Source of the DNA: Diplonema japonicum
Lineage: Eukaryota; Protista; Euglenozoa: Diplonemea
Assembly (NCBI GenBank): GCA_964019335.1
Contig: OZ025745.1
Location: 124,001-188,000, forward strand
Direction of reading: 5' to 3'
Length of the DNA: 64,000 nt
Notes under the pieces: generated by a model
What the model was told of the DNA's origin: nothing
Databases searched by the model: none
Seen by the model: only the letters and a program-made list of their open reading frames with translations
Shown: one piece after another, positions 1 to 64,000 of the stretch
Layout: each line of letters opens with the position of its first letter
Position numbering within the stretch: the first letter of the stretch is position 1
Program-made: the position numbers and the translations under genes

Positions 1-2024
1 TCCTCTTTTTTTTTCCGGGCTTTTTCGCGTTTGGCCACTTTTGCGTGCTCGGCAGCGGTTTTCCGGTCAGCTTCTTTATGTATTTTTTCCTTTTCTATGG
101 ACTCAAGCTGTGCAAGAACATCATCTAGCGTGCGTTGCTTTTGCAGCATGTCTTCTGCCTGGCTGAGGTACTTTTCCGTATCAGTTCGAACTCTTGCGAC
201 TTCTGCTTCTAAACGCTCTTTTTCTTGCGCGCGTTCAACTAAAAAGCTGTTTAGCATCTCCCGCTTTTCGGACAACGCGACCTCTGCTGTCTCTCTCCGT
301 TTTATTTCTTCCTCCAGCCTTTCGGATAGCCTGGCTATGTCTATCTTTACATCCTCCTGGAATTTTACGAAATCTTTTTCTTTCGTGACTTTTTTTTGAC
401 TGATATCGTGTAGCTCTTGTTCCTCCCTGCGCACTTTTTCGAGGAGCTCCTGTGATTTTTTCTCAGTGTCTTCCCGTTCCTGGAGAAGTCGGGCGTCATA
501 ACTGTCCATTTCCTCTTGAAGTTTCGTCCTTGCTTTTTGGTGGTGTGTGAGCTCGTGGTTTGCTTCTTGAAGCTTGCACCTTTGGTAATGCAGACGAATA
601 ACTTCCTTGTGGAGCTTGTTAGGGATCTCGTTCTCCTTGTGCTGTTTGTTTCGCTTCAACATCTTCTTCAACCTGGCGAGCGTGGCGTGGTCAACCTGGT
701 TCCCTTTGATAAGAATATTCTGCACAGTTCGATTCTTATCGAGAAGCGAACAGAACGCCTTCCCAGCTTCGTCCGAGATATGGTTCGATGTGAGCTTCAG
801 ATACTCAAGACTGGTGTTTGCAGCCAGCGAAACACCCAAAGCTATTGTGCCTTGATCGCTGAGACGAGTGGAGTCAAGTTCGAGAGTAACGAGGTATGAG
901 TTCGTTTCCAAAGTTGAAGCAAGTGCTACTACCCCTTCACAGCGAATCTTATTTCCCGAAAGAGACAGAAAGGTAACCGACACATTGCTCTCCAACTGTT
1001 GCGCCAGCGCCATGCACCCAAGCTCCGTGATGTGGTTACTACTCAAATTAACCGTTTGTAACGATGTGGAGTATTTCAATGCATTCGCCAAACATAGTAC
1101 AGCATCATCCGTCACACCTGTGTTGCGCATGTTGAGCAATGTGACGTGGGACTCGACATAGCACAGGGAGTTGAACAGAGGCGATGTGCCCCGCTCCCCA
1201 AGGCGTGGATTGTCGTGAAAATCTAGCCGTTGTAATGAAATCCGCTGCCGTTTCTCTGCTTTGTCTTGGAAGCACTTGGCGGCGGTCTCGGCGACGCTCG
1301 GTCCTAGATCGTTGCCTTGAAGGCACAGCTCTTGTATGCTGTTTTGCAACATTAGCTTTTGGATTAACTCCGTTGCGCTTTCACTGGCAAGATTCGTGCT
1401 TCCTAGACGAAGGGTTGTCAGTGAGTGGTGTCCATCGCACGCTGATGTGAGCATTTTAAAAGCTTCTTGATCGCCGCCGGATCCTAAAGGGTTGCGGCTC
1501 AAATCCAGAACCTTCAAACTTTTGTTTTTTCTAACCGCGTCTCCGAGTGCTTTACCAGATATCGGGCCGATTTTGTTCGCGTGGGTATCGCTGTCGGAGG
1601 AACCGAGAATGAGAACCTGGATTCGTTTGTGGGCTTGCAATGCCATGGAAAGATGAACCATGCCGAGGTGGCCTATGTCATTGCCTCCGAGGTTGAGGTG
1701 GGTTAGGTGTGCACTGTCTTTGATTAAGCTTCCCAACGATTCCACCCCGCTGTCTCGCAGGAAATTTTCGCATAGGTCTAACTTTTGTAGCGGGACCCTG
1801 AGGAGAGCCTGTGCAATGGCTATGGCTGTGTTGATGCCCAGGCGCATGGTGCGCATGGTGAACTCCTTCTCCGTCACGCCCTTGTCAAACACCTCGCGGA
1901 ACATCTTCGCCCTCTCCGTTGTCATAGTCTCCCGCGTGTCCTTCAGCCACGCCATGAACACCTGTGAAAACAGCTCCTCTGCGTCTTTGCCTTTTCCTAC
2001 TTTCTTCACCCGTACCCCACTCAT
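1..2024 (-). CDS. Leucine-rich repeat protein (RI-like/NLRC3-like LRRs) with C-terminal coiled coil; 3' end runs off the window
   Basis: Manual translation from ATG 2024: MSGVRVKKVGK...LQKLDLCENFLRDSGVESL...LTHLNLGGNDIG...LKVLDLSRNPLG (LxxLxLxxN repeats). Absent from the ORF track, consistent with no stop before the edge. Confidence 0.8.
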   Translation of the reverse strand, partial: MSGVRVKKVGKGKDAEELFSQVFMAWLKDTRETMTTERAKMFREVFDKGVTEKEFTMRTMRLGINTAIAIAQALLRVPLQKLDLCENFLRDSGVESLGSLIKDSAHLTHLNLGGNDIGHLGMVHLSMALQAHKRIQVLILGSSDSDTHANKIGPISGKALGDAVRKNKSLKVLDLSRNPLGSGGDQEAFKMLTSACDGHHSLTTLRLGSTNLASESATELIQKLMLQNSIQELCLQGNDLGPSVAETAAKCFQDKAEKRQRISLQRLDFHDNPRLGERGTSPLFNSLCYVESHVTLLNMRNTGVTDDAVLCLANALKYSTSLQTVNLSSNHITELGCMALAQQLESNVSVTFLSLSGNKIRCEGVVALASTLETNSYLVTLELDSTRLSDQGTIALGVSLAANTSLEYLKLTSNHISDEAGKAFCSLLDKNRTVQNILIKGNQVDHATLARLKKMLKRNKQHKENEIPNKLHKEVIRLHYQRCKLQEANHELTHHQKARTKLQEEMDSYDARLLQEREDTEKKSQELLEKVRREEQELHDISQKKVTKEKDFVKFQEDVKIDIARLSERLEEEIKRRETAEVALSEKREMLNSFLVERAQEKERLEAEVARVRTDTEKYLSQAEDMLQKQRTLDDVLAQLESIEKEKIHKEADRKTAAEHAKVAKREKARKKKE

Positions 2025-2031
2025 TTTCTGT

Positions 2032-2084
<53 letters not shown>

Positions 2085-2245
2085 CTCCTCTATTTTCATT
2101 TTAAAGGGGGCAAAGTATATAGTAATAAACTTTTTTTTTTTCAAAAATCAAAAAAATCAAAAAAAAAAAAAATACATCTATTATCAGCATTTAACAAAAG
2201 AAAAAAAAAATATCTAAACGGTGGAAGGGGGTGGGGGGGATTTCC

Positions 2246-4537
2246 TCACGCAAAAGGTCTGAGAACGGAGGGTTTCAAGTGGTTAGGGGCAGGGCTTGGG
2301 GCGAACGGGCGCCGTTCAGTCCTTGAGCGGACATCGGCTCTGGGGGGTTGGCGGTTCTGAGGGACCATGGAGGACTGCCAGGCCTCAAAGGCGTGGCGAT
2401 GTGCCTCTCCTTCTACCATAACACGCCCACGTCGGACATCTGACTCCAGCTTGGCAGCAAGGTCCTTGAGCACCATGTTCTCCTTTTCACAGGCACGAAG
2501 CCGCATGGCAGCCTCCTTGCCGTCCCTGTCAGCTTGTGTCAAGGCGTGCTTCAGGTGGTTCAGCTCGGCCATCATTCCCTCCTTAGCATTCCGGTGGCTC
2601 TTCTTCTTTGCATTCGAGATGCCAAGTTTCTTGTCCCTCTCTTCCGCGTCCTTCTCCATCTCCGCGATCGTGTCCTTCAGCTCTTGTATAGTCATGGACA
2701 TCTCGCTCACTGTCTTCACGTGCTCTGCTTGCAGGTCGTTCGTCTTGTTGACGTGGCGCTCACAAATTTCTTCCATCTCCTTTTTGTGCTTCGAGACCAA
2801 GCCCTGCAGCTCTTCCTTCTGCTTCTCAGTCATGTTCAACGCGATCTCGCTCATTTTCTGTCTCTCGTTCTGCGCCTCGTCCTTCATCAGCTTGCTCAGC
2901 CGTTCCACTTCTGCTTGGTACACCTCCCGCTCACTGTTGGTTTATTTTTTTTTTCTTTCCTGTTTTAGTCGTCATACTCAACTTGCCGCTGCAGCGAGAG
3001 GATTTGTTGCTCCGCTTCGAACTTTGCTTGCGTCAGCTCCCGGAGACGGGAATCCAGCTGCCCAGCATCGTTGAGCGCAGCTGTTATAAAATTATAATAA
3101 GAATAAGATGGACATACCGCACATCCCCGACGACTGTGCCTTGGCAGCCTCTAGCGATTCCTGTATAGTCCTTCGCGCTGCTCCCATGCATGAGTCTGCA
3201 GACTCCCGTGAGGCCTGAAAGGCTTCCATGGCAAACGTGACAGCGTCCCTCACACGCCCTGCAGAGAAGAACACCTCTAATATGTTGATAGCGTCTGTGG
3301 GCATTCCAGAGGCCTCCATGGTCCGTGATACTTCTTTTTTCAAGGTGGCGCGTTTCTCGATGTCACGGAGCCTGCGGTGTGCCATGGCCTCCTCTTGGCT
3401 TTGCAGGTCGCCCCATGGTTCCCTCCCGTTGTTGATGCTGCACTTCCAGTCTGTGATAACGGAGCAGAAGGTCTCAAGCGATGCAAGCGCACCGTTCAGC
3501 TTCGCGGAGGCCTCAATGATGTAGTCTTGTTGAACGTACTTCTCTTCCACTCGTGTGGAGTGAATGTCTGCTGTGAGTTTGTTCAGTTTCGCGTTCACAC
3601 GACCTAGCTCTTCCCCGTAGCCGTGAGACGGTCTCTGCATAGGTGTGGAGTCTCGTCCCTCCTCCTCCGGGTAGTACACATCCTCAGGTGGCTGCATGTT
3701 ACGCAGAGGGCTGAGCGGGTCGTTTATAGGCGGATACACGTACCCTCTGTCATCAGGGGGGTAGCCTTGTTCGTCGTGGTAGTGATCTTCTTCTTGATGG
3801 TACTGTTCCTCGTAGTAAGGGTGAGGGTGAGGGTGAGGGTCTTCTGTATGGTGTGACGTGTGTTGGATGTCGCTGAAGGTGATGTTTGACTCCTTCATGG
3901 TGATGACTTCTTGAAGCTGGGCTTGGAGTTGTTTGGCGTGTTCTTGGAGGGAGTCGCGGGATTTTACAATGGATTTGATGTATTCCTCGTTGAAGTCGGA
4001 AGAGGCGCGTAGTGCAGCGAGTTCTTCTTGCTGGTGGCTTCTCTCTGTTGCGAGATTCTCGTATTTTATCTGCCATTCGTCGGCGCGGTCTTCGGCTTCG
4101 TGTATTTTGAAGACTTTTTCTTCTTTGTCTTTCGAAAGCTTCTCGACGATGTTGGACAACGCCTCTCGTTCTTCCAATGATGTTTTCAGTTCTTCCGCGT
4201 GTTGTTCTGCCTCTGCAGTGCACTGGCGCTGGAGGTCCTCAGCACGTGATACCTTTTTCCGAAGGGCTTCTTTGCTGTCCACGTGTTCCATGAGCTTTGC
4301 CTTGTGTTGTTCCTGCATCGCGCTTATCAGTTCTCGAAGCCGTGTTGTTTCGCTGTTCAGCTCTCGGACATCCTGGGCCCTTAGGCGTACCTCGCTCATC
4401 AACTGTATCTTTTCCACGTTGGCCGCGTCCAGCTCCCTCTTCAGTGTTGTGTTTGAGATGCTTTCCTCGCACCCTGCACTGCCCGCCTCGAACCCTTTCA
4501 GGGACCCTGTTTGCAGGGCATCGGAGGGGGTGGGCAT
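2246..4537 (-). CDS. Coiled-coil protein, 3 exons (introns 3081-3117 and 2934-2977)
   Basis: ORFs 3092-4537 and 2246-2923 join in frame through two GTATG...ACAG introns (37 and 44 nt); E/K/Q/L heptad-rich. Confidence 0.8.
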
Positions 4538-4677
4538 TTTTTTTTTTTTTTAAAGGTAATGTGCACTGAAAAGAGATTGGAGGGAAGAGCGAGGGGTTGT
4601 CAAAAAAAAAAAGAAAAAAAAAAAAAGAAACACTTTTAAACTCGATAATTTATGTGCGAGACAAAAAAAAAAAAAAA

Positions 4678-5321
4678 TCATTTTTTTGCATCCAATGTGT
4701 TCTTTCCTGTCATGGCAATCATGAGTTTCCCAGCCTTGGAGGACACAGCTGAACCGGTGGCGTGGCGGCTGTGGGTTTTTTTTTTTCTTCTTTTTCTTTT
4801 TTTCCATACGCGGAGGCGTGGGGTCGTCGTTGCCTAAGTGACTCAACTATTTCAATGGCGCGGGCCTTCGAGAGAGTGCCCGACGTAGCGATGTATTCCT
4901 CCAGCTCTGCAATAATTGGGGACTTTTTCCGGAAGTCGCTCAATCTTTTGTTGAGCTCGTTCAGCTTGTCCTTCGTCTCCTGCTCTTGCTGTCTATGGGT
5001 GGCAAGTTGTTCACCCGATAAGGTAAGGCTCAGTCCATCTTTTTGATGAAACATCTGTTTTTTCGCTGCGGGGTGCACCCCAGGACCGGCGGATGGCGGG
5101 GGTGGCGGGGGCGGGGGCGGGGGTATCGCACCCCCTGCCATACCCCCATGCGGCCCCATCTTCATGCTCTTCAATCTCTTAGAGCCCCCCGGGATAATCT
5201 TGTCCATGATCCGCCTCTTTCTCTCTTCCCTCCACTCTGCTGCGGGCATGTTTCGGACCTTCTCCAAGTCGATGGTTGCCATCGTCACTGCCCCCTCATC
5301 GTCAAGCTCTGCATCATTCAT
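4678..5321 (-). CDS. Hypothetical protein with poly-Pro tract, 2 exons (intron 4769-4809)
   Basis: ORF 4719-5321; removing a 41-nt GTATGG...CACAG intron gives ...PHASARHATGSAVSSKAGKLMIAMTGKNTLDAKK*. Confidence 0.65.
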
Positions 5322-5382
5322 TTTTTTTTTTTGTTTCCCCCTTTTTTTTTTCTCTTTTTTTTTATTTTGGAACCATCTCGGA

Positions 5383-5413
<31 letters not shown>

Positions 5414-5575
5414 AAAATAAAGAGATGGCAACGGCACGGTGTAACTAAGAAACTGGGTAAAAAAAAAAAAAAGGGAAAAAAAAAGTTTGTATGAAATATA
5501 TACTGGCGCTCATCTCCCCCCTCCCTTTCCCCGAGACATATGAAAAAACAAAAAAACAAAAAAAACAAAAAAAAA

Positions 5576-5913
5576 TCAAACAGTTTTTTGTCGTTTTCTC
5601 CCCCGGTTAATATCCATGCAGCTTGCCAAACAGCACACCACAGGGCAGCACGCCACGCCAGCAAGACTTTCGAGGACGGTCACTGGGACACAGGCAAGGT
5701 GGACTGGAGGTTTTGGTTTATAAAAAAAAAAATACAAAAACACAAAAACACACCACATGAAGCAGCGCATATGCGTGTGCTCTTGCGCAACCCCCGGTTA
5801 ACTGAAAATCTTTCGTCGTCGGATTCTTCTTCTTGAGTGCTGTCCTCACCAGATTTTGGACGCACGATTTCGGGGAGGGTGTCCCATCCAAAGTTTGGTT
5901 TCGCTTCTGCCAT
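5576..5913 (-). CDS. Small Cys-rich, possibly membrane-associated protein, 2 exons (intron 5704-5753)
   Basis: MAEAKPNFGWDTLPE...ICAASC joined through a GTGTGT...CCAG intron to VHLACVPVTVLESLAGVACCPVVCCLASCMDINRGRKRQKTV*. Confidence 0.55.
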
Positions 5914-5928
5914 GTGTAAGCTCTTTAC

Positions 5929-5974
<46 letters not shown>

Positions 5975-6486
5975 CCTATCCCATCGGACTGTAATATTTT
6001 GAACAACCATCTAAAAAGAACAAAATATTTTTCTCCCTTGCACTCGCACTCACAGAGGCGTGAATAAAAAAAAAAGAGACATTTAAGGGTACCTGCGGTA
6101 TGTGGCAGGACGCCTGGAAAAAAAAAAAAAAAAAGAACCCAAAGTAAAAAAGACATTCCCCACTTTGAGGACAACCTCTTTGTGGTGTGGAAAAAAAAAA
6201 AAAAAAAAAAAAAAAAGAAGGAATCAAAAAAGTACACCGCAACAGCCTAATGGATCATTAACCCACCAAAAAGCAGGGGGTCTTTTTCAATATTTTTTTA
6301 TTTTTTTGACTCTATTTAACTCTCCTGTCGGGGGTCCTTTTTTTTTTCTCTTTTTTTTCTCCCTTCTTTTTTAAGGCTCCTGTATTGGGACCAATAAGCG
6401 CAACAGTACCGACACCATACAAGGCAAACAAATCATTTTTTTTTTTTGATTGAGAGAGCGTTCAACGGAAAGAAAATTCTCGCTCG

Positions 6487-6522
<36 letters not shown>

Positions 6523-6525
<3 letters not shown>

Positions 6526-6750
6526 CTATGATAGGAACAAAGTGGTTAGCAACGGCCCGCCGCGGTGGCGTGCCTACCTTATGATACTCCCCTTTTGGGG
6601 TCGTTCCCTGCTGCACCACCGTAGTGCCTAGCTGTCGTTTATATCTTCAATGGATCGTAGTGATCTCACGTTCTTGCATGACTGCGCCGGAAAAGCGCGT
6701 CTCCTCTTCTCCCTCATCCATGTCGCTTGCAGCGTATCCAGGATCCGCGC

Positions 6751-6752
<2 letters not shown>
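6523..6752 (-). mobile_element. 5'-truncated 3' end of a second, related LINE family (ORF2 C-terminus plus structured 3' UTR)
   Basis: Translates ARILDTLQATWMREKRRRAFPAQSCKNVRSLRSIEDINDS* (TAG 6628-6630), which aligns with VLRRVQDLYHADGRGVAFPAARVERVNSLRCIG near the end of ORF2 of the 17.6-24.2 kb element. Flanked by long T-runs on the minus strand; 3' 125 nt repeated at 55775-55899. Confidence 0.7.
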
Positions 6753-6812
<60 letters not shown>

Positions 6813-6816
6813 CAGC

Positions 6817-7767
6817 TTAGGTCTGCTTAAGCAGATCTCCAAAGTCAGCAACACCGTCAAAGGCGGAGTAGAGCCCGTCTCTGTACGCGGACTTCCACAG
6901 CTCAAGCTCCAAATCCCGGTTTTTCGACCGCGAGAACCAGTCATTGAAGAAAACCGCAGACGTGTTAGGGTCAAGCGGTGCAGTGTGACCTATATGCGTC
7001 ATGACCTCGTACACACCACAAGAGGATAAGCTGGGCGGGGAAAGGGTAGTGGATAACATTTCAGGTGACGGCGATAATAACATAGAAAGACCGGAGAAGC
7101 TAGCGGGGATAACAAACCCATGAGAGGCAAACACAGTCCGGAGAAGAACCGCTTCGCGAGACACCCTCGCGTGGAAGGGCGACCCCGACATTTGCTCCAC
7201 GAAATCGTTCTGCCGCAACAAAGTCTCAAACTCCTGCACGGGTATGTCCAATCCCTCAACCTCCCAGTCGATCGGGCATCGAATCGACCGCAAACCCAAA
7301 TCATACAAAAACCCAGGCAGATACTTAAGAATCTCTGGAGCAGTGTACACATGATTGTGACCATCGCAGTGAGTTACACGATGGCCGTTTCCCCATATAC
7401 CGCAGATAATGCTGTTTAGAAATTGTACTTGTAGGTTTAACTCAGATTCTACGTCGGCACGTGTTATCTCACCGGTGAACAGTTTTTCTCGGACGGCGAT
7501 TTTTCCCAGGAAGAACCCGTTTTCATCCACAAGGGAGCTGTTTAGGTCCCTTGCTAAGGAAGGGCCTTCAGTTATGTTGAGATGGACTCCGATTTGCGTC
7601 GGCTTGAGACCGTAGTCTTCTGCGCCTTTTCGAAGCATGTATTCTGTGCATTCTCCGTTCGGGAGGACTGAAATACTGTGAACAACGTTGGATTGCAATG
7701 CTTCCAAGATGCCCGTTGTGCGGTGGATGTTCACACCAAAATCGTCGGCTACTAAAAGGAGCTTCAT
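6817..7767 (-). CDS. YdjC/ChbG-family carbohydrate deacetylase
   Basis: Motifs ADDFG, GVHLNITEG, HCDGHNH, EVMTHIG; 316 aa, intronless. Confidence 0.85.
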   Translation of the reverse strand: MKLLLVADDFGVNIHRTTGILEALQSNVVHSISVLPNGECTEYMLRKGAEDYGLKPTQIGVHLNITEGPSLARDLNSSLVDENGFFLGKIAVREKLFTGEITRADVESELNLQVQFLNSIICGIWGNGHRVTHCDGHNHVYTAPEILKYLPGFLYDLGLRSIRCPIDWEVEGLDIPVQEFETLLRQNDFVEQMSGSPFHARVSREAVLLRTVFASHGFVIPASFSGLSMLLSPSPEMLSTTLSPPSLSSCGVYEVMTHIGHTAPLDPNTSAVFFNDWFSRSKNRDLELELWKSAYRDGLYSAFDGVADFGDLLKQT

Positions 7768-7834
7768 AGTTTACCCCCCCCCCCCCCCCCCTGGAGGTTT
7801 TTTTTTTTCAAAGTTTTTTTTTTTGAATGAAAAT

Positions 7835-10061
7835 TCAAGATTTCGCCTTTCCTTCCTTGTCCCACATCCCCCACCCTTTCTCAGAAGGGTATATTGTGTC
7901 CTTGACAGAGTCGTAGACTGACGGCACCTTCGCGAGTTCCTCATAGGTCATTGGTACTGGGGCCTCGCCTCGGAGCTGTCCCCTTCTTCGGAGTTCCATC
8001 TCGAAGGCGCTGGCCTTCATGTCGGTCATCATGGTGTCTAGCTCAGCTCGTCTTTGTTGCTGCTCGTGGTACCGCCTCGCGCCTATTTGTGCTGATATGT
8101 CGTAGAATCCTGTCTTGTTCATGAATAGTTCCATGCCTGCCCCCGCTACAAACCCCGCCCCCGCAAGGATGGCTAGCTGTGGTTTTTTTTTTTTTTTTTT
8201 CTTTTTTTTTTTTTTTTTCTTGTATAACCCCTAAAGGCCCGGAGCCTATCTACGGTACCCCCCCATTTTCGTTGTTGCTTTAAATACTCAAAAAAAAGGG
8301 CAGCATGCAACCATAGGAAGGTGCAAGGAAAGGGTAAACGGTACTAAAATTTTCAATTCCAGGTGCCAGATTCAGATGAGAACACTTAACTATGTGTGTA
8401 AGAGGGGGGTTGAGGGGGTACTTTTTATGTCCGACTTTGGGGGGTCTTGTCGTGGGGGGTCCGTGGAGTTATGGCTGGGGTAAATAGGGCAGCATTCAGC
8501 CCTATTTGGTGCCCTGAACTCTAGGATTGAGGTCAGTCTGGAGACTTTTTGGGGCTGTGGGATGAAAAAAGCAACTTGTGAGCTTTTTTTCCAGCTGGGG
8601 TAGCATGCAAGGGTAAAAAACACGTTTTGCATAAGGGGGTTTTGCAACAGGGACACCACGTTTGCACCTTCTTCCCGTACCCAGGAACAGCACAGAGCAC
8701 CCTCCTCACCTTCGTTCCGTTCATCATGGTCTCGGAGGTGTGATTTAGGGTCAAATCGAGACGTTTTGGGTATTTCTGAGTGAGGGAATCCTCATTGCTA
8801 GCGTGTTTGCGCTTGGGGGTCGGTTTTGGGGGCATGGGTGAGAAGCTTGCCAACAAGTTCTTCTTTGAAGCTCGGGAAGCCATAATTTTTGCCACATTCC
8901 CTGCTCTTCTTCCAGATTATGGAGGAGTTGGCAACACAGCTTTCCAGGACCCAATAAAAAACGACCATGGTCCACTTCCGGGTTTTCATATGCCGAACTC
9001 CAGTCCCCTGGAGCTGGTCTTGCCGGTCAGGGGTCGACAGCAAACCCTTAGGAGTCGACAGTACGCATGACTAGGTCCTGTGTTGTGGACTTCTTGCTGA
9101 AAATGTTGAAATTCGCCAGGTAACAGTTTTATGAGTCGCATGTAGCGATTACCTTGATGCCCACCGAGTTGCTTTTTCGTGGTGCCATGACTTTTATTGT
9201 TGTCGGGATAACACTGTCGTCAACAGACAACCACTTGCCAGGGGTCCGCACAGTCCTACACCGGTTGACAATGATGTCAAGAAACCTGCGCATGACTTAC
9301 TGATGTTTTCCAGGTTGTCAAAGGTGAGGTAGCGCTGTATGTCAACGAATCGGTTTGCTCATTTTCTCAAAAGCCGGGATGGCTAAAATAGAATCTGTTG
9401 TCCAGTAGCTCTTCATATTCGGTGCCGGGCGTAAACCCATTAACAGGACCAACCCAAGCCAAATTTTGTACTCTGGGATGGAAAGATTCAGATTCTGCTG
9501 TTTTTTTGAATCGAAACGACCGTTCGTGGAAGAAACTATGAGCTCAAGTACCGCGTGTGTAAAAAAAAAGATTAAAAACACCCTCCTCATTGGCCGCTTC
9601 ACCTAGAGGTGTCCAAAGCCCACCTTTTCACGGAAATGATATGTTTTGGGCCTTTGGGAGTATTTCTCCCACCCAAGCATCGTTTCCGGCCCCTCTTTGA
9701 CCGCCTCATCGTCTTTTTCTTCTTTTTCTGACCAGTCGGGCGAGACTCACGTTTTCGCTGCTATTTTGACCATCTGATTTCATTTTAAGCCAACCCTGCC
9801 GGTTTCAATTAAAACAAAACTTTTAACGCAAAATGTAGTTCCAAGACAAAATAAACCGCGCAACAATGCCATATTTTGAAGTCCAGGGGCCGTGTTCAAA
9901 AAAAAAGTACTTAGCGAAAAAAGCAAATTTTGAAATAAGGACAAAAACGTCCGCGCGGGCGTTTAGGGGATAAATATAAAAATAAATACCACGCTCTGCC
10001 GATCTCGCTTCGACATTGCTAATGCCACGCTGTGCTGACGTGCTCTTAATGCTCTAAACAT
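7835..10061 (-). CDS. Small (~137 aa) membrane protein, probably mitochondrial, UPF0640/SMIM4-like; its single intron (8177-9989) contains a piggyBac element
   Basis: Exon 1 9990-10061 MFRALRARQHSVALAMSKRDRQSV (Arg-rich, transit-like); GTATTT...CCACAG intron; exon 2 LAILAGAGFVAGAGMELFMNKTGFYD... in frame with ORF 7835-8134. Family call is from recalled motif only. Confidence 0.6.
8228..9969 (-). mobile_element. Non-autonomous piggyBac-family DNA transposon, copy 1 (1742 bp)
   Basis: TIRs CCCCTAAAGGCCCG / CGGGCGTTTAGGGG; ATAA duplicated on both sides; broken transposase (LGLVLLMGL...SYW, LSVDDS, DRQDQ...KTRKW, C-terminal CPCCKTPLCKTCFLPLH Cys-rich domain). Confidence 0.92.
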
Positions 10062-10375
10062 TTTTTTTTTTTTGTGCCTTTCCCCCCCCTTTTTTTTTTC
10101 CTTTTTTTTTTTTTTTTTACCACGGACACACAAAGGAAACGGCATGATATCTTTAAAGGCAAGGTGTGTACGCGGCCTGGAGGGAGGGCATGTGACAGAA
10201 CTGACGAAACGACGGGCAATCGAAGTACACCGGGTACAACTAGGCCAGGAGAATGCCCGTATTACTTCCCCCCCCCCCTTTTTTTGCACTTACAAGAAAC
10301 TGAGTGTTTAATGCAAAAAAAAAAAAGAGGGGGTATCGGGGGAGACAAAAGGGGGGAGGAAAAAAAAAAAAAAAA

Positions 10376-10896
10376 TAGCTATTTATTGCCAACAAATAAT
10401 GAGTCATTATTTAACTCGAGTTCTCGAATTTTTTTGCACTCGGGCCCTGCGGGCCCTCGTGCAAAAAAACGGTAACGAGTGTGTTAAATAATGGCTCATT
10501 TGGCGGCAAGTAAGTCGTTTTATTTCACTTTTCGTCATTTGAGTCACTCACTCTTCACTGCTTTCACTGCTGTTTTTTTTTTTTTCACGCAGGTCAGCTT
10601 TTTGGGGATTTTCCTAAGGTAATACAGGGTAGCTATTTCGCCGTGGCATTTAAAGGGGAAGTAAGGCACTTATTCCCACTGGAATGGCCTCAGATGGCCA
10701 AAAATAGTCAAAATACCCCCACCCCAAAAAAACTTTTCAAGGGGTTGGGTGCATTTTTTTCCACGGCGAGACTCATTTTTCCACTCTGAAGGGCCATTAT
10801 TTAACTGCAAAATCTCATTATTTAACTGTTAAATAATGGCGATTTCGCGTTAAATAATGAGGCCCCTAGTGAGTGAAGAAAATGACGAAGAGTGAA

Positions 10897-10902
<6 letters not shown>
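10376..10902. mobile_element. Palindrome-rich non-autonomous element (MITE- or Crypton-like)
   Basis: ~125-nt imperfect hairpin 10386-10509; 35-bp inverted repeat 10518-10552 / 10868-10902; six copies of CATTATTTAAC or its reverse complement. Confidence 0.55.
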
Positions 10903-10934
<32 letters not shown>

Positions 10935-10964
10935 AAATCCACTTTTAAAACCCACTCATCAATT

Positions 10965-12287
10965 CTACCAAGAGGACGCCGACGCGTTCAGGTTACTGAA
11001 ACTACTGTGCGAAGGCATCTGCCGGATGTTCGGGAAGGAAAGACGGGGGGAGCTCCTAGGCGACCCCATCGGCGATCCAGGCCTTCTCACCCCAGGCCTA
11101 AAATACCTTATAAGACCGATTGCGACAGTCACAATCCCATAATACACAATAACCTCCAAAGGACTGCCCGGAAAGTTATTATATCCACAGAAAAGGAGAC
11201 AAAGCGTCAACCACACCACAGAGAAAGGAACAAAGAAACAAGGAAGCGTCAACAGTGAGGAAACCAACACCCTGGGAAGGTAATAACTCCTCGCGTGGAC
11301 ACTGTCAACCCATGTTTTCGTATTATGGTGCAAAGCGCTCAACCCAAGAGTGTTTCCAGACCGTTGCCCCGAATACGCTGCCTCTGGTAGCTGGCATATC
11401 GAAGAATCTGTTCTTTTAACCATCTTTCCAACTGAGTACAACAACTGTATTAATTTCGTCCCCTTGAAATTGTGCATTGTCCCAAGAACCGGGGTGATGT
11501 CTACTCCCATATGCTCCGCGTAGCTATGTGTCAGCAATCCTGGACCTGTGGAAGCCATGACTTGTCCAGAACCGTATAGGCCGAGGAATGCTTTGAACGA
11601 TTTTGTTTGTGCGAGATGCTCCGCAAGGCGGAGTGTGTTGTCCCAGTATAAAGACGAGTAAGGATTTGGAATTGATGACATCATTGTGTTCTGAAAGAGA
11701 CCGTCGATTGAGGCGCTGGGGCCTTCTATCAGGTTTATACTGCAGTTCTGCCGGGAGAATACATTTAGACAGTCCTTTCGCAAACATTCATAATCCGTAT
11801 CCACGTAAGCCCCTCCGAATTTTCTGAGAACGGCGATTCTTGCAATGTCCGCTCGTTGTATGCTATGAGGGTAGCTGGAGTATGTGGGGTAGAACAGTGG
11901 GAGGGTAGTTTTTATCAGTTCGTCGTTGTCGGTGTCTGACCAGAAAACATGTTTCCAACCTTTGTCTTTTGCAACGTTGTTCCATGTCGCCATCCATTTT
12001 CGTTGTGCGTCCTTCAGGGAGTCTTGAGATTTGTATGATTGGTGGAGCAGTAGTGGGAGGCCGTTCATTCCCTTTTGGAAGTTAACTTTTTTCAGGTCTT
12101 TCAGGAGGAACCTGCCTTCTATCATTTCTGGTATTTTGGCGTAACTTTTGACGTACTCTTCAGTTAGGTCGTGGGATGCTGTGCCCGTGCGGTTGAAGAG
12201 CAGCATCAACACGCACAGGGTCGTCCACAGAAGGAATGTCCATCTCTGATTTCTCAATATATTACTTCGTGTTCTTGTTTCTCTCAT
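10965..12287 (-). CDS. Glycosyltransferase family 32 (DXD; SUR1/OCH1-like mannosyltransferase)
   Basis: N-terminal TM anchor; LLHQSYK, FWSD, IQRADIARIAVLRKFGGAYVDTD, STGPGLLT; C-terminal TM segments. Confidence 0.85.
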   Translation of the reverse strand: MRETRTRSNILRNQRWTFLLWTTLCVLMLLFNRTGTASHDLTEEYVKSYAKIPEMIEGRFLLKDLKKVNFQKGMNGLPLLLHQSYKSQDSLKDAQRKWMATWNNVAKDKGWKHVFWSDTDNDELIKTTLPLFYPTYSSYPHSIQRADIARIAVLRKFGGAYVDTDYECLRKDCLNVFSRQNCSINLIEGPSASIDGLFQNTMMSSIPNPYSSLYWDNTLRLAEHLAQTKSFKAFLGLYGSGQVMASTGPGLLTHSYAEHMGVDITPVLGTMHNFKGTKLIQLLYSVGKMVKRTDSSICQLPEAAYSGQRSGNTLGLSALHHNTKTWVDSVHARSYYLPRVLVSSLLTLPCFFVPFSVVWLTLCLLFCGYNNFPGSPLEVIVYYGIVTVAIGLIRYFRPGVRRPGSPMGSPRSSPRLSFPNIRQMPSHSSFSNLNASASSW

Positions 12288-12454
12288 CCAGTCGCAAAGA
12301 GCGCAACACTCCCACCCACCCTCTCCCTCCCACCCGTCTTCCTTTTGTTAAGGTTTTGGGATGATGAGAATGCATGGGGGGGAAAAAAAACAGAAAAAAA
12401 AAGAAGAAAAAAAGCAGATAATAATATGGAGAAATTTGGGAAAGTATAAAAAAA

Positions 12455-12486
<32 letters not shown>

Positions 12487-12560
12487 AAAAAAAAAAAAAA
12501 AAAAGAGGGTTGTTGGTGGGAATGGAGAGAATGGTGGGGAAACTAGAAACAAAAAAAAAA

Positions 12561-12883
12561 TATATGAGTTAAAGGAGGCCGGTGTTGGCGGCGCCCTGCA
12601 CAACGAACTGTCTACTTGATTACAGGGGGCGCGCCGCGGCCGAGTTGTAGCTTCTTCTGCGTTCCGCGTCGTGTCCTTAATGCGTGCGGTGTACAGCTCA
12701 ACCCCAGCAGGTGCGTCCCGGGTAACCAAGATTCTGCGCTCGTGCAGTTTGCTGCCTGTTCGTCACCCTGAGCATCTGCATTATGTCTTCCACTCGGGCG
12801 CTACCGGTGATGACCGACGAGGAGGTCAACAGCGAACTATACATCTGATGTTTTTCTTATATTTTCATGTTATCCCCACCACC
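12561..12883 (-). mobile_element. Short non-coding retroposon (SINE/SIDER-like, 323 nt) headed by an HDV-like ribozyme
   Basis: Ribozyme at 5' end; 3' part recurs at ~25009-25094, 61250-61280 and 61767-61804; T-runs on both sides. Confidence 0.75.
12747..12883 (-). ncRNA. HDV-like self-cleaving ribozyme
   Basis: P1 GGTGGTG/CATCACC; P2 GTTCGCTGTTG/CAGGCAGCAAAC; P3 ACC/GGT; L3 TCCTCGTC; P1.1 GG; P4 CGCCC-GAGT/GCTC-A-GGGTG; J4/2 CGAA with catalytic-C equivalent at 12762. Confidence 0.8.
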
Positions 12884-12916
12884 TTGAAAAAAAAGAAAAA
12901 AGTAACAACACTTTCT

Positions 12917-12955
<39 letters not shown>

Positions 12956-13155
12956 CCCCTTCTCTCGAAGGAAATAGAGAATGGAAGGAGAGAGAAAAGG
13001 GTGGTTAGAAAAAAAAAAAGAAAAAGAAAAAAAAAAAAAAAAACGCCACCCCTGCCCTTTTTTTCTTACTTCTTTCTTCAAGTATCAATAATAAAAAATA
13101 AATAAGTACATATCAAACACCCCTATACCTATTTCAGGAGGCACGAGGGAGAGGG

Positions 13156-13190
<35 letters not shown>

Positions 13191-13579
13191 GAAGAAGAAG
13201 AAGAGTACACCTGTTAAAATAGCTTCTCTCTCCATATTAAAAAAAAAGAAAACCTTTTTTTAAACCAGGGACAGTCCCTCCTGGTAATGGCTCGAGCTGC
13301 GTGGCACGTGGCACCCATCATGCGCTGCTGGAAAAAAAAAGAAAAAAAAAAGGCCTTTTCTCCTTCCTCCTTTCCTCGATGGCCACGAGCAGCAGATTTG
13401 GGACCCCATTTGTACATTGACGAAAGTGTGATGGGCCCTTCAAGAGACCTAGCAAAGAATACCTAGGGATTTACCCAACTACCTGAAAAAAAAAGAGGGG
13501 ATGCCTTGGGGAGGGGGGGGGAAAACGAGAGAGAAAAAAAGAAATCGGACCTTTAACCAGGTACCACATTAATGGCCGT

Positions 13580-13610
<31 letters not shown>

Positions 13611-15303
13611 CAACAACAACAAAAAAAATCTATATAGTACGGGATGGGGCATACATGTGGAAGGTCCTTTGCAAGGCTTTTTTTTTTTTTTTTTTTTTTT
13701 TTTTTCCCCGAGAGAAAAAAAAAAATCTAGCCATGTAGATCTTTCCACGAATGCTTTTTTTTTTTTTTTTTTTTTTTCTTTCTTTCTTTCGCTTTTTTTT
13801 TATTATTATTTGCTTCTTCTTTTTTTTTGGTTGGAGTGTTTGTTGCACATTAGAACTTTTATTTGGACCAAAAACCTTTGGACCCCCCCCCCCCCCCAGG
13901 CATACTGGTGAAAATGTTTTCCCCGCATTTTCAGAGTTTGATTCAAAAATATTTCGCACAAAAACGATTCGCAATTTTTTTTTTCCTTCCTTTAGCAAAT
14001 ATTGCAAAAATGAGCCACTTTTAGTGGTATAGAACTTTTTTTTTTTTTTTTTTTTTTTTGCTCATTCCTCCCCCTTTTTTTTTGAATTTGTTTTTCCTCA
14101 GGCCACATGCGAAAAAAAAAAAAAAAATGAATTCGTTTTGCGAAGAAAAAACATTTCGCATCACTATGCCTAGACCCCTCTCCCCTTTCATTTCTGTACC
14201 ACCATCTCCCCCCCCCCCCGCGTCTTTTGCTTGTCACATTCTTTTGCATTTTTTCCCCCTCCCCTGTTGTGTACATTTCTCACTATTTGTCATCGAAAGC
14301 TACTCTTCTGTCCCCCCTTTCTCCCCCCACTTAGAGACGCTCTTATAAAGGGAAAAAAGAGGGGCACACACGCGAAGGTGGGAGGAGGGGAGAGAGAGAG
14401 AGAGAGAGAGAGAGAGTGAGGGAGCGGGTGGTGGGGGAAAATGTTCTCTTCCTTTTCCCCCCCCTCATTTCTTTTTCCTTCTTTTTTTTTTTTCTTTCCT
14501 GTTTCGCGTGTACCGCTTCTAGTGTATCAAACTGCAAAAGGGACTTTTCTTTTTCTTCTTTTCTTTTTTCTTTTTTTTTTTTCCTCGTTCTGTGTGCATC
14601 AAACTACTGAAACGGACATAATTGGTTTTTTATTTTTATTTTTAAAAAGAAAAAAGGGTAAAGGGAAGAAAACACGGGGGGGGGGGGGGCAAAAGAAAGA
14701 GGAGGAAGAGAATTTCTTCTTAGCATTCAACCTCTATGCTGGGAGGGAACATTTCTTTTCATTTTTCCTTTTTTTTTATCTCCTGAACTACTGGCACTCC
14801 TCTTTTACAGCACCACCTCACAGGAGGGAATGGGGGTGACAAAACACAAGGGAACTTTTTGAATAAGTATACATAAAGAAGGGGGCGGAGGGGGACAATA
14901 TCCCAGTCCTTGTTTTTTTTTTTTTTTTCATTTTGGGCGCTTTGTTTCCCCCCCTTTGTTTTCTTCCCCTCTCGCTTGTGCTCCTCCCCTTCTTTTTTTT
15001 CAAAAGGGAGGGAGGGGGAGGGAGGGGGTGAAAGGGAACAATAAGTTAACTTGTTACTCTCCCATTTTTTTTGTTTGCAAAAAAGAAAAAACAAAAAAAA
15101 AGGAACAAAGTAATTTTTTTAGAGACTAAGAAGGGGGGGGGGGGGGGGGAAGGGAAGCCAAAACCTGCCTTTGAAAACCCCAAATGTGGAAAAAAAAAAA
15201 AGAAAAGTTATTTTGTTCTAAAAAAACGAAAACGGACGGGAAAAAAAAAAGATCTTTTTTTTTCATTTTTTTTTTTTCCGGCCTCTAAAAAAATACTGTT
15301 CCC

Positions 15304-15335
<32 letters not shown>

Positions 15336-15401
15336 ATTGACCCCAAAAAAAAACCCTCCCTTTTTTTTTTTCTTCCTTCAATTTTTATTTCCTTTATTTT
15401 C

Positions 15402-16231
15402 TTAAGCTCCTTTAAGAGAAACTCTTCTGGGCGTGCCGTAATTACTCCCGTTGTGCTGTAAAAAAAGAATTTTTTTTCCTTCCCCCTTCCATCATCTATA
15501 TAAAACACATACATGCGAGCCTGCAATCGAAGGTGTCTGCCCCCCATGAAACGCAGGTAAGGCAGTGGGTGTGGTGGATTCCCTGCGCATTCTTTCATGA
15601 ATGGCTTGGCCCCGCTCAGACATTCTACGCCCTTTCGAAGCCAATGAAGCGGTTTCTGAGGCTGCTGTCCGAGCGGCTCGAGCAGATTCGAACGGCGACA
15701 CCGCTTCGTCACCTCCATCTTCAAGGATATCTACATTGTGACTTGTGACTTTACCACGGCCACGAGACGGTGAGAGGGGCGCGCCTTGGTTGCTGCTTTT
15801 GAAGTCCTTCACGGCGCAGACCTCTACACCGTTGATGGTAGCTACAGTGACAGCTACCTGTGAGCTCATACTGCCAGAGCGTTTTAAGGACGAAGAAGAG
15901 TCGGACCGCATGGGTGAGCCGTGGCCGTAGCTGCTGCGTCTTAACGGTGACAGGGGGGCATGGTCATTGCCTCGTGCTGATGGGCTGTGTGCTGCTGGTG
16001 TGCTCCACGCCACTTTTTTCATGTCGTTGGGGGATGGAGGGGGTGTTCTCTTCGGTTTTCTTTTCTTCTCCGGAATCAATGTGTCGCCTGACTCCTGCCC
16101 GATCTTCTCTTTCAGCTTCAGAAGCTGCGCCACCATCTCCTGCCCGTTGTCCTTCCCTTGTTTGAAGTGTATCGCGCGTTCCAACGCTTGCTGCGCTTTT
16201 TGGAGATCTCGGGGAAAACCGTCGCTTCCCT

Positions 16232-16271
<40 letters not shown>

Positions 16272-17301
16272 TTGGAAAAAACATTACCCTTCGGTAGGAT
16301 ACCCAGAGGTATTTTCCAGCCTTGGCCCCGACCCTTGTGAATTTTTTGGAGATTTCCAGGAACTCCGCGAGGAGCTTTTGCTTGTCCGCCTCGATTTTGG
16401 AGATGTCGCCCTCTGTGAGTGACGCCCGGTCGCGTCTCTTCTTAAGCTGGCTAAGGTTCTCGCAGGCACACCTGAGGTGTGCGAGAGGATGCCCCGTCGA
16501 CACGGCACGCTCACGGTACTGCGCTTCCTTTTTTTTATCGCCCCTCGCATGGAAAAGCTCGCACAATGCAAGCAAGGGTGCGGCGGAGGTAGGTTTCACA
16601 TCAGACAGCTGAACAAGCCACTTCTCAGTGTGACCCATTTGAGGAATGACAGAGGGCTCGAGCGTGGATCCAGCCCGCGACCAAGCATCACCGCCGAGAC
16701 CATACAACGAAGAGAGACCGAGCAGCGCAACAAGATTCGTCTTGTCGTTCTCCTTCTTCTTCAGAACGGACAGGAAATGGCTGTGCGCACCCTCGTAGTC
16801 CTCCTCGTCTATCATCTCAAAGAATGCAGCATTCTGGTGGTACCCATAAGGGTCTGTATCAGATAGAACGTCACTGTCGTAGTCAGACAGACCTGACAGA
16901 CCAGATGCGTGCGAGATCCTGAAATCGGTTACAAGTGAAGTTCCCAAGTCGTTAGGTGATGTTATTTTTGTTGGTGGTGAAGTGGGCACTTTTGTTTCCT
17001 CCTGGCTTTCGGAGCTTGAGCCTTGCGTTTGTAACTCAGATGTGGCTTGGACCGGTGGTTCTTCGTGTTGTTGTTGTTGTTGTTGTGGTGGTGGTACTAG
17101 TGGTGCGACGCCTAGTGGTTTTGGTGATGATGGCTTTCTCGATCCGTTGAGGTCCTTCAAACTGGCCTTGGGGCTCATTGAAGGGGCCTTTTTTATGCCC
17201 GGCATGTCTCTTCTAAGAAAGCTCTCCTGCTGCTTTTTTTTTATCACGTCATCTCTCGCTACCTGTGGCCGCTCGGCCTGCTTCGCACCGCAGCATCCCA
17301 T
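15402..17301 (-). CDS. N-acylated (MGCC) Sel1/TPR-like repeat protein, paralog A, 3 exons (introns 16230-16287, 15456-15512)
   Basis: Start MGCCGAKQ; splicing gives Sel1-like SYRR|GSDGFPRDLQKAQQALERA; alignable with 25933-27788. Confidence 0.75.
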
Positions 17302-17317
17302 GCACCCTACCCAGGTG

Positions 17318-17357
<40 letters not shown>

Positions 17358-17701
17358 CCCCTCCCCTCCTCTCCTTTTTTTTGTTGAAATGGTGGGTCTG
17401 ACTGTTGGGGGGGGGGGGGGGGAGAGAAATAAAAAAGGAGAAAAAAATAGAAAAAGAAGAAAAAAAAAGAGAAAGAGAGAACCCCCTCAACTTTTTTTTT
17501 TTGAAAAAAACAAGGGGAAAAACGGAAAAAGGGTATTCCCACTTGAGGACCATCCTTTAAAAAAAAGAAGAAACGAAGGGGGGGGGGGGGGGGAGAAGTC
17601 TCTGAACAAGGAGGGGAAAGGGGCTATGCGGTGCATGTAAAAAAAAAAAAAAAACTATTCTTTTAAGGTATGCGTTTTTGCGCTCACCGGCCGCGCTGCG
17701 C

Positions 17702-20700
17702 TTAGTCCCCGTTGTCCCCGTTCTGGGGGCTCTGGCGGGTTCCTACTGCGGTGGTCATGCTGCGGGGCAGCCTTGTCGGTGTCTGCGACAGGTACCTGTC
17801 CCGCAAGCCTTCGATGCTGCTCATGGTTCGTTCCGGGAGTACTGGCCTCCTGTCATACCCGTGTGTGGTCGGTCCTCCGATACAGCGTAGGGAGTTGACG
17901 CGCTCCACTCGCGCCGCTGGGAACGCTACCCCTCTGCCATCAGCGTGGTACAGGTCCTGGACTCGTCTCAGCACATACCGTAGCCTCCTTGCCTTGACGC
18001 CCAGGTCCTCCACCTTGCCCACTTCCCCGCCGTCGTCCAGCGGCAGCTCCATCTCCCGCTCGAAGTCGAGGGCCAGCTCTAACGTCGTCACCGCCGTGTG
18101 CCGACCAGGCGCGTCATCCCACAGCAGGCCTCCCAACCACCTCAGCACCGGCCTCAGCAGCTTGTCCATCACCGTTCCTGACGCCCCCAGCCTTCGTAGT
18201 TCAGATACCGCCGGCGTCGGGTGCGCCCTCCCCGTCACGACCGCCCGCCACGGGTAAGCTTGTGTCTGCAGTGCGCGGTTCGCTTCCACCGCTGCATCCC
18301 TCCGCGTGACTACCTCCAGCAGGTACTTCTGCACCAGTAAGGCCCTTGGCTTGTCTTGGCAGCCTCTGGGCACCACCCCATGGAGCCTCGTCGCCTTCGG
18401 CATAGCTGCCGGGTCCAGGTTCGCGTACTCCACCTTGCTCTGCACCGCGACACCCGGCTCGCATCGCCAGAGGGCGTGCTCCAGCACCTCCGTGTAGCTG
18501 CCGAACCGTTCCTCACACACGTCGCAGAGGTGCTGCAGCGGGTTGTTCGGTTCCTGCGCCACGCCCCGCGCTCCCGGGTAGACCGCAAACACCGCTCCTG
18601 CAATCAGCCTCCTCAGTCGGTACGCCGCCACTGGGTTGCCCGAGAGTGACCTCCACCACACGTTCGTGTCCGGGTCGGCTCCCTCCGGCATGCCGTCGTA
18701 GGAGTCCCTCCCTTCTGCTAGCTCGGCTGCCGTCATGGCCCTCGCCACCCGCCGGATCTCGTGCTTGCGCTCGCGTTCCGGCATGGCACCCAGCCCCACC
18801 ACGAAATTCCAGCCTTTCCCGATCGCCGGCAGCCATCTTCTCATCAGGGTCCCCACTGGCCCCAGGGCTTCAATATCGCACTCCCGGTACAGGGCGGCAC
18901 ACCTCCCCATCCGGTCCCACAGCTCCGTATCCGACCCGCCTACCTTCACCACTGTGCACAGCAGTCGGTAAAGTGTCACCACCAGCGGGTCCGTCGTGTG
19001 CCCTGGCAGCAAGACGTTCGCAACAGCACACGGCGAGCGCATCTTGAACTTCGGTCCCCAGAGGCACGTCGCAACACTCGCTCGGATTGTACCCGCATCC
19101 ATTTTCGAGGGGGGTGCATAGGCAACACCGTAGAGGCAGGAGGGGAGAATGGAGCTGGTGAGGATCCTCGCCTTCTGTGTGAACCCCAGCGGCATGGCGG
19201 CCAGTCTCCCGCAAGCGCGTCCCATCGCCTCAAGGGGCTTCGCCCTGTGCTCGCCGTCCATACATACCCGGACTCCCAGGACGTTGATCTCCTTTTTGGC
19301 CGTGAGCACCTCACGTCCGCACTTCACCGTTCCGTGTTCTGCCGTTGTGAACAGGTCTGTCTTCCTCAGGTTGAGGTTCATCCCTGTCAGCAGAGAGAAC
19401 TCGCACACCCCCGCTGCCGCCTTCTCCAGGGCGCTGAGCAGAGCTGCTATCAAGTAGACGTCGTCCGCGTATGACAGGGAATCAGCGCCGGGCACCTCCG
19501 CCATGATGGCCTTCACCATCACCCCTACCAGCGCGTTCACCATCACCACCGAGATCGGGCACCCCTGCAGGATGCCGTTCGACGTAGCAAATTCGTCACC
19601 CACCCCTGTCGGGTATTTGAACCTCCGTCTGAGGGATTCGTACATCGTCTCCAGAGGGCGCAGTATGTTCTGATGCAGTCCCAGGTCCCCCATTAGCCCG
19701 AGCGCCACTTCCCGCGGGATTCGGTCGAAGCACTTGACAAAGTCTAGCGCGAGCCCGTGCATCGGCGTTCCCGATAGCAGAGCTTCTTCGAGCTGCGTCG
19801 TCAGTTCCAGCAGTAGCGTGTCCGTACCCCTCCTCGACCTAAACCCATGTTGTGACGCGTCCGCCCACGACTCCTGCCAGACCAAGATGCGTCTCATCCT
19901 CGTTGTCGCCCACAGCCTGTACACGGCGCTGGTGACGGTGATCGGGCGGTGGTCCAACGGGGCTCTGCCCTCGCCTTTCGGGATCAGAGAGACAAGCGCT
20001 GTCAATAGCGCCTCCGGCCACTTGCCGGTCTCCTCGACGATGTTGAAGAGCTGCGCCCACCTCTCGAGCAGCGCGTCAGGTATAGCCTTCAGTTCCGTGA
20101 TCCTCCAGCCGTCGACGCCTGGGGTGCCCCTCGCAGGTCTGCTGTTTAACACCTCCCTGAGGTCGCCCCCCGTGATCGGCTCCAGTTCCATGGGGTGTTT
20201 ATCGATATACCCGCCATACCTCTCTTTGAAAGCAGCGTAGGAAGGTCGGTCACTTTTGTCCGGGTACAGGTGGAAGACGGAGGCCCATGCCCCCCTCATC
20301 AGCGCGTCTATCTCCCCCAGATCTACCGTCAGCCTGCCGTCCTCCTTCGCGACTGCCAATGTGTGAACATCCTTGTCACCTCTAACGTAAGCTACGATCC
20401 TCCGCCTGTCGTCACGGAAATCAGCTGCCACCCGTTTCCTATAACTTGCCTCGTTCTCCAGGCGTTGCCGCATCACCGTGTCTCTGTCAGCCTGCTCCGC
20501 CGCAGCCTCCAGCTCCCGCAGTCCCACCAGCGCAGCCCCCAGGCTAGCGCCCCGTAGCAGGTCCTTGTCCGGCACGACCCCAAGGTGCATCTTCTCGGCC
20601 AGCTTAACGATGTTCCGCCACGTCCCGTGCAGCATCGCTGGCAGCGTCCCCGGCCCACCACGCAGCAGTGCCTCGTTCAGCCCCGTCCTGAGCGCCACGA

Positions 20701-21823
20701 TTTTCCTCCTGAGGCTGCCGTGCATCGTCTGGCCTCGTGCGGCAGCTCCCCCTGACGTCCCCGTCGACTTCGCTGCTACCATCTTCTCCGTCAGCTCTCG
20801 CGGCTCTCCTCTGCCTACGTACGACCTCACCTCCGTCACTCCGGCTGAGCTCAGCATATAGCGTTCGGTAGCGCAGCTCAGCAAGGCGTAGAGGCCCCCC
20901 ACGTCCCTGGCGTCAACTGCTTGGTGGATTGCGTCGTCGCCGGCAAGCCCTTGGTCAAGATCAGCGTCGGGCGTCACCGCTCCCACCGGTAGCTCCTTCG
21001 GGAGGAAGAAACGTTTCGTCCGCTTCTTGAGCGTCGGCGTGAAGAGCTCAACGGACAGACACAGGTGCTCCCCGGTCCGCACCCTCTTGTGTGTCCAGAA
21101 GCGTTTCAGCGCTCCGGCAGCCACCGCGTTGGCCAGGACGAAGTCTATCCGCGTCTTCGTCTCCGTCCCGGGTCGTTCGAAGGTGTGGTCCGGTTCCCGT
21201 CCGTCCTTCTCGGCCTGAAGCGCCCCGACGTCGACCCAGTCGTTTTCCACCGCGTGTTTCAGCGTCGCTGACCCGGAAACGTCCGTGTTCAGATCCCCTA
21301 AGACCAGGATCGGCACCTCCCCGAGTTTAGCCCTCAGTTCAACGAGCAGCGAGTGTAGGAGTCGTTCCCTGTCAGCCTTCCCGTAGTGGCCGGCGCTGCA
21401 GTACACCGTGATGACGTGGACCCATAGATCGCGGCCATCCACATTTATCATAGTGTGCAGCCACCTGTTCGGCTGCACTGTGATCCCCGATACTGGAGCC
21501 ACGATGGCCGGCCTGCCTTTCTTCGTCAGCACAGCGACGCCCCCCCTTTGCCCAAGGTTTGGATTGAGTACCCCTGCCCTGTCCGGCGTGCCATCCTGAG
21601 CGCGACCCCACAGGGGGTGATACCCGCCTTCATCAACAGCTTGCGACAGTTGGCGTTGACCGTGCTCAGTGAGTTTGGTCTCCTGCAGGCAGATCACCTC
21701 ATCCTGCGTTGCTAGGACCTGCGGGAGCTTGTTGTGCAGGGACCCGACATTCACCGATGTGATCCGGAGCACGTCATCGAGCAGAGGTGGGCCACTAGCG
21801 CTTCCTCCACTCATCCCTGCCAC
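17702..21823 (-). CDS. LINE ORF2: apurinic-like endonuclease + reverse transcriptase + C-terminal Cys/His finger
   Basis: APE motifs SVNVGSL, LQET, GDLN, RIDFVL; RT motifs PGVDGW, RPIT, QHGFR, LDFVKCFD, GILQGCPIS, YADD (19460-19471); CDVC...H...C. First ATG at 21814; in frame with ORF1. Confidence 0.95.
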   Translation of the reverse strand: MAGMSGGSASGPPLLDDVLRITSVNVGSLHNKLPQVLATQDEVICLQETKLTEHGQRQLSQAVDEGGYHPLWGRAQDGTPDRAGVLNPNLGQRGGVAVLTKKGRPAIVAPVSGITVQPNRWLHTMINVDGRDLWVHVITVYCSAGHYGKADRERLLHSLLVELRAKLGEVPILVLGDLNTDVSGSATLKHAVENDWVDVGALQAEKDGREPDHTFERPGTETKTRIDFVLANAVAAGALKRFWTHKRVRTGEHLCLSVELFTPTLKKRTKRFFLPKELPVGAVTPDADLDQGLAGDDAIHQAVDARDVGGLYALLSCATERYMLSSAGVTEVRSYVGRGEPRELTEKMVAAKSTGTSGGAAARGQTMHGSLRRKIVALRTGLNEALLRGGPGTLPAMLHGTWRNIVKLAEKMHLGVVPDKDLLRGASLGAALVGLRELEAAAEQADRDTVMRQRLENEASYRKRVAADFRDDRRRIVAYVRGDKDVHTLAVAKEDGRLTVDLGEIDALMRGAWASVFHLYPDKSDRPSYAAFKERYGGYIDKHPMELEPITGGDLREVLNSRPARGTPGVDGWRITELKAIPDALLERWAQLFNIVEETGKWPEALLTALVSLIPKGEGRAPLDHRPITVTSAVYRLWATTRMRRILVWQESWADASQHGFRSRRGTDTLLLELTTQLEEALLSGTPMHGLALDFVKCFDRIPREVALGLMGDLGLHQNILRPLETMYESLRRRFKYPTGVGDEFATSNGILQGCPISVVMVNALVGVMVKAIMAEVPGADSLSYADDVYLIAALLSALEKAAAGVCEFSLLTGMNLNLRKTDLFTTAEHGTVKCGREVLTAKKEINVLGVRVCMDGEHRAKPLEAMGRACGRLAAMPLGFTQKARILTSSILPSCLYGVAYAPPSKMDAGTIRASVATCLWGPKFKMRSPCAVANVLLPGHTTDPLVVTLYRLLCTVVKVGGSDTELWDRMGRCAALYRECDIEALGPVGTLMRRWLPAIGKGWNFVVGLGAMPERERKHEIRRVARAMTAAELAEGRDSYDGMPEGADPDTNVWWRSLSGNPVAAYRLRRLIAGAVFAVYPGARGVAQEPNNPLQHLCDVCEERFGSYTEVLEHALWRCEPGVAVQSKVEYANLDPAAMPKATRLHGVVPRGCQDKPRALLVQKYLLEVVTRRDAAVEANRALQTQAYPWRAVVTGRAHPTPAVSELRRLGASGTVMDKLLRPVLRWLGGLLWDDAPGRHTAVTTLELALDFEREMELPLDDGGEVGKVEDLGVKARRLRYVLRRVQDLYHADGRGVAFPAARVERVNSLRCIGGPTTHGYDRRPVLPERTMSSIEGLRDRYLSQTPTRLPRSMTTAVGTRQSPQNGDNGD

Positions 21824-21841
21824 AAGCTGTAATTGCTATTG
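21824..21841 (-). promoter_or_regulatory. Stop-codon readthrough signal CAA TAG CAA TTA CAG (UAG-CARYYA, TMV type)
   Basis: Minus strand reads CAA CAA TAG CAA TTA CAG CTT GTG GCA GGG ATG, with ORF1 and ORF2 in the same frame. Confidence 0.8.
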
Positions 21842-24127
21842 TTGTTGTTGTTGCACCGGCCCTTGGGGCAGCAGTAGCGGGGTGGCCGGGTGCTGTGGGT
21901 CGACCTGCATCTGTCCCGTTGGTGTGCTAGCGGTGGATCTCGTGCCGGACTTCGAGACCTTCCCGCCCTTTTCCTCACCTCCTGCCGTCCTCTTCCGACT
22001 AGCACTGCTCGTCAACGCCACCGCCGCCAACTCGGCAAGCTGTTGTTCCACGTCCATCAAACGCATTTGCGTGCTCTCCTGCGCCTTCTGCATCCGAGTG
22101 ATCTTTGCCAGGGCCTCTCGTAGTGCCTGCGCCATCGCCTGCTGGTCCGCCTGCCTCCTCTCCTGCTCGAGTCGAAGCTTCGCCATCGTCTCCTCGTGTC
22201 GGCGGTCCTTTTCGGCGTACTCGGCCTCCTTGGGCTGCCACCACGAGTGGAACGATTGCTCGGCTCCCTCACTCCGCGTCGGTCGCTTGGCAGGTCGAGG
22301 TTGTGCGGCGGGCCGCAGGGGTGGGAAGTCGCTCGTCTTGTTCTTGGTCGCAGGTGGAGGGGGAGGCTTATGTGCTGGCTTCTTTGCCCCACCCTTGCTC
22401 CCCCACGTGGAGTGCTTCAGGAGGTCTCCTTCCGCACCGTGCGGCCGGATCAGCCACTGCTCGTCGCCGCTCTCGAACATGAGGCCTGGTGGATCAGCCT
22501 CCGACGCTACCAGCCATGTGCAGGTTTTTCTGCCACTCGCCAGTACGCGCACCGCTTGTGCTGCCCACCCGATCGCGCGCAGCCTCTGCTCCACCACCAG
22601 CCCCGGGACCTGCGTTCCCATCCCCTTGACCGTGAAGGGGGCCCCCTTGATCGGCACCGGACGGCGGTCCTTCACCTTCTTCGCGGTCCTGTTGTGGAGG
22701 AAGGCCACCATTTCTTCTAGTCGTTCTGCTTTCACGCGGATCCCGTACTCTCCCGTGCCCTTGCTCCATGCCACCCCCAGCCCGTCTGCCTGCTTTGCGA
22801 GGAGAGCGGCGTCAGTCGCCGAGGCGCCTTCGATCCACAGAACGGGAAATTTGCTCGTCGATTGGTGTGGGGGACGTACATAGACTCCACCGGTCCCACT
22901 GTGTCGGTACAGGGTCTCCAGGTCCGCTCGGGCAACTACCATGCACAGCTCGGCGCAGCCGTCCCTCTTCGATCCCGTCCTCGGCTCGACCCGCGCCGTG
23001 CACTTGCTCGCGGCCCAGCGAACGAGGTCCCTCCTTGCGTCGTGGTAGTCCTTCTTGGTCCTCTCCACCAAGTAGACCTCGGCAGCACAGCTCTCGACCG
23101 CGGGGACTACCACCGTCTTCTTGACCTGCTTCAGGGGTGCGCCGCCCTTCGCCGTCACCCACAGCCTGCGCACACACCTGCCCTTGCCGCCGTCGGTCGC
23201 CAGCACCACCTGCTCCAGTACTCCCGGCATCGTGGGGAGTTTGGCCCTGGACACCAAGGTGGGTCCTTCCTTGTCGTCTGCGTCCATCAGCCACAGGGAC
23301 GCCACCTTTTCCATACCTGCAGGGACGAGCAGGACCGATCTGTTCCTGCCCACCTGCGGCGTCCAGTCGCCGGAGAATGCCTCCCAGCCGTCACTCACCA
23401 GCACCGCGTCGTCTTTCGTCGTTGCCTCGTTGTCACCGTCCTCGGCGTCCTTCGTTTCCTTAGCCTTTCGGGCTGCTGCCGCTCTCCTCTTCGCGCTCTC
23501 GCTCAGGAAGGGCATGGGCACCTTCGGGTTGTTGTAGGTGCCTGCTGCCGGGAGCGTTGTGCCCTCACGCACCGACAGCGCCACGTAATGGGCGGCAGCG
23601 AACCCCAGGTATATGGTGCTCTCTACCGCGTTGCGCGAGGGGAAGGAGGTGCACAACAGCTCCCCGTCCTTCACCTGGTAGCAGGCCAGGTGGCGCCGGC
23701 ACACCACGCTGAGCGCGAGGAGCTGCAGGATGTCCCCCCACGCTCCGTCCTTCACTGCTTGCACATATTCCCCGTAGCGCTCGGGGGCATACAGCAGTGC
23801 ACTGTTGTCGGTTGATGCCAGGTGGCTAGCCACCAGCTCCCTCAAGGCCGATCCAGCAGAGGTGCCCTGATGGATCGCTACTGATGTCGCCTCGTAGAGG
23901 CAGTCCCCCTCCGTCTTGGAGAAGTCTCTGATCGAGAACCCTTCTCCCAGCTTCGCCTGAAGCTCCGCCTTCGCCTTGCCCACCTCGCTTCCCGTTCCCG
24001 TCCCGCGGCCGGAGCCTTCGCCGCTACCACCACCCCCCATGTGGCAGCGTTGCCCGGGGTTCAACCTCGAGGAGGTCGCTCCCACCGCGCTGGACGTCGA
24101 TGATAGTGTTGGTGTTGATGTTGCCAT
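21836..24127 (-). CDS. LINE ORF1 with N-terminal OTU-like cysteine protease domain and C-terminal coiled coil
   Basis: EGDCLYEA (Cys 23900-23902) ... LRELVASHL ... YVQAVKDGAWGDILQLLALS ... IYLGFAAAHYVAL (His 23588-23590) follows the OTU signature. Confidence 0.85.
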   Translation of the reverse strand: MATSTPTLSSTSSAVGATSSRLNPGQRCHMGGGGSGEGSGRGTGTGSEVGKAKAELQAKLGEGFSIRDFSKTEGDCLYEATSVAIHQGTSAGSALRELVASHLASTDNSALLYAPERYGEYVQAVKDGAWGDILQLLALSVVCRRHLACYQVKDGELLCTSFPSRNAVESTIYLGFAAAHYVALSVREGTTLPAAGTYNNPKVPMPFLSESAKRRAAAARKAKETKDAEDGDNEATTKDDAVLVSDGWEAFSGDWTPQVGRNRSVLLVPAGMEKVASLWLMDADDKEGPTLVSRAKLPTMPGVLEQVVLATDGGKGRCVRRLWVTAKGGAPLKQVKKTVVVPAVESCAAEVYLVERTKKDYHDARRDLVRWAASKCTARVEPRTGSKRDGCAELCMVVARADLETLYRHSGTGGVYVRPPHQSTSKFPVLWIEGASATDAALLAKQADGLGVAWSKGTGEYGIRVKAERLEEMVAFLHNRTAKKVKDRRPVPIKGAPFTVKGMGTQVPGLVVEQRLRAIGWAAQAVRVLASGRKTCTWLVASEADPPGLMFESGDEQWLIRPHGAEGDLLKHSTWGSKGGAKKPAHKPPPPPATKNKTSDFPPLRPAAQPRPAKRPTRSEGAEQSFHSWWQPKEAEYAEKDRRHEETMAKLRLEQERRQADQQAMAQALREALAKITRMQKAQESTQMRLMDVEQQLAELAAVALTSSASRKRTAGGEEKGGKVSKSGTRSTASTPTGQMQVDPQHPATPLLLPQGPVQQQQQ

Positions 24128-24158
24128 AATGTTTCTTTTAACCCAAATTCAGAACCCC
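24005..24158 (-). ncRNA. HDV-like self-cleaving ribozyme at the LINE 5' end, overlapping ORF1
   Basis: P1 GGGGTTC/GAACCCC; P2 GCGGT-G-GGAGC/GCTCC-G-GCCGC; P3 ACC/GGT; L3 TCCTCGA; GG-GCAA; P4 CGCTGCCAC/GTGGTAGCG; J4/2 GCGAA with catalytic-C equivalent at 24020. Confidence 0.88.
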
Positions 24159-25008
24159 TGAAAAAAAAAAAAAAAAAATGGCAGTGTTCAAAACTCCATT
24201 TTTTAATTTCCCCTTCCGGCCTCTCAGTGCAGGAAAAAGGACCAAAAGAAAAGGAGAAAAACTAACACAAGAAAAAAAAGGGGTAAAGTGCAATAATGTG
24301 AAGACCGGACAGGGGTGGTGGTGGCAGTGGAGGGAAAGGTACAAGAAACTTTACGTACCCCTTCCTTTTCTATTTCTTTTTTTTTTTATTTTGTGAACTC
24401 TCCCCTCCTTTGTTTATATTCTTCTCTTTCTATTTTTTTTTTTCTTCGATTTTCAAAACAAACAAGATAGAGTGTCAGGGCACGAAAAGAATGTTGGGAA
24501 CAAAAAAAGAAGAGAGAGAAAAAAAATGGGGCAAACCGGAGCACAGCCATTTTAAGTTTCCTCTCCCCCCCACTTTTTTTTCTTTGTTCCTCTTTGGCTT
24601 TCGCCTACAAAAAACAGGGGCCCAAAAGAAGGGCTTAACTGTTATTATTTCTTCTTTTCCGTCCAGAAAGATCTCCTGAAGAAAATAATTTAAAAAAAAA
24701 AAAATTCAAATTAACATGCAAGCCCCTAAGACGAAAGCCGCACGCCCTAAAAAAGGGAAGGGTAGGTCAATACTAGGTATCTCAGTTTCGGTCAAATCTC
24801 GCGACTCCGTCAGGTGCTGCCTCTTACGGCGAGAGGCACCCCTCAATAGCTCCTACCAGCGTCCCACAGGTTGGAGAGTACTTTTCCCGACCAAAAAAAA
24901 AATATATATATGTGTTAAAGGAAGTCTTTGTGAGACGCCCCCTTGTTCTCATCTTCTACCTGCAAAAAAGAAAGAAAAAGAACCTCGGTGATTCATGTAC
25001 TAGACTAG

Positions 25009-25094
25009 GTGGCGCCTTGCACAAGCAATGTCTACTTAATACAGGGGACGCACCTCGGCCGAGCTGTAGCTTTTTGATTCGTGCGGTGTGCAGC
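25009..25094 (-). repeat. Degenerate fragment of the 12561-12883 element
   Basis: ggcgccttgcacaagcaatgtctacttaatacaggggacgcacctcggccgagctgtagc aligns to 12590-12651. Confidence 0.7.
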
Positions 25095-25932
25095 AAAAAA
25101 AAAAAAAAAAAAAAAAAAAATCATTATGTACAAATCTCACGGATAAGACAAGATAACTCGTAAAGGAAAACAAAAAGAAGAGAAAAAAAAGTGTATTTAT
25201 ACCCCCCCCTTAACGGGGGGAGCGCTGAAGCTACAGTTAAAAATTATTTCCTCCGTTCATTTTCTTCTTCTTCTTCTTCTTCTTTACTCTTTTTTTTTTC
25301 AAACACTTAAAGGGGGGGGGGGGGGGGAGAGAGATAAGAGGAGCGCCTGCCTTTGTGGTACTCAGCAAATTTCTATCTCAAAAAGGTTTTTTTCTCTTTT
25401 TTTTTTTTTTTTGCACAGTCTGTTGACGCAGTATTGCAAGAGGGGGGGGGGGGGGGGGGGGAACAGAAAGAAAAAAAAAGAAGAAGAGTGAAAGGTAGCT
25501 GATAGCTGATCATCCTTGATAGGTTCCATTCTTTTTTTTTTAATTTTCTTTTGCTGGTGACTGACCGAAGAGGACCTCCCCCCCCTCCCCTGTAACGAGT
25601 GTGAACGAAATGGATCGTTAAAGAGGATTTTTAAATTCCATTCATCTTTTGGTGATGAAAACACAAAGTGGGGGAAAAAAAAAAAAACCGAACAACTGGG
25701 TCTATTTATCAGGCAGAAGGCTTTTTTTTTTTTTTTTTTTTTTTTCTTTCCAGTCAGTTCCTTGACTTTGTGCATGCTTAACCTGGGGACGAAAGGAAGG
25801 TCAGAAGAAAAAAAAAAAGAAAAAAAAAACCAAAAAAAACCCCCCGCCCCCCCCCCCCCCCCTTTTTTTTCCCCCGAAAGGACGAAAAAATGGACAATCA
25901 ATAATTTTTTTTTTTTTTTTTTTCTATACAAC

Positions 25933-26540
25933 TCAATACGCACTTGGAGATGACTGAGCCCTGGAGTGAGTCCTATATCGATTCTGTTGATCAGTACTGA
26001 GATGAGATTCAGAACGAAGCCGGCTGCTGATAGAGTCCCCGCGAGCCGAGCCCAGCCTACCAGTCCTACGTTCAGCCCGGGATCTATCAGACCCCCCCGA
26101 ATAGACTATCGAGGACGCAAGTTCTGAACCATTATCATCATAGGGGTCATCCAGGAGATCAGTGTCGTGTGATGAGACAGTTTTCTTCTTTCTCCGGGCG
26201 GAGTTTTGCCGGTCAATGACCGGGAGGGAATTATTTTTAATGACGCCAAATGTGGTCCCGTTGATCTCCACTTCCACGTGGGTTTCGGTGGTATGGCTGC
26301 ATACTGATGAATTTCTCTGCAGCCCACTGGGTGATACACTTCTGCTTGGCTTTCTTGAGCTATCCAATCTCCCCATGTCGAGAGACCGTCCTAATGGTAA
26401 TGGAGGCTTGCTTTCTCTGGACACCACAGATGGCGATGGGGCCCTCCTCCTACCGCCTTCCCCTGGCGATGGACTGCGCATAGTGTCGAACATGTTTCTT
26501 GGCGTGCTGCTTAATATTCTCTTCTTCCCTGATGGCGGGA

Positions 26541-26577
<37 letters not shown>

Positions 26578-27788
26578 GTATGTATACCCCTGACACTGGT
26601 CTTGACTCTGCCTGTTGTTTCTCCTTTACCCTCATGAGGTGCCCTTGCAGTTCCTGGAGGTTTCCCTGTTCGTATTTTATAGCTTTCTCCAGCAGCTCCG
26701 CCGCGCGGTTCAAATCCCGTGTTATACCGTCTGTTCCCTGCACAATAGTAATTTTTTTTTTTTTTTTTTTTTTTTTTTGATACCTTGTAGTAAGAAACCC
26801 ATATAAGCTTTCCAGCACGCGCGGCAACACGGGTGTTGGGGATGGAAATGCGGACAAAGGTACGGATAATCTCCTTTTTCTCAATCTCGTACTGGTCGGA
26901 CGGGATGGTCTTGGCGTCCCTATCAGAACGGAGCTTGCTGAGCAGCGAAACGGTGTAACGTAAGATACCAAGGGGATGGGAAGTCTTTGAAGCTGCAAGG
27001 CGGTAATTAGCCTCGGCATCCTTCCTCCCCAACGCATGTTGGTACTCGCAACATGCTAGCAGCGCACATGCAGAATTTGGGTTTTCCTTCAACCGCTCGG
27101 ACAACCATGATTCAGTGTGCTCCAACTGTTGAGGTGTGGCGTCGTTGACCGACTGTGGCCTCGACCATTCCCCGCCTCCTAGATTGTGCAACACAGCAAG
27201 CCCAAGAGAAACAACGACATAATCCATGCTTTGCTGTGTTTGTTGATCAAGCAAATCGCGAAACTTGTCGAAAGCAGCATCGTACTTCTCTTGATCAACT
27301 AGATCGTAAGCTGCGCTTATCTGGATATTTGCATCCTTCTTGACATTACTGTCCACAGGAGTATCTGCTGAGAATGTACCACCTGCAAGCGGGTTTTCAT
27401 CGGTAGTGCCTTGTTCTGATCGGGCAGTTTGTATTCTGATGGAAGGTATGTTCGCTAGGTGTCCTTCGCTGTCTGTTGAGTAATTAGATTGACGGGATTT
27501 TTTGCTGTCTGCTAGGGGATCGTCCTCTGTTGCAGTGATGTCGGGGCTTTGAGAGATGCTTGGCAGGATAGGGCTTGGTGTGGGGCTTGGTTCCGTAGTG
27601 CCCATTGTTCTTGCAGTGGGCGACGCGCTGGGTGTCAGCCGCACTGGTTTTCCTATCGTTGCCGCTCTCTTCTCGTTGACGGGGTAGTCCTTTCTGTTCC
27701 TGTTCTCGCCTTGCCTCAGTGTGTCGGCTTTCTTCACCGGCGGTGTGGTGTTGCTCGCCATGCTTTCTTTCCCACCACAGCAACCCAT
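25933..27788 (-). CDS. N-acylated (MGCC) Sel1/TPR-like repeat protein, paralog B, 3 exons (introns 26738-26783, 26542-26587)
   Basis: Start MGCCGGKE; SYYK|GTDGITRDLNRAAELLEKA after splicing; first intron at the same codon position as in paralog A. Confidence 0.75.
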
Positions 27789-27831
27789 TTTTTCCCCACC
27801 TCCCCCCCACTCCCCCCACCAACTTGCTGCT

Positions 27832-27865
<34 letters not shown>

Positions 27866-27907
27866 GAAAAAGAAAAAGAACGAAACAGAGCAAGGAAAAA
27901 AAAAAAG

Positions 27908-27944
<37 letters not shown>

Positions 27945-28250
27945 TAGGGGAGGAGGGGGTGGGGAATTTTCCTCTTTTTTTTTTTTCGAGAAAACAAAAA
28001 AAAAATAAGAAAGATATAACAAAAGGGGGGGAAGGGGGCAATGCAATTTTTTCTCCCTTCTGCTGCCCCACGTGGTGTGCCGTATAATGCCTGGTAAAAA
28101 TAAAGAAAAACCCCCCTTTCTTTTTTTTTTCTTTTTTTTTTCCCCCCTCGTTTGGATAAAAAAAACCACCCCCTCCCCCTTCCCCCACCAAAAAAAAAAA
28201 ATAGAGCGAATCAACGAATATATTATTTTCTTTTCTTTTTTTTTTTTTTT

Positions 28251-29717
28251 TCAACCACCGCTCCCGTATTCCTTAGCCCATTTTTCAAGTGCCACGATTT
28301 CAGTTTTGTTAGCAGACGGTTTGATGACCTCCATGGCACGTCGGAAATCCTTCACACAAATAGGCCGGATATCTGCAGAAGCCACTGACACGGCGCTTGA
28401 CCCAAGGTCACGGAGGGGGAACATGGCGGCCTCTCTTGCAAGAGAAGTAAGGTCCGAGAACGAGTAGCTTTCTGACAATCCCGCTACGCTTTGTATGTCG
28501 CTGGAGGACATTTTAAAACGAATTTTCCCGCTGTCTTTGTTGAGGAGGTAGCTGAGGTGCGCTGCACGAGATTGTTTGTTGGGCAGGGGGATCAAAACCC
28601 TCTTTGGAAACCTTCGCAAGTGTGCGGAATCTATGTCCTGGGGGCGGTTTGTAGCTGCAAGAACCAAAACCCTCTTGTCGGATGCGGTGGCAACCCCGTC
28701 CATCTGAACCAGGAACTCTGTCTTCAAGCGTCTCATAGCATCATGTTCCTCACCTCTTGTGGTTAGTAATGAGTCCACTTCATCAATGAAAACAACAGAG
28801 GGTGCAACCTCTTCCGCGCATGCAAATAGAACGCGGACCATTTTTTCCCCGTCTCCCAAAAATTTCGACACCAAGCTCCCCGCGGAAATGCTGAAAAACG
28901 TGGCCTTCCCCTCGCTGGCTACGGCCTTCGCCAGCATGGTCTTCCCGTTCCCGGGCGGGCCGAACAATAAGACGCCCTTCGGAGGCGCGCGGAGTCCTTC
29001 GAACAAGTCCGGCCGTAACATCGGAAACACAACAGTTTCCTTTAAATGCCCTTTGCTTGCTTCGCATCCTGTGATGTCATTCCACGTCGTGTTCAAGTCA
29101 GCAGGGTCGACCACGTCCTTGAGAATGGCATTGATATACTTCTCGTCGTGCTTTGCAAGAAGTTTCGCTGTCCCGCTGCATTTTTGCCGGGCTACTGGTT
29201 GCGGTTTAGTTTTCTCGTTGCTTAAGCTTCTTTTGAACGAGTTCGGCTCGGAACGACCGTGCAGGGTCTGATTCGGCTTTTTTACATCGTTACTTAAACT
29301 CCTTTTAAAGGACTGGAACAAAGACTTCGGAGCCGGTTTTGTTGTATCGCCGGGCAAGCTCTTCCTGAACGGAGGGGGCGCGGGGTCTTGCAGGGAAGGG
29401 AACGGTGCAGGTGCAGGTGCAGGTGCAGGCTTTTTCCGTTTCTGTTCGACGCTCTTATTCCCCGCCACCTCTACCTGCGCCACTACGGTGTCCGTCATTT
29501 TTTTAATCGATGTTTGGTATGCGATGGCCCAGTCGCCCCCTTGTTTATTCGCCACACCATAGGCAACGTCGTGGGCCTCTCCCAGAATGCTCAGACCCTT
29601 GCTGTAAGCGGTGATGGCTATGTCGTAGTCGGTTGCTTGCTCAGAGACGATGGCTCGTTTGAAATACTCCTTTGCAATAGATATATATTCGTCAAGTTTA
29701 TTGCGGTCGCTTGCCAT
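28251..29717 (-). CDS. SPAST: Spastin-like microtubule-severing AAA ATPase with N-terminal MIT domain
   Basis: LFGPPGNGKTMLAKA (Walker A), FIDEVD (Walker B), EHDAMRRLKTEFL, ATNRPQDID; 488 aa. Confidence 0.85.
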   Translation of the reverse strand: MASDRNKLDEYISIAKEYFKRAIVSEQATDYDIAITAYSKGLSILGEAHDVAYGVANKQGGDWAIAYQTSIKKMTDTVVAQVEVAGNKSVEQKRKKPAPAPAPAPFPSLQDPAPPPFRKSLPGDTTKPAPKSLFQSFKRSLSNDVKKPNQTLHGRSEPNSFKRSLSNEKTKPQPVARQKCSGTAKLLAKHDEKYINAILKDVVDPADLNTTWNDITGCEASKGHLKETVVFPMLRPDLFEGLRAPPKGVLLFGPPGNGKTMLAKAVASEGKATFFSISAGSLVSKFLGDGEKMVRVLFACAEEVAPSVVFIDEVDSLLTTRGEEHDAMRRLKTEFLVQMDGVATASDKRVLVLAATNRPQDIDSAHLRRFPKRVLIPLPNKQSRAAHLSYLLNKDSGKIRFKMSSSDIQSVAGLSESYSFSDLTSLAREAAMFPLRDLGSSAVSVASADIRPICVKDFRRAMEVIKPSANKTEIVALEKWAKEYGSGG

Positions 29718-29772
29718 TATGTTTGGAATGTCTTCCCTCTACCTTGGTGTTTTTATTTAAAAAAAAAAAAAA

Positions 29773-30295
29773 CTATTCTGTTAACTGAATCGTCCAATAC
29801 TACCTATAGGCGGTCTTGCAACGACCACCACAGCCATCGCCAACGTGCCAAAAAATGGGCTAAACTCGCACACTGGTGTGAGCTTCAAGGGAGCTAAACG
29901 TTTCAGACATGGCGTGCCACACCCATAGGCCTCACGACCGGGGAGGGGGGCATTTATCTTTCGCCCGTAAGCTAGAGTGCGCATGCATCCCCAGCTCGCT
30001 TTGGGAGGTGTTGCCAACACCTGGGTCGCTTCGCGGTCCGACCTGCTGCCCAATTCAAAGCGCGGTTGCGGTGAATCCAAGCCCCCTAAGCATCGACACG
30101 ATTAACAAAGGGGTTTGTTACGCCGGGATATCTTGTTCACCAATGCTCCATACGCCCCCTGTTGCCAGTTCGCCGGATGAGCATACTGCAGGGTCTTCCA
30201 CTCATCCGTTGCCCGGTGGGTACCACGAGGAGGTCAGCAACAATTCTATACTTTTGGCCACGTAGGGCCTGTTCTACATTTAGTATAGTCCCACC
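29773..30295 (-). mobile_element. Short non-coding retroposon (523 nt) headed by an HDV-like ribozyme
   Basis: No convincing ORF. Begins T17-CA|GG like the LINE and ends TTAACAGAATAG-T14 versus LINE TTAAAAGAATAG-T16. Confidence 0.7.
30159..30295 (-). ncRNA. HDV-like self-cleaving ribozyme
   Basis: P1 GGTGGG(A)/(A)CCCACC; J1/2 stem CTATACT/AGTATAG; P2 TTGTTGCTG/C(T)GGCAACAG; P3 ACC/GGT; L3 TCCTCGT; GG-GCAA; P4 CGGATGAG/CTCATCCG; GCGAA with catalytic-C equivalent at 30172. Confidence 0.85.
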
Positions 30296-30451
30296 TGAAA
30301 AAAAAAAAAAAAAACCAGGGAAAACAGGTGAAAAAAACCAATAAAAATGAGGGGAGGGGAGAGAGTGGGGACAAGGGGGGGGGGGGGGGGGGAGAAAAGA
30401 AAAAAATAGTGTACGTGGAAAGCATTTTTTTTTTTAAAAGAAAAGAACTTA

Positions 30452-30655
30452 CTAGACCCCCTTGACCTGCTCCGCAGGTGGAATGCATTGCATCACACAC
30501 CCGTGGTAGGTCTGTTTAACCACTGGTGGAGGGGGTGCCTTCTTTTTGTTCAACTTTGAGTAGTCAATCGGCCCACAAGACTCCTTGTAAATGTTGTCCT
30601 TCATGTCATCCTTCCCAAAGGTACTCATGCTGTGTAAAGTGTGGTTCTTGTACAT
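30452..30655 (-). CDS. 67-aa microprotein, copy 1
   Basis: Protein identical to 32699-32902; the 5 nucleotide differences I find are all synonymous. Confidence 0.75.
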   Translation of the reverse strand: MYKNHTLHSMSTFGKDDMKDNIYKESCGPIDYSKLNKKKAPPPPVVKQTYHGCVMQCIPPAEQVKGV

Positions 30656-30753
30656 TTTCTTTTTTTTTTTTTCCGGCTTGTTGTATAAGTGTAGAGACCT
30701 TTTTTTTTGTTTTTGTTGTTGTGTGCTTTTTTTTTTTTCTTTTTTTTTTTTAT

Positions 30754-32538
30754 CCCCTAAACGCCCGGAGCCTATCTACGGTACCCCCCCATTTTCGTTG
30801 TTGCTTTAAATACTCAAAAAAAGGGCAGCATGCAACCATAGGAAGGTGCAAGGAAAGGGTAAACGGTACTAAAATTTTCAATTCCAGGTGCCAGATTCAG
30901 ATGAGAACACTTAACTATGTGTGTAAGAGGGGGGTTGAAGGTGTACTTTTTATGTCCGATTTTGGGGGGTCTTGTCGTGGGGGGTCCGTGGAGTTATGGC
31001 TGGGGTAAATAGGGCAGCATTCAGCCCTATTTGGTCCTGAACTCTAGGATTGAGGTCAGTCTGGAGACTTTTTGGGGCTGTGGGATGAAAAAAGCAACTT
31101 GTGAGTTTTTTTCCAGCTGGGGTAGCATGCAAGGGTAAAAAACACGTTTTGCATAAGGGGGTTTTGCAACAGGGACACCACGTTTGCACCTTCTTCCCGC
31201 ACCCAGGAACAGCACAGAGCACCCTCCTCACCTTCGTTCCGTTCATCATGGTCTCGGAGGTGTGATTTAGGGTCAAATCGAGACGTTTTGGGTATTTCTG
31301 AGTGAGGGAATCCTCATTGCTAGCGTGTTTGCGCTTGGGGGTCGGTGACGGTGTTGTCGGGGAGTGTGTGCTATCGGTTTTGGGGGCATGGGTGAGAAGC
31401 TTGCCAACAAGTTCTTCTTTGAAGCTCGGGAAGCCATAATTTTTGCCACATTCCCTGCTCTTCTTCCAGATTATGGAGGGGTTGGCAACACGGCTTTCCA
31501 GGACCCAATAAAAAACGACCATGGTCCACTTCCGGGTTTTCATATGCCGAACTCCAGTCCCCTGGAGCTGGTCTTGCCGGTCAGGGGTCGACAGCAAACC
31601 CTTAGGAGTCGACAGTACGCATGACTAGGTCCTGTGTTGTGGACTTCTTGCTGAAAATGTTGAAATTCGCCAGGTAACAGTTTTATGAGTCGCATGTAGC
31701 GATTACCTTGATGCCCACCGAGTTGCTTTTTCGTGGTGCCATGACTTTTATTGTTGTCGGGATAACACTGTCGTCAACAGACAACCACTTGCCAGGGGTC
31801 CGCACAGTCCTACACCGGTTGACAATGATGTCAAGAAACCTGCGCATGAGGTGCAGTTTCAGGCCTTCCAAATGCTTTCCAGGTTGTCAAAGGTGAGGTA
31901 GCGCTGTATGTCAACGAATCGGTTTGCTCATTTTCTCAAAAGCCGGGATGGTTAAATTAGAATTTGTTGTCCAGTAGCTCTTCATGTTCGGTGCCGAGCG
32001 TAAACCCATTAACAGGACCAACCCAAGCCAAATTTTGTACTCTGGGATGGAAAGATTCAGATTCCGCTGTTTTTTTGAACCGAAACGACCGTTCGTGGAA
32101 GAAACTATGAGCTCAAGTACCGCGTGTGTAAAAAAAAAGATTAAAAACACCCTCCTCATTGGCCGCTTCACCTAGAGGTGTCCTAAGCCCACCTTTTCAC
32201 GGAAATGATATGTTTCGGGCCTTTGGGAGTATTTCTCCCACCCAAGCATCGTTTCCGGCCCCTCTTTGACCGCCTCATCGTCTTTTTCTTCTTTTTCTGA
32301 CCAGTCGGGCGAGACTCACGTTTTCGCTGCTATTTTGACCATCTGATTTCATTTTAAGCCAACCCTGCCGGTTTCAATTAAAACAAAACTTTTAACGCAA
32401 AATGTAGTTCCAAGACAAAATAAACCGCGCAACAATGCCATATTTTGAAGTCCAGGGGCCGTGTTCAAAAAAAAAGTACTTAGCGAAAAAAGCAAATTTT
32501 GAAATAAGGACAAAAACGTCCGCGCGGGCGTTTAGGGG
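30754..32538 (-). mobile_element. Non-autonomous piggyBac-family transposon, copy 2 (1785 bp)
   Basis: Perfect 14-bp TIR CCCCTAAACGCCCG; TTAT duplicated on both sides; same broken transposase as copy 1. Confidence 0.92.
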
Positions 32539-32698
32539 TTATTCGGAAAAAATTCAAAAAAAAAGTGTAAAATTTATAACAAATAAATATAAGTCAAGTG
32601 TAGTGAGATAAAAAGGAAGAAGAAAAAAGCGGAGGGAAAAAGGAGAAAAAATTCAAAAAAAAAAAAATAACTCCTTCCCCTCCCCAGCACGCAACTCC

Positions 32699-32902
32699 CT
32701 AAACCCCCTTGACCTGCTCCGCAGGTGGGATGCATTGCATCACACACCCGTGGTAGGTCTGCTTGACCACTGGTGGAGGGGGTGCCTTCTTTTTGTTCAA
32801 CTTTGAGTAGTCAATCGGCCCGCAAGACTCCTTGTAAATGTTGTCCTTCATGTCATCCTTCCCAAAGGTACTCATGCTGTGTAAAGTGTGGTTCTTGTAC
32901 AT
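32699..32902 (-). CDS. 67-aa microprotein, copy 2
   Basis: MYKNHTLHSMSTFGKDD...CIPPAEQVKGV*; duplicate of 30452-30655. Confidence 0.75.
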   Translation of the reverse strand: MYKNHTLHSMSTFGKDDMKDNIYKESCGPIDYSKLNKKKAPPPPVVKQTYHGCVMQCIPPAEQVKGV

Positions 32903-33250
32903 TTTTTTTTTTTTTTTTTTTTTTTTCGTGGGGTATCTGTGGAGAAAAAATTCAGCTGGGGGAAAGAAAAAAAAAAGGAACAAAATGAAATTGGGTGCAC
33001 TGGGTACAAAGCGGGGGGGGTGGAGGGGAGGGGGGAAGGGAAAAGAGAGTACGTGGAGCAAAAGAAAAAAAAAAGGAGGGAGGGTAAGCGGGGGGGGGGG
33101 GGGGGGGACAACAGAGAATAAAAAAAAACTTTTTTTTCGTATCGGGAACGGGGAAGAGGACACTCGAAAACAAAAAAAAGAGAAAAAAAAAAAAGAAATA
33201 CACTAAAAAAAAAAAAAAATAAAAAAAAAAAAAAAAACACCCCTACCATT

Positions 33251-34945
33251 TCACTGGTCAAGGGTGACACAAAGCTTTGAGACTTTATCCTTTGCGATTT
33301 CCCATGCAGTTGTGTCCGTGTCACGTGTCTCGATCCACTGGTGGATTTTGTTCATATCCTTCTCGTAGGTCTGCTTGCCCTGCCAGCTAGGCGGCGTGCT
33401 GAGACGAATCTTTTGGCACAACGCCGTGAGTGTTGACAAGATGGTGGTCAGCATAGGGTGGTACTGGTCCTCGATGAGCTCCATGCGCACCTCGAAGTCA
33501 GCAAGATGGTCCATCAGCAACAGGTGCGGCTGGTACTCGGTCTGAAGCTCTTTGCAGAACTCCAGCGCCGAGGCAACAAGCTCCTTCTCCCTGGGGTTTT
33601 CGGGTGTCTGAAGGAGATCCTCCGCATCATCCAACAGCTGCTTCAGGTCGCCCCTCTGCCACCCGGAGAATGCAACAACACTCTCCTTCAACTGGCTCGC
33701 TGCGTGCTGCTCCATTAACGTCTTCAAAAGCATCTCGTAGCTGGTGATCTGCAGCTTCACCCACGCGTTGCTCAGGTCCATCAGAGCAGATGTGATCTGC
33801 TTGTTGGGGAGATGTGCCTGTTTTTTTTTTTTTTTTTTTCCCCTTTGTGAATGAAAAAAAAAAAAAAAAAAAAAAAAAACACACACACACACCTCGCTCA
33901 TATCCTGCAGCACGGTGATGTTCTCCTCCATTGTGTTGACCAGTTCGTGAAGCGACGTGCAGAATTCCTTTTTTTTTTCCCCCCCTTTTTTTTTGTTGGA
34001 ATACCACGATGTCGCTGGGTTTGGACAGCATTTTGAGGTTCTGCTGCTGGTTGGTGATCCATGTGAGGAGGGACTGCTGCTCCTCCATGAAGGTTTCGAT
34101 CCTTTTGGCGAGCTCTGACTGGTGCTTGACCTCGTCGAGCACGACGTCCTTCCACTTCGCGAGGACCGCCTTGGCCTCGTCGTACTGCTCAGCGAGCGTC
34201 TTCACATCCAGGTCGTGGTTCCACCCGTCTTCCTTGAGCTCGACAGCAAGCGCCTGCAGCTTCTCCAGCTCCATCCCGCATCGGATGTTGTTTTGCTCAT
34301 CTGTTCTGAGATCGTCCATAACGTCGTCAGTTGCAGCATTCTTCACGAGCCCCATCTCGCACAACTGTGTGTACCGGGTCCTCTGCATCTCCACCTTCAT
34401 GAGAAGGTCGCCCCTGGTTGTAAGGAACGTAACGTATCTCGTCCCTATGTCTGTGGACTCAAATGGTTTTTGCCCGCCCGCCTGCGCGGTCTCGACGGAT
34501 TCTAAGTATTGTTTCCTCTTGTTCTGCTCCTCAACGAGAAGGATTTTCTTCTTTTCAACTCGATCGGCTGCGTTGTCATTTCTCAGGGCTTCTGTCTGCT
34601 CCTTGAGATCGTTCTGTGTGTTGAGGTGATGGATTGACGTGGGGGGTTGGTTTAGACACATACCATCGCCTCGGTGAACTCGCTTTGTTCTTTCTTTCTC
34701 TGTTCGACTGCGTCGCCGATGTCCCTCGCCTGGGACTTCATCTTGCCCGCCTCGTTATTTATCACCCCGGGCTCCCTCACGAGCAATTCTTTCAGAACTT
34801 GCGCGCATTGCTTCTTCCCGTCGTATCCCTCTGCGTCGTTCGTGCTCCTCATCGCTGCCTTCAGCGCCTCCGTCTCTCCCACTTTTTCCGCAGCCTGCTC
34901 CTCCTCCTCCGCAGGGGGCACCTCATCATGGTCTTCTGTCGACAT
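33251..34945 (-). CDS. Helical/coiled-coil protein of unknown function, 4 exons (introns 34614-34663, 33968-34004, 33818-33892)
   Basis: Three ORFs join in frame through GT-AG introns from MSTEDHDEVPP to ...KLCVTLDQ*. Confidence 0.75.
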
Positions 34946-35279
34946 TTTTTTTTCTTCTTTGTTTAGCCCTTGCCTTTTTTGTTTTTGTTTTGTTGTGTAA
35001 AAACGCCCAGCACGAACAAAAAAAAAGAGAAAAGCGAAAGAGAAAAAAAAAAACTTTTCAAAACTGTGGGGGGTGGAGCCGTGGGGGTGGGTGGGATTTA
35101 ACAACAAAGGCAAAAAAAAAAAAAAAATGAAAAATGAAACAAAAAAAAAAGCATTTTTTTCTCTCTCTTAAAAAAAAAGTTTTTCTTTCATCTAGACATG
35201 GGGGAGGGGGGTATATTTTTCGTATTGTATATGAATCGTCAATATTATTTTTTGTATCTTTTTTTTTTTTTGTTTCCCT

Positions 35280-36906
35280 CTAAATATCACTCTCACCACT
35301 GACGGACCACATGTCGCTTCCGATGCCTGAAGGGGACGAAGCGCGTTGTACATGGGGCTCGTGTCCTCTGGGGATGGCGAAGGTACCAAGGCCATACCGA
35401 CCGCCCTTGACCTGGTTGGGGTGATGAGACTGCTCTTCATCAGAGTCGCCGAGGCTGAGGGCAGCGAACACAGGTGGGCGTGGCGGAGACAGCTCACGAT
35501 GGTGTAGTTGTTGCTGTTGTGCTTGCCGCTTATCCGCGGACCCAATCTCCAGCTCCGCCATGGCCGCGTTGAGCTCTGCCTCGTACTTGTCCAGCAGTGC
35601 TAGCGTCTCGTCACTTTCAACGGGCACTGGCATGGGCCGCTTCATGACCTCTTCCCTCATGTTGTTCCATTTCTCCGTGAAGTCCGCCTGCACTGCAGGA
35701 AACACTTCTCTTCTTACATCCCCTTCTTCCATGTTAGCAACGTCTTCTGTTTGCGAGAAGGACACCCTCCGTGGGGTGGGTGCCGTCCATGATGGCTGCA
35801 CGCCGCCGATTTGCATCCTCGCAGCTAGCTCCCCGCTTATCTCTAGAACCGTTTTGTCCCTTGATTCTCGTAGGATGCCGAGCAGAACAGGTGCGAGACC
35901 GTGTTTCTTCACCAGGGTAAACGCGTTTTCCTGCTGGCTTGCTAAGTAACACAGCGCGATGAGGCCTTGCTGGCATCGCTGCGGGTCGGTGTCGTGTTCC
36001 AGAAGCACATCTCGCAGCACGCCCATTGTACCATCATGGTGGGCAATGGTGCTGTGTGCCCTCTCGCACATGCACAAGTATGTCAAGGTGTGCAAGGCGT
36101 GGTACAGGGCGTACCCGCTGTGCGTCGTCCTGCACAGGTTGGCCACTGCATCGAGGAGTCCGGGCTTGAACACCATCACGTCTTGGTTCATCTTTGAGAT
36201 CGACAGGAAGTCCATACAAGTGATTGCGATCTCTTGCATAGAAAGGTCGCCCTGGGGGGAGGTGTGAGCAAACAAAACAAAAAAAAAAAAATAAATAAAT
36301 AACTCATACCAACCCAAGACAGTGCAGTAGTCCGCCCAGTATCCCTTCGTCATGACCGAAGAACATGTCAATTTTCGGCGACTCTAAAAGCACATTGTGC
36401 AGCGTTGTTAAAACGTGCAGCTGGCATCTGTGGAAGTGGAGATGGAAGATGGTTGCATACCGTCGCCCGCTTTCAGAAGGTTCAGAGTGGAGCAAGGTGT
36501 GGGAGATGGCCTCGATGACGCCGGGGGTCAAGGCGAGGGGTTCCCTGTTTTCCTTAATGTTGGAGCATCGTGCGATTGCGAAGGCGGCGTGCAGCCGTGC
36601 TTCGACGTGCCTGCCCGACACAAGCGCTTTGCACGTCTCCGCAATCCTCTCTAGGCTCGACCAGTCCTTGAACTTAGCGTTCCGTTTCTTTGTCGAGTCC
36701 CAGTCTGGGCGTTCTTGCAACGACACGGGCACCTTTATCCTTTTCCCACCCTTCATGACCACTCTGCTTCGTTCATTCGTCACATTTTTCTTCACATCTT
36801 CCGTTCTATGAGCGATGTGTCTGTTAAACGGCCACTGCCCGTATAACGGCGCCTCGTACGCTGGTCCGTATGAGTTCATCGACAGCGGAGCACCCCCGGT
36901 ATACAT
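35280..36906 (-). CDS. Armadillo-repeat-like protein, 2 exons (intron 36252-36309)
   Basis: ORFs 36304-36906 and 35280-36371 join in phase 0 (HCLGL|GDLSMQ); ARM-like segments such as AAFAIARCSNIKENREPLALTPGVIEAI. Confidence 0.7.
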
Positions 36907-36981
36907 TTTTGAGGGGAGGGGGGAAACCCCCCCTTATTGATTCACCCCCCTGTGTATTTCTTTTTTTTTTTTTGCGCCGGG

Positions 36982-37019
<38 letters not shown>

Positions 37020-38027
37020 TTACAACCCCAACAGGTTTCTTGGGTCGGCAGGGGGTTTTGTGTTCTCGTCCCGCAGGGTCTCCAACAGAAGCTCCCTCCG
37101 CAAGGCCTGGTTTTCCAAAGGAATGCAATCCTTTGGGTACATGGTGATGTACTGTACACATCGAATCCTGTCGTTGGTAAGGTTTTGGTAGTTGCTGTGG
37201 GGAAGCAGCGAGTTCCAGATGATCAGTGTCCCTGACGATGCAGGGACCTGGAGGAGGAAATAATTGAGGAACGACGACTTGGGGAGGAAGCTGAAAAACT
37301 GCGTTGAAAACGGAAAATGCAAAAACGGGACAATGTGATGCACCCCGGGCACACATTGAAACCCACCTTGCGCATCCGAGTCCGTAAGGTTCAACAAACC
37401 TTGAAAAGAATCGTAAGCTTGGGTAGAACGACGAAGATCGTGAATTTCAACACAAAGATCACGTTTTGCCTTGTAAAGACACGCTGCATCTTGACTCTCA
37501 GGATACCGAGGATTGGTGTCCCAGTGGACCCAATCAGCACTTGACAAAAACAGAGGATCCTTCCCACCAGGACGAAGCAGGCCGTACCTGTCGATCGAGA
37601 CGTACAAATCATCGTTTTTGAACAGTTTTTTGAAGATGTCGTGGATTTCAACCATCATTCTGTGGCCCATCGCAATCGTCCCTACAGTGGGGTCTTTGCT
37701 GTGCAGGCCAGAATCGATCATTTCTGCTTCAAACACTCCCCATGTGTTCTGATCCCGTCTGTCTAAGTCGGCTCGTAAGACATAAGTCCCGCGAAGCCTG
37801 TCCTCCATTTCCCCCCACATTTCCTGCACTGCCTCCTCGGCATGGACTTTTTCTTGCGGAAGCCGAACGACGACGAACCCGTTCGCCTTCAGAAGCCTTT
37901 CAATCCGATCCTTGTCTGTGTAATGCACGCCATTCTTGATGTCTTTGAACCTCAAGAGATACCGGGCTAGAAGGTTGGCGTAGATGAACCTCACGTACGC
38001 TGCCAAGCATGCGAACGGGTTCCACAT
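37020..38027 (-). CDS. 2OG-Fe(II) oxygenase, phytanoyl-CoA dioxygenase-like
   Basis: HWD...FQGLLNLTD...GGFQCVPG...GTLIIWNSLLPH...R facial-triad pattern. Confidence 0.8.
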   Translation of the reverse strand: MWNPFACLAAYVRFIYANLLARYLLRFKDIKNGVHYTDKDRIERLLKANGFVVVRLPQEKVHAEEAVQEMWGEMEDRLRGTYVLRADLDRRDQNTWGVFEAEMIDSGLHSKDPTVGTIAMGHRMMVEIHDIFKKLFKNDDLYVSIDRYGLLRPGGKDPLFLSSADWVHWDTNPRYPESQDAACLYKAKRDLCVEIHDLRRSTQAYDSFQGLLNLTDSDAQGGFQCVPGVHHIVPFLHFPFSTQFFSFLPKSSFLNYFLLQVPASSGTLIIWNSLLPHSNYQNLTNDRIRCVQYITMYPKDCIPLENQALRRELLLETLRDENTKPPADPRNLLGL

Positions 38028-38130
38028 TTTCTCTCTTTTTTTTTTTTTTTTTATGTTAAAGGGAGGGGCGAAGAAAATAAAAAAAAAAAGAATTAAAAAA
38101 AAAAAAAAAAAAAAAAACCCATCCTTTCCC

Positions 38131-39405
38131 CTATTTCACCACGGCCCACCCTGGAACGGTGGGCTCTTTCTCGGGTGTCAGCGATAGATACTTCCATAGT
38201 TCGGGGGACAGTGATGCGTCGGGGTCCGTTGACAGAAGTGAAAGCCGCTGTCCTTTCGCCATGGAAACGATTTGCCCGTTCTCGAGGCACACCTTGTGTT
38301 TCTTAGGCTGGAGGTGCCAGTGGGTACGAAGCTGAGGAGATTCAATCACAGCACGAACCCCGACGTTGTCGGTCCAGTCAGGAAGCAGGGACAACACTGT
38401 CAACGAACACCCAGCTTCAGCTGCCTTCTTCAAAGACTCAATCACAACAGGAAGATCTCTGTCCATGATCGCCTCAACGTAAGGCGGGTTGCAAAAGAGG
38501 AGACCTGGGAGGGTAGGGGTAAGGGTGTCGGTGAACTTTTTCAAATCGAAGTCTTGAACCCTTCCAAGCGAACCGTCAGCGACAGGGATCATGGTGAGGA
38601 AGGGATGCGGCGAACTACGTCTGTTCCCCAAGTGGGAGTACATTTCTAACGAAAGACAGGTTGCAGGATCGCGTACCCATGGTTCGCACATTACAGCATC
38701 ATGGAATTCCTGAGAGAGCCCCATGGCCTGGCCTGTAACAAACATCGACCCGTAAACAAGAGAGTGCAGGACCAGCTGTTTCGGACAGGTTTCAGCAAGG
38801 TGCCTCAGCCGATGTGTATTCAGAGGTTTCAAGAGTATTGCTTCACCGTTATCGGCTTCCCACAGTAGGACATCGCCTTTGAACTCCGAAGCTCGTTTGT
38901 GCTGTGTTGCCTTGTCGATGGTGTCCTGTATCTCTGGCCACAGGGTTTTGGGGTTTTTTAGAAGGTCAGAACCGGTCATTTCTTTTTTGATGGAGAATGT
39001 GTAGTTGTTGGGGATGTTGACAGGGTTGTGGTCCAGTGCGTCTTGGTAGTGGCGGAGAATGGTTTTCCATTGGGAAGCTTTCAAACCGGTTTTCTCCCAC
39101 TGTTTTGAGAATTCTCCCAGTTTTTCGAATTCGAGAAGCTCCAGGAACGGTGCGGCGAGTATCGCTCCACTGTCACCTTGCATCACCTCCAGCCAAACCT
39201 GTTCTAATATCTTCCTGGCTTTCTTTATCTGGTAGGTTTCCATGTCCCTCGCCATTCCCTTTGTGACTTTGAGGTACGCCTCGCGCATTGCTATCCCGGT
39301 TTGAAGCATCTCATCTGACAGATCTTTCACGCAGGTTTGATCCACGCACTTTCTTACCAGCTCTAATGTGTCTATCTTTCTTTTCTTTGCCTCTTGGTCT
39401 GCCAT
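38131..39405 (-). CDS. PCIF1/CAPAM-like N6-adenine methyltransferase domain protein
   Basis: GSLGRVQDF...LFCNPPYVEAIMD...LLPDW resembles the PCIF1 catalytic region (GSxGxFFDF...NPPF). Confidence 0.55.
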   Translation of the reverse strand: MADQEAKKRKIDTLELVRKCVDQTCVKDLSDEMLQTGIAMREAYLKVTKGMARDMETYQIKKARKILEQVWLEVMQGDSGAILAAPFLELLEFEKLGEFSKQWEKTGLKASQWKTILRHYQDALDHNPVNIPNNYTFSIKKEMTGSDLLKNPKTLWPEIQDTIDKATQHKRASEFKGDVLLWEADNGEAILLKPLNTHRLRHLAETCPKQLVLHSLVYGSMFVTGQAMGLSQEFHDAVMCEPWVRDPATCLSLEMYSHLGNRRSSPHPFLTMIPVADGSLGRVQDFDLKKFTDTLTPTLPGLLFCNPPYVEAIMDRDLPVVIESLKKAAEAGCSLTVLSLLPDWTDNVGVRAVIESPQLRTHWHLQPKKHKVCLENGQIVSMAKGQRLSLLSTDPDASLSPELWKYLSLTPEKEPTVPGWAVVK

Positions 39406-39859
39406 ATTTCTTTTTTCGTTTGGTGGTTTTCCTTTTTTTGGGGAGATTTTTCTTTTTTTGTTGCTTCAATAAGCTGGATCGAATAAATATGGGGGGAAGG
39501 GAGGGGGCAGAATATGAAAAAAAGAAAAAAAAAAAAGGCATTCCTGCGAGAGATGAGTAAAAAAAAAAAAAAAAAATGGCGACGAAGGAGGAATGGAAAA
39601 AAAAAAAAGGGAACGAAAAAAAAATGGGAAAAAAAAAAAACATGGTATGGGAGGGGATCGTTAATAAAGGGTAAGATGGTATTTTTTCCTCCTCTCCCCC
39701 CCGGAAATAAAAAAAAAACAAAAAAAAAAAAACAGCACTGAAAAAAAAAAAACCTCCCCCCTCCCCCCCAACATTTCTTTTGTTGATACATGATAAACAC
39801 ACTGCTTTTCTTTTTTTTTTCTCTCTTCTTTCGTTTTTTTTTTTTTTTTTTTCCCCTCT

Positions 39860-42800
39860 CTATTCATCCTCTCTCACGTCATCACCGCATTCAGAACAGG
39901 TCTCCCAGTCCTGATATTCGACCTTAGAAAGCTGCGTAATGTACTTGTTAAGAGAACCCTGGTTCTTTGCAGGAACATGCGATAGCAGAAGGGTTAAAGT
40001 GAGACTCAAACGGTCTTCCGTGTGGGTAGTGACACGTTCGCCAGCAATGAGGGAGGTGGCAAGACCGCAGAGCTCCTTGATGAGCTGCATGACCTCCTGT
40101 GTGCCCACCTCGTTGATGGCCCCAAACTCTATAAACGACCTACAAGCACGCACTGTGGCGAGCTGTTGGTCAGGGTCTGTCATCCCTGGTAAAACACTGC
40201 AGACATCAGAAACGAATTTTACGTAGTCTTGGTGGTACATTCCCGGCTTGCCTACACCTCTGCTTAACAGGCCGTTCCAGGCGCTCATTCCCAATACTAT
40301 CATAGCACCGCCTCTGTTTACTGCTCCTGTTGCCTTGTCGACCACCTCACGCGTCACATGTTCGTCCAACAATGGTGCCAGCATGCCCACAGCCTTCCCC
40401 ACTGCGGCCGCGTGCGATACGTTGGCCACACGCTCCCACATTGGCACCACGATGTCCTGGCACTTCGTCGCGATCATCTTCCCGATCACAGCGTCAGGCC
40501 TGCTCCACAAACACAATGTGAGACCTCTTAACAATGCTGTTTGAACAGCTGCATGCGCACCCTTTGTCTCAAGAACAAGCGAGTTGAGTGTCGGGTCCAG
40601 CCTTGGCTCTTGGAAATTGCATAGTACCCAAACCGATCGCAGTGCCGACCGCCTCACATCGCAGTCCGGGTTGGCAAGGTTCTTAGGGAAGGTGTTCTGC
40701 AACATGGAGATGAACTGCTTGGCGGAGCTCCCCACACGTCTGATGCATCCCGAGATGCATGTCAACATCGAGCATTTGGTGCTGGCGGGCATGACCTCTG
40801 AAAGCTTACGGATCATAGGCCCGATGATATCACCCACGCACGCCTTGATAGTCTCTGTGGAGACCATGTCAATGATGTCGAGGATGCCGTTGGCAGCCAC
40901 CTCACGCTGGTCGTTGTCGCCAGTCTGGAGGGGCTTGGTGTAGAAAGCAAGGATGGTGGACAGGCCAAGGGATTTCTTGTCCTCAGAGTTGCCGAGGTCC
41001 AAGGCTGGAAGCTTTCCACCACTTCCAAGTGTACCCATGGCAGCAGTCTGCAGAGCACCGTGAACAGTGCCCATGTAGTCGATAAAGGTGCCAGCAGCCT
41101 CCAGTGCGGCGCTCATCTGCTTCATGGCATTGAGGGCGCACTTCTGCACGTCAACCTGAGAGTCCCCGTACAATCTGATGATGTTCTGGATGAACGTGGT
41201 GTAGAAGTCAGTCAGGTCGAGCTGTGTGTGCGTGTGTGCGTTTTTTTTTCTCCTTTGTTGCGCATACCGATTCGCAAGACACCAAAGCGCCCACCAGACC
41301 CACACCACCACGCCTCTCCTCCACGGCACTGCTTTGAACAAACTGTAAAGGGTTATGTTGTGTTTTAAGAAAACAACGATACCATTCTGATCTCTCCCAT
41401 GATAGCGTACATGTGTTCCGTCTCCGCTTGCGAGACAACAGCCTGTGGTGTGTGTGCGTGTGTGGTGCTCTTATCACTTGTCATACCTCTACCGCGTAGA
41501 CGACATCATCCAGGTAGTCCAGGTCCACCTGCCCAAGAGTGTTCGACAGCACAGGGATGAGCTCGATGATGTGTGGTTGCAGGTTCTCTCCTGTTTTTTT
41601 TTTCTTTTTTTTTTTTTTACTCTTTGTACATACCAGCAAGTTCGGCAACCTTGCCCAACCCGATGGAGAGGGTGCTCGATAGCACCTCGCATTCTGTGAA
41701 GGTGGGGATGAGCTGCTGCAGGACGGCCCTGGGACGCATCTTAACCATCTCAAGGGTGCCCGCCATGGCCTGTGTGCGGTGTTGGGTGTCATGGCTGCAT
41801 ACCTGCTCGTCGTTCGACACGATGGCGTCGATGAGGTTCTGCATGAGGTTCTCGATGGCCCTTCCACCGAAGTTCTTGAATAGAATGTCGAAGGCAAGAC
41901 CCGCCTCTTCTCTGACCTCCGAGTCTTCATCCTTGATGGCCTTGACGATAGCAGTGGTAATGGTGTTCGAATGCGCTGCAAGCTGCGCTCTCGAGATGCA
42001 TCGCACAACCTCTTTGAACCCCAGAGTGGAGCCGAGTCTGTTCTGCACAGGGTTGCTTGCGTTGAGGCCCTCCGTGAGGACGGGCAGGATAAACGGAAGG
42101 AACCCGTCTCCCAGTCTGGAGACGAGGTCTCCCACACATCGTCCAGCGATCTCTCTGTGCTCGGGCTGTAAAAAATATAAGTGATACCACAAAAAAGCAC
42201 GCATACGCAGTCCTCGCTGATGTACTCCACAAGCTTAGGGGTGAGGAATTCCATGATTCTTCGGAGCATGGCAGGTGTGTTGTCCACGACGGCTTTCCAG
42301 ACCTGTGCACAGGGGTTTTATGTTCGTTGGAAGGCATACCTGTTTTGCCTGTCTGACGACATCCATGGTGAGGTCGACTGTGAGCATGTAGACGTTGGCC
42401 ATGAGGTCGCCCAGGACGTTGGTGCCGATGACATCCTGGAGAGATGTGATGAGGGAGTTGGTTGTCTTGTCCGATCTCATGCGGCGCAAATCGCGGAGCG
42501 TCAACGGGCCGCGCTGCGTCATCGGTTGCAGGCCGCCGTCCTCCTCGTCCTCTTCTTCCTCTTCTTCTTCGTCTTCCTCTTCCTCTTCTTCCAATTCTTC
42601 GCGCACCTCGCGTTGTTTCATAGGGCCCTTCAGGTTCTCTGTAGCGACCCTCATCAGCAAGTCGCCCAGCAGCTGCAGCGAGGACAGCCTCACCCTCCAT
42701 TCGGGGTTCGACAACCCGGTCTGCAGCGGTGGCAGCAGCTGGTCCAAGCACTTTGTACCGAACAGGTGCACGACAGTTTGACCTGCTTTCACGGCCATGT

Positions 42801-42955
42801 TCCTCACGGACTCCACGTCGTCGCTCAGCCCCACCACCACCGACGGTGTCATCTCCTTCAAGTGTGGCTGGTAAGCCTGCCCCAGCGTGTGCGGCAAGTA
42901 CACCAACACCTGCAGGAAACCTTCACGGATGTGGGACAACGGGCTAAAGTGGATG

Positions 42956-42993
<38 letters not shown>

Positions 42994-45900
42994 ATACTCG
43001 GTAGTTTTACTCTTGATGACCTGCAAGTAGTTCTCAAGCTCGGAGCTGTCGATAGCAGTGATGAGCTGGCACACACCCTGCGCCGCACCTGACCTCTCCA
43101 CGTGGGAGTTGTCGGGTTGGGTCAGCGTCTTCATGCACCAGTCGATGAGGTTGGGGAACTGCTCAATACCGAGGGACTGGACAAGGGAGCCAAGCGCCTT
43201 GGCACTGGTGGATCTGCAGTCGGGGTACTCATCAAGGAGGACCTTCTTGAGGGGCGTCATCAGCTCATCGAGGTACGGCAGGATGAGGTCGGGGTCGTTC
43301 ACGAGCAAGGCAACGCTTCCCAGGATCTGTGCAGACTTCATCTTGATCTGCGACACACGCTCGGTCAACCCTCTGCGGAGGATAGGCTCGATGACGGCAA
43401 GCGACGCAGCGTCGACGGCGTTCGTGAAGCGAGTGTACAGCAGCGCCTCCAGAGCGGCATCAAGCTCGGTGTTGGGAGAGCGGAGGGCATTCAGCAGCAC
43501 GTTAGCATGGGCGGCGATCTCGGGGTTGGTGATAACACCACCAACACGGCGCAGGGCATCGTAAGCACTCTGCTGCACCTCACGATGAGTGTCAGTCAGA
43601 GTCTCCACCAACACAGGCATCACCTGCGGCAGCGCGGCGGCAAGCTGCTGCGGAGAGCAGTACGACATCTGCCCCAACAGGTTCAAAGCGCTAACCTTTG
43701 TCCTCCAGCTCTCGGTGTCAAACGAAGCGATCAACGGCGGTAGAATCTGTCTCACACCGAAGTGCGATAGCGACTTCATCATCGCTGCCGAGCACTCTTC
43801 AGCTGCCTTTTTCACAGCGTGCTCTTTGTCACTGAAAGCACCAACCACAAGTTGGATCTGGTCGATCACGTATGGCTCGTACAGACCGTCGAGCCTTTCA
43901 CAGAATACAGCGAATGACGCCAGGGCACCCTCCTTGGCGTTGCCCTTTCCACCCAACGCATCTTCAAGGGACTCCAAGATGTTAAGATCGTGCAGCGCAG
44001 GCAGGTGGCACCCGATGATGATACCAGCCAGTGCGTGTGCATTGCAACGCCTGAAGGCGATGCCGTGGTTCCCCTTGGTGATCTTCTCCAAGCACTTGTT
44101 CACCAGCTTGGGTCTGATGTTCTTAACCGCCTTGATCTTCACGATGAGGGACATGGTCTCGCACACGGACAGGGCAATGGCCGGAGACGTCGTGTGACTG
44201 ATGTCCACCAGCTTAGTAGCGAGAGACTCAACGTGGTCTGCCTTCTCCATCTGTGTGGAGAGGGTGCCCATTACCACCACAATGGAGGCGGTGTAGGACT
44301 CCTTAATAGCAGGCGTGATGACACCTGCAGCGCCTGCGGGGCTTGCGGTCGTGGGAGGGCCGCTCTGGAAGAACTTCTGAAGAGTAGGTAGGATTGCAGC
44401 GTGGTGCTCTTTACCGTGCTGGGCGACGATCTTTCTGAAAGCAGGAAGGAATACATCGCGAACAGACTCCACGGGATCCACAAGCGCACGTTGGCAGCAG
44501 AATTTAGTAATGAGCTCAAGCGTAGGGGCCGTGTAGAGAGGAAGCAAAGCAAGGAGAGCATGAGCGGTTCCTTTCCTGAAATCCTTGGTGACGGTGGCGG
44601 GGTTGCTCAGCTGCGCATCAAACGCACGGAAGATCTGCTGGAGTGCGAGCTTTGTCATATCTTGGTACTTTTCCAAACCAGCGGCCAAGGCCGCGGAAAT
44701 CGACTCGACCACCTCCTCAGAGTCGCTGAAGAGCACCGGCACCAGCACATCGATGAAGTCCTCTTCAATGGTGAGGTCGAAGTACTTCCACGTTTCCTGC
44801 GCCTTGCGGGTAACACCTCTGTTAATGTCGCGTGTGCAACTCAACAGACGGTAACGCAGCATTGCGGGAGCGGAAGGTGTTTTTTGGTAGTTCTTCAGCG
44901 CTGCGGAAGCTGCCTCACGCACAATGGAAGAGGGCGAGATGAGCGCGTCGGTGATGGGACCCAGTTCGTCGACTGAGAGGTGCTCCGCAAGGCTTACCAG
45001 CGCAGCGATACCAGTCTGTAGGTAGGAGGTGGTGGAACTGCGGTGGTGCTTGGCATACCTTTGACAGAGTAGGCGTTCTGTCGATGATAGTGAGAAGCGA
45101 CACCGACGTCTCCGTCTTGTGCGGCAGATCAGGGAGACCGGTGTTTGTGGAGACCAAGGCAAGTGTCTGTGTTATATTTTTATTCATTCCGTTATATTGC
45201 ATACCTGCTGCTGGCAGATGATGTTGAATGTCGCTGCCTGGTTGACGTGCTCCAAGACAGTCGCCACGGTGGGGTAGATGATGGAGAAAGAAGGAGCAGG
45301 GAGCAGTCCAGAGCATGCAGCACGCAGCCTCTTCATGACGTGCTCCACGAAAGAGATGGTGCTGAAGTCCATCGGGCTCTTCCGGGTAACGTCCACGTCC
45401 TTGCGGTACAAGAGGTCACGCGTGACAACAACAAGAGTGCTTGCCATGGCTTGCAGCTCCTGCACAGGGGTGGTGAGGAAAGACCATTCGAGGATCTCCA
45501 ATGCCTTGACAAGAACAGATTTGAGAGGCACAATCCTGAGGATCTTGCACATGACAGGGATGATGGCGGGGATGTTATTGTGGGATGCATCATGGTTCTT
45601 GCTGTTCCTGATGATTTCGATGAGCGCCACCATGTACCCGGTTATGGAGTCGCGCTCTGCAGAAAGCTTCGACTTAATATCTGTCACCTTCGCGCGCATC
45701 TCGACACGCGCCTTCGCAACCTTCGGGTCCTCGATACCCTTTTCGGCGTTCTTCCGCCTAATCATCTCTCTCTCCCATTCTTCGTCTTCTTTGCTGTACA
45801 GCCCCTTCTGGCTCTTGTCTCTCTTCACGTTCTGCTCGTCCTTGGCGAAGCGAGGCACCACATCTTCGTCCTCGAGCTGCTTCTGAACGATAGCCTCGAC

Positions 45901-48618
45901 GTCTTCCTGTGTCCGTGTCTCAACGATGCGGACCTCTGAGACAGTCATCTTCGACAAGAACTCGATCTTTTCCTCGATGAGGGCCATGAGACGGGTAAAC
46001 TCTTCGTACTCCACAACGGGCTTGGGCTCTTCCCCGTCCTCCTCGACAGGTTCCACGGGCTTGGATTTTGGCTGCACCAGCACATGGCTCAACCCGTCAG
46101 TCCCAGAGTGAGCCACGAGGAATGTTAGAGCCCTTCCTGCAGCTGCTCTCACATGTTGCCTAGGGCCAGCCTCCTTAAGGGCAGAAAGCATTGACTTCAC
46201 AACGCTCTCGCGTTCATTCCACAGCATGTGGCCAGCCTTGAATGAGACGCCCATGGTGTCGGGGTTGAAGTGCACCCCAAACAGCCTCACAAACACATCG
46301 TTGAAGACAGGCGTTCGGTACCTCGCCATGTTGGGCGTGCAGCACGTGAAGTAGTTCCCGATAGGCCCGCTCACAGCAGAGTGGCCCACGGTCAGCATGA
46401 TCTCCGACAGCAGCTCGGGCGTCACGACCCCTTCATGGTTGAACATCGCGTTCACCAGCATCGCGTACACATCAGCAGCCGCAGGGTCTTCTCTCCTGTC
46501 GTCGCCACCCAGCACAGCAGTCTCCGAGATGCTCTCGGCAAGCTCCCAAAGAGGCATCCTGGGCTTCCCGAAGTTCTTGCCTTCCACGACCAGGGGATGG
46601 TTCAACCTGTCAGTTGGTGCTTTCGCCCCCGCGGCAACCTTAGGTGCAGGCTTCGCCTTTTTGCCACCGGGTTTCACAGCAGCTTTCTTCGCACCAAGCT
46701 TCCCCGCGGCCTCGGCGGCCTTTGCGGGAGGCACACCCCACAAGACAATCAGCAGCGAAGTCCAGAAGGAGTTGAGCAGCTTGCTGTCCGCTTTGATAAC
46801 AGCTTCGATGGCGGCAAAGGCCTCCTTGCGCACCTCGTGTCTGGGGTGCGTCGCAAAGAGGACCAGCCCTGTCGTGGGACCGATATCGCGGGCGGGGCTG
46901 AAGTTCGGCGGAGCACCTTTCCCGGTCATGGGGGGGAGGAACCTCTGGCAGGCCTTGATGCCTGCCAGCAGCTGCCAGTTCTCTGCGGGGCGGCGGAGGT
47001 TTTCAATGCTGAAGAGCATAGCGTCGTGCCCCAGGCAGCCCTCCTGGTACCATTTCTCAGTGGCAGGGAAGTCCACGACAGAAAGTGCCATCAAGGCGTC
47101 GACGCGGAAACCTGGTTTCTTCTCCGCCTCCTTGCACAGCTTGGCAAGTGCGGGTTGGATCTCTTTAATCTTCTTTGCGTCGACAGCCGCCACGTCGGGC
47201 AGCATGTAGAGCATTCTGTACCTGATGGTGTCGTCTTTATGCGTTGCCACGTCCTTGAGGATGGTGCTGATGTAGTCAGGGACGGTGGCGGTAAGCTTCA
47301 CACAGTCGTGGATGAGCTCTAGAGAAGCGTGAGTGACGTACGGCTTGATGGCGGGGTAGAGCACGTCCTTCACGATAGCGGTGGCGTCCGCTTTGCTCTT
47401 CTCGTCCTTGAGCATCAAGGGCACCGCACCGTTGAGGGTCAGCATGATCGCGTTCTTCTCTTCGTTGGACTTTGCGTCCTTCAGAGACGCGCACAGGCCG
47501 CTGATGACCTGCTTCTTAATCTCAAGATCCTGCACGTTCGCGAGGATGGACTCGAAGACAGCCATCGCATGCTTCTTCAGCTTGTCGTCTTTGAGACACC
47601 TGGTGGTGGGCTCAACCATCGACTTGATGCTCTGCGCATGCTTCTTGGTGTGAACGGAGTAGAAGGAGAGACACGCTGCAAAGGCAGGCAGCACAGATTC
47701 AATGGCACGCTTTGCCTCAGCAGAGATAGCTTCGAACACCGCACCGGAGGCCTTCTCCGTTTCCGGGCATGAGAGACAGCTGTTGATCTTAATGTTGCTG
47801 AGGTAGTTCCATATCTTGGTGTTGGGGGACTTGACGCTCTTGCAGATGACCTCTGAGATGAGCTGCAGGTACTTGTCGGGGAGTTTGAGCCCGTTGCCCT
47901 CCTTCAAGGAGAGGATGGCGAAGGCGGCGGGGAGAGCCTCGATGGGGTTCGGGCTGTTGTTGGCTTCCGTGAGGACGTACTGCATGACAGCGGGGAAGCC
48001 TGCGTACCACTTCGCAACCTTTTTGTAGGAGGGGAGGAAGTCGGATATAAGCTTCATTACACGTTTGAGGAGCTCTTGAACGTTGGGCTGCTGCATGACG
48101 GTGGCAGCACTCTCTTGGCGCACCTTCATCCCGTGCATGGGCAGCTCCTTGAGGAAGGCGGCTTTTTGTTCGTCAGTTTTGTATTTCTTCCCTGTGTGGG
48201 ATGTGGGGACCGAGGGGCGGGTGTAGCGAAGCGAGTCTAGGGTCTTAGGGCCTTGAGCATTGCAGATGCCTCGTAAAAACGTCTGGAGCATCGCAAGCTG
48301 CGGGGCTGTGACCTTCTCGGTTTTATCAAGTAGCCCCAGAACAACGCTGCATAGGGTGTCCGCGTTTTCGGCACGCTTTTCACCCTTTGTGACCGTTCCG
48401 CCGATCACCTCTGCGAGTTGGATCAGCCTTCTGTCTGATTTCCCGAAAGAAACGCCACCCAGTGCAGGCAGGACAACGCCGATCAGGCTTTTTGCTTCGT
48501 CCACAGAGAGTTCTCCCTCCCGTTGCCTAACCAGCTGCACAAGAGTCCCATCGATTTCCTCCAACCTCGTCTTGAAGCTGCTCGATGTCAGCGCCCCCAC
48601 GATCTTGGCGCGTTTCAT
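39860..48618 (-). CDS. GCN1: GCN1 translational activator (HEAT repeats), ~2779 aa, 11 exons
   Basis: SWRTKVSALNLLGQMSYCSPQQLAAALPQVMPVL, NPEI, ERSGAAQG, WRVRLSSLQLLGDLL. Introns 45167-45204, 45016-45058, 42944-42997, 42303-42339, 42166-42206, 41770-41802, 41591-41633, 41443-41486, 41343-41382, 41222-41267 leave an 8340-nt frame. Confidence 0.92.
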
Positions 48619-49140
48619 TTTCCTCTTTTTTTTTTTTGTCTTCTTCTTCTTCTTCTTTACTTCCCCCCTTACGTTATTCTTTTTTTTTTTTTTTTTTTTT
48701 GGCTTTTCAAAAGGAAAAATTAGCAACGATCTAAAGTAAAAAGAAGAAAAAAAAAAAAAAAACACCCCACCCGATGGCGGGGTCGCGGTTTTTTTGTTTC
48801 TTCTTCTTCTTTTTTCTTTTCTTTTTTTTTTTTTTACCAGCACATACCCTCCCTTGAGGATAATAAAACAAAAAAAAACAAAGAAAATAGAAGATGTTTC
48901 TTTTTTTTTTTTTTTTTTGGTCCTTTTTTATCACCTGATTTTAATCTGGTAAAAAAGGAAGATCTTAACCCCCTCCTTGCGTCCACGCACTGTAACAAAG
49001 TATAAAAAAAAAAAAAATTCTGATAACCGGAGAGAAAAGGTTTGTGGTAAAAAGAAAAAAGAAGAAAGGATTTACAACCGAAGGCTTGACTACGGAAACC
49101 TCTACCAAATAAGTGAAATAAAAAAATATGGGAAAAAATA

Positions 49141-50922
49141 TTACAATGAAGATTTTGCCTTGGACCTCAGACAGTTCAAGCCATGGTGTGTGGTTTGGTA
49201 CCCCTTTTCAACACGCTGGATGAGACCGCCTTTGCACATTTCTTTAAGAAGCCTTTCTTTGTGGACGTTGGAAGGGACCGTGGGGATGGAGGAGGTTTGA
49301 AGGGACTGCAGGACGGCAAGCTCCCCAAGGGCCATCGGGTGCGATGCATTCTTCATGACAGAAAACAGATACATTGAAAGGGAAAGACCGATTTTCCCCA
49401 ACACATCAGCGTCCTGTTTCCTCCCACGCACGTTGATGCCAGTTTTCTCCTCCGTTCCAGAATTTCTGATGAATATCCCGGTTGTCTGCACACCATCAGC
49501 ACCCGACAAGCTAATGTAAAGCATGTCTGGCTCCTCCGCAAAAGGGACAACCTTCACGGTGCCCATTCCGTGGAGCATTTCTTTGAGTTTCTTCTCCACA
49601 TTTTGTATGAGCACGCTTCCTTTTCTCAACATTGTTTTGTCCGTGTAAAATACGTAAAATGTCTTCTTGTACCCTGGTTTGAAAGGCACGGCAAACTCAC
49701 CAGGAGAGCTTTGAAACCCCCCAGAAGCCATCACCGCGAATGTGTTCACAGCGGCCTTCAAACCATTTCCGGAGAAGAAGTCCACAGTGGAACCCGACGA
49801 GGTGGTCAGGACTCCCCTTGTGATGTTATGGCCTGATGCTTCGCACGCTACAGAAAAAGACATTGGATGGGACATTGCACGTGAGAGAAGCCATTTGTCA
49901 CCGACGCCAGTGAGGATCGGCGTGAACCCGCGAGCAGCTGCAGCACGGCCTGCTTCTAAATCAGACTCAACAGTAATGATAAAGTCTTTCTTAGGCGACA
50001 CGTGCGAACTGATGTTCACGGCAGCCTCGTCGCCAGATAACACGAGAACGGTATCCGTGGGAGGGTTGTACGCGAGACCATAGAATCTATCACCGTCAGC
50101 GTCGAAGACGGCAGCCCACCCGGATCGTTTTTCAAAAAGCAGGCTGACCGCTTTGTGAGATTTAAAGTTGATGTCCGTTCGTTCTATCACCGTCACGTCT
50201 TCAAGGTCGGCCACACCACCATCGACGTTCACATTTCCAGATTTTGTGTCGTTGTTGACTTCAATAACTTCGCATGTTACCATTTTTCTCAACACATCTG
50301 CGGCAACGTGGGATAACGCGCCGTTAGCAGGGTCGACAACCAGCGGGCCGTTTTGTATGGGTATTCTTGTGGACCATGCGTTTCTCGGGTCTAAATGGAA
50401 GTTTTCGAATACGGTTCGGGCTTCTCTTTCCATGTTGACGAAACCACCTGTTTCGGGTTTGTACTTGATGTTATCGTAAGGGGTGTGCAGGATGATGTCC
50501 GTCAGCAGGACGTCCTCGTCGGGGAGAAGCTTCATCCCTTTTTCCTTGAACAGTTTGATACCATTCTGGGTTTTGAAATTGTGGCTTGCTGAGACGACAA
50601 CTGCGGCCTTTGCGTCTCTCCACACGGTGTACATAGCGATGCATGGGGTTGCCGCGATACCAATGCACACACAGTCGCAGCCTGCCTTTCGTATGCCCCG
50701 CATTGCCGCATCTGTGTAAGTTCCTTCTGTGTCGCGTGGATCCCACCCGATCACCACCTCCTTCGCCTTCGACATCTTGCTGTAGCAGTACACATACAGC
50801 TCCACGAACTCTTCCGTGATAACGTTCTTCTTAACAAAAGCATCGACCGGTCCTAACCCACAGTGCGTGGAAGCTGGTACCGTGGTGGCCCTGATCCCAT
50901 CCGTGCCTTGGAGACGCGCCAT
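49141..50922 (-). CDS. Alpha-D-phosphohexomutase (phosphoglucosamine mutase/phosphomannomutase-like)
   Basis: GTDGIR, SASHN (phospho-Ser), DADGDR (metal loop), EASGH, RNSGTE; intronless. Confidence 0.88.
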   Translation of the reverse strand: MARLQGTDGIRATTVPASTHCGLGPVDAFVKKNVITEEFVELYVYCYSKMSKAKEVVIGWDPRDTEGTYTDAAMRGIRKAGCDCVCIGIAATPCIAMYTVWRDAKAAVVVSASHNFKTQNGIKLFKEKGMKLLPDEDVLLTDIILHTPYDNIKYKPETGGFVNMEREARTVFENFHLDPRNAWSTRIPIQNGPLVVDPANGALSHVAADVLRKMVTCEVIEVNNDTKSGNVNVDGGVADLEDVTVIERTDINFKSHKAVSLLFEKRSGWAAVFDADGDRFYGLAYNPPTDTVLVLSGDEAAVNISSHVSPKKDFIITVESDLEAGRAAAARGFTPILTGVGDKWLLSRAMSHPMSFSVACEASGHNITRGVLTTSSGSTVDFFSGNGLKAAVNTFAVMASGGFQSSPGEFAVPFKPGYKKTFYVFYTDKTMLRKGSVLIQNVEKKLKEMLHGMGTVKVVPFAEEPDMLYISLSGADGVQTTGIFIRNSGTEEKTGINVRGRKQDADVLGKIGLSLSMYLFSVMKNASHPMALGELAVLQSLQTSSIPTVPSNVHKERLLKEMCKGGLIQRVEKGYQTTHHGLNCLRSKAKSSL

Positions 50923-51017
50923 TTTTTTTTTTTTGTTTTCCCGCTTTTTTGTGTGGTTTTATAAATGTACGGCGGAATGGAGAGGAGGAAAAAAAAAAAA
51001 GAGGAGGAGGTGTGTGG

Positions 51018-54000
51018 TCACAGAGCAGCCTTTCCCTTCATTATTAGTACTGCTTTCATAACCGCTTCCAAACAAGGGTCGTTCATCTTTTTTTGGTTCT
51101 GCTTCGTGGATGACGTCAATCGTGGGTTGCCGTTCAAGTAAGCAACCAGAACGGCGAGATGCTTTGCAGTGCAGGTGTCTGCAGGGTTAGTAAATGAGAG
51201 GTAAGATGCGACTACTGCCGACAAAGGGGAGTGCTGGTGGGGAGGGGACGGGAAGATCCGCAGGAGGGGGAATGTCCCGAACTGGTACCTCGACTGCACC
51301 TTGTCGAGCATCTTCGACAGGTCGACGGTGGGGATCCCCGTCCTTTCCTTCCCGTACTGAAGAAGCTTGTCCCACAAGGGTGTTCCCCATGTGAACTGTT
51401 CACGCGACTCGTCAACCGTCGGCTGCAGGTACGCTTTCATCACGTTTTCGTTCGGAAAATGAGGATCTGAGGGAGTCATGTTTTTCGCCTTGACTGCTTT
51501 CTTCCCGTGCTCGGAGATCTTGCGCAACACCTGTGTTCTCCAGAAACCGGTGTTGTCAGGGAACAGCTCGGCCTTCTCGTCTTTTATATATTTACTCACG
51601 TTGCTCATAACCCCCTTCACGTAGTCCATGTCGCTGGCTTGGGAGGTCTCGCTTGGCTGTGCAACCATCAAGAGGTGCTGTGCGGCGTTCATCCCCACTC
51701 GCCGGAGGCCTTCTGTGTAGTCTGAGCCGACCATCATCGCAAGGGCTATAAGATGCCGTTTGGAGTACCCGAGGGTGGAGACGACCTTGTCCATGGTTAC
51801 TTCGGTGGGGTAGCCTGCTTTTGACTTGGACCCCAGCCCGCGGATCACACGCTTTGCGCCGAAGAGAAAGACGTCCGAGTCTTCTGTAGCCACTGCATCG
51901 ACAAGCCCAGTTTGGCACAGCATCCCTAGCTGTGAGTCCGCCTCGCCTGGTGCGGTGATGTACGGGATGCCGAACAAGTCGAGTATTTCCTTCGTGTCCT
52001 CGATGATGGTGTCGGCCATGTTGGCGCCTGCCTTGCGGAGTGCTTCTCTGTGTTCCTTTTGCATCTCCGCCTGCTGCTGCAAGGATCGATACCGCAGGTC
52101 GGCGAGCTTCTTCACGTTCTGCGCGACGCGGTTCTCCACCTCCTTCGCTTCCTGTATCTCCCCTTTTCCCTCAGCCTCCTTCTGCGGTGCATCGTCGTAC
52201 AACGAGAGCCAGTCGCTGTCGTCGCTGTCTTCTTCCTGTGGCTGATCTAACTTTATCGCTTCTGCTTGTTTCTGCGGAGTCCCTGCGCTGCAAAGTGATA
52301 GCCAGTCGTTGTTTTCCGCGGCTTTGTGTTCCTGTGGCTGATCTAACTTTATCTCTTCTGCTTGTTCCTGTGACGTCCCCGCGCTGCACAGCGATAGCCA
52401 CTCGCTGTCTTCTTCGTCTTCGTGGGCAGATGCAGCCGTTGCAGGCGTGCTCCCCGGCATAAACCTTCTCGTAAGAGATGGCTCGGCGGGCTTCTCAACC
52501 GGTGTGTCACTCATATCCTCCGGAGTTGTGATGGTGGGTTTGCCACTGTGTACTTTTTCATCGTCATCCGAAAAGAAGCCCCCGTCTGTATCGCTCTGTT
52601 CTTTTGGGTTTTGCACAGGTTGGTCACTACGAATTTTTTCACCGTCGCTGTCACCGTCTGGGTGGTCTTTTATTTCGCTTTGTTCTTTCGGGTTTTCTGA
52701 ATCCCCATCTTGTCTGTGAGCAGGCGGCACGTCGGCAGGTTTGTCATTACGCACTCTTTCACCGTCGCTGTCACCATCTAAAAAGAAGCCCCCGTCCGTG
52801 TCGTCCTTTATTTCGCTTTCTTCTTTCGGGTTTTCTGTATCTCCGTCTTGTTTATCAGCAGGTTTGTCACTACGAACTTTTTCGCCGTCGCTGTCATCAT
52901 CCAAAAAGAATCCCCCGTCTGGGTCGTCTTGCGCATTGCTTTGTTCTTTCGGGTTTCCTGTATCCCCGTCTTGTCTGTCGGCAGGTTTGTCAGGACGAAC
53001 TGGTTCGCCGTCGTTGTCATCTTCCAAAAAGAAGCCCCCGTCCGTGTCATCTTGCGCATTGATTTGCTCCTTCGGTTTTTCAATGACGCCATCTTTCTGT
53101 TTGTCAGGACGTGGCATTCCTGCATCAGCTTCGGCAACCTGCAAGCTAAGGCGGATCGCAGCCTGCAGTTCATCGTCTTCGTCGGCAAATCGTGGCTTCT
53201 TCGCGTGGGTGTCAGGAGGCAGCATCTTACGCTTCGTGCTCGCTTCTTCGACCTCCAAGCTCATCTTGATTGCTGTCTGCAGGTCAGCATCGTCGCCAGG
53301 TTTTTCCTTTTCCTCGTCCGGTTGCTTCTTGGGTCCGAAGTAGAAGTACCTGCTTTCCTCCCCTCGTATCTTACGTATACCAGAAATATCGAGAGTGGAC
53401 GGGACATCTGCGTTGCTGGTTTCAACAAGGCCTTTTTTGAAGGAATTTCCGACGGTTTCACGTAAGGAGGTGGCGTGCATGCGGAGCTTCGAGTGGGAGA
53501 GGAAGTTTTTGACCTGCCCTTGGGAGAAAGCGGAGGGGTTGGCCTGTGCTTCGGAGGACTTGAGAAGTGCCTTGCTGCGCTGCTGGCGGTCCCCGAGCAC
53601 CTCCTCGTGAACGTTCCGAAGAAGCTTTCTTTGCGACTTGTAACGAAGCCCTGTGAGAGCATCTGGATCGACCCCCATAGTACCTTGAATGGGGAGATCA
53701 ATGTCACTACCGTCGGAGGAGGCTTCGTCGGCGCTGGTGTCGGAAGAGGGGTTTGAGGAAACAGACATTTCTTCCCAGTTTTCTGCATCGGCGGCTTTTC
53801 GGAGCTGAGCGGAGGCGAGGCGTGCGAACATAAGGCTTTGAAGTCGCTTCTTCTTTCGTTCTTCCAGAACACGGTGTTTCACAGCTGGGGCCTTCCCGTC
53901 GAAAACGAGGACAAGCCTCGCCCCCGACTCCATCAGCCTTGTTATCTTCCTGAAGATGATCATGAGGTGCGCGTCTTCTGAGTTTTTTCCTTCTACTCTT

Positions 54001-54125
54001 GCTCCTCTTACAGCTTGCTGCACCCATATGCTTGCATCGACTGCTACGACCATGCCACGTAACTCTTCCGGGACTACGCGCCTTTCGCAGCCTTGTACCA
54101 GCGTCCATAGGTGGTTCACACCCAT
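51018..54125 (-). CDS. XPG: XPG/Rad2 structure-specific endonuclease
   Basis: MGVNHLW...AVDASIW...VFDG (N domain); UIM-like DDELQAAIRLSL; PGEADSQ...TEDSDVFLFG...GSDYTEG (I domain). Likely start is ATG 54125, not the extended ORF start. Confidence 0.9.
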   Translation of the reverse strand: MGVNHLWTLVQGCERRVVPEELRGMVVAVDASIWVQQAVRGARVEGKNSEDAHLMIIFRKITRLMESGARLVLVFDGKAPAVKHRVLEERKKKRLQSLMFARLASAQLRKAADAENWEEMSVSSNPSSDTSADEASSDGSDIDLPIQGTMGVDPDALTGLRYKSQRKLLRNVHEEVLGDRQQRSKALLKSSEAQANPSAFSQGQVKNFLSHSKLRMHATSLRETVGNSFKKGLVETSNADVPSTLDISGIRKIRGEESRYFYFGPKKQPDEEKEKPGDDADLQTAIKMSLEVEEASTKRKMLPPDTHAKKPRFADEDDELQAAIRLSLQVAEADAGMPRPDKQKDGVIEKPKEQINAQDDTDGGFFLEDDNDGEPVRPDKPADRQDGDTGNPKEQSNAQDDPDGGFFLDDDSDGEKVRSDKPADKQDGDTENPKEESEIKDDTDGGFFLDGDSDGERVRNDKPADVPPAHRQDGDSENPKEQSEIKDHPDGDSDGEKIRSDQPVQNPKEQSDTDGGFFSDDDEKVHSGKPTITTPEDMSDTPVEKPAEPSLTRRFMPGSTPATAASAHEDEEDSEWLSLCSAGTSQEQAEEIKLDQPQEHKAAENNDWLSLCSAGTPQKQAEAIKLDQPQEEDSDDSDWLSLYDDAPQKEAEGKGEIQEAKEVENRVAQNVKKLADLRYRSLQQQAEMQKEHREALRKAGANMADTIIEDTKEILDLFGIPYITAPGEADSQLGMLCQTGLVDAVATEDSDVFLFGAKRVIRGLGSKSKAGYPTEVTMDKVVSTLGYSKRHLIALAMMVGSDYTEGLRRVGMNAAQHLLMVAQPSETSQASDMDYVKGVMSNVSKYIKDEKAELFPDNTGFWRTQVLRKISEHGKKAVKAKNMTPSDPHFPNENVMKAYLQPTVDESREQFTWGTPLWDKLLQYGKERTGIPTVDLSKMLDKVQSRYQFGTFPLLRIFPSPPHQHSPLSAVVASYLSFTNPADTCTAKHLAVLVAYLNGNPRLTSSTKQNQKKMNDPCLEAVMKAVLIMKGKAAL
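52560..53110 (-). repeat. Coding tandem repeat (123-nt/41-aa unit) in the XPG spacer
   Basis: DGGFF units at ~53031, 52908 and 52785 (123-nt spacing) plus degenerate units. Confidence 0.85.
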
Positions 54126-55774
54126 TTCCCCCCCCTCGGAATGGAGTGTTTTCCCTTGAAAATGGGTGAGAACTTTTTTTTTTTTTTTTTTTTTTTGATT
54201 GCGTGATTTTCCTTTCCTAGAATCTGAGGGGTCTAAAATCCGGGAAAAAGTGACAATGAGGAATACCCGACTCCATTCGTGATCTTCAGGAGCCCGAAAC
54301 ACTGACTAGTCGATGGCCACCGGACGTCAGAGGTGACACGCAAGCTAAATCTGGGCTAGAATAGTGTCTTTATGCATTTTTGTGCATTTCAGTATTTATT
54401 TTCGCTTTTTTTTTTGCTGCTTCCCCCCCTTACAAAAAAAGGGCATTGGGTCAAAAATCATGACGTCAAAAGCTAGCTCAGGGCCTGAATGTGCAACTTT
54501 TTTTAGGGAATTGTGGGCTTAGTGGCTTTAAAAAAAAAAAAGAATAAAAGAATAAAAGAATAAATATAAATAAATAGGGTGAAATAGGGGAAATCGTGTG
54601 CATTCAAGACAGAATGTAATAGAGGAGAACGGGAGGGGGGAAAAAAAAAGGAAAGACTCAAAGAGGGAGATGAAAAAAAAAGTACGGATTTGAGTGACTA
54701 TTATGCAAAAACCCCGCAAACTTTTTTCTCACTCAAAAGCGCTCTCTCTCTCACTCTCTTTTCTTTGCCTATTACTACTATTTTTTTTTTTTTTTTTTTT
54801 TTTTTTAAATGAGTGTTTGGTGTTGTCGTCGTCAGAAAAAAAAAAAAAAAAAAAAAAGGAAAGTCTCATTTTTCCCTTCGCTGTCTGGTAGGAACGCTAA
54901 GCCGACTCACAACACGACAGGTGAACGGAAATTTTTTTCGATCAGAATTCCCAACGGAAATTATTCCCAGATCACCCCGTATGAAGAAAAAACTCAAAGT
55001 GCAGGACAAACCCCCTCATGGAGGGCCGCCCTTGAAAAAAAAAAAAGAAATTACTCTTAGTTTACAACGGGGCGAAACAACAAAAAAGAAAATCGTTAAA
55101 AAAAATTTTTTTTTTGAAAAAAGAGGCAGGGTAAAAAAAAGAGATCACGTTAATGAAACGGGGGGGGGGGGGGGGGGTTAAACAACAAAACCCGCTGGGA
55201 AAAAAAAAAAAATAGCAATTCTAAAAATAACCAATTACGTTGACTGTTCTCCTGTACGAGGTACAAGAAAGCCATTCCTAGGGCCCGTGGGCTTTTTGAG
55301 AGGTTTTTTTTTTTTATTCCAAAAAAAAAAAAAGAATTTTCACGACACTCTTGAAATTACCTTCGTAAATGAATAATAGCTATTTACTGCCGATAAAAAT
55401 TGCGACTTAACAACCGTGACATCGAGGTACCGTATAAAGTCCTTCCTCGGCAGCCAGCTGATAAAATTGGCCTACAGTGGTTGTCACGGAAAAAAAAAAC
55501 TATTATTTTACCGCGAGAGAATTTCACAAGAGTGACATCAAAGATAAAGTTTCAGTGCACATTAGGGGGGGGGGGGGGGGGGGATCTTACCGTTCAAGGA
55601 AGAAAAATTCACGTGGTGGTGTAGGACAACATTTTTCCCCTCTAAAAAAAAAAAAAAAATACCCTCTTTGCCACGATAGGGATCCCAAAGATCCAGATGA
55701 ATAGGAAGAACAAAAAATTTCTTTTGATAAATTTCGGTGTGCGGGTGGGTGCTCACCGTGGGAGAAAAAAAAAT

Positions 55775-55899
55775 TCACTATGATAGGAACGAAGTGGTTA
55801 GCAACGGCCCGCCGCGGTGGCGTGCCTACCTTATGATGCTCCCCTTTTGGGGTCGTTCCCTGCTACCCACCGTAGTGCCTAGCTGTCGTTTATATCTTC
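55775..55899 (-). repeat. Shorter copy of the LINE 3' end found at 6523-6752
   Basis: Near-identical to 6523-6648; flanked by T-runs on the minus strand. Confidence 0.85.
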
Positions 55900-55946
<47 letters not shown>

Positions 55947-58116
55947 CAAGAGGGAGGGGGAACCACCTATGCTCCAACTAACCAAGCTTTTTCTTTTTTT
56001 TTTTTAATTCTTTCTCCCTCCTCCCTTCCGTTTATTTCTCCCGTTCCTCACCTCTTTCCCCCATCTATTTAAACCGTGAAATGAAAGGGACAAACAAAAA
56101 GAGAAGGGGGAGAAAAAAAAAACTCATAGTAAAAGACAATCCCACTCGAGGACAGCCTCTTGTGGTGTGAGTTCCTATCTATTAATGCTCCCCTTCTGGA
56201 GCATAGCCTTCGTTCGAAAAAAGAAATCGACTTTTTTTTAACGTAAAAGCGTCACAAAAATCAACAGCAGTCCGCGAGAATAAAAAAAAAAAAAAACTTT
56301 GAGGAACCTGCAATGTGTGACCAGATCGTCTTTAAAAAAAATAAATAAACACCACTCCACATATTTTCTTTACATTTTTTTTTTGCTCCCCTCCCTTTAA
56401 AAAGGGGATCAGAATAGTTGATGCTCAACCACCTGCAAAGAGAGAGAGAGAGGGGGGGGGGGGGGGGGGGGGGGGGGGAAGGGATGTAATTTCAAGCCAA
56501 TACCAACCCCATCTTTCCCCCCTAATTTTGATTTTTTTTTCCTGTGCGTCGCTGGGGGGGGGGGGATAAAGAAAATAAAGGTATTAAGAAGGGCCGGGGG
56601 CCCTTAAATAACTTGCATTCTAGAAGGGGAGGAAGGGAGGGGAAAAAAAAAAAAAAAAAACAAGATACCTGAAATAGCTTCAGTCGGAAGGGTGGGGGAT
56701 GAGGTAGGGAGCAGACGAAAAGATAGAAAGCTACTTCTTCTTTTTTTTTTTTTCTCTTTCCTCAGAGTTTTTTTTTTTGTTTCCCCCCACTTGTGTTAAG
56801 AAAAATAAAAGCCCATAAATGACTGTTTTGCCCCAAAAGGGAATATCCTCCCTTCCTGCATGAACCTAATTGATCAATACTATTCTTTTAAATACTTTCG
56901 GCTTTCTTAACTGCAAAATAACACCATGCAGCAAAAATTTTATTCACATTTTCTTTTTTTTTTCTCCCCTCCAATAATTAAAATTTTTTTTGAACAGAAT
57001 AGAATAATAATATCCCCCCCCCCCTTCCTTTTTGCAGTTAAGAAAAAAAAAGGGTGTATTACAAAATACCCCCCCCTTTTTTTGTTTTCCCTTGTCCTCA
57101 TCTTTTCTTTCAATGCCACCAATCATGCCACTTACTGCCATTTTAAGTGTAACCATCACCATTTTTTTTTTTTTTTGGTGAAAGTTTGATTTAGGGCAAC
57201 GGGTTTCTCTCCTCTACTTTTTTTTTTTTTTGAATTAAAAAAAAAGTATAAAAAGAGAGAAAAAGAAGAAGGTGTCAATTTTTTTTTTTTAAATCTTTTT
57301 TTTTTTTTTTTTTTTTTTTTTTCGAAGGTTGCATGGATTCTCTCTAAGAACCCAACCCGAGAACCTTTGATTTGCATTCTAAAAAATATTTTTACGGGCT
57401 TTTATGAGAATTTAAAAAAGAGAAGAAAAAAAGGTGTCGTTGAAGGGTACCTTTGGCCGTGAACTCCAGGGCGCGAAGACCTTTCTGTTGGAATCAGGTG
57501 ATTCTCACTTCCTTTTTGGTGCATCCTGTCCAGGACATCGATGTCGGGGATTCTTCCGAGTTTCCTAGCCCACCATGCCAGATCTTCACCACTAAAAAAA
57601 AGGGGTGGAAAAGTTGTTAACCTACTAACATACAACCTAGCAGAGAGAGGGACACAAGAAAAAAAGAAAATCAATGGGAAAGTGAAAAAGTCAAGAAGAA
57701 AAAAAAAGAAGAAGAAAGAGCAAACTTCAACCATTTTCTTTTGTTGTTGTTCTCCATCTTCTTTTTTTTTTTTTTTTTTTCCTTCTTTTTTTAAATATCC
57801 CCCTTCTCTTCTTTATCCTTTCCCCCCCCCCCAGTTTAATTGGAAAAAAAAAAAAAAGGAAAAAAAGAATCAGGAACATATGATGGGGAGACCCACCGAA
57901 AAAAGGGAGGGTGGGGGGGGGATAGGCTGAAGAAATGCGATAATAAAAAGTAACTTTCTGTGCTTGCCATAAAAAGAGAGAAGAAAAAAAAAAAAGATGA
58001 AAATTCACATGGTGGGAAGAAACAGGAAAAATCGGATTTCATTTTTTTTTTTTTTTTTTTTTTTTTCAAAAAGATTTTTATGCTGCGACGATGGTAAAAG
58101 TGTTTCCGCTCGCCTG

Positions 58117-58147
<31 letters not shown>

Positions 58148-58148
<1 letters not shown>

Positions 58149-58435
58149 ACTGTAAAGTGAAAAAAACTCCCTCACTGACAAATATCTTGCTAAAAAACTA
58201 GTTTGGCGCTCCATTTGTTTGTGCGCACGACCGGAATTTAAGGTCTACATCGTTCCGGGTTTGCGGATTTTACCTAATAAAATAGCTCATTACGCTGCCA
58301 TCAACTAGTTTTTAGTCTCGACAATAATATTGTTAAAACAAAAAAAAAAAAACTAGAAAAAAAAAAAAAAAAGAAAATAAATCTTCGATAAAGTTACTCC
58401 ACCGTCTGAGTTCCTACATTTTTCACTTTACAATA
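58148..58435. mobile_element. Degenerate MITE, possibly Tc1/mariner/pogo-derived
   Basis: TACTGTAAAGTGAAAAA ... TTTTTCACTTTACAATA terminal inverted repeat (1 mismatch) with outer TA; internal inverted AAAAACTAGTT/AACTAGTTTTT. Confidence 0.5.
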
Positions 58436-60582
58436 TTCTATTTTATTTTTTGGCCTATTTTCATGCATAACGGCTACAAGAAGAAAAAAAAAAAGAAAAA
58501 AGAAAAAAAAGCCTCCTCCCTAGTAAAGGTTTCGACACTGGTTAACATTCATTTCTTTTTTTTTTTTTTTTTTTTCCCCTTCCCCCGACAACTACCATAA
58601 CAAAAGTTTCTGATCATGTAACAACAAAAAAAAAAAAGAAAAAAAAAGCTTGTTGGAACCAATTACCATTTGTGCCTTTTTTTTTTTCTCTTTTTTTTTT
58701 CTTCTTTCTTTTTCTATAAAAAGTTTGTTACCTCTTAATGCTGCCTGTTATTTTTATTTTTTTCTTTTTTTAAAAAAAGAAAAGACGGAGGGAAGAGAGG
58801 AGAGAAAGTGGCTACTACAAATAGGTGTAGGAAGTGGTCAGCAACGGCCCACAAAAAAAAAAAAAAAAAAAAAAAAAAGAAGCGCAACACCACAAGCTAC
58901 ACTAAAACTTAAAAGTACTCCTAAAGTAGAAGACTGTTTTCTAGGGGGAGAGAGTTTTCACTTTATTGCCTATGTGTTCCTTGGAAAAAAAAGGGGGGGG
59001 TTACCCAGTGATCAAAGCAGATATTTCTGTTTTTTTTTCTCCCTTCTATTTTCTTTCTTTTCTTTTATTCTTGTTGCGAACCCATTTTTTTTTTTTAAAG
59101 GGTGGGATTATTGATAGTTGGCATTAGCCGTAAGAGGTTTTTTTTTATTTTAAATAATGTATACAAAAAAAAAAAAAAGAAGTTGAGGGTAGTGTGTTTT
59201 TTGTAGGAAGAAAAAAAATTAAACTTAAAAATAAAACCTTGTGGGCAAGAAAGTAAGACTCCCTCCCCCCACCCCCAACATTTTTTTGTTGAAAAAGAAC
59301 TGGAGAGATGACAGTCTTTCCTTTTTTTTTTTCCTCCTGCGATTTTCCTTCGTTTGTGCTTTCTTTGGATGAATCCTCTCCAAAATTATGGAAAACTCGG
59401 GGGGGGGGGGGGGGAGAAAAATTAACTACCGAAGTATTTAAACATCAGAAAGAAGTAGAAAAAAAATAAATTAGATTTTTTTTTTTTTTTTTTTTTTTTT
59501 TTCCCCGCGCAGCAGCGTGCTGAGTCGAAGGGGAGGGGCAATAATGAATAATAATAAAAAAAAAACTTTTCTGCATTCTTCTTTCTCGCTGCTTTCAAAC
59601 CATTGTGAACAAAATGGTAGTTTTTTCTTTCTTTTTTTTTTTTTTTTTTCCTCGGGATGTGGAGATAAGGAAGAAAGAAGAAATACGTGAGTACTTCTTT
59701 AGCAAATGTAGAGTTGTGTATTTAAAGGGAAAAAGGTAGTTAAAAAAAAGGAATGAGCTGGTCTCCAATGCTCCCCTGGACTTTGCTATTTTCTTTTTCT
59801 TTCAATTTGAAAGTAAAGGCTTGCGTGGTGACACCTTAGGAAAATGGTTACTGGTGCAACTCAAGAAGAAACAAAAAAGAAAGAATAAAAAGAGGGGGGG
59901 GGAGAGGAAATAGAAAAATTACAAATCCACACTCCAAGCAAATGGCTCACGAAAGAAAGAAAGAAATTTAAAAAAAAAAATGGTAGAGGAAGGAGGAAAG
60001 GAATAAGAAGGGAATAAAAGAACAAAAAAAGGGGGGGTTTTTTTTTCTTTCTGTGTCACAGTAAACTTTCCCCTCCCTGATTTTTTTTTTGGGGGGCGGG
60101 GTTTCATTGTGCCGTGTTCTTCCTGATGGACAAAAGAAAAAAAAAGTGCATAAAATAACTGCATGAATATAAGGAGCTGTACGTCTTCTTTTCTTTTTTT
60201 TTAAAATCAAACGCCCTGCCACTATTTAGAAAAAAAAGGGGTGGGGTGGGGTGGGGGGAGGAGGACCAAAGTGGAGGGGGGGGGGGGGGGGGGGGGGGGA
60301 CACCCCAATAACGAAATGGGGAGAAGGGGGGGGGAGAAAGAAAAATCTTTTTTTTAAAAAAAGAAGAAAAAAAAAACCCCCCCAAAAAGCCCTGACAGAA
60401 GGCAAGGAACGGGATGGGAGCATTCACAAAGTGCCGCGATACCTAGTCTGGTCACGAAACATTCATGGTGATATATATATATATTTTTTTTTTCACTAAG
60501 CAAATTTCTTTTTTTTCTTCTTCTTCAAACTCTCTTTTAATTTGCTACCCCCTTTTTAAATCCCTTCTTCATTCTCCTGAAG

Positions 60583-60613
<31 letters not shown>

Positions 60614-61766
60614 TCACCCCTCTCTTTTTTTTTTCTTTTTTTCTGGCTGCTGGATTCAAAAGCCAGAGTTGGAGGCTCGTGATGATCTCCTTCATCCTCC
60701 CCTTCTTTTTTTTTTTTTTTTTTCTTCCTATCTTTCTTCTTCAAGCCCAACGATCGGTTCATTTTTATTTCTTCTTTTTATATTGGATTTGGGGGGGGAA
60801 AAAAAAAACTGGTCATCATCAAATCACAGTACACCAAATCTGATCTTTGGCATTTCTTTTCCCCCCACAACAGATCACCCCCTCTGACTGGCTAAGTTCC
60901 CTCTTCCATTCCCCTCCCCCTTAACCTTCCAAAGTCTGCGTAATCAGCATTTTGAGAAAACACCGCTCAACTACAACTAGGCAGGAGAAACAGGGGAGAA
61001 AATGGGGTGGAAAGGGGGAAGAAGGGGAGGGGGGGGGGGGGGAAGAAAAAAAAGAGAAAAAAAAAAGAGAACAACATTCAATGTTTGCCCCGTATGTATC
61101 CTTTTTTTTTTTTTTTTTTTCTTCTCTTCTTTCATTTCGAGAGAGGAAGCAGCTGTACTAGGGACGCTTTCTTCTTTTTCTGGTTTTTATTTCTCTTTTT
61201 TTTGGGGGATATCAGCGTTTCGATCAAAAAAAAAAGGGAAAAAAAAAAATAAAGGAGGCCAGTGTTGGTGGCGACCTGCAAAAAAAGAAAAAAGAAAAAA
61301 AAAAAGACTATTACTTGGCGTTAAGTAGGGAGGGAACCCAAATCCAAGTTTTCCACCTTTTGCTTTTCCACTTTGAATCTAAAGGGCCTCCCGGAGGGAA
61401 TTTTTGGGGGAAGAAAAAGCTACCTAGAAAGGAGGGCCTTTCATAAAGTAATATGGATGGGGGTGGGGGGTGGGAAGGGAATAGCAACTCACTTGAACAA
61501 TATAAAAAAAAAAAGAAATTAGACAAGTTTTGCATTTTTTCTTTTCTTCTTCATTTCTTTTTTTTTCTTTTCTTACCCCCCAGTTTTGTCCTATTTTTGT
61601 GGGTCCCCCGTTTTTTTTTTTTACGGTTGGGCTGAAAAAAAAGAAGGGGAAAGGAAAGTACGATTTGTATTTGTATTTTTTCCCCCCCTTTTTTTATTTT
61701 CATTCCTACAAATTCAAGGGGAGGAAAACACGCACACACAAAAGAGAAAAGAAGATATAAAAAAAA

Positions 61767-61804
61767 TATATGAGTTAAAGGAGGCCGGTGTTGGCGGCGC
61801 CCTG
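61767..61804 (-). repeat. 5'-truncated 3' end of the 12561-12883 element (another fragment at 61250-61280)
   Basis: tatatgagttaaaggaggccggtgttggcggcgccctg is identical to 12561-12598. Confidence 0.8.
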
Positions 61805-61822
61805 TGTAAAAAAATGAAATAA

Positions 61823-62778
61823 CCCCTAAAGGCCCGGAGCCTATCTACGGTACCCTCCCATTTTCGTTGTTGCTTTAAATACTCAAAAAAAGGGCAGCAT
61901 GCAACCATAGGAAGGTGCAAGGAAAGGTAAACGGTACTAAAACTTTCAATTCCAGGTGCCAGATTCAGATGAGAACACTTAACTATGTGTGTAAGAGGGG
62001 GGTTGAGGGGGTACTTTTTATGTCCGTTTTGGGGGGTCTTGTCGTGGGGGGTCCGTGGAGTTATGGCTGGGCTAAAAAGGGCAGCATTCAGCCCTATTTG
62101 GTGCCCTGAACTCTAGGATTGAGGTCAGTCTGGAGACTTTTTGGGGCTGTGGGATGAAAAAAGCAACTTGTGAGTTTTTTTTTCTAGCTGGGGTAGCATG
62201 CAAGGGTAAAAAACACGTTTTGCATAAGGGGGTTTTGCAACAGGGGCACCACGTTTGCACCTTCTTCCCGTACCCAGGAACAGCACAGAGCACCCTCCTC
62301 ACCTTCGTTCCGTCTTGAATCGAAACGACCGTTCGTGGAAGAAACTATGAGCTCAAGTACCGCGTGTGCAAAAAAAAAGATTAAAAACACCCTCCTCATT
62401 GGCCGCTTCACCTAGAGGTGTCCTAAGCCCACCTTTTCACGGAAATGATATGTTTTGGGCCTTTGGGAGTATTTCTCCCACCCAAGCATCGTTTCCGGCC
62501 CCTCTTTGACCGCCTCATCGTCTTTTTCTTCTTTTTCTGACCAGTCGGGGGAGACTCACGTTTTCGCTGCTATTTTGACCATCTGATTTCATTTTAAGCC
62601 AACCCTGCCGGTTTCAATTAAAACAAAACTTTTAACGCAAAATGTAGTTCCAAGACAAAATAAACCGCGCAACAATGCCATATTTTGAAGTCCAGGGGCC
62701 GTGTTCAAAAAAAAAGTACTTAGCGAAAAAAGCAAATTTTGAAATAAGGACAAAAACGTCCGCGCGGGCGTTTAGGGG
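61823..62778 (-). mobile_element. Internally deleted piggyBac derivative, copy 3 (956 bp)
   Basis: Same TIRs; ATAA duplicated on both sides; ~800-bp deletion with junction near 62313. Confidence 0.92.
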
Positions 62779-63842
62779 ATAAAGAAAAAAATTCTTAAAG
62801 CTTTTGAAAAAGAATATAAAAAAAAAAATTCACACAGGAATTTTGTACCTCCCTGCAGTTTTTTCTTTCTCTCTCTTCTTTTATTCGTTCGCTTTTTTTT
62901 TCTCTTCCCCCCCCCCTCCCCTTCAGCGTCAAAAGAATTTATATGTTTAATTAAAACCGAATATCTTTTTCTTTTTAGAAATAGATCCTCTCAGCACCCG
63001 TTTGAATTCCCCTGAGGGGCACTGGGTAGTTCTTAGGATTTTGATACTTTTATTTTTCTTTTTTACTTTTTTTTTTCTCTTCGTTTTTCTTCGTTCTGAT
63101 TTGGAAAATCTTTTTTTTGGAAGTCTTTTTTTTTCTTTCTCCTTTGTTTCTCGAGCTTGAGGGGGTATTTTTTTTTTTTTTGTTCGCCCTGCTCTTGCGC
63201 GTACTGACTTACTTTTATGGGGAGGGGGAAGCTCGGGGGTTTTCCCCTTCCAGTTTTGTTGCTACTTCTGCCTAATTTCTTTGAAGTTCTTGTCTCACCA
63301 AATATCGGAAAGACCTCCAAAAAAAAGAAGGGGGGAAAAAAAAAAAGAAGAAAAACAATAACAACAACAAAACTACGGGGGGTTGATCAAATTACTTTTT
63401 TTTTCCTTCTTTTTTTCGCTTCTTTCCTTTTTTTTTTTTTTTTTTTTTTGAAACTTTCTTAATGAAGGTAGAACAGCCAATCACACAAGAATAGTACATG
63501 TGAATAAGAAAGAAAGAAGAAAAAAAAGGGGGAGATTTACATAGTACGGGGGGGGGGGGGGGATTAGCAACTACACCCCCCCCCAAAAAAATAACATTGC
63601 CAATAAGTCAGTCTCAGCATTCAAATCCCTTCTGCCTCCTCTTTTTGGCCACGCCTTCTCAAATTGGCATGAAAAAGACCAAAGGGTCATGCCAACCGCA
63701 AGAAGAAACAGAATAAAAAGGAAGAATGGGGAATGACAATATTTTTTTTCTTTTTTTTTTTTTTTTAAAGGATGGAGGTGCTAACTTAACCCCCGCCCCC
63801 GCTCTTTTTTTTTTTTTTTTTTTAAATAAAATATCCCCGAGA

Positions 63843-64000
63843 TTACATAGTTGCCGCCTCACGTGCCCTCAACGTATTGGAGTTCCTCAAACAGGAGCGC
63901 TGGTAAGCCAATTTTTGATGTTGTTCGGCAATGGTCCGACAATTCTTAATCCAAGGGATGATCATTGACCTACTAGCCACGCAGTTGACGTCCAGAGCAT
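63843..64000 (-). CDS. Possible 3' end of a gene entering from beyond the window
   Basis: Homopolymer-free stretch with one open minus frame (ALDVNCVASRSMIIPW...REAATM*). Confidence 0.3.
   Translation of the reverse strand, partial: ALDVNCVASRSMIIPWIKNCRTIAEQHQKLAYQRSCLRNSNTLRAREAATM

What the first reader, a model, noticed from the sequence alone, without database searches (positions are those of the whole stretch)
12561..12883. Third HDV-like ribozyme with compensatory changes, heading a 323-nt dispersed repeat
Seen: the core (GACCTCCTCG, CCGG, CGAA) is constant across the three ribozymes while P1, P2 and P4 differ yet still pair (P1 GGTGGTG/CATCACC, GGTGGG/CCCACC, GGGGTTC/GAACCCC). 3'-derived fragments recur three more times, as expected from 5' truncation. 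Inference: the structure is under selection, and three sense-strand ribozymes in 64 kb could shape host mRNA processing.
Basis: partly seen in the sequence, partly recalled or inferred. Interest (0 to 1): 0.75.

Follow-up and report, generated by a model that had tools for sequence, protein, structure and literature searches.

The report
Self-cutting short retroposon in a diplonemid
This is a 323-base, highly repeated jumping-gene passenger, likely from a marine diplonemid protist, whose front end is predicted to fold into a self-cutting RNA; in one probably-RNA dataset the host's spliced-leader cap is joined at exactly the base where that RNA would cut.

Summary
Three HDV-like folds lie on the minus strand (G1 at 12883, 24158, 30295); a descriptor finds these three, while 11 of 1000 shuffles gave one hit and none gave two. 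The 24158 ribozyme heads a full 6.5-kb LINE (OTU-domain ORF1, endonuclease plus reverse transcriptase ORF2; named close relatives are from Diplonema papillatum). The 12883 and 30295 ribozymes head 323- and 523-nt non-coding elements. All sit in T-runs. The 323-nt family is very abundant: 15,984 contigs matched in one run. So it works like NARTc/RIME/SIDER and R2 SIDEs: a non-autonomous retroposon likely released from polycistronic RNA by its ribozyme. Conservation is explained by the element's own replication; host regulation was not shown. It differs from those elements in lacking Pr77, RNase H in the LINE and a poly(A) tail. All three G1s are the G of a T-run+CAG/CAAG, and one contig shows the spliced leader joined so that its last G replaces G1. 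L1Tc RNA is reported unspliced. Cleavage itself is untested.

The parts
12561..12883 (-). 323-nt non-autonomous retroposon (e1), full-length copy
   Evidence: 15,984 / 4,793 / 1,459 / 548 contigs laid in runs X1 / X3 / X5 / X11
12742..12883 (-). HDV-like ribozyme fold: G1 12883; P1 12883-77/12812-06; A-rich J1/2; P2 12842-27/12758-42; P3 12826-24/12815-13; L3 12823-16; P1.1 12822-21/12805-04; P4 12800-91/12774-64; catalytic-C position 12762
12883..12901 (-). T-rich tract followed by CAAG; its AG ends at G1 and is the likely trans-splice acceptor
   Evidence: sequence; spliced-leader loose end at 12883 in one X11 contig; leader sequence from PMC3795323 table
12551..12560 (-). T10 run after the 3' end (likely the duplicated target run; no poly(A) tail)
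   Evidence: contigs of other copies also run into A-runs on + at 12547-51 (table 7)
17655..24158 (-). 6,504-nt LINE with both ORFs open, bracketed by T-runs
24011..24158 (-). HDV-like ribozyme fold at the LINE 5' end (e2), behind T17-CA; catalytic-C position 24020
21836..24127 (-). LINE ORF1, 763 aa, OTU domain at residues 72-161; its start codon lies inside ribozyme J1/2, so the core is also coding
   Evidence: transcript-derived relatives P0066/P0067 keep this peptide
17702..21814 (-). LINE ORF2, 1370 aa: Exo_endo_phos plus RVT_1; no RNase H hit
29773..30295 (-). 523-nt non-coding element (e3); ribozyme head homologous to e1; last ~13 nt resemble the LINE's 3' end
30161..30295 (-). HDV-like ribozyme fold of e3, behind T17-CA; catalytic-C position 30172
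61767..61804 (-). 5'-truncated e1 copy: the 3' 38 nt, identical, between T-rich runs
61250..61283 (-). 5'-truncated e1 copy, 34 nt, 88% identical
25008..25094 (-). decayed internal piece of the e1 3' half, starting at a T-run
24905..24961 (-). short piece with an e1-like 3' terminus but a different body

Best explanation
The 323-nt element is a high-copy, non-coding repeat that is likely a non-autonomous retroposon: its predicted HDV-like ribozyme would cut it out of the host's polycistronic transcript at G1 (12883), and a LINE-encoded endonuclease/reverse transcriptase would then likely paste it into sense-strand T-runs. Shown: the fold, the three families, the LINE with the same kind of head, T-runs at both ends, 5'-truncated copies, high abundance, and a spliced leader joined at G1 in one contig. 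Inferred: cleavage, target-primed reverse transcription at T-runs, and re-addition of the 0-3 extra 5' bases (often ending in A) at insertion, which would turn the host T-run into a trans-splice acceptor whose G is G1. The window's LINE is the likely partner of the 523-nt element (shared 3' end); the 323-nt element's tail differs, so its partner is probably a sister LINE.
For: The fold is far above chance, with two-sided changes in 4 of 7 P1 columns across families. The 16 variant positions listed inside the e1 ribozyme fall in the P4 loop (5), J1/2 (4), outer P2 (3), P4 stem (2), L3 position 4 (1) and P2 (1); none falls in P1, P3, P1.1 or J4/2 (lists incomplete). One ribozyme starts an intact APE-RT LINE. 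Other copies' 5' junctions vary around G1: T-run directly on G1 (2 contigs, X15), CA+G1 (X12), and pieces ending at 12880-12884. Such variation is described for R2 elements cleaved at their 5' end (PMC3774820). No Pol III A/B box or tRNA was found. All 17 ORFs of 300 aa or more and all 7 pieces of these families are on one strand. Of 14 CpG transitions among the 40 rows shown, 12 are at 11-20% in X1 but at 5% or less in the RNA-like run X11.
Against: No cleavage assay exists. Rfam's models do not score the folds, and MFE is not better than shuffles. Covariation rests on three hand-aligned sequences. All three full-length elements in the window keep CA or CAA before G1, which a cut at G1 should erase unless it is re-added each time. 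A leader-joined form exists, so at least some RNA escapes cleavage. The e1 copy has UAG/A where e2 and e3 have the HDV-type GCAA/G at the base of P4, and a long unstructured J1/2, which slows such ribozymes (PMC4908430). The partner LINE for e1 was not found.
Confidence: 0.75

Rival explanations
1. Cap-then-cut switch: the element is trans-spliced at the AG ending in G1, the leader's last G rebuilds P1, and the ribozyme later removes the capped leader, turning a translatable LINE mRNA into an uncapped template and keeping the leader out of new copies.
For: All 3 full-length elements have T-run+CAG/CAAG ending at G1. Only 7 of 155 minus-strand T-runs (8 nt or more) and 0 of 139 plus-strand runs are followed by CAG/CAAG, and 3 of the 7 are these elements. 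The leader's 3' 12 nt join at 12883 in X11. ORF1 starts 31 nt after G1.
Against: One contig in one run whose RNA status is a guess; X15 showed no such end among the rows displayed. Some copies lack the AG. The junction was not examined for the LINE or e3. It does not explain how CA is inherited.
Confidence: 0.25
2. The template is often the uncut precursor: cDNA runs into the upstream U-run and anneals to the target T-run, so CA+G1 is inherited, and the fold serves mainly as a protective 5' structure or occasional release device.
For: CA/CAA precedes G1 in 3 of 3 full-length window elements and in the X12 contig, but not clearly in the truncated pieces. Annealed junctions and a stabilising role of the HDV fold are described for R2 (PMC3774820, PMC11331408).
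Against: The catalytic positions are kept in all three families, and junctions without CA exist.
Confidence: 0.2
3. Host domestication: the copies are kept as SIDER2-like cis-elements that cut or destabilise host mRNAs or set their 3' ends.
For: All pieces are sense-oriented although T-runs are about equal on both strands (155 vs 139). They lie in T-runs just upstream of host genes. D. papillatum has long 3' UTRs (PMC10161547 section 7). SIDER precedent (PMC4035085).
Against: A LINE with intact ORFs and a 100%-identical fragment suggest ongoing mobility. Genomic copies show CpG decay, including in P4 and P2 (12795, 12799, 12833: 12-23% in X1). Nothing shows that this copy is conserved in place or lies in a mature host mRNA.
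Confidence: 0.12
4. Chance or inactive fold.
For: No Rfam hit; MFE z-scores near zero.
Against: 0 of 1000 shuffles gave two hits, and each fold begins exactly at an element boundary.
Confidence: 0.03

Closest known systems
NARTc / RIME / SIDER with L1Tc / ingi (trypanosomatid Pr77 ribozyme elements)
   Same: Short non-coding element and an APE-RT LINE that both begin with an HDV-like ribozyme, in a euglenozoan with one-strand gene clusters (PMC4035085, PMC3383444).
   Different: The head is 135-150 nt with a long J1/2 and a 2-bp P1.1, not the 77-nt Pr77, whose P1.1 has 1 bp (PMC3185411). The LINE has no RNase H hit, has a separate OTU-bearing ORF1, and ends in a T-run; ingi has APE-RT-RNase H and a poly(A) tail (PMC12278014). 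L1Tc RNA is reported to lack the spliced leader; here one contig shows it at G1.
R2 SIDEs of Drosophila (short internally deleted elements)
   Same: Ribozyme head plus a 3' end for a LINE's enzyme; variable 5' junctions; hybrids with heads and tails from different elements are known (PMC3414825 abstract, PMC3774820).
   Different: Dispersed in T-runs, not rDNA; APE-type LINE; very high copy; e1 and e3 share heads with each other, and no significant alignment to this LINE's 5' end was found, so simple internal deletion of this LINE is not shown.
Diplonema papillatum APE-RT LINE proteins (auto-annotated, uncurated)
   Same: 39-50% identity over the aligned RT region; several unnamed relatives also carry OTU.
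   Different: No ribozyme or partner SINE is mentioned for them in the genome paper's passages or in 7 searched supplements; their DNA could not be fetched.

Membership tests
HDV-like ribozymes | Nested double pseudoknot P1, P1.1, P2, P3, P4 in order | tested here: met
   All five helices in all three
HDV-like ribozymes | L3 with U..G and CC, and catalytic C in J4/2 followed by purine-A (HDV numbering recalled) | tested here: met
   L3 UCCUCG in all three; CGAA at 12762, 24020, 30172
HDV-like ribozymes | Score against curated Rfam models | tested here: not met
   No HDV-type family among hits at gathering or E<=5; long J1/2 inserts and pseudoknots are poorly modelled (own knowledge)
HDV-like ribozymes | Statistically significant covariation in a deep alignment | tested here: inconclusive
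   Only three divergent sequences; 4 of 7 P1 columns change on both sides; contig variants are unphased
HDV-like ribozymes | Self-cleavage 5' of G1 | not testable with these tools
   Needs an in vitro assay
Non-autonomous non-LTR retroposons (SINE/SIDE-like) | Short, non-coding, dispersed, many copies | tested here: met
   323 nt; longest ATG-started frame 48 aa; thousands of matching contigs
Non-autonomous non-LTR retroposons (SINE/SIDE-like) | 5'-truncated copies with a fixed 3' end | tested here: met
   61767-61804 and 61250-61283
Non-autonomous non-LTR retroposons (SINE/SIDE-like) | Target-site duplication | tested here: inconclusive
   Only T-runs on both sides; no empty site available
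Non-autonomous non-LTR retroposons (SINE/SIDE-like) | 3' end shared with a partner LINE | tested here: inconclusive
   e3 shares about 13 terminal nt with the LINE; e1 does not beyond TTAA
Classical tRNA/5S/7SL-headed SINEs | Pol III small-RNA head with A and B boxes | tested here: not met
   No box match, no tRNA, no Rfam hit
L1Tc/ingi clade (NARTc, RIME, SIDER) | 77-nt Pr77 hallmark | tested here: not met
   Judged on architecture: ribozyme spans about 135-150 nt with 2-bp P1.1 versus 77 nt with 1 bp (PMC3185411); no sequence alignment to Pr77 was run
L1Tc/ingi clade (NARTc, RIME, SIDER) | Autonomous partner encodes APE, RT and RNase H; poly(A) tail | tested here: not met
   No RNase H hit at E<=0.01; T-run tail
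L1Tc/ingi clade (NARTc, RIME, SIDER) | RT phylogeny within the ingi clade | not tested
   No named ingi/L1Tc sequence came back; best solved relative is human L1 ORF2p, 162 bits

The most novel reading that the evidence does not exclude
Diplonemid LINEs and their short passengers place an HDV-like ribozyme so that its cleavage site coincides with a trans-splice acceptor built from the host T-run they invade. The RNA gets the host's capped spliced leader, whose last G completes the ribozyme's P1, and then cuts the leader off: a self-decapping switch from mRNA to retrotransposition template, repeated at thousands of sense-strand sites in the host's gene clusters.
Probability: 0.25. Interest if true: 0.8.

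Novelty: new variant of a known kind. Interest (0 to 1): 0.55.

Why it matters
It extends ribozyme-headed retroposons from trypanosomatids to an uncharacterised LINE lineage of a likely diplonemid, with several short passenger families, T-run targeting and a ribozyme that doubles as ORF1 coding sequence. No diplonemid ribozyme turned up in paper searches or in the D. papillatum genome paper passages and supplements searched; the library lacks most subscription papers. If the leader junction at G1 is functional, it would bear on the open question of how ribozyme-processed LINE RNAs are both translated and used as templates, and give a natural ribozyme that removes a trans-spliced cap. A family of this abundance also offers a deep natural mutational scan of an HDV-like fold.

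Tried and rejected
No whole genome was held, so no genome-wide covariance model or junction census could be made. The repeat finder was swamped by A/T runs. Rfam at E<=5 returned 100 matches, none an HDV-type family. A pattern for T-run+CAGG...core in JGI metagenomes gave 2 loci; they are 99.9% identical over their overlap, P1 does not pair, and there is no RT match, so this is chance. No LINE relative was found in viral contigs. The profile search returned only 2 further proteins. The Atlas gave no usable hit for ORF1 and did not answer for ORF2. Searching 56 LINE relatives for the ribozyme-encoded peptide found no convincing case. No paper held all four of non-LTR retrotransposon, OTU, cysteine protease and ORF1. 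Earlier findings of this scan: nothing. The e2 P1 and P4 rows were off by one and were redone. Summed contig depth drops across G1 more steeply in X11 and X15 (2.8x, 6.9x) than in X1 (1.7x), but contigs cannot show RNA ends, so this is not used. Absence of listed variants at the catalytic CpGs is not used as proof, because positions 12833 and 12745 are missing and 41 rows were hidden. The 48-aa frame in e1 is treated as chance.

Full report
Observation. The core decamer occurs exactly three times, always on the minus strand. Helix tables show complete HDV-like folds. For the element in question G1 is 12883, P1 has seven pairs, P3 three and P1.1 two; L3 is UCCUCGUC, and the catalytic-C position is 12762 (HDV numbering is recalled). 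A canonical descriptor found two folds and, with a 4-bp P3 allowed, all three; 11 of 1000 shuffles gave one hit and none two. The descriptor was written after seeing the sequences and also admits weaker alternative G1s (12880, 24197). P1 strands pair at 7, 7 and 6 of 7 positions within families and at 3-5 across; the first five P4 pairs give 5, 5, 5 against 2-4. Against this, Rfam has no hit and MFE folding is not better than shuffles.

Host. All 17 ORFs of 300 aa or more lie on one strand. Apparent cis-introns are present. Every named close relative of the LINE is from Diplonema papillatum, and a euglenozoan spliced leader appears in the contigs. I infer a diplonemid; this was not checked with host-gene trees.

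What the ribozymes head. The 24158 fold is the 5' end of a 6,504-nt LINE with ORF1 (763 aa, OTU domain) and ORF2 (1370 aa, endonuclease and RT, no RNase H hit). ORF1 starts inside J1/2, so the core is read as protein; two transcript-derived relatives at 96% and 80% keep this peptide. The 30295 fold heads a 523-nt element whose last bases resemble the LINE's end. The 12883 and 30295 heads are homologous to each other (score 92, best of 100 shuffles 56). All three elements start behind a T-run plus CA or CAA and end in a T-run.

Abundance and variation. Laid on the 323-nt element, runs X1, X3, X5 and X11 gave 15,984, 4,793, 1,459 and 548 contigs. The tool's depth is not a copy number; thousands of copies is my inference. 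Of the 40 variant rows shown (41 hidden), 14 are CpG transitions, and 12 of these stand at 11-20% in X1 but at 5% or less in X11. This fits methylation-driven decay of silent copies and expression of intact ones, if X11 is RNA of the same organism; both are uncertain, since X11 carries another coded organism label. D. papillatum has DNA methyltransferase homologs (PMC10161547, passages). The 16 listed positions in the ribozyme avoid P1, P3, P1.1 and J4/2, but the lists are incomplete.

The 5' end. Other copies begin at or near G1: T-run directly on G1 (2 contigs, X15), CA plus G1 (1 contig, X12), and pieces ending at 12880-12884. In X11 one contig continues from 12883 into 12 letters that match the 3' end of euglenozoan spliced leaders listed in PMC3795323 (table passage). 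The genomic AG ends at 12883 and the leader ends in G, so the leader's G takes the place of G1 and P1 stays intact. The contig can come from any family copy. Only 7 of 155 minus-strand T-runs are followed by CAG/CAAG, three of them these elements, against 0 of 139 on the plus strand. L1Tc RNA is reported not to be trans-spliced (PMC3185411, PMC3383444; passages).

Mechanism. Most likely (0.75) the element is co-transcribed with host genes, freed at G1 by its ribozyme, and copied by a LINE enzyme into a T-run; incomplete copying gives the 3' fragments, and extra bases added at the 5' junction often create the AG. Release from co-transcripts and variable junctions are established for R2 and L1Tc (PMC3774820, passages and section 16; PMC3414825, abstract; PMC4035085, part 1 of 7). 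Cleavage, priming and partner are inferred here. Unexplained: why CA recurs before G1, and why all pieces are sense when T-runs are even on both strands (7 of 7; two-sided p about 0.02-0.03, pieces not fully independent). The cap-then-cut and uncut-template rivals address the first point; host domestication addresses the second but has no direct support. The rivals overlap with the main reading rather than exclude it.

Comparison. It works like NARTc, RIME, SIDER and R2 SIDEs. It is not filed in the L1Tc/ingi clade: the head is not Pr77-sized, and the LINE lacks RNase H and a poly(A) tail (PMC12278014, passages); the RT clade was not determined. It is not a Pol III SINE. Other papers seen as passages only: PMC11613528, PMC4908430, PMC11331408. 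For PMC10161547 I saw passages, section 7 and a term search of 7 supplementary files; its Additional file 1 on repeats may not be among those held and could bear on novelty.

Verdict. A real feature and a new variant of a known kind, interest 0.55. The ribozyme-headed retroposon is well supported and has clear precedent. The coincidence of cleavage site and trans-splice site is the surprising part; it rests on three window junctions and one contig.

Noticed in passing
window 21836-24158 (-): The LINE's ORF1 begins inside the ribozyme and carries an OTU domain; OTU also occurs in several relatives. Seven of 56 relatives have a 2A-like NPGP motif, which this LINE lacks.
   Followed up: partly
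window 6523-6648 and 55775-55899 (-): A further 126-nt repeat, 97% identical, also followed by T-runs on the same strand: probably the 3' part of another T-tailed retroposon family.
   Followed up: partly
window 8228-9972, 30754-32541, 61823-62781: Three related elements with inverted termini and a Cys-rich ORF remnant at 30950-31543; likely a DNA transposon (piggyBac-like by recall). A 213-nt flank duplication lies at 30446-30658 / 32693-32905.
   Followed up: partly
window 16230, 33818, 41591, 27830 (-): Apparent cis-introns end in a long A-run plus CAG, often with a T-run earlier in the intron, whereas the retroposons sit in T-runs; this may distinguish cis from trans acceptors.
   Followed up: no
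window 12561-12883: CpG-type variants are common in DNA-like runs and nearly absent from the RNA-like run, hinting at cytosine methylation of repeats.
   Followed up: partly
window 12838 and 12840: This copy differs from about 97% or more of the family signal at two positions in outer P2, so it is a slightly diverged copy.
   Followed up: yes

Follow-up and report, generated by a model that had tools for sequence, protein, structure and literature searches.

How does a LINE in the genome of a marine diplonemid close to Diplonema japonicum obtain an RNA of its own, and how does that one RNA yield two proteins? The minus strand of the window (the whole 64-kb stretch of DNA analysed, whose coordinates are used throughout) carries an intact APE-RT element at 17655-24158. 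A first-pass annotation had assigned to it a 5' HDV-like fold, an OTU-type ORF1, an in-frame UAG-CAA-UUA junction and T-runs at both ends, and this anatomy and its coordinates were borne out, all four features being present where it had placed them. Judging from the sequence, the best reading is that a ribozyme would release the LINE from host polycistronic RNA and that low-level UAG readthrough would supply ORF2; both functions are predicted, and we hold the combination with moderate confidence.

An intact element between poly(T) tracts

The LINE is 63% GC, and both of its reading frames are otherwise open throughout 6.4 kb. The ORF2 frame (17702-21835, minus strand, as are all features below) comprises 1377 aa in frame with ORF1 and encodes an APE domain (21754-21125; Pfam E 2.5e-10), an RT with a YADD motif (19981-19265; Pfam E 6e-18), a CCHC knuckle (18526-18461; aa 1104-1125) and, in the structural model, an extra winged-helix-like domain (about 18223-17849). 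An APE at the N-terminus that shares its frame with a non-LTR RT, together with best PDB sequence matches to L1 ORF2p and R2, identifies the element as a LINE. The C-terminal CCHC region, modelled at pLDDT 89, resembles the C-terminal parts of R2 and L1 (Z 7.0, 5.8 and 5.2; rmsd 4.2-6.2 over 132-168 aligned residues), the structural match of the winged-helix-like part has a Z of 5.0 or less, and Foldseek returned no match to the ORF2 C-terminus at E 0.001. Pfam detected no RNase H, and the region following the RT is modelled as the knuckle plus the winged-helix-like fold.

ORF1 (21836-24127) starts at an ATG at 24127 and encodes 763 aa followed by TAG; a second in-frame ATG (24040) lies in the P4 loop of the RNA fold described below. 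Its OTU-like cysteine protease domain (23573-23950; Cys76, His180) was recovered by Pfam (E 1e-7, better than the cut-off), PDB sequence, model and fold searches, which confirms the OTU-type assignment. The third catalytic residue of OTU enzymes is an Asp or Asn at His+2; the LINE has the OTU fold with its Cys and His, a Val at His+2 and a Glu at Cys-3. The first-pass annotation had called the element virus-like. This label is too strong, because the OTU resembles cellular OTUs at least as closely as a viral one, recurs across the clade and had already been noted on a LINE ORF2p. Nothing that we found points to a viral origin, none of 66 pattern matches in viral contigs was a relative, and we found no sign supporting cleavage of the polyprotein by the OTU. 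Further downstream, the ORF1 core (aa 348-562; 22442-23086) contains three predicted RRM-like domains in a low-confidence model (mean pLDDT 48), with a Foldseek match to the RRMs of Prp24 (E 4e-4), and is followed by a predicted long coiled-coil helix (aa 622-713; 21989-22264; model). This core is shared with the ORF1s of related families. It matches P0086, a DNMT-bearing protein (E 9.7e-4), while Pfam detected no DNMT domain in the LINE, and its best ESM Atlas score, 0.83, provides a lead only.

The expected T-runs were found at both ends. The 5' flank (24159-24178) reads T18 (24178-24161), then CA, then G1 of the element (24158); at the other end (17639-17701), a 47-nt UTR terminates in TTAAAAGAATAG (last base G17655) and is followed by T16. 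A T-run by itself says little, since runs of at least 12 are common in the host window (64 on the minus and 67 on the plus strand). CAG directly follows 3 of the 64 minus-strand runs, two of which mark the starts of the LINE and of a second element, and GAATAG directly precedes two of them, both being element ends; neither arrangement occurs at any of the 67 plus-strand runs. That second element is a 523-nt non-coding partner (30295-29773; 29759-30314 with flanks), which follows T17-CA, begins with its own HDV-like fold, terminates in TTAACAGAATAG and precedes T14. Sharing its ends with the LINE and likewise beginning exactly after Tn-CA, it is likely a non-autonomous, SINE/RIME-like companion, judging from its sequence. 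The T-runs on both sides of the LINE could represent a target duplication or a tail, and Tn-CA is not a clean target duplication because no second CA follows the 3' T-run of the partner. No empty site appeared among the joints listed (15 of 32, from public-run contigs).

The window contains no second copy of the LINE body. In public run X4, single-contig depth from ORF1 to the 3' end was 55, 62, 87, 110, 183 and 349, with flanks at 10-13, and depth climbed toward the 3' end in all four runs, which fits target-primed reverse transcription and multiple, mostly 5'-truncated copies; these values are contig depths and not copy numbers, the flanks being deeper than ORF1 in run X6. Sequence flanking other full-length copies was left out of the comparison as repetitive.

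Readthrough or restart between ORF1 and ORF2

A single TAG (21838-21836) separates the two frames within CAA-TAG-CAA-TTA-CAG (21827-21841), the full tobamovirus-type context xxA-UAG-CAA-UUA-xxG including the A at -1. The UAG-CAA-UUA junction that had been proposed is thus present in frame, and the proposed fusion length of 2141 aa is correct (763+1+1377). This context is reported not to vary among 105 tobamovirus sequences (PMC3159437). TTA accounts for 5 of 2140 codons in the LINE, and CAR-YYA is expected at a frequency of 8.5e-4 from its codon usage. The junction is not an artefact of the genetic code: a reassigned host stop codon was considered and ruled out, since 4 of 10 checked host genes end in TAG.

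Could the stop be a mere lesion, in which a CAG of a Gln run mutated to TAG, killing a single-ORF element and leaving the context to chance? The TAG is embedded in CAA repeats, and relatives include single-ORF fusions, among them the natural stop-free ORF1-APE fusions P0081 and P0022, which are also in keeping with a readthrough product. The collapsed sequences of runs produced by two studies nevertheless contain the stop, and it is unchanged in the long contigs that cross it (runs X6 and X8). ORF1s derived from transcripts, 97% and 82% identical, terminate at the same place, and the TAG is therefore not private to this copy. P0004, a frameshifted isoform from the subfamily at 82% identity, fits only CAA-TAG-YAA-YTA when decoded from the protein. 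Together with the openness of both frames, these data largely refute the lesion, to which we assign very little probability. As far as conservation was followed, a second subfamily has the stop at the same position, and the ends and ribozyme core recur in a second element. Against the favoured reading, a divergent contig shows a 6-nt alignment gap over the TAG in runs X3 and X8; judging by its length, this gap would correspond to the loss of two CAA codons, an arrangement like that of P0002 and P0004.

Two further points count against readthrough. The CAA that follows the stop could derive from the Gln run, and no stop-CAR-YYA junction was found before the APE in the 11 distant metagenome or MAG loci that reach the APE start.

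The main rival leaves the LINE and its ribozyme as described and makes ORF2 a separate protein, translated by termination-reinitiation from the first AUG of its frame (21812-21814), 7 codons past the stop. Such coupling has been suggested for SART1 and for the L1 of mammals. The AUG is retained in both subfamilies, with the frame of P0004 ending at the same GGG-ATG-A, and P0005 and P0006 (45-47% identity) have their start Met at the aligned position, 8-12 aa before the APE; this alignment is partly an annotation effect, because gene callers begin at the first Met regardless of the true start. A weakly supported extended stem-loop (21726-21828) is predicted to begin 7 nt past the stop (z -2.8 against dinucleotide shuffles), and it is not significant against synonymous shuffles (z -0.2 to -1.5). 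In SART1, structure downstream of the stop-restart site is used (PMC5972666), and in a variant of the rival the weak stop context and the stem would aid coupling, or both routes would coexist. The AUG at 21814 itself sits within the predicted stem, however, and reinitiation leaves unexplained why an exact 11-letter tobamovirus context, with its rare TTA, occurs in a LINE of 63% GC. We thus regard restart, its variant included, as unlikely, though deserving of attention, and prefer low-level readthrough.

HDV-like folds at the two 5' ends

The second half of the favoured reading concerns the first 148 nt of the LINE (24011-24158), which overlap the first 39 codons of ORF1. As anticipated, a fully paired HDV-like fold is predicted to begin at the very first base, with the cut between 24159 and 24158 and the putative catalytic C at 24020. 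All 26 of its pairs are standard (P1 7/7, P2 5/5, P3 3/3, P1.1 2/2, P4 9/9), as are all 27 predicted pairs of the partner's fold (30295-30160; putative catalytic C 30172). Both folds contain the nested double pseudoknot of P1, P1.1, P2, P3 and P4, and alignment to the Rfam HDV consensus places the L3 pyrimidines, the GG of P1.1 and the catalytic C in J4/2 in the predicted core. That core is almost identical in the two elements, and the sequences of their P1, P2 and P4 are unrelated.

Searching both strands of the 64 kb with a strict descriptor gave a single match, exactly at the first base of the LINE, and one of 60 shuffles of the LINE gave any match. A relaxed descriptor matched twice, at 24158 and 30295; it is weak on its own, because 12 block shuffles gave 0-2 matches per strand. 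The core pattern common to both folds, which was derived from these two matches, occurs twice in the window and in none of 100 shuffles. Against the Rfam HDV model the folds score 19.6 and 21.7 bits, below the gathering cut-off of 50, the models mis-pairing P1 because J1/2 is long; an Rfam scan of the whole window gave 89 matches with E no higher than 1, mostly low-complexity and none of them HDV-like.

Across four public runs, J1/2 accounts for 5 of the 8 listed variant positions in the fold, the P4 loop for 2 and P4 for 1, and none lies in P1', P3, L3 or P1.1, in a listing that left out contig-end changes and hence J4/2, P2' and the 5' strand of P1. Judging by the listed letters, a change of C24047 to G (element strand) breaks one P4 pair, and one contig of run X3 has a 12-nt deletion through P2/P3. 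Constancy of the core among copies may reflect the protein, since the core is also coding. Among 40 metagenome loci the HDV descriptor gave 10 rows, none at an element 5' end, and an Rfam scan of the 5' end of the full-length relative L012 found no ribozyme.

We predict from the fold that it would cut the LINE out of host transcripts. The 5' flank plus G1 also reads as a poly(U)+CAG site resembling a splice acceptor, which suggests a different origin of the mRNA: spliced-leader trans-splicing at Tn-CAG, with the ribozyme mainly ending the upstream host transcript or cutting only part of the RNA, and with uncleaved Un-CA RNA templating full-length insertions. Tn-CAG is shaped like a canonical acceptor, and the 3' splice sites of Diplonemidae are reported to end in CAG, although intron tracts of D. 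japonicum are reported to be A-rich (PMC12621601). Retention of the 5' Tn-CA in both elements, which cleaved RNA would not contain, counts against release by the ribozyme, and uniform 5' junctions of R2 are described as accompanying target-homologous upstream RNA (PMC3774820). Yet a copied trans-spliced RNA would leave a leader sequence, which is absent from both genomic 5' ends, and five intact helices in two unrelated sequences favour selection for cutting at G1. We consider trans-splicing at this site improbable, and ribozyme release remains our preferred reading.

Proposed life cycle, precedents and relatives

Ribozyme release from polycistronic RNA would fit known biology. Co-transcription and trans-splicing are likely for diplonemid genes (PMC10161547), and all 10 host genes with checked ends lie on one strand together with the LINE and its partner. 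We propose that the 5' fold frees the LINE RNA from such co-directional transcripts. Most ribosomes would halt at the UAG, yielding abundant, RNA-coating ORF1p with its OTU, RRM-like domains and coil, whereas a few per cent would pass it and produce a rare ORF1-ORF2 fusion carrying the endonuclease and reverse transcriptase. The resulting particle may nick an A-run on the bottom strand, prime on the U-run end of its RNA and insert into sense-strand poly(T) tracts, and could move the partner in trans through the common 3' end. The leaky stop would hold ORF2 low, taking the place of the 2A-like peptide that sister families have at the same position and that is absent before the APE of this LINE. 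The OTU might act as a deubiquitinase and not as a cutter of the fusion, which is the least supported step.

Each component has a precedent. The L1Tc/ingi elements of trypanosomatids are likewise euglenozoan APE-RT LINEs with a 5' HDV-like ribozyme that frees them from co-transcripts, short non-autonomous partners (NARTc/RIME/SIDER) and viral-type recoding before the APE (PMC4035085, PMC12278014, PMC3894237). As described there, ingi has a single ORF with an N-terminal 2A, encodes an RNase H and bears a 77-nt hallmark as well as a poly(A) tail; the present LINE, in contrast, has two in-frame ORFs, an OTU-RRM-coil ORF1, no RNase H that we could find, a T16 sense-strand end, a 148-nt ribozyme inside coding sequence and a leaky stop where the 2A would stand. 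The 5' HDV-like ribozymes of R2, R4 and RTE share the predicted cut at the first base and a long J1/2 (PMC3774820), but R2 is rDNA-specific with a REL endonuclease, whereas this LINE has an APE and lies between genes.

SymbioLINE-Dnmt elements of Symbiodinium are likewise APE-RT LINEs with two ORFs; they have captured enzyme domains, lack a poly(A) tail (PMC5890265) and carry a DNMT in ORF1 and an RNase H in ORF2, both absent here; an S. necroappetens LINE has its OTU on ORF2p (preprint, PMC13405545) and not on ORF1. The portions of these two descriptions available to us mention neither a ribozyme nor readthrough. Group 3 non-LTR elements of Paramecium have ORF1 and ORF2 in one frame, and their consensus sequences led to the proposal that the ORF1 stop is read through (PMC5405496); they belong to a ciliate clade, end in short repeats and, in the available text, are described without a ribozyme, OTU or CAR-YYA. 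Zorro3 of Candida (L1 clade) has a homopolymer run at each end and inserts into that homopolymer (PMC3956500), but uses poly(A) instead of poly(T), has several in-phase stops between its ORFs and has a zinc-knuckle ORF1. The Type I signal of tobamo-, beny- and pomoviruses is identical and also precedes a polymerase (PMC3159437); here it stands in a protist LINE, its function on euglenozoan ribosomes is putative, and the resemblance is likely convergent.

Neither the family nor the combination is reported as far as the literature searched shows; a description may exist in Repbase, Dfam, subscription journals or supplements, among them those to the P. papillatum genome paper, all of which lay outside that scope. 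Diplonemid transposons are reported to lack rigorous classification (PMC10161547). How ORF2 is made from one RNA is settled for few two-ORF LINEs, and readthrough has been proposed from sequence, with no demonstration in the literature searched. An exact viral signal beside sister families that use a 2A makes the idea that such signals keep ORF2 down directly testable. If the favoured reading is true, the LINE would provide the first readthrough signal and the first ribozyme from diplonemids within that literature, and release from polycistronic RNA by a ribozyme would no longer be confined to the ingi clade.

Among 34 relatives with an intact endonuclease start, the position before the APE holds a 2A-like peptide in 17, an OTU in 8 and a direct ORF1 fusion in 4. 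The dinoflagellate RT P0170 falls in the same broad clade as the LINE RT, in a quick tree with long-branch warnings that was built without named ingi, RTE, L1 or CR1 reference rows. We tentatively speculate, without giving the idea even odds, that in a large, unnamed clade of diplonemid and dinoflagellate LINEs this position serves as an exchangeable valve for expression, filled by a 2A-like skip, an OTU module, a direct fusion or a leaky stop. A single diplonemid branch would then have arrived independently at the complete tobamovirus signal and combined it with an HDV-like ribozyme lying in coding sequence. Mirror-image poly(U)/poly(T) priming would be directed at host splice tracts and duplicate them, and short partners headed by ribozymes would be carried along. 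Matches in prokaryote genomes came from 5 short contigs and are likely eukaryotic contamination.

Layout and 5' fold of the element

The element is real and intact, and all the features listed in the first-pass annotation are present: a 5' HDV-like fold, an OTU-type ORF1, an in-frame TAG junction, an APE–RT and T-runs. On the minus strand it begins at G24158, preceded by T18-CA, and ends in TTAAAAGAATAG-T16, its last base being G17655. Read as open frames, ORF1 extends from the ATG at 24127 to the TAG at 21838, with 1377 further codons open after the TAG in the same frame (ORF2); Pfam assigns an OTU to ORF1 and gives ORF2 an APE and an RT. Proteins derived from transcripts and labelled Diplonema japonicum match ORF1 at 97% and 82% identity, and the relatives of ORF2 are mostly proteins of D. 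japonicum, D. ambulator and D. papillatum, so the host is probably a diplonemid, D. japonicum or one close to it. The window is eukaryotic; it abounds in A/T runs, and its minus strand carries intron-bearing host genes, among them GCN1, katanin, XPG and PGM. Within it the element, at 61–66% GC in 1-kb bins against about 40–55% in its surroundings, sits between two paralogous host genes, all on the same strand. These genes (17301 and 27788, minus strand) share an MGCCG start and 31.5% identity over 352 aa, and belong to no Pfam family.

The 5' end is predicted to form a nested double pseudoknot in which 26 of 26 pairs are standard, and a strict HDV descriptor run on both strands of the window returned this fold as its single match. 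The Rfam HDV models aligned the core with a score far under the cut-off, because J1/2 is long. Among assembled contigs of four public runs (X3, X4, X6 and X8), read away from the contig ends, eight variant positions are listed in the fold, none of them in P1', P3, L3 or P1.1. A 12-nt deletion runs across P2/P3 in one X3 contig. We consider it very probable that the predicted fold is a working ribozyme, the strongest support coming from a partner element outside the original finding. In X3 the core (24050–24100) reaches about eight times the summed depth of ORF1; additional short derivatives may account for the excess, or simply short contigs that overlap.

A probable 523-nt partner and the insertion ends

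With this partner and the clade pattern described below, the element is richer than first reported. The partner (30295–29773, minus strand) is non-coding, 523 nt long and begins T17-CA-G. It has its own HDV-like fold, with 27 of 27 predicted pairs standard, and shares L3, P1.1, GGCAAC and GGCGAA with the LINE fold, while P1, P2 and P4 are unrelated; a 31-nt core was the only blastn match between the two better than E 0.4. Its 3' end reads TTAACAGAATAG-T14, compared with TTAAAAGAATAG-T16 in the LINE. The partner is likely a non-autonomous companion of the LINE, a pairing that we read as resembling RIME/NARTc beside ingi/L1Tc. Its T14 is 42 nt upstream of the ATG of katanin, a position at which one would expect a splice tract.

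Contig depth, which is not a copy count, climbs toward the LINE 3' end in all four runs, fitting few full-length and many 5'-truncated copies. In X4 it is 55 over ORF1 and 349 at 18.2 kb, with flanks at 10–13; in X6 the flanks are deeper than ORF1. Zorro3 has poly(A) at its ends and targets poly(A) (PMC3956500); the T-runs at both LINE ends are the mirror image of this arrangement. Insertion would occur into poly(T) tracts of the sense strand, with an A-run primed on the U-run end of the element RNA. The constant 5' Tn-CA is situated upstream of the predicted cut, and its source would therefore be the target, an uncleaved template or a fixed end-joining step; for R2, target-homologous RNA left upstream has been linked to uniform 5' junctions (PMC3774820).

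The ORF1–ORF2 junction

The junction, CAA-TAG-CAA-TTA-CAG, matches xxA-UAG-CAA-UUA-xxG, reported as invariant among 105 tobamovirus sequences (PMC3159437). TTA is used five times in the element's 2140 codons, first at the junction. Since TAG terminates 4 of 10 host genes checked, the TAG inside the element is a genuine stop. Nor is it private to the present copy: long contigs of X6 and X8 span it without change, the ORF1s at 97% and 82% identity terminate at the same place, and P0004, an isoform from the 82% subfamily that carries a frameshift, can be decoded solely as CAA-TAG-YAA-YTA. A +1/−1 pair at 21821/21826 gives P0004's next residues, which ties this protein to a divergent contig of X3 and X8. 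There the aligner placed a 6-nt gap over the TAG; its length fits two fewer CAA codons, but a stop-free variant may exist in these runs.

We lean toward readthrough as the main route to ORF2. An AUG seven codons past the stop aligns with the Met at which the proteins of two families (45–47% identity) begin, which counts against readthrough as the sole route. A long stem predicted from 7 nt past the stop (z −2.8) was no better than synonymous shuffles. Group 3 LINEs of Paramecium are an earlier case in which readthrough has been suggested (PMC5405496), and CARYYA has been cited for LTR elements (PMC3441728).

Clade, predicted proteins and neighbouring repeats

Clade features were counted by hand, with one protein per cluster and an intact APE start (n = 34), rows with cut starts being excluded. 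A 2A-like motif precedes APE in 17 of these, eight carry an in-frame OTU, four an in-frame ORF1 core, and five none of the three; as proteins are annotated from the first Met, a motif upstream of it would escape the count, and part of the in-frame fusions may be gene-model joins. A quick RT tree (69 rows, without named clade references) grouped the element with P0005, P0006 and P0008 (SH-aLRT 99), sister (97) to a group having 2A-like and OTU–APE members. An 11-member D. papillatum cluster has, like the element, a stand-alone OTU–core–coil ORF1. In one protein, P0086, this ORF1 core is joined to a cytosine methyltransferase domain, as it is in SymbioLINE-Dnmt.

No stop-CAR-YYA precedes APE in the 11 metagenome loci that reach the APE start. 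In two distant metagenome loci, L002 (1091) and L008 (240), a single UGA-C separates an ORF1-like end from an ORF2 in the same frame; further down, the 2A motif is present as a GEAxNPGP variant. A full-length distant relative (L012, 1–130) begins directly after a (CA)n run and has a string like HDV L3/P3; a ribozyme at this 5' end was confirmed by neither the descriptor nor Rfam. Some short contigs in prokaryotic MAGs (L041–L045) carry fragments of this eukaryotic LINE clade, likely through binning contamination.

The ORF1 model, of low confidence (mean pLDDT 48), shows an OTU and a helix of 90 residues, together with three alpha/beta domains for which tandem RRMs are the match. Cys76 and His180 of the OTU are present, with Val at His+2; cellular OTUD1 and DUBA are the top matches, with viral OTUs below. 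The ORF2 C terminus (pLDDT 89) is similar to the R2/L1 C-terminal region. An extra domain at the ORF2 end (17849–18223, minus strand) is conserved and modelled with confidence, and bears a weak likeness to the winged helices of Fur/PerR (Z no higher than 5.0). A search for RNase H in ORF2 found none.

The earlier label 'virus-like' is not retained, there being no evidence of viral origin; each part of the element has precedent. HDV-like ribozymes are already known at the 5' ends of R2, R4, RTE and L1Tc/ingi, and 2A ahead of APE is likewise known and has been proposed to reduce ORF2 (PMC3894237). OTU domains occur in Ginger and Helitron transposons (PMC2836005), and one Symbiodinium ORF2p also has one (PMC13405545). 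A literature search, with Repbase, Dfam, closed journals and supplements outside its scope, returned no paper describing the family or the combination.

Three copies of a 1.8-kb element (8225–9983, 30751–32541 and 61819–62792) are 95–99% alike, the third internally deleted, and have short terminal inverted repeats and a Cys-rich remnant; we take it to resemble a non-autonomous piggyBac-type DNA transposon. One copy is flanked by a 213-nt direct repeat (30446–30658 and 32693–32905, 96.7% alike). A repeat at 24746–25100, unrelated to the LINE, has very high contig depth and many loose ends in all four runs.

Follow-up and report, generated by a model that had tools for sequence, protein, structure and literature searches.

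How ORF2 is produced from the bicistronic RNA of a LINE is an open question, and the cases that have been tested use reinitiation or 2A skipping. The window analysed here, 64,000 nucleotides of contig OZ025745.1 of the marine protist Diplonema japonicum, holds an intact, transcribed LINE that carries the best-studied portable readthrough signal. ORF1 and ORF2 of this element form one frame on the minus strand, from an ATG at 24127 to a TAA at 17702, and translation yielded 2142 codons with one internal stop, in agreement with the original prediction, which named no strand, of a single frame 17702-24127 with a lone internal TAG. The locus raises the question of whether ribosomes pass this TAG or whether the reverse transcriptase (RT) is reached in another way. 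The element and its parts are as follows.

17667..24132, minus strand: full-length APE-type non-LTR retrotransposon, ~6.47 kb, bounded by two target-site copies.
24133..24141, minus strand: 5' copy of the target-site duplication, 9 bp, TTAAAAGAA, the sole non-trivial word of at least 7 letters shared between the flanks.
17658..17666, minus strand: 3' copy of the target-site duplication, matching the 5' copy.
21836..24127, minus strand: ORF1, 763 aa plus TAG; transcript-derived proteins 96% and 80% identical to it end at the same place.
23588..23914, minus strand: OTU-like cysteine protease domain (Pfam OTU, E 1e-07, above cut-off) that contains Cys76 and His180.
22676..23491, minus strand: ORF1 core in common with ORF1 of a Diplonema papillatum element (21% identity, 289 columns, pairwise E 3e-09).
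17702..21835, minus strand: ORF2, 1377 codons counted from the stop (translation).
21125..21754, minus strand: APE-type endonuclease domain (Pfam Exo_endo_phos, E 2.5e-10).
19265..19981, minus strand: reverse transcriptase domain with YADD (Pfam RVT_1, E 6.1e-18).
18488..18532, minus strand: C-terminal Cys/His motif, possible zinc finger (weak Pfam E 0.08, below cut-off), its residues kept in protein P0005.

The GC content of the element is 62-64%, versus 33-58% in the rest of the window, and no LTR was present among the window repeats listed. Only 5 nt precede the ORF1 ATG. The element has no poly(A) tail, and neither poly(A) nor a short tandem repeat was found within the 35 nt from the ORF2 stop to the target duplication; the type of 3' tail varies among LINE clades. 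Summed contig depth, a figure that is no copy number, climbed steeply toward the 3' end of the element in 4/4 runs, as 5' truncation would give. The nearest proteins came from the Diplonema japonicum EukProt transcriptome (species label confirmed for P0001 and P0012-P0015), with ORF1 matches at 96% and 80% identity, and ORF2 of other families was 55-59% identical over the RT region. The OTU domain also matched OTUD1 in the PDB (E 0.0007), and its predicted catalytic Cys and His were invariant in 7/7 aligned OTU domains. A structure model of the ORF1 core reached a pLDDT of 46, too low to be of use, and gave no fold match at E <= 0.001; Atlas leads of 0.81-0.85 provide a weak lead to an RRM-like fold. 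Among viral contigs, 0/35 pattern matches were relatives, and 80 metagenome loci (of 252 confirmed; 597 matched) were weak endonuclease-only matches at 23-41% identity and were left out.

Read on the minus strand, the junction consists of five CAA codons, TAG (21838-21836), the codons CAA TTA CAG and then CTT GTG GCA GGG, and ATG at 21814.

21839..21853, minus strand: CAA run, five Gln codons, which forms the 5' CAA context; 3 and 4 CAA in the other variants.
21836..21838, minus strand: the single in-frame TAG (translation), present in 3/3 variants.
21827..21835, minus strand: CAA TTA CAG, the type I (TMV) readthrough hexamer and the next TMV codon, invariant in 3/3 variants.
21815..21835, minus strand: in-frame spacer of seven codons, Q-L-Q-L-V/S-A-G, of the same length in 3/3 variants; Leu and Gly vary synonymously only.
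21812..21814, minus strand: first ATG of ORF2, Met-Ser-Gly-Gly; sister families start MSGG or MGG at the same place.

The stop has the type I (TMV) sequence, UAG then CAR YYA, and is followed by 1377 in-frame codons that hold the APE and RT domains. Sixteen letters of the stop region are identical to the TMV site, so the identification of CAA-TAG-CAA-TTA as the TMV readthrough context held. In plants, mammals and yeast UAG CAR YYA alone directs readthrough, without downstream structure (PMC13517186, PMC2194720, PMC4615788). The predicted RNA fold of the 149 nt past the TAG was no better than shuffles (z = -1.26; 20/200 shuffles equally good), and since the portable signal needs no structure we read the site as one of probable type I readthrough. 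A stem-loop downstream of the TAG was considered and rejected, because the fold is non-significant; one partner base also differs in a second subfamily, at the loose end of a contig.

Given the base composition of the element, CARYYA is expected after a stop with p = 0.0013. The first CAA after the TAG could derive from the CAA run, and once it is granted the chance rises to p = 0.038. Among the in-frame codon pairs of the element, CARYYA occurs once in 2141, at the stop alone, and TTA is the rarest Leu codon (5/227 Leu codons). None of 23 long host frames in the window is followed by CARYYA. Window TAG triplets are followed by CARYYA in 1/371 cases on the minus strand and 1/438 on the plus strand; the plus-strand case (63565-63573) lies in low-GC sequence without a long ORF and is likely due to chance.

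Conservation of the stop was judged from sequencing-run contigs and transcript proteins. Junction-crossing contigs identical or near-identical to the window copy were obtained from runs X1, X2 and X10. Subfamily B, whose ORF1 is ~80% identical to that of the window copy, had contigs in 3/4 runs examined; its junction, read by hand from tables of contig differences and gaps, consists of three CAA codons, TAG CAA TTA CAG, Leu as TTG, Ser, Ala, Gly and ATG. The subfamily B transcript protein P0013 terminates after three Gln. A frameshifted transcript isoform, P0015, crosses the same junction in another frame, and its end peptide parallels the window junction read in that shifted frame, with equal motif residues and an equal distance to the next stop; at the level of sequence, P0015 is an independent check of the subfamily B junction. 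Variant C is known from one 599-nt contig (depth 3.8) of the fourth run, which bears another organism label, and has four CAA followed by the same motif. Synonymous changes account for 7/8 of its changed codons, among them Leu +4 and Gly +7 of the spacer, in a tally that covers 9 of 11 differences. Leu +4 is encoded three ways across three variants and, to judge from these substitutions, the spacer behaves as coding sequence. Two contigs of 31-32 nt that cover the motif, each differing at 4 positions, were excluded from the variant count.

TAG CAA TTA CAG and the 21-nt spacer were retained in 3/3 distinguishable variants (window copy, subfamily B and variant C). Conservation of TAGCARYYA in diverged copies had been proposed as a check of the original prediction and was borne out; in place of the CAG or CAA that a private mutation would leave in most copies, TAG was found in 3/3. 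Variable sites were 0/12 in the motif and 8/21 in adjacent sequence (Fisher p = 0.015, with flanks picked after looking). Divergence near the junction is low, and at the variable rate of the region (~11%) twelve unchanged sites are expected with p = 0.25. Editing of the stop in RNA was rejected in view of transcript-derived proteins that still end at the TAG. Family members were also present, at low depth, in runs labelled with other organisms, X11 (subfamily B), X12 (a distinct variant) and X13-X17, and may stem there from a related species, a mixed culture or transfer. The ORF1 proteins P0012 and P0013 have their first ~140 residues in common, after which P0012 follows the window copy and P0013 diverges, a pattern of either subfamily recombination or an assembly chimera.

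We estimate a probability of about 0.68 that programmed type I readthrough at the TAG sets the ratio of ORF1 to RT, an assessment made from sequence. Most ribosomes would stop at the TAG and release ORF1p, and a minority would read through it, inserting most likely Gln or Tyr, and yield an ORF1-endonuclease-RT fusion as the working source of RT. With most ribosomes stopping, a single bicistronic RNA would give ORF1 and RT in a high ratio, fixed by the leak. Transcript assemblies contain the unspliced ORF1-ORF2 junction. The leak of diplonemid ribosomes at this TAG, and its rate, are what we infer here; the literature found holds no measured readthrough in any euglenozoan. For the LTR element Tca2, which has a suggestive in-frame stop, local context gave no readthrough in yeast (PMC2194720). 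As to the original claim of programmed readthrough, the stop kept in 3/3 variants and the coding-like spacer are in its favour; against it, reinitiation or trans-splicing is a real rival, with Met 21814 kept in two sister families.

Termination at the TAG followed by a restart at ATG 21814, 21 nt on, would make the TMV-like context a by-product of the CAA run; this is the main rival reading, and we regard it as rather unlikely. The in-frame ATG lies 8 codons on in 3/3 variants, and reinitiation is a known LINE route: human L1 and silkworm SART1, which likewise carry a bicistronic ORF1 and APE-RT, differ from the present element in using termination-reinitiation via a 63-nt spacer or an overlapping UAAUG (PMC5972666). 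No stop-start overlap exists at the LINE junction, where the ATG is kept 21 nt past the TAG. In an RT tree of 76 sequences with >=270 aligned residues (midpoint root), two sister families group with the element at 0.99 support. Both have a complete N-terminus, 55-58% RT identity to the element, and a start (MSGG in one, MGG in the other) at the position of ATG 21814, with the Met 10-16 residues ahead of the endonuclease. These starts, known from protein, were chosen by the ORF caller as the earliest Met to follow a stop, which weakens them as evidence. Nevertheless, Met-(Ser)-Gly-Gly in 2/2 complete sister families is unneeded by readthrough and, as far as these sequences indicate, is an argument against readthrough alone; it upholds the original remark that the ATG 8 codons on leaves reinitiation possible. 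Reinitiation, for its part, needs no common frame, no TTA CAG and no restriction of the Leu and Gly changes of the spacer to synonymous ones, and after a long upstream ORF it has been called improbable (PMC3894237). Readthrough and initiation at ATG 21814 could act together.

The CAG of CAA TTA CAG (21827..21835, minus strand) is a possible splice acceptor too. If TTACAG served as a 3' acceptor, the RT could come from a spliced-leader ORF2-only mRNA, with its ATG 12 nt on, or from an mRNA freed of the TAG by removal of a short cis-intron; we consider either improbable. Diplonemids trans-splice essentially all of their mRNAs and have gene clusters (PMC10161547). Host ORFs with Pfam hits in the window are encoded on the minus strand and interrupted by short GT-AG introns, an arrangement like that of diplonemid gene clusters; these cis-introns end in CAG or TAG, some without a pyrimidine tract, and the kept Met would fit an ORF2-only mRNA. 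A strong candidate acceptor is nevertheless found elsewhere, upstream of ORF1.

24158..24182, minus strand: host polypyrimidine tract and CAG; pyrimidines make up 80% of the 30 nt that precede the AG.

Before the junction AG the corresponding value is 40%. Neither a joint nor a loose end was seen at the site in 4/4 runs (contigs show presence, not absence), and transcript isoforms hold the unspliced junction. In subfamily B the closest GT donor reads GC, and splicing leaves the CAA TTA before the CAG unexplained.

It is hardly credible that the TAG arose by private nonsense mutation within the poly-Gln stretch of an element with one ORF, or that the host reads it as Gln. The TAG does lie within a CAA run and TAG=Gln codes occur in other protists, but CAA to TAG needs two changes, the TAG is kept in 3/3 variants and transcript proteins end there, so the private-mutation reading fails. 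Of 23 long host frames examined, some of them exon ends, 4 terminate at TAG, and what follows looks non-coding, so that the host uses TAG as a stop, with no change of code.

Relatives of the element were compared with respect to what precedes the endonuclease. An N-terminal NPGP or HPGP motif occurred in 17/88 relatives and the strict 2A motif D(V/I)ExNPGP in 5; before the endonuclease in ORF2 of the window element neither NPGP nor the 2A motif was found. D(V/I)ExNPGP and DVHPNPGP lie ahead of the endonuclease in P0020, P0036, P0055, P0056, P0083 and others, from diplonemids and metagenomes, and P0055 and P0083 have two 2A-like motifs each. An OTU domain stands directly before APE-RT in one ORF in 5/16 Pfam-scanned relatives (P0018, P0027, P0058, P0075 and P0077, one match being just under cut-off), so an OTU...APE-RT polypeptide exists in the clade. 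Because 2A-like and OTU-fused types are interspersed on the RT tree, the device just before the endonuclease appears to be exchanged frequently, in keeping with a need for RT to be limited or released. With leaky stop, 2A-like motifs and OTU all occurring at one position, the clade lends itself naturally to a comparison of such devices.

None of 86 RT relatives showed an unspliced natural ORF1-ORF2 fusion, a point against the readthrough reading. The apparent D. papillatum fusions P0030, P0052 and P0042 were rejected as evidence: in models of one family the break falls on a shared residue but leads into unlike downstream parts, indicating predicted splicing over the junction, and the fusions are probably gene-model artefacts. 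In the NCBI D. papillatum models P0030, P0052, P0090 and P0093, LINE ORF1 is spliced either to ORF2 or to a host gene, so that the true junction is concealed.

A broader version of the readthrough reading would have TMV-type readthrough make an OTU-ORF1-endonuclease-RT polyprotein, whose own OTU cuts after L-x-L-x-A-G past the stop and frees the RT, with leaky stop, 2A and protease being swapped in the clade for the same job. We regard this larger scheme as quite unlikely. OTU enzymes cut the ubiquitin tail pattern, which the spacer L-Q-L-V/S-A-G resembles. By analogy, such a LINE would hypothetically express its replicase like a positive-strand RNA virus, its L-x-L-x-A-G being ubiquitin-tail-like and placed like the alphavirus nsP3/nsP4 site. 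Alphaviruses have a leaky stop ~7 codons before a Gly/Ala-containing site, in VEEV with three CAA before the stop (PMC13517186). Their stop differs in being UGA, type II with a stem-loop, and cleavage is established there and a hypothesis in the LINE. The likeness of the spacer to the ubiquitin tail, together with alphavirus cleavage seven codons past a leaky stop, makes self-cleavage a testable idea; a Gly-Gly or Ala-Gly site ahead of the endonuclease could be made out clearly in only 2/6 relatives with an OTU or OTU-like lead, so the relatives leave OTU cleavage unsupported. A search for literature joining OTU, cysteine protease, ORF1 and non-LTR retrotransposon returned no paper, within a scope that excluded subscription journals, Repbase and bioRxiv supplements.

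Type I readthrough itself has its closest parallel in TMV p126/p183, which shares with the LINE the 16 letters round the stop, the upstream CAA and the lack of a significant downstream fold. The TMV polymerase sits in the readthrough part, as the RT would in the LINE. Unlike TMV, the LINE is a nuclear non-LTR retrotransposon of a euglenozoan, known from sequence alone, and has an in-frame Met after the stop. In Paramecium UGA is the only stop, so a stop there, including that of the Group 3 elements, cannot be of the UAG type. Non-LTR Group 3 of Paramecium tetraurelia consists of APE-RT LINEs whose ORF1 and ORF2 share a frame interrupted by one stop, and for which read-through was proposed from consensus sequences; it differs in host lineage, and the relevant text of that paper reports no OTU and does not discuss the stop context (PMC5405496). 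In SIRE1, Tca2 and MuLV the structural frame is separated from the enzymatic or envelope frame by a stop that sets a ratio (PMC2194720, PMC3441728). These are LTR elements or retroviruses, unlike the present element, and MuLV requires a pseudoknot. The SIRE1 stop has CARYYA. APE-type LINEs with 2A (L1Tc, Ingi and others) have recoding just upstream of the endonuclease, as is probable for our element, whereas the window element is without NPGP in ORF2 and has a full ORF1; readthrough is not among the LINE routes listed in the pertinent section of PMC3894237, which gives the two products as not processed.

No UAG CARYYA in a non-LTR element was present in the literature searched, with the same scope as above. 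LINE readthrough inferred from sequence was known before from Paramecium Group 3 (PMC5405496). If the reading proves true, readthrough would join the tested LINE expression routes, euglenozoan ribosomes would be seen to respond to the TMV signal, and the replicase would be an ORF1-ORF2 fusion or a product cleaved from it.

The host surroundings of the insertion bear on how the element RNA may arise. The tract at 24158..24182 is likely a spliced-leader acceptor able to cap element RNA, a function suggested by euglenozoan biology (PMC10161547). The LINE copy lies 26 nt below this strong polypyrimidine-AG and in the same orientation as the host gene cluster, so host transcription and trans-splicing could supply capped element RNA, and the family may depend on polycistronic transcription by the host instead of a promoter of its own. 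Insertion took place at a TT/AAAA-like site 17 nt below the host polypyrimidine-AG, and the copy has 5 nt ahead of its ATG (window 24133-24182). Elsewhere in the window, a GCN1-like HEAT-repeat gene (41481-48927) has GT-AG introns of ~30-45 nt, some without a pyrimidine tract. An ORF at 38131-39465 has a weak match, below cut-off, to the PCIF1 (cap m6Am methyltransferase) family and is of possible interest for spliced-leader cap chemistry.

What the first reader, a model, noticed from the sequence alone, without database searches (positions are those of the whole stretch)
23570..23930. OTU cysteine protease/deubiquitinase domain in a LINE ORF1
Seen: GDCLY...WG...HY with putative catalytic Cys and His intact. 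Known: OTU domains act as deubiquitinases or proteases in viruses and occur in some DNA transposons; other cysteine proteases (Ulp1, Josephin) occur in a few REL-type retroelements. Inference: it may process the readthrough polyprotein or protect element proteins from ubiquitin-mediated host defence.
Basis: partly seen in the sequence, partly recalled or inferred. Interest (0 to 1): 0.8.

Follow-up and report, generated by a model that had tools for sequence, protein, structure and literature searches.

The report
Deubiquitinase domain in a protist LINE
A complete jumping gene in a marine flagellate carries a ubiquitin-cutting (OTU) enzyme domain at the front of its first protein; related elements keep the same domain in other positions, so it likely helps the element protect or cut its own proteins, as some RNA viruses do.

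Summary
Confirmed. ORF1 (minus strand, 24127-21836) of an intact APE-RT LINE begins with a true OTU domain: Pfam PF02338 above cut-off, AlphaFold pLDDT 92, Z 17 to OTUD3/OTUD5/OTUD1. Cys76, Trp130 and His180 are present; the usual third triad residue is Val. Listed differences to a second subfamily are mostly silent (21 of 29 codons). Matching transcripts are Diplonema japonicum. The OTU is a clade-wide movable module: before the ORF1 core (also D. papillatum), after it, or fused to the endonuclease; one relative has a Josephin-like domain instead, one a ubiquitin-like domain ending RLRGG. Ubiquitin-tail-like xRGG motifs flank the protease in 3 of 12 families, but not in this one. The element also has an HDV-like ribozyme at its 5' end and a TMV-type UAG-CAA-UUA junction. 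Most likely a weak, RNP-tethered deubiquitinase; cutting the readthrough protein is the main rival. Activity untested. Against: expressed copies lack the oxyanion Trp and some copies delete the domain. One preprint notes an OTU on a Symbiodinium ORF2p; I found no report of OTU in ORF1.

The parts
17655..24158 (-). Full-length APE-RT non-LTR retrotransposon (about 6.5 kb, 63-64% GC), flanked by T18 (5') and T16 (3') runs, a possible poly-T target duplication
   Evidence: GC step; flanks; single copy in the window; target duplication is inference
24011..24158 (-). HDV-like ribozyme (predicted), overlapping the first ~39 codons of ORF1; predicted cut between 24159 and 24158
   Evidence: Descriptor scan: 1 hit on both window strands, 0 in 393 kb of Markov shuffles (descriptor written after seeing this site); Rfam HDV_ribozyme 19.6 bits, below gathering 50; P1 and P4 in the MFE fold, z 0.05
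21836..24127 (-). ORF1, 763 aa: OTU - ORF1 core - coiled coil
23561..23965 (-). OTU cysteine-protease domain (aa 55-189): Cys76, Trp130, His180; Val182 in place of the triad Asp/Asn
22418..23410 (-). ORF1 core (aa 240-570) shared with other elements of the clade, with or without OTU; RRM-like only as a lead
   Evidence: Atlas leads 0.80-0.85
22010..22255 (-). Long helix, likely coiled coil (aa 625-706)
   Evidence: only confident part of the single-sequence model
21827..21841 (-). In-frame leaky-stop context CAA UAG CAA UUA CAG joining ORF1 and ORF2
   Evidence: sequence; same 15 nt as listed for TMV in PMC13517186; compatible context in the second subfamily inferred from the frameshifted end of P0007
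21803..21814 (-). MSGG at the first Met of ORF2: candidate Gly-Gly cleavage site in the readthrough protein (weak)
   Evidence: GG at the same place in the two closest RT relatives P0009, P0105; enrichment inconclusive
17702..21835 (-). ORF2: APE endonuclease (about 21754-21125), reverse transcriptase (about 19981-19265), C-x2-C-x12-H-x4-C knuckle (about 18530-18460); no RNase H hit

Best explanation
The element's first protein starts with an intact OTU fold that likely acts as a low-activity, Gly-Gly-specific deubiquitinase tethered to the element's own RNA-protein particle, where it would strip ubiquitin from ORF1p, ORF2p or the translating ribosome and so lengthen their life. Shown: fold, Cys/His/Trp, mostly silent divergence, recurrence across the clade. 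Inferred: the RNA is cut free of the host co-transcript by the 5' HDV-like ribozyme; ORF1p is made in excess and trimerises on the RNA; occasional UAG readthrough gives an OTU-ORF1-APE-RT fusion, so every particle carries the protease; the same Gly-Gly specificity lets relatives cut their polyproteins at xRGG sites, and may do so here as a side activity.
For: Fold and active site. All 7 OTUs reached through reverse-transcriptase searches, not through OTU similarity (P0011, P0015, P0052, P0064, P0102, L013, L014), keep Cys and His. Of 31 listed substitutions to a second subfamily (31 of 68 in that contig), 19 are third-position (p 0.001) and 21 of 29 changed codons are silent, with 112 silent and 329 replacement sites. 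Same OTU-core-coiled-coil layout in an 11-member D. papillatum cluster and an ENA protein. Position is free (before core, after core, before APE, before a 2A), and in 4 families the OTU stays joined to APE with no GG between, which fits a tethered trans-acting enzyme better than a fixed cut. A weak Josephin match takes the same slot in a Flectonema element (E 0.019): the common denominator is deubiquitinase chemistry. TYMV PRO is an OTU with only a Cys-His dyad and weak DUB activity (PMC3744425).
Against: No activity data. The third triad residue is missing in all 6 ORF1-located rows while 6 of 7 ORF2-N rows have Asp. All 4 D. japonicum transcript proteins lack the AWG that holds the oxyanion Trp; that 9-nt loss was seen in 1 of 4 runs. 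A contig joint skipping the whole domain (23539-24001) is present in 4 of 4 runs at low depth. Relatives with the same ORF1 core and no detected OTU exist (P0028, P0129, P0132), so the domain is dispensable for the clade. Substrate is not addressed by any result.
Confidence: 0.5

Rival explanations
1. The OTU is mainly a polyprotein-processing protease: it cuts the readthrough ORF1-ORF2 fusion after a Gly-Gly (best candidate MSGG, 10 residues before APE) to free ORF2p, doing by proteolysis what 2A peptides do in sister elements.
For: In-frame TMV-type junction. [LFMIV]RGG within the flanks of the protease in 3 of 12 families, 4 motifs in 1305 aa against 0.17 expected (Poisson p 7.5e-4, post hoc); LRGAGG in a fourth (L013). 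One family has a ubiquitin domain ending RLRGG right before its ORF1 core and an OTU on ORF2 (P0080/84/87). GG just before APE in this element and its two closest RT relatives.
Against: No xRGG near this OTU or at its junction. GG within 30 aa of APE: 6 of 11 non-2A rows against 5 of 17 2A-type rows, background 14% (4 rows moved to 2A-type by eye, 3 rows without upstream sequence dropped): inconclusive. OTU and 2A co-occur (P0124, L014), so they are not substitutes. The Met of MSGG could simply be a re-initiation start.
Confidence: 0.27
2. The domain is kept as a ubiquitin-binding module with little or no catalysis, steering the particle to ubiquitinated chromatin, ribosomes or repair sites.
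For: Triad Asp/Asn absent; expressed copies without the oxyanion Trp.
Against: Cys and His are kept in all 13 rows with element context; binding-only domains usually lose them (general knowledge). Dyad-only TYMV PRO is active.
Confidence: 0.13
3. A captured host OTU fragment rides along without use and is decaying.
For: Deletion variants; patchy distribution on the RT tree.
Against: Silent-biased divergence; retention at 20-25% identity across at least four diplonemid-type and two distant lineages; GC3 0.79 like the rest of the element.
Confidence: 0.08
4. The OTU is a neighbouring host gene or misassembly fused to a LINE.
For: None beyond the rarity of the layout.
Against: Transcript proteins and run contigs carry OTU and core together; the ribozyme that marks the 5' end lies upstream of the OTU; same layout in D. 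papillatum.
Confidence: 0.02

Closest known systems
Symbiodinium necroappetens LINE ORF2p with N-terminal OTU; Dualen/RandI ORF2p with Josephin (PMC13405545, section 14 read)
   Same: A deubiquitinase domain on an APE-type non-LTR protein, linked to translational recoding
   Different: There on ORF2p with a 2A peptide, one case in passing; here at the N-terminus of a separate ORF1 with UAG readthrough, and shown to recur and move across a clade
Ginger1 and Helitron DNA transposons with OTU or Ulp1 (PMC2836005, passages)
   Same: OTU cargo on a transposon protein, interchangeable with another Ub/Ubl protease, function untested
   Different: DNA transposons; C-terminal on the transposase; no RNA particle or polyprotein recoding
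NeSL and Utopia with Ulp1-like protease (PMC4640811, passages)
   Same: N-terminal papain-like Ubl protease on a non-LTR element
   Different: REL-type single-ORF elements, Ulp1 not OTU
SymbioLINE-Dnmt (PMC5890265, passages)
   Same: Protist LINE whose ORF1 carries an enzyme cargo; a DNMT-bearing protein P0132 shares the ORF1 core (E 8e-13)
   Different: Cargo is a methyltransferase; the paper mentions no protease; that P0132 is a SymbioLINE-Dnmt is my inference
Tymovirus PRO and nairovirus vOTU (PMC3744425, passages)
   Same: OTU fold on a replicase polyprotein; TYMV PRO is a Cys-His dyad enzyme that both processes and deubiquitinates, the best working analogue
   Different: Viral; this domain is structurally closer to cellular OTUD1/3/5 (Z 17) than to vOTU (Z 13) and keeps the oxyanion Trp
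Ingi/L1Tc of trypanosomatids (PMC3708506 passages; PMC3185411 listing only)
   Same: Euglenozoan APE-RT element with 5' HDV-like ribozyme; 2A before APE in many relatives
   Different: Ingi lacks ORF1; this element has ORF1, no 2A and no RNase H hit; RT kinship untested

Membership tests
OTU cysteine proteases (PF02338) | Profile match above gathering threshold | tested here: met
   32.9 bits vs 23.3
OTU cysteine proteases (PF02338) | OTU fold | tested here: met
   pLDDT 91.9; Foldseek TM 0.73; Z 17.6
OTU cysteine proteases (PF02338) | Catalytic Cys and His, oxyanion Trp | tested here: met
   Cys76, His180, Trp130 in this copy; Trp lost in 4 of 4 transcript proteins
OTU cysteine proteases (PF02338) | Asp/Asn two residues after the His (classical triad) | tested here: not met
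   Val182; also absent in active TYMV PRO
OTU cysteine proteases (PF02338) | Hydrolysis of ubiquitin or Ubl conjugates | not testable with these tools
   needs a bench assay
APE-type non-LTR retrotransposon (LINE) | ORF2 with APE and RT, C-terminal CCHC | tested here: met
   PF03372 E 2.5e-10, PF00078 E 6e-18; CCHC read from sequence
APE-type non-LTR retrotransposon (LINE) | ORF1 with nucleic-acid-binding core and coiled coil | tested here: inconclusive
   Core shared with other RT elements, long helix; RRM-type fold only an Atlas lead under 0.9
APE-type non-LTR retrotransposon (LINE) | Interspersed copies with target-site duplication | tested here: inconclusive
   At least two subfamilies in contigs; only poly-T flanks here; no genome held
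Ingi clade | Single ORF with 2A before APE, no ORF1 | tested here: not met
   Two ORFs, no 2A motif; definition from PMC3708506
Ingi clade | RT groups with Ingi/L1Tc | not tested
   No reference clade sequences were available to the tree
SymbioLINE lineage | RT groups with Symbiodiniaceae LINE RTs; shared ORF1 core | tested here: inconclusive
   Core shared with a DNMT-bearing ORF1; no named SymbioLINE RT in the tree
HDV-like ribozymes | Nested double pseudoknot P1, P1.1, P2, P3, P4 with catalytic C in J4/2 | tested here: met
   All helices pair; Rfam score below gathering
HDV-like ribozymes | Self-cleavage | not testable with these tools
   needs in vitro transcription

The most novel reading that the evidence does not exclude
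This protist LINE clade runs a virus-style ubiquitin-mimic system: interchangeable deubiquitinases (OTU, Josephin-like) cut the element's own polyproteins at ubiquitin-tail-like Gly-Gly sites, in one family at an element-encoded ubiquitin domain, and also undo host ubiquitination at recoding sites (2A, leaky UAG). That would be the first protease-driven polyprotein maturation for a non-LTR retrotransposon.
Probability: 0.3. Interest if true: 0.87.

Novelty: new variant of a known kind. Interest (0 to 1): 0.64.

Why it matters
Why transposons carry deubiquitinase domains (Ginger, Helitron, NeSL, Dualen) has been open since they were described. This clade offers natural comparisons (OTU before or after ORF1, on ORF2, replaced, or absent, with or without xRGG and 2A) in a genus with genetic tools, and a 135-aa domain that can be assayed with standard probes. 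It points to ubiquitin as a host defence layer against LINE particles and to RNA-virus-like expression (ribozyme, leaky stop, protease) in a retrotransposon.

Tried and rejected
Complex prediction of the OTU with a relative's ubiquitin-like domain gave no verdict (score 0.11, mark 0.34): not used either way. Single-sequence fold of whole ORF1 was poor (pLDDT 42). Profile comparison of the ORF1 core with L013, L014, L010 was negative; a later HMM gave L013 E 0.002 and missed L014 and L010, so their ORF1 cores are by eye only. An Ulp1-like stretch in P0132 had no Pfam hit and an RNase H-like stretch in P0144 only E 0.2. The OTU tree is unresolved (3 of 17 branches starred): one or several captures cannot be told. 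The idea that OTU and 2A exclude each other was rejected (P0124, L014). TAG as a sense codon was rejected: 8 of 29 long frames end at TAG and host frames over 1000 codons are open under the standard code. P0126, the second representative hit, is an Ig-repeat protein, taken as spurious. First metagenome scan and the viral scan found nothing. No RNA holder listed. No earlier scan finding bore on this. Alignment A7 held one row without an OTU (P0074) by mistake. Literature: ten searches; Kojima's 2020 review and the RTclass1 paper were not held, Repbase reports are not searchable and no supplements were read, so earlier mention of OTU in a LINE ORF1 cannot be excluded.

Full report
Observation. 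The interval lies in a 763-codon minus-strand ORF (24127-21836) followed in frame by a 1377-codon ORF with APE and RT domains. Pfam OTU passes its cut-off (E 1e-7), the best sequence hit in the PDB is OTUD1 (E 8e-4), and a 16-row AlphaFold2 model (pLDDT 91.9) matches OTUD3, OTUD5 and OTUD1 at Z 17 and nairovirus OTUs at Z 13. The Atlas agrees (26 of 30 hits OTU). The residue two after His180 is Val, not the Asp/Asn of the classical triad.

The element. It spans 17655-24158, is 63-64% GC in a 40-50% background, has no second copy in the window and sits between T18 and T16 runs. Its first 148 nt can form all helices of an HDV-like ribozyme; a descriptor found this one site on both window strands and none in 393 kb of shuffles, although I wrote the descriptor after seeing the site, Rfam scores it far below gathering and the nested fold is not unusually stable. 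So the copy looks 5'-complete and the OTU lies inside it. ORF1 ends in CAA UAG CAA UUA CAG, the same 15 nt that PMC13517186 (passages) lists for the TMV leaky stop, a context said there to work in plants, mammals and yeast without downstream structure. Readthrough is inferred, not shown. The nearest database proteins (96% and 80%) are EukProt transcripts of Diplonema japonicum, so the host is most likely that species.

Is the OTU under selection? Contigs from eight runs of the same or labelled other organisms show at least two subfamilies. Of the 68 differences in one second-subfamily contig the tool listed 31: 19 at third positions (p 0.001), 21 of 29 codons silent, against 112 silent and 329 replacement sites; no listed change touches Cys, Trp or His. 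Against this, all four transcript proteins lack the three residues AWG, whose Trp matches the oxyanion Trp of viral OTU (PMC3744425, passages); that deletion showed in 1 of 4 runs, and a joint skipping the whole domain showed at low depth in 4 of 4 runs. Damaged copies are expected in any LINE family, but the expressed ones seen are damaged.

The clade. An RT search returned 60 proteins, named ones from Diplonema. Pfam on 27 of the 60 found OTU in 4; a local profile over all stored proteins added a D. papillatum family. In these the OTU is fused directly before APE (D. japonicum P0011, D. ambulator P0015, D. papillatum P0102, two ENA families). A sensitive search with ORF1 gave 14 hits: P0128 (D. 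papillatum, 11-member cluster) and P0134 have this element's layout, OTU then core; P0129 has core fused to APE with no OTU in the stretch held; P0132 has a DNA methylase and the same core, recalling SymbioLINE-Dnmt (PMC5890265, passages; no protease mentioned). Of 20 metagenome loci, 2 distant ones carry an OTU (L013, L014), after an ORF1-like region. P0124 and L014 have OTU, then a 2A motif, then APE. A Flectonema element has a weak Josephin match in that slot (E 0.019). On the RT tree (43 rows) OTU-bearing and 2A-bearing rows are mixed within well-supported clades; most rows have unknown upstream regions, so presence cannot be counted. All 7 OTUs reached through RT keep Cys and His; the triad Asp is in 6 of 7 ORF2-N rows and 0 of 6 ORF1-located rows.

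Hints at substrate. In one ENA family three members carry a ubiquitin domain ending RLRGG directly before the ORF1 core, with the OTU on ORF2; whether the ubiquitin belongs to the element or to the host gene it sits in could not be checked on DNA. [LFMIV]RGG lies within the flanks of the protease in 3 of 12 families (4 motifs, 0.17 expected; post hoc). This element has none there. Its best candidate is MSGG at the start of ORF2, with GG at the same place in the two closest relatives, but GG before APE is not clearly enriched (6 of 11 against 5 of 17, four rows reclassified by eye, three dropped).

Mechanism. I favour a tethered, modest deubiquitinase (0.5): position is free, several OTUs stay joined to ORF2p without a cut site, another DUB family can take the slot, and a dyad-only viral OTU is known to work by co-localisation. 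Processing of the readthrough product is the main rival (0.27) and may be the main job in relatives; the two are not exclusive. Binding-only (0.13), decay (0.08) and artefact (0.02) follow. PMC13405545 (section 14 and passages) proposes a link between such DUBs and ribosome stalling at 2A; that is their suggestion, untested here.

Novelty. OTU is known in Ginger1 and Helitrons (PMC2836005, passages), Ulp1 in NeSL/Utopia (PMC4640811, passages), Josephin in Dualen and one OTU on a Symbiodinium ORF2p. Ten searches found no OTU in a LINE ORF1; the D. papillatum genome paper lists LINE ORFs without domain detail (PMC10161547, passages), and PMC5718144, PMC3708506, PMC12278014 and preprint 10.64898/2026.05.21.726589 (term searches and passages) have no occurrence of OTU. 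Key reviews, Repbase and supplements were not seen. The clade name was not determined; Ingi's layout does not fit. Verdict: real, conserved, a new variant of DUB-carrying transposons; interest 0.64.

Noticed in passing
window 24011-24158 (-): HDV-like ribozyme overlapping the start of ORF1; a second-subfamily loose end implies a C-to-U change in P2 that keeps a G-U pair
   Followed up: partly
window 24158-24178 (-): The upstream T18-CAG could also be a spliced-leader acceptor whose G is the ribozyme's first base; insertion into pyrimidine tracts might supply capped mRNA (inference)
   Followed up: no
window 21827-21841 (-): TMV-identical readthrough context between ORF1 and ORF2 of a LINE
   Followed up: partly
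P0080, P0084, P0087 (ENA family): Ubiquitin-like domain ending RLRGG before the ORF1 core, OTU on ORF2
   Followed up: partly
L002, L004, L007, L013, P0066: A variant motif R-[VI]-G-E-A-x-x-P-G-[PK] stands where 2A stands in sister elements; twice or more in L013
   Followed up: no
P0144, P0134: RNase H-like stretch in front of the OTU in ORF1 (Pfam RVT_3 only E 0.2)
   Followed up: partly
P0132: DNA methylase plus a by-eye Ulp1-like His/Cys stretch flanked by RASG motifs, ahead of the shared ORF1 core
   Followed up: partly
window 8185-9972, 30710-32555, 61819-62794: A second repeat of about 1.8 kb in three copies (95-99% identical); one frame (30953-31624, -) ends in a Cys-rich stretch that recalls a piggyBac tail from memory; Pfam gave only a weak B-box hit
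   Followed up: partly
window 15964-17300 and 26571-27790 (-): Two paralogous host genes starting MGCCG (possible acylation signal, recalled) flank the region; host introns are unusually poly-A rich
   Followed up: no
P0127: Another D. japonicum transcript with a related OTU (35%), context unknown, perhaps ORF1 of a sister family
   Followed up: no
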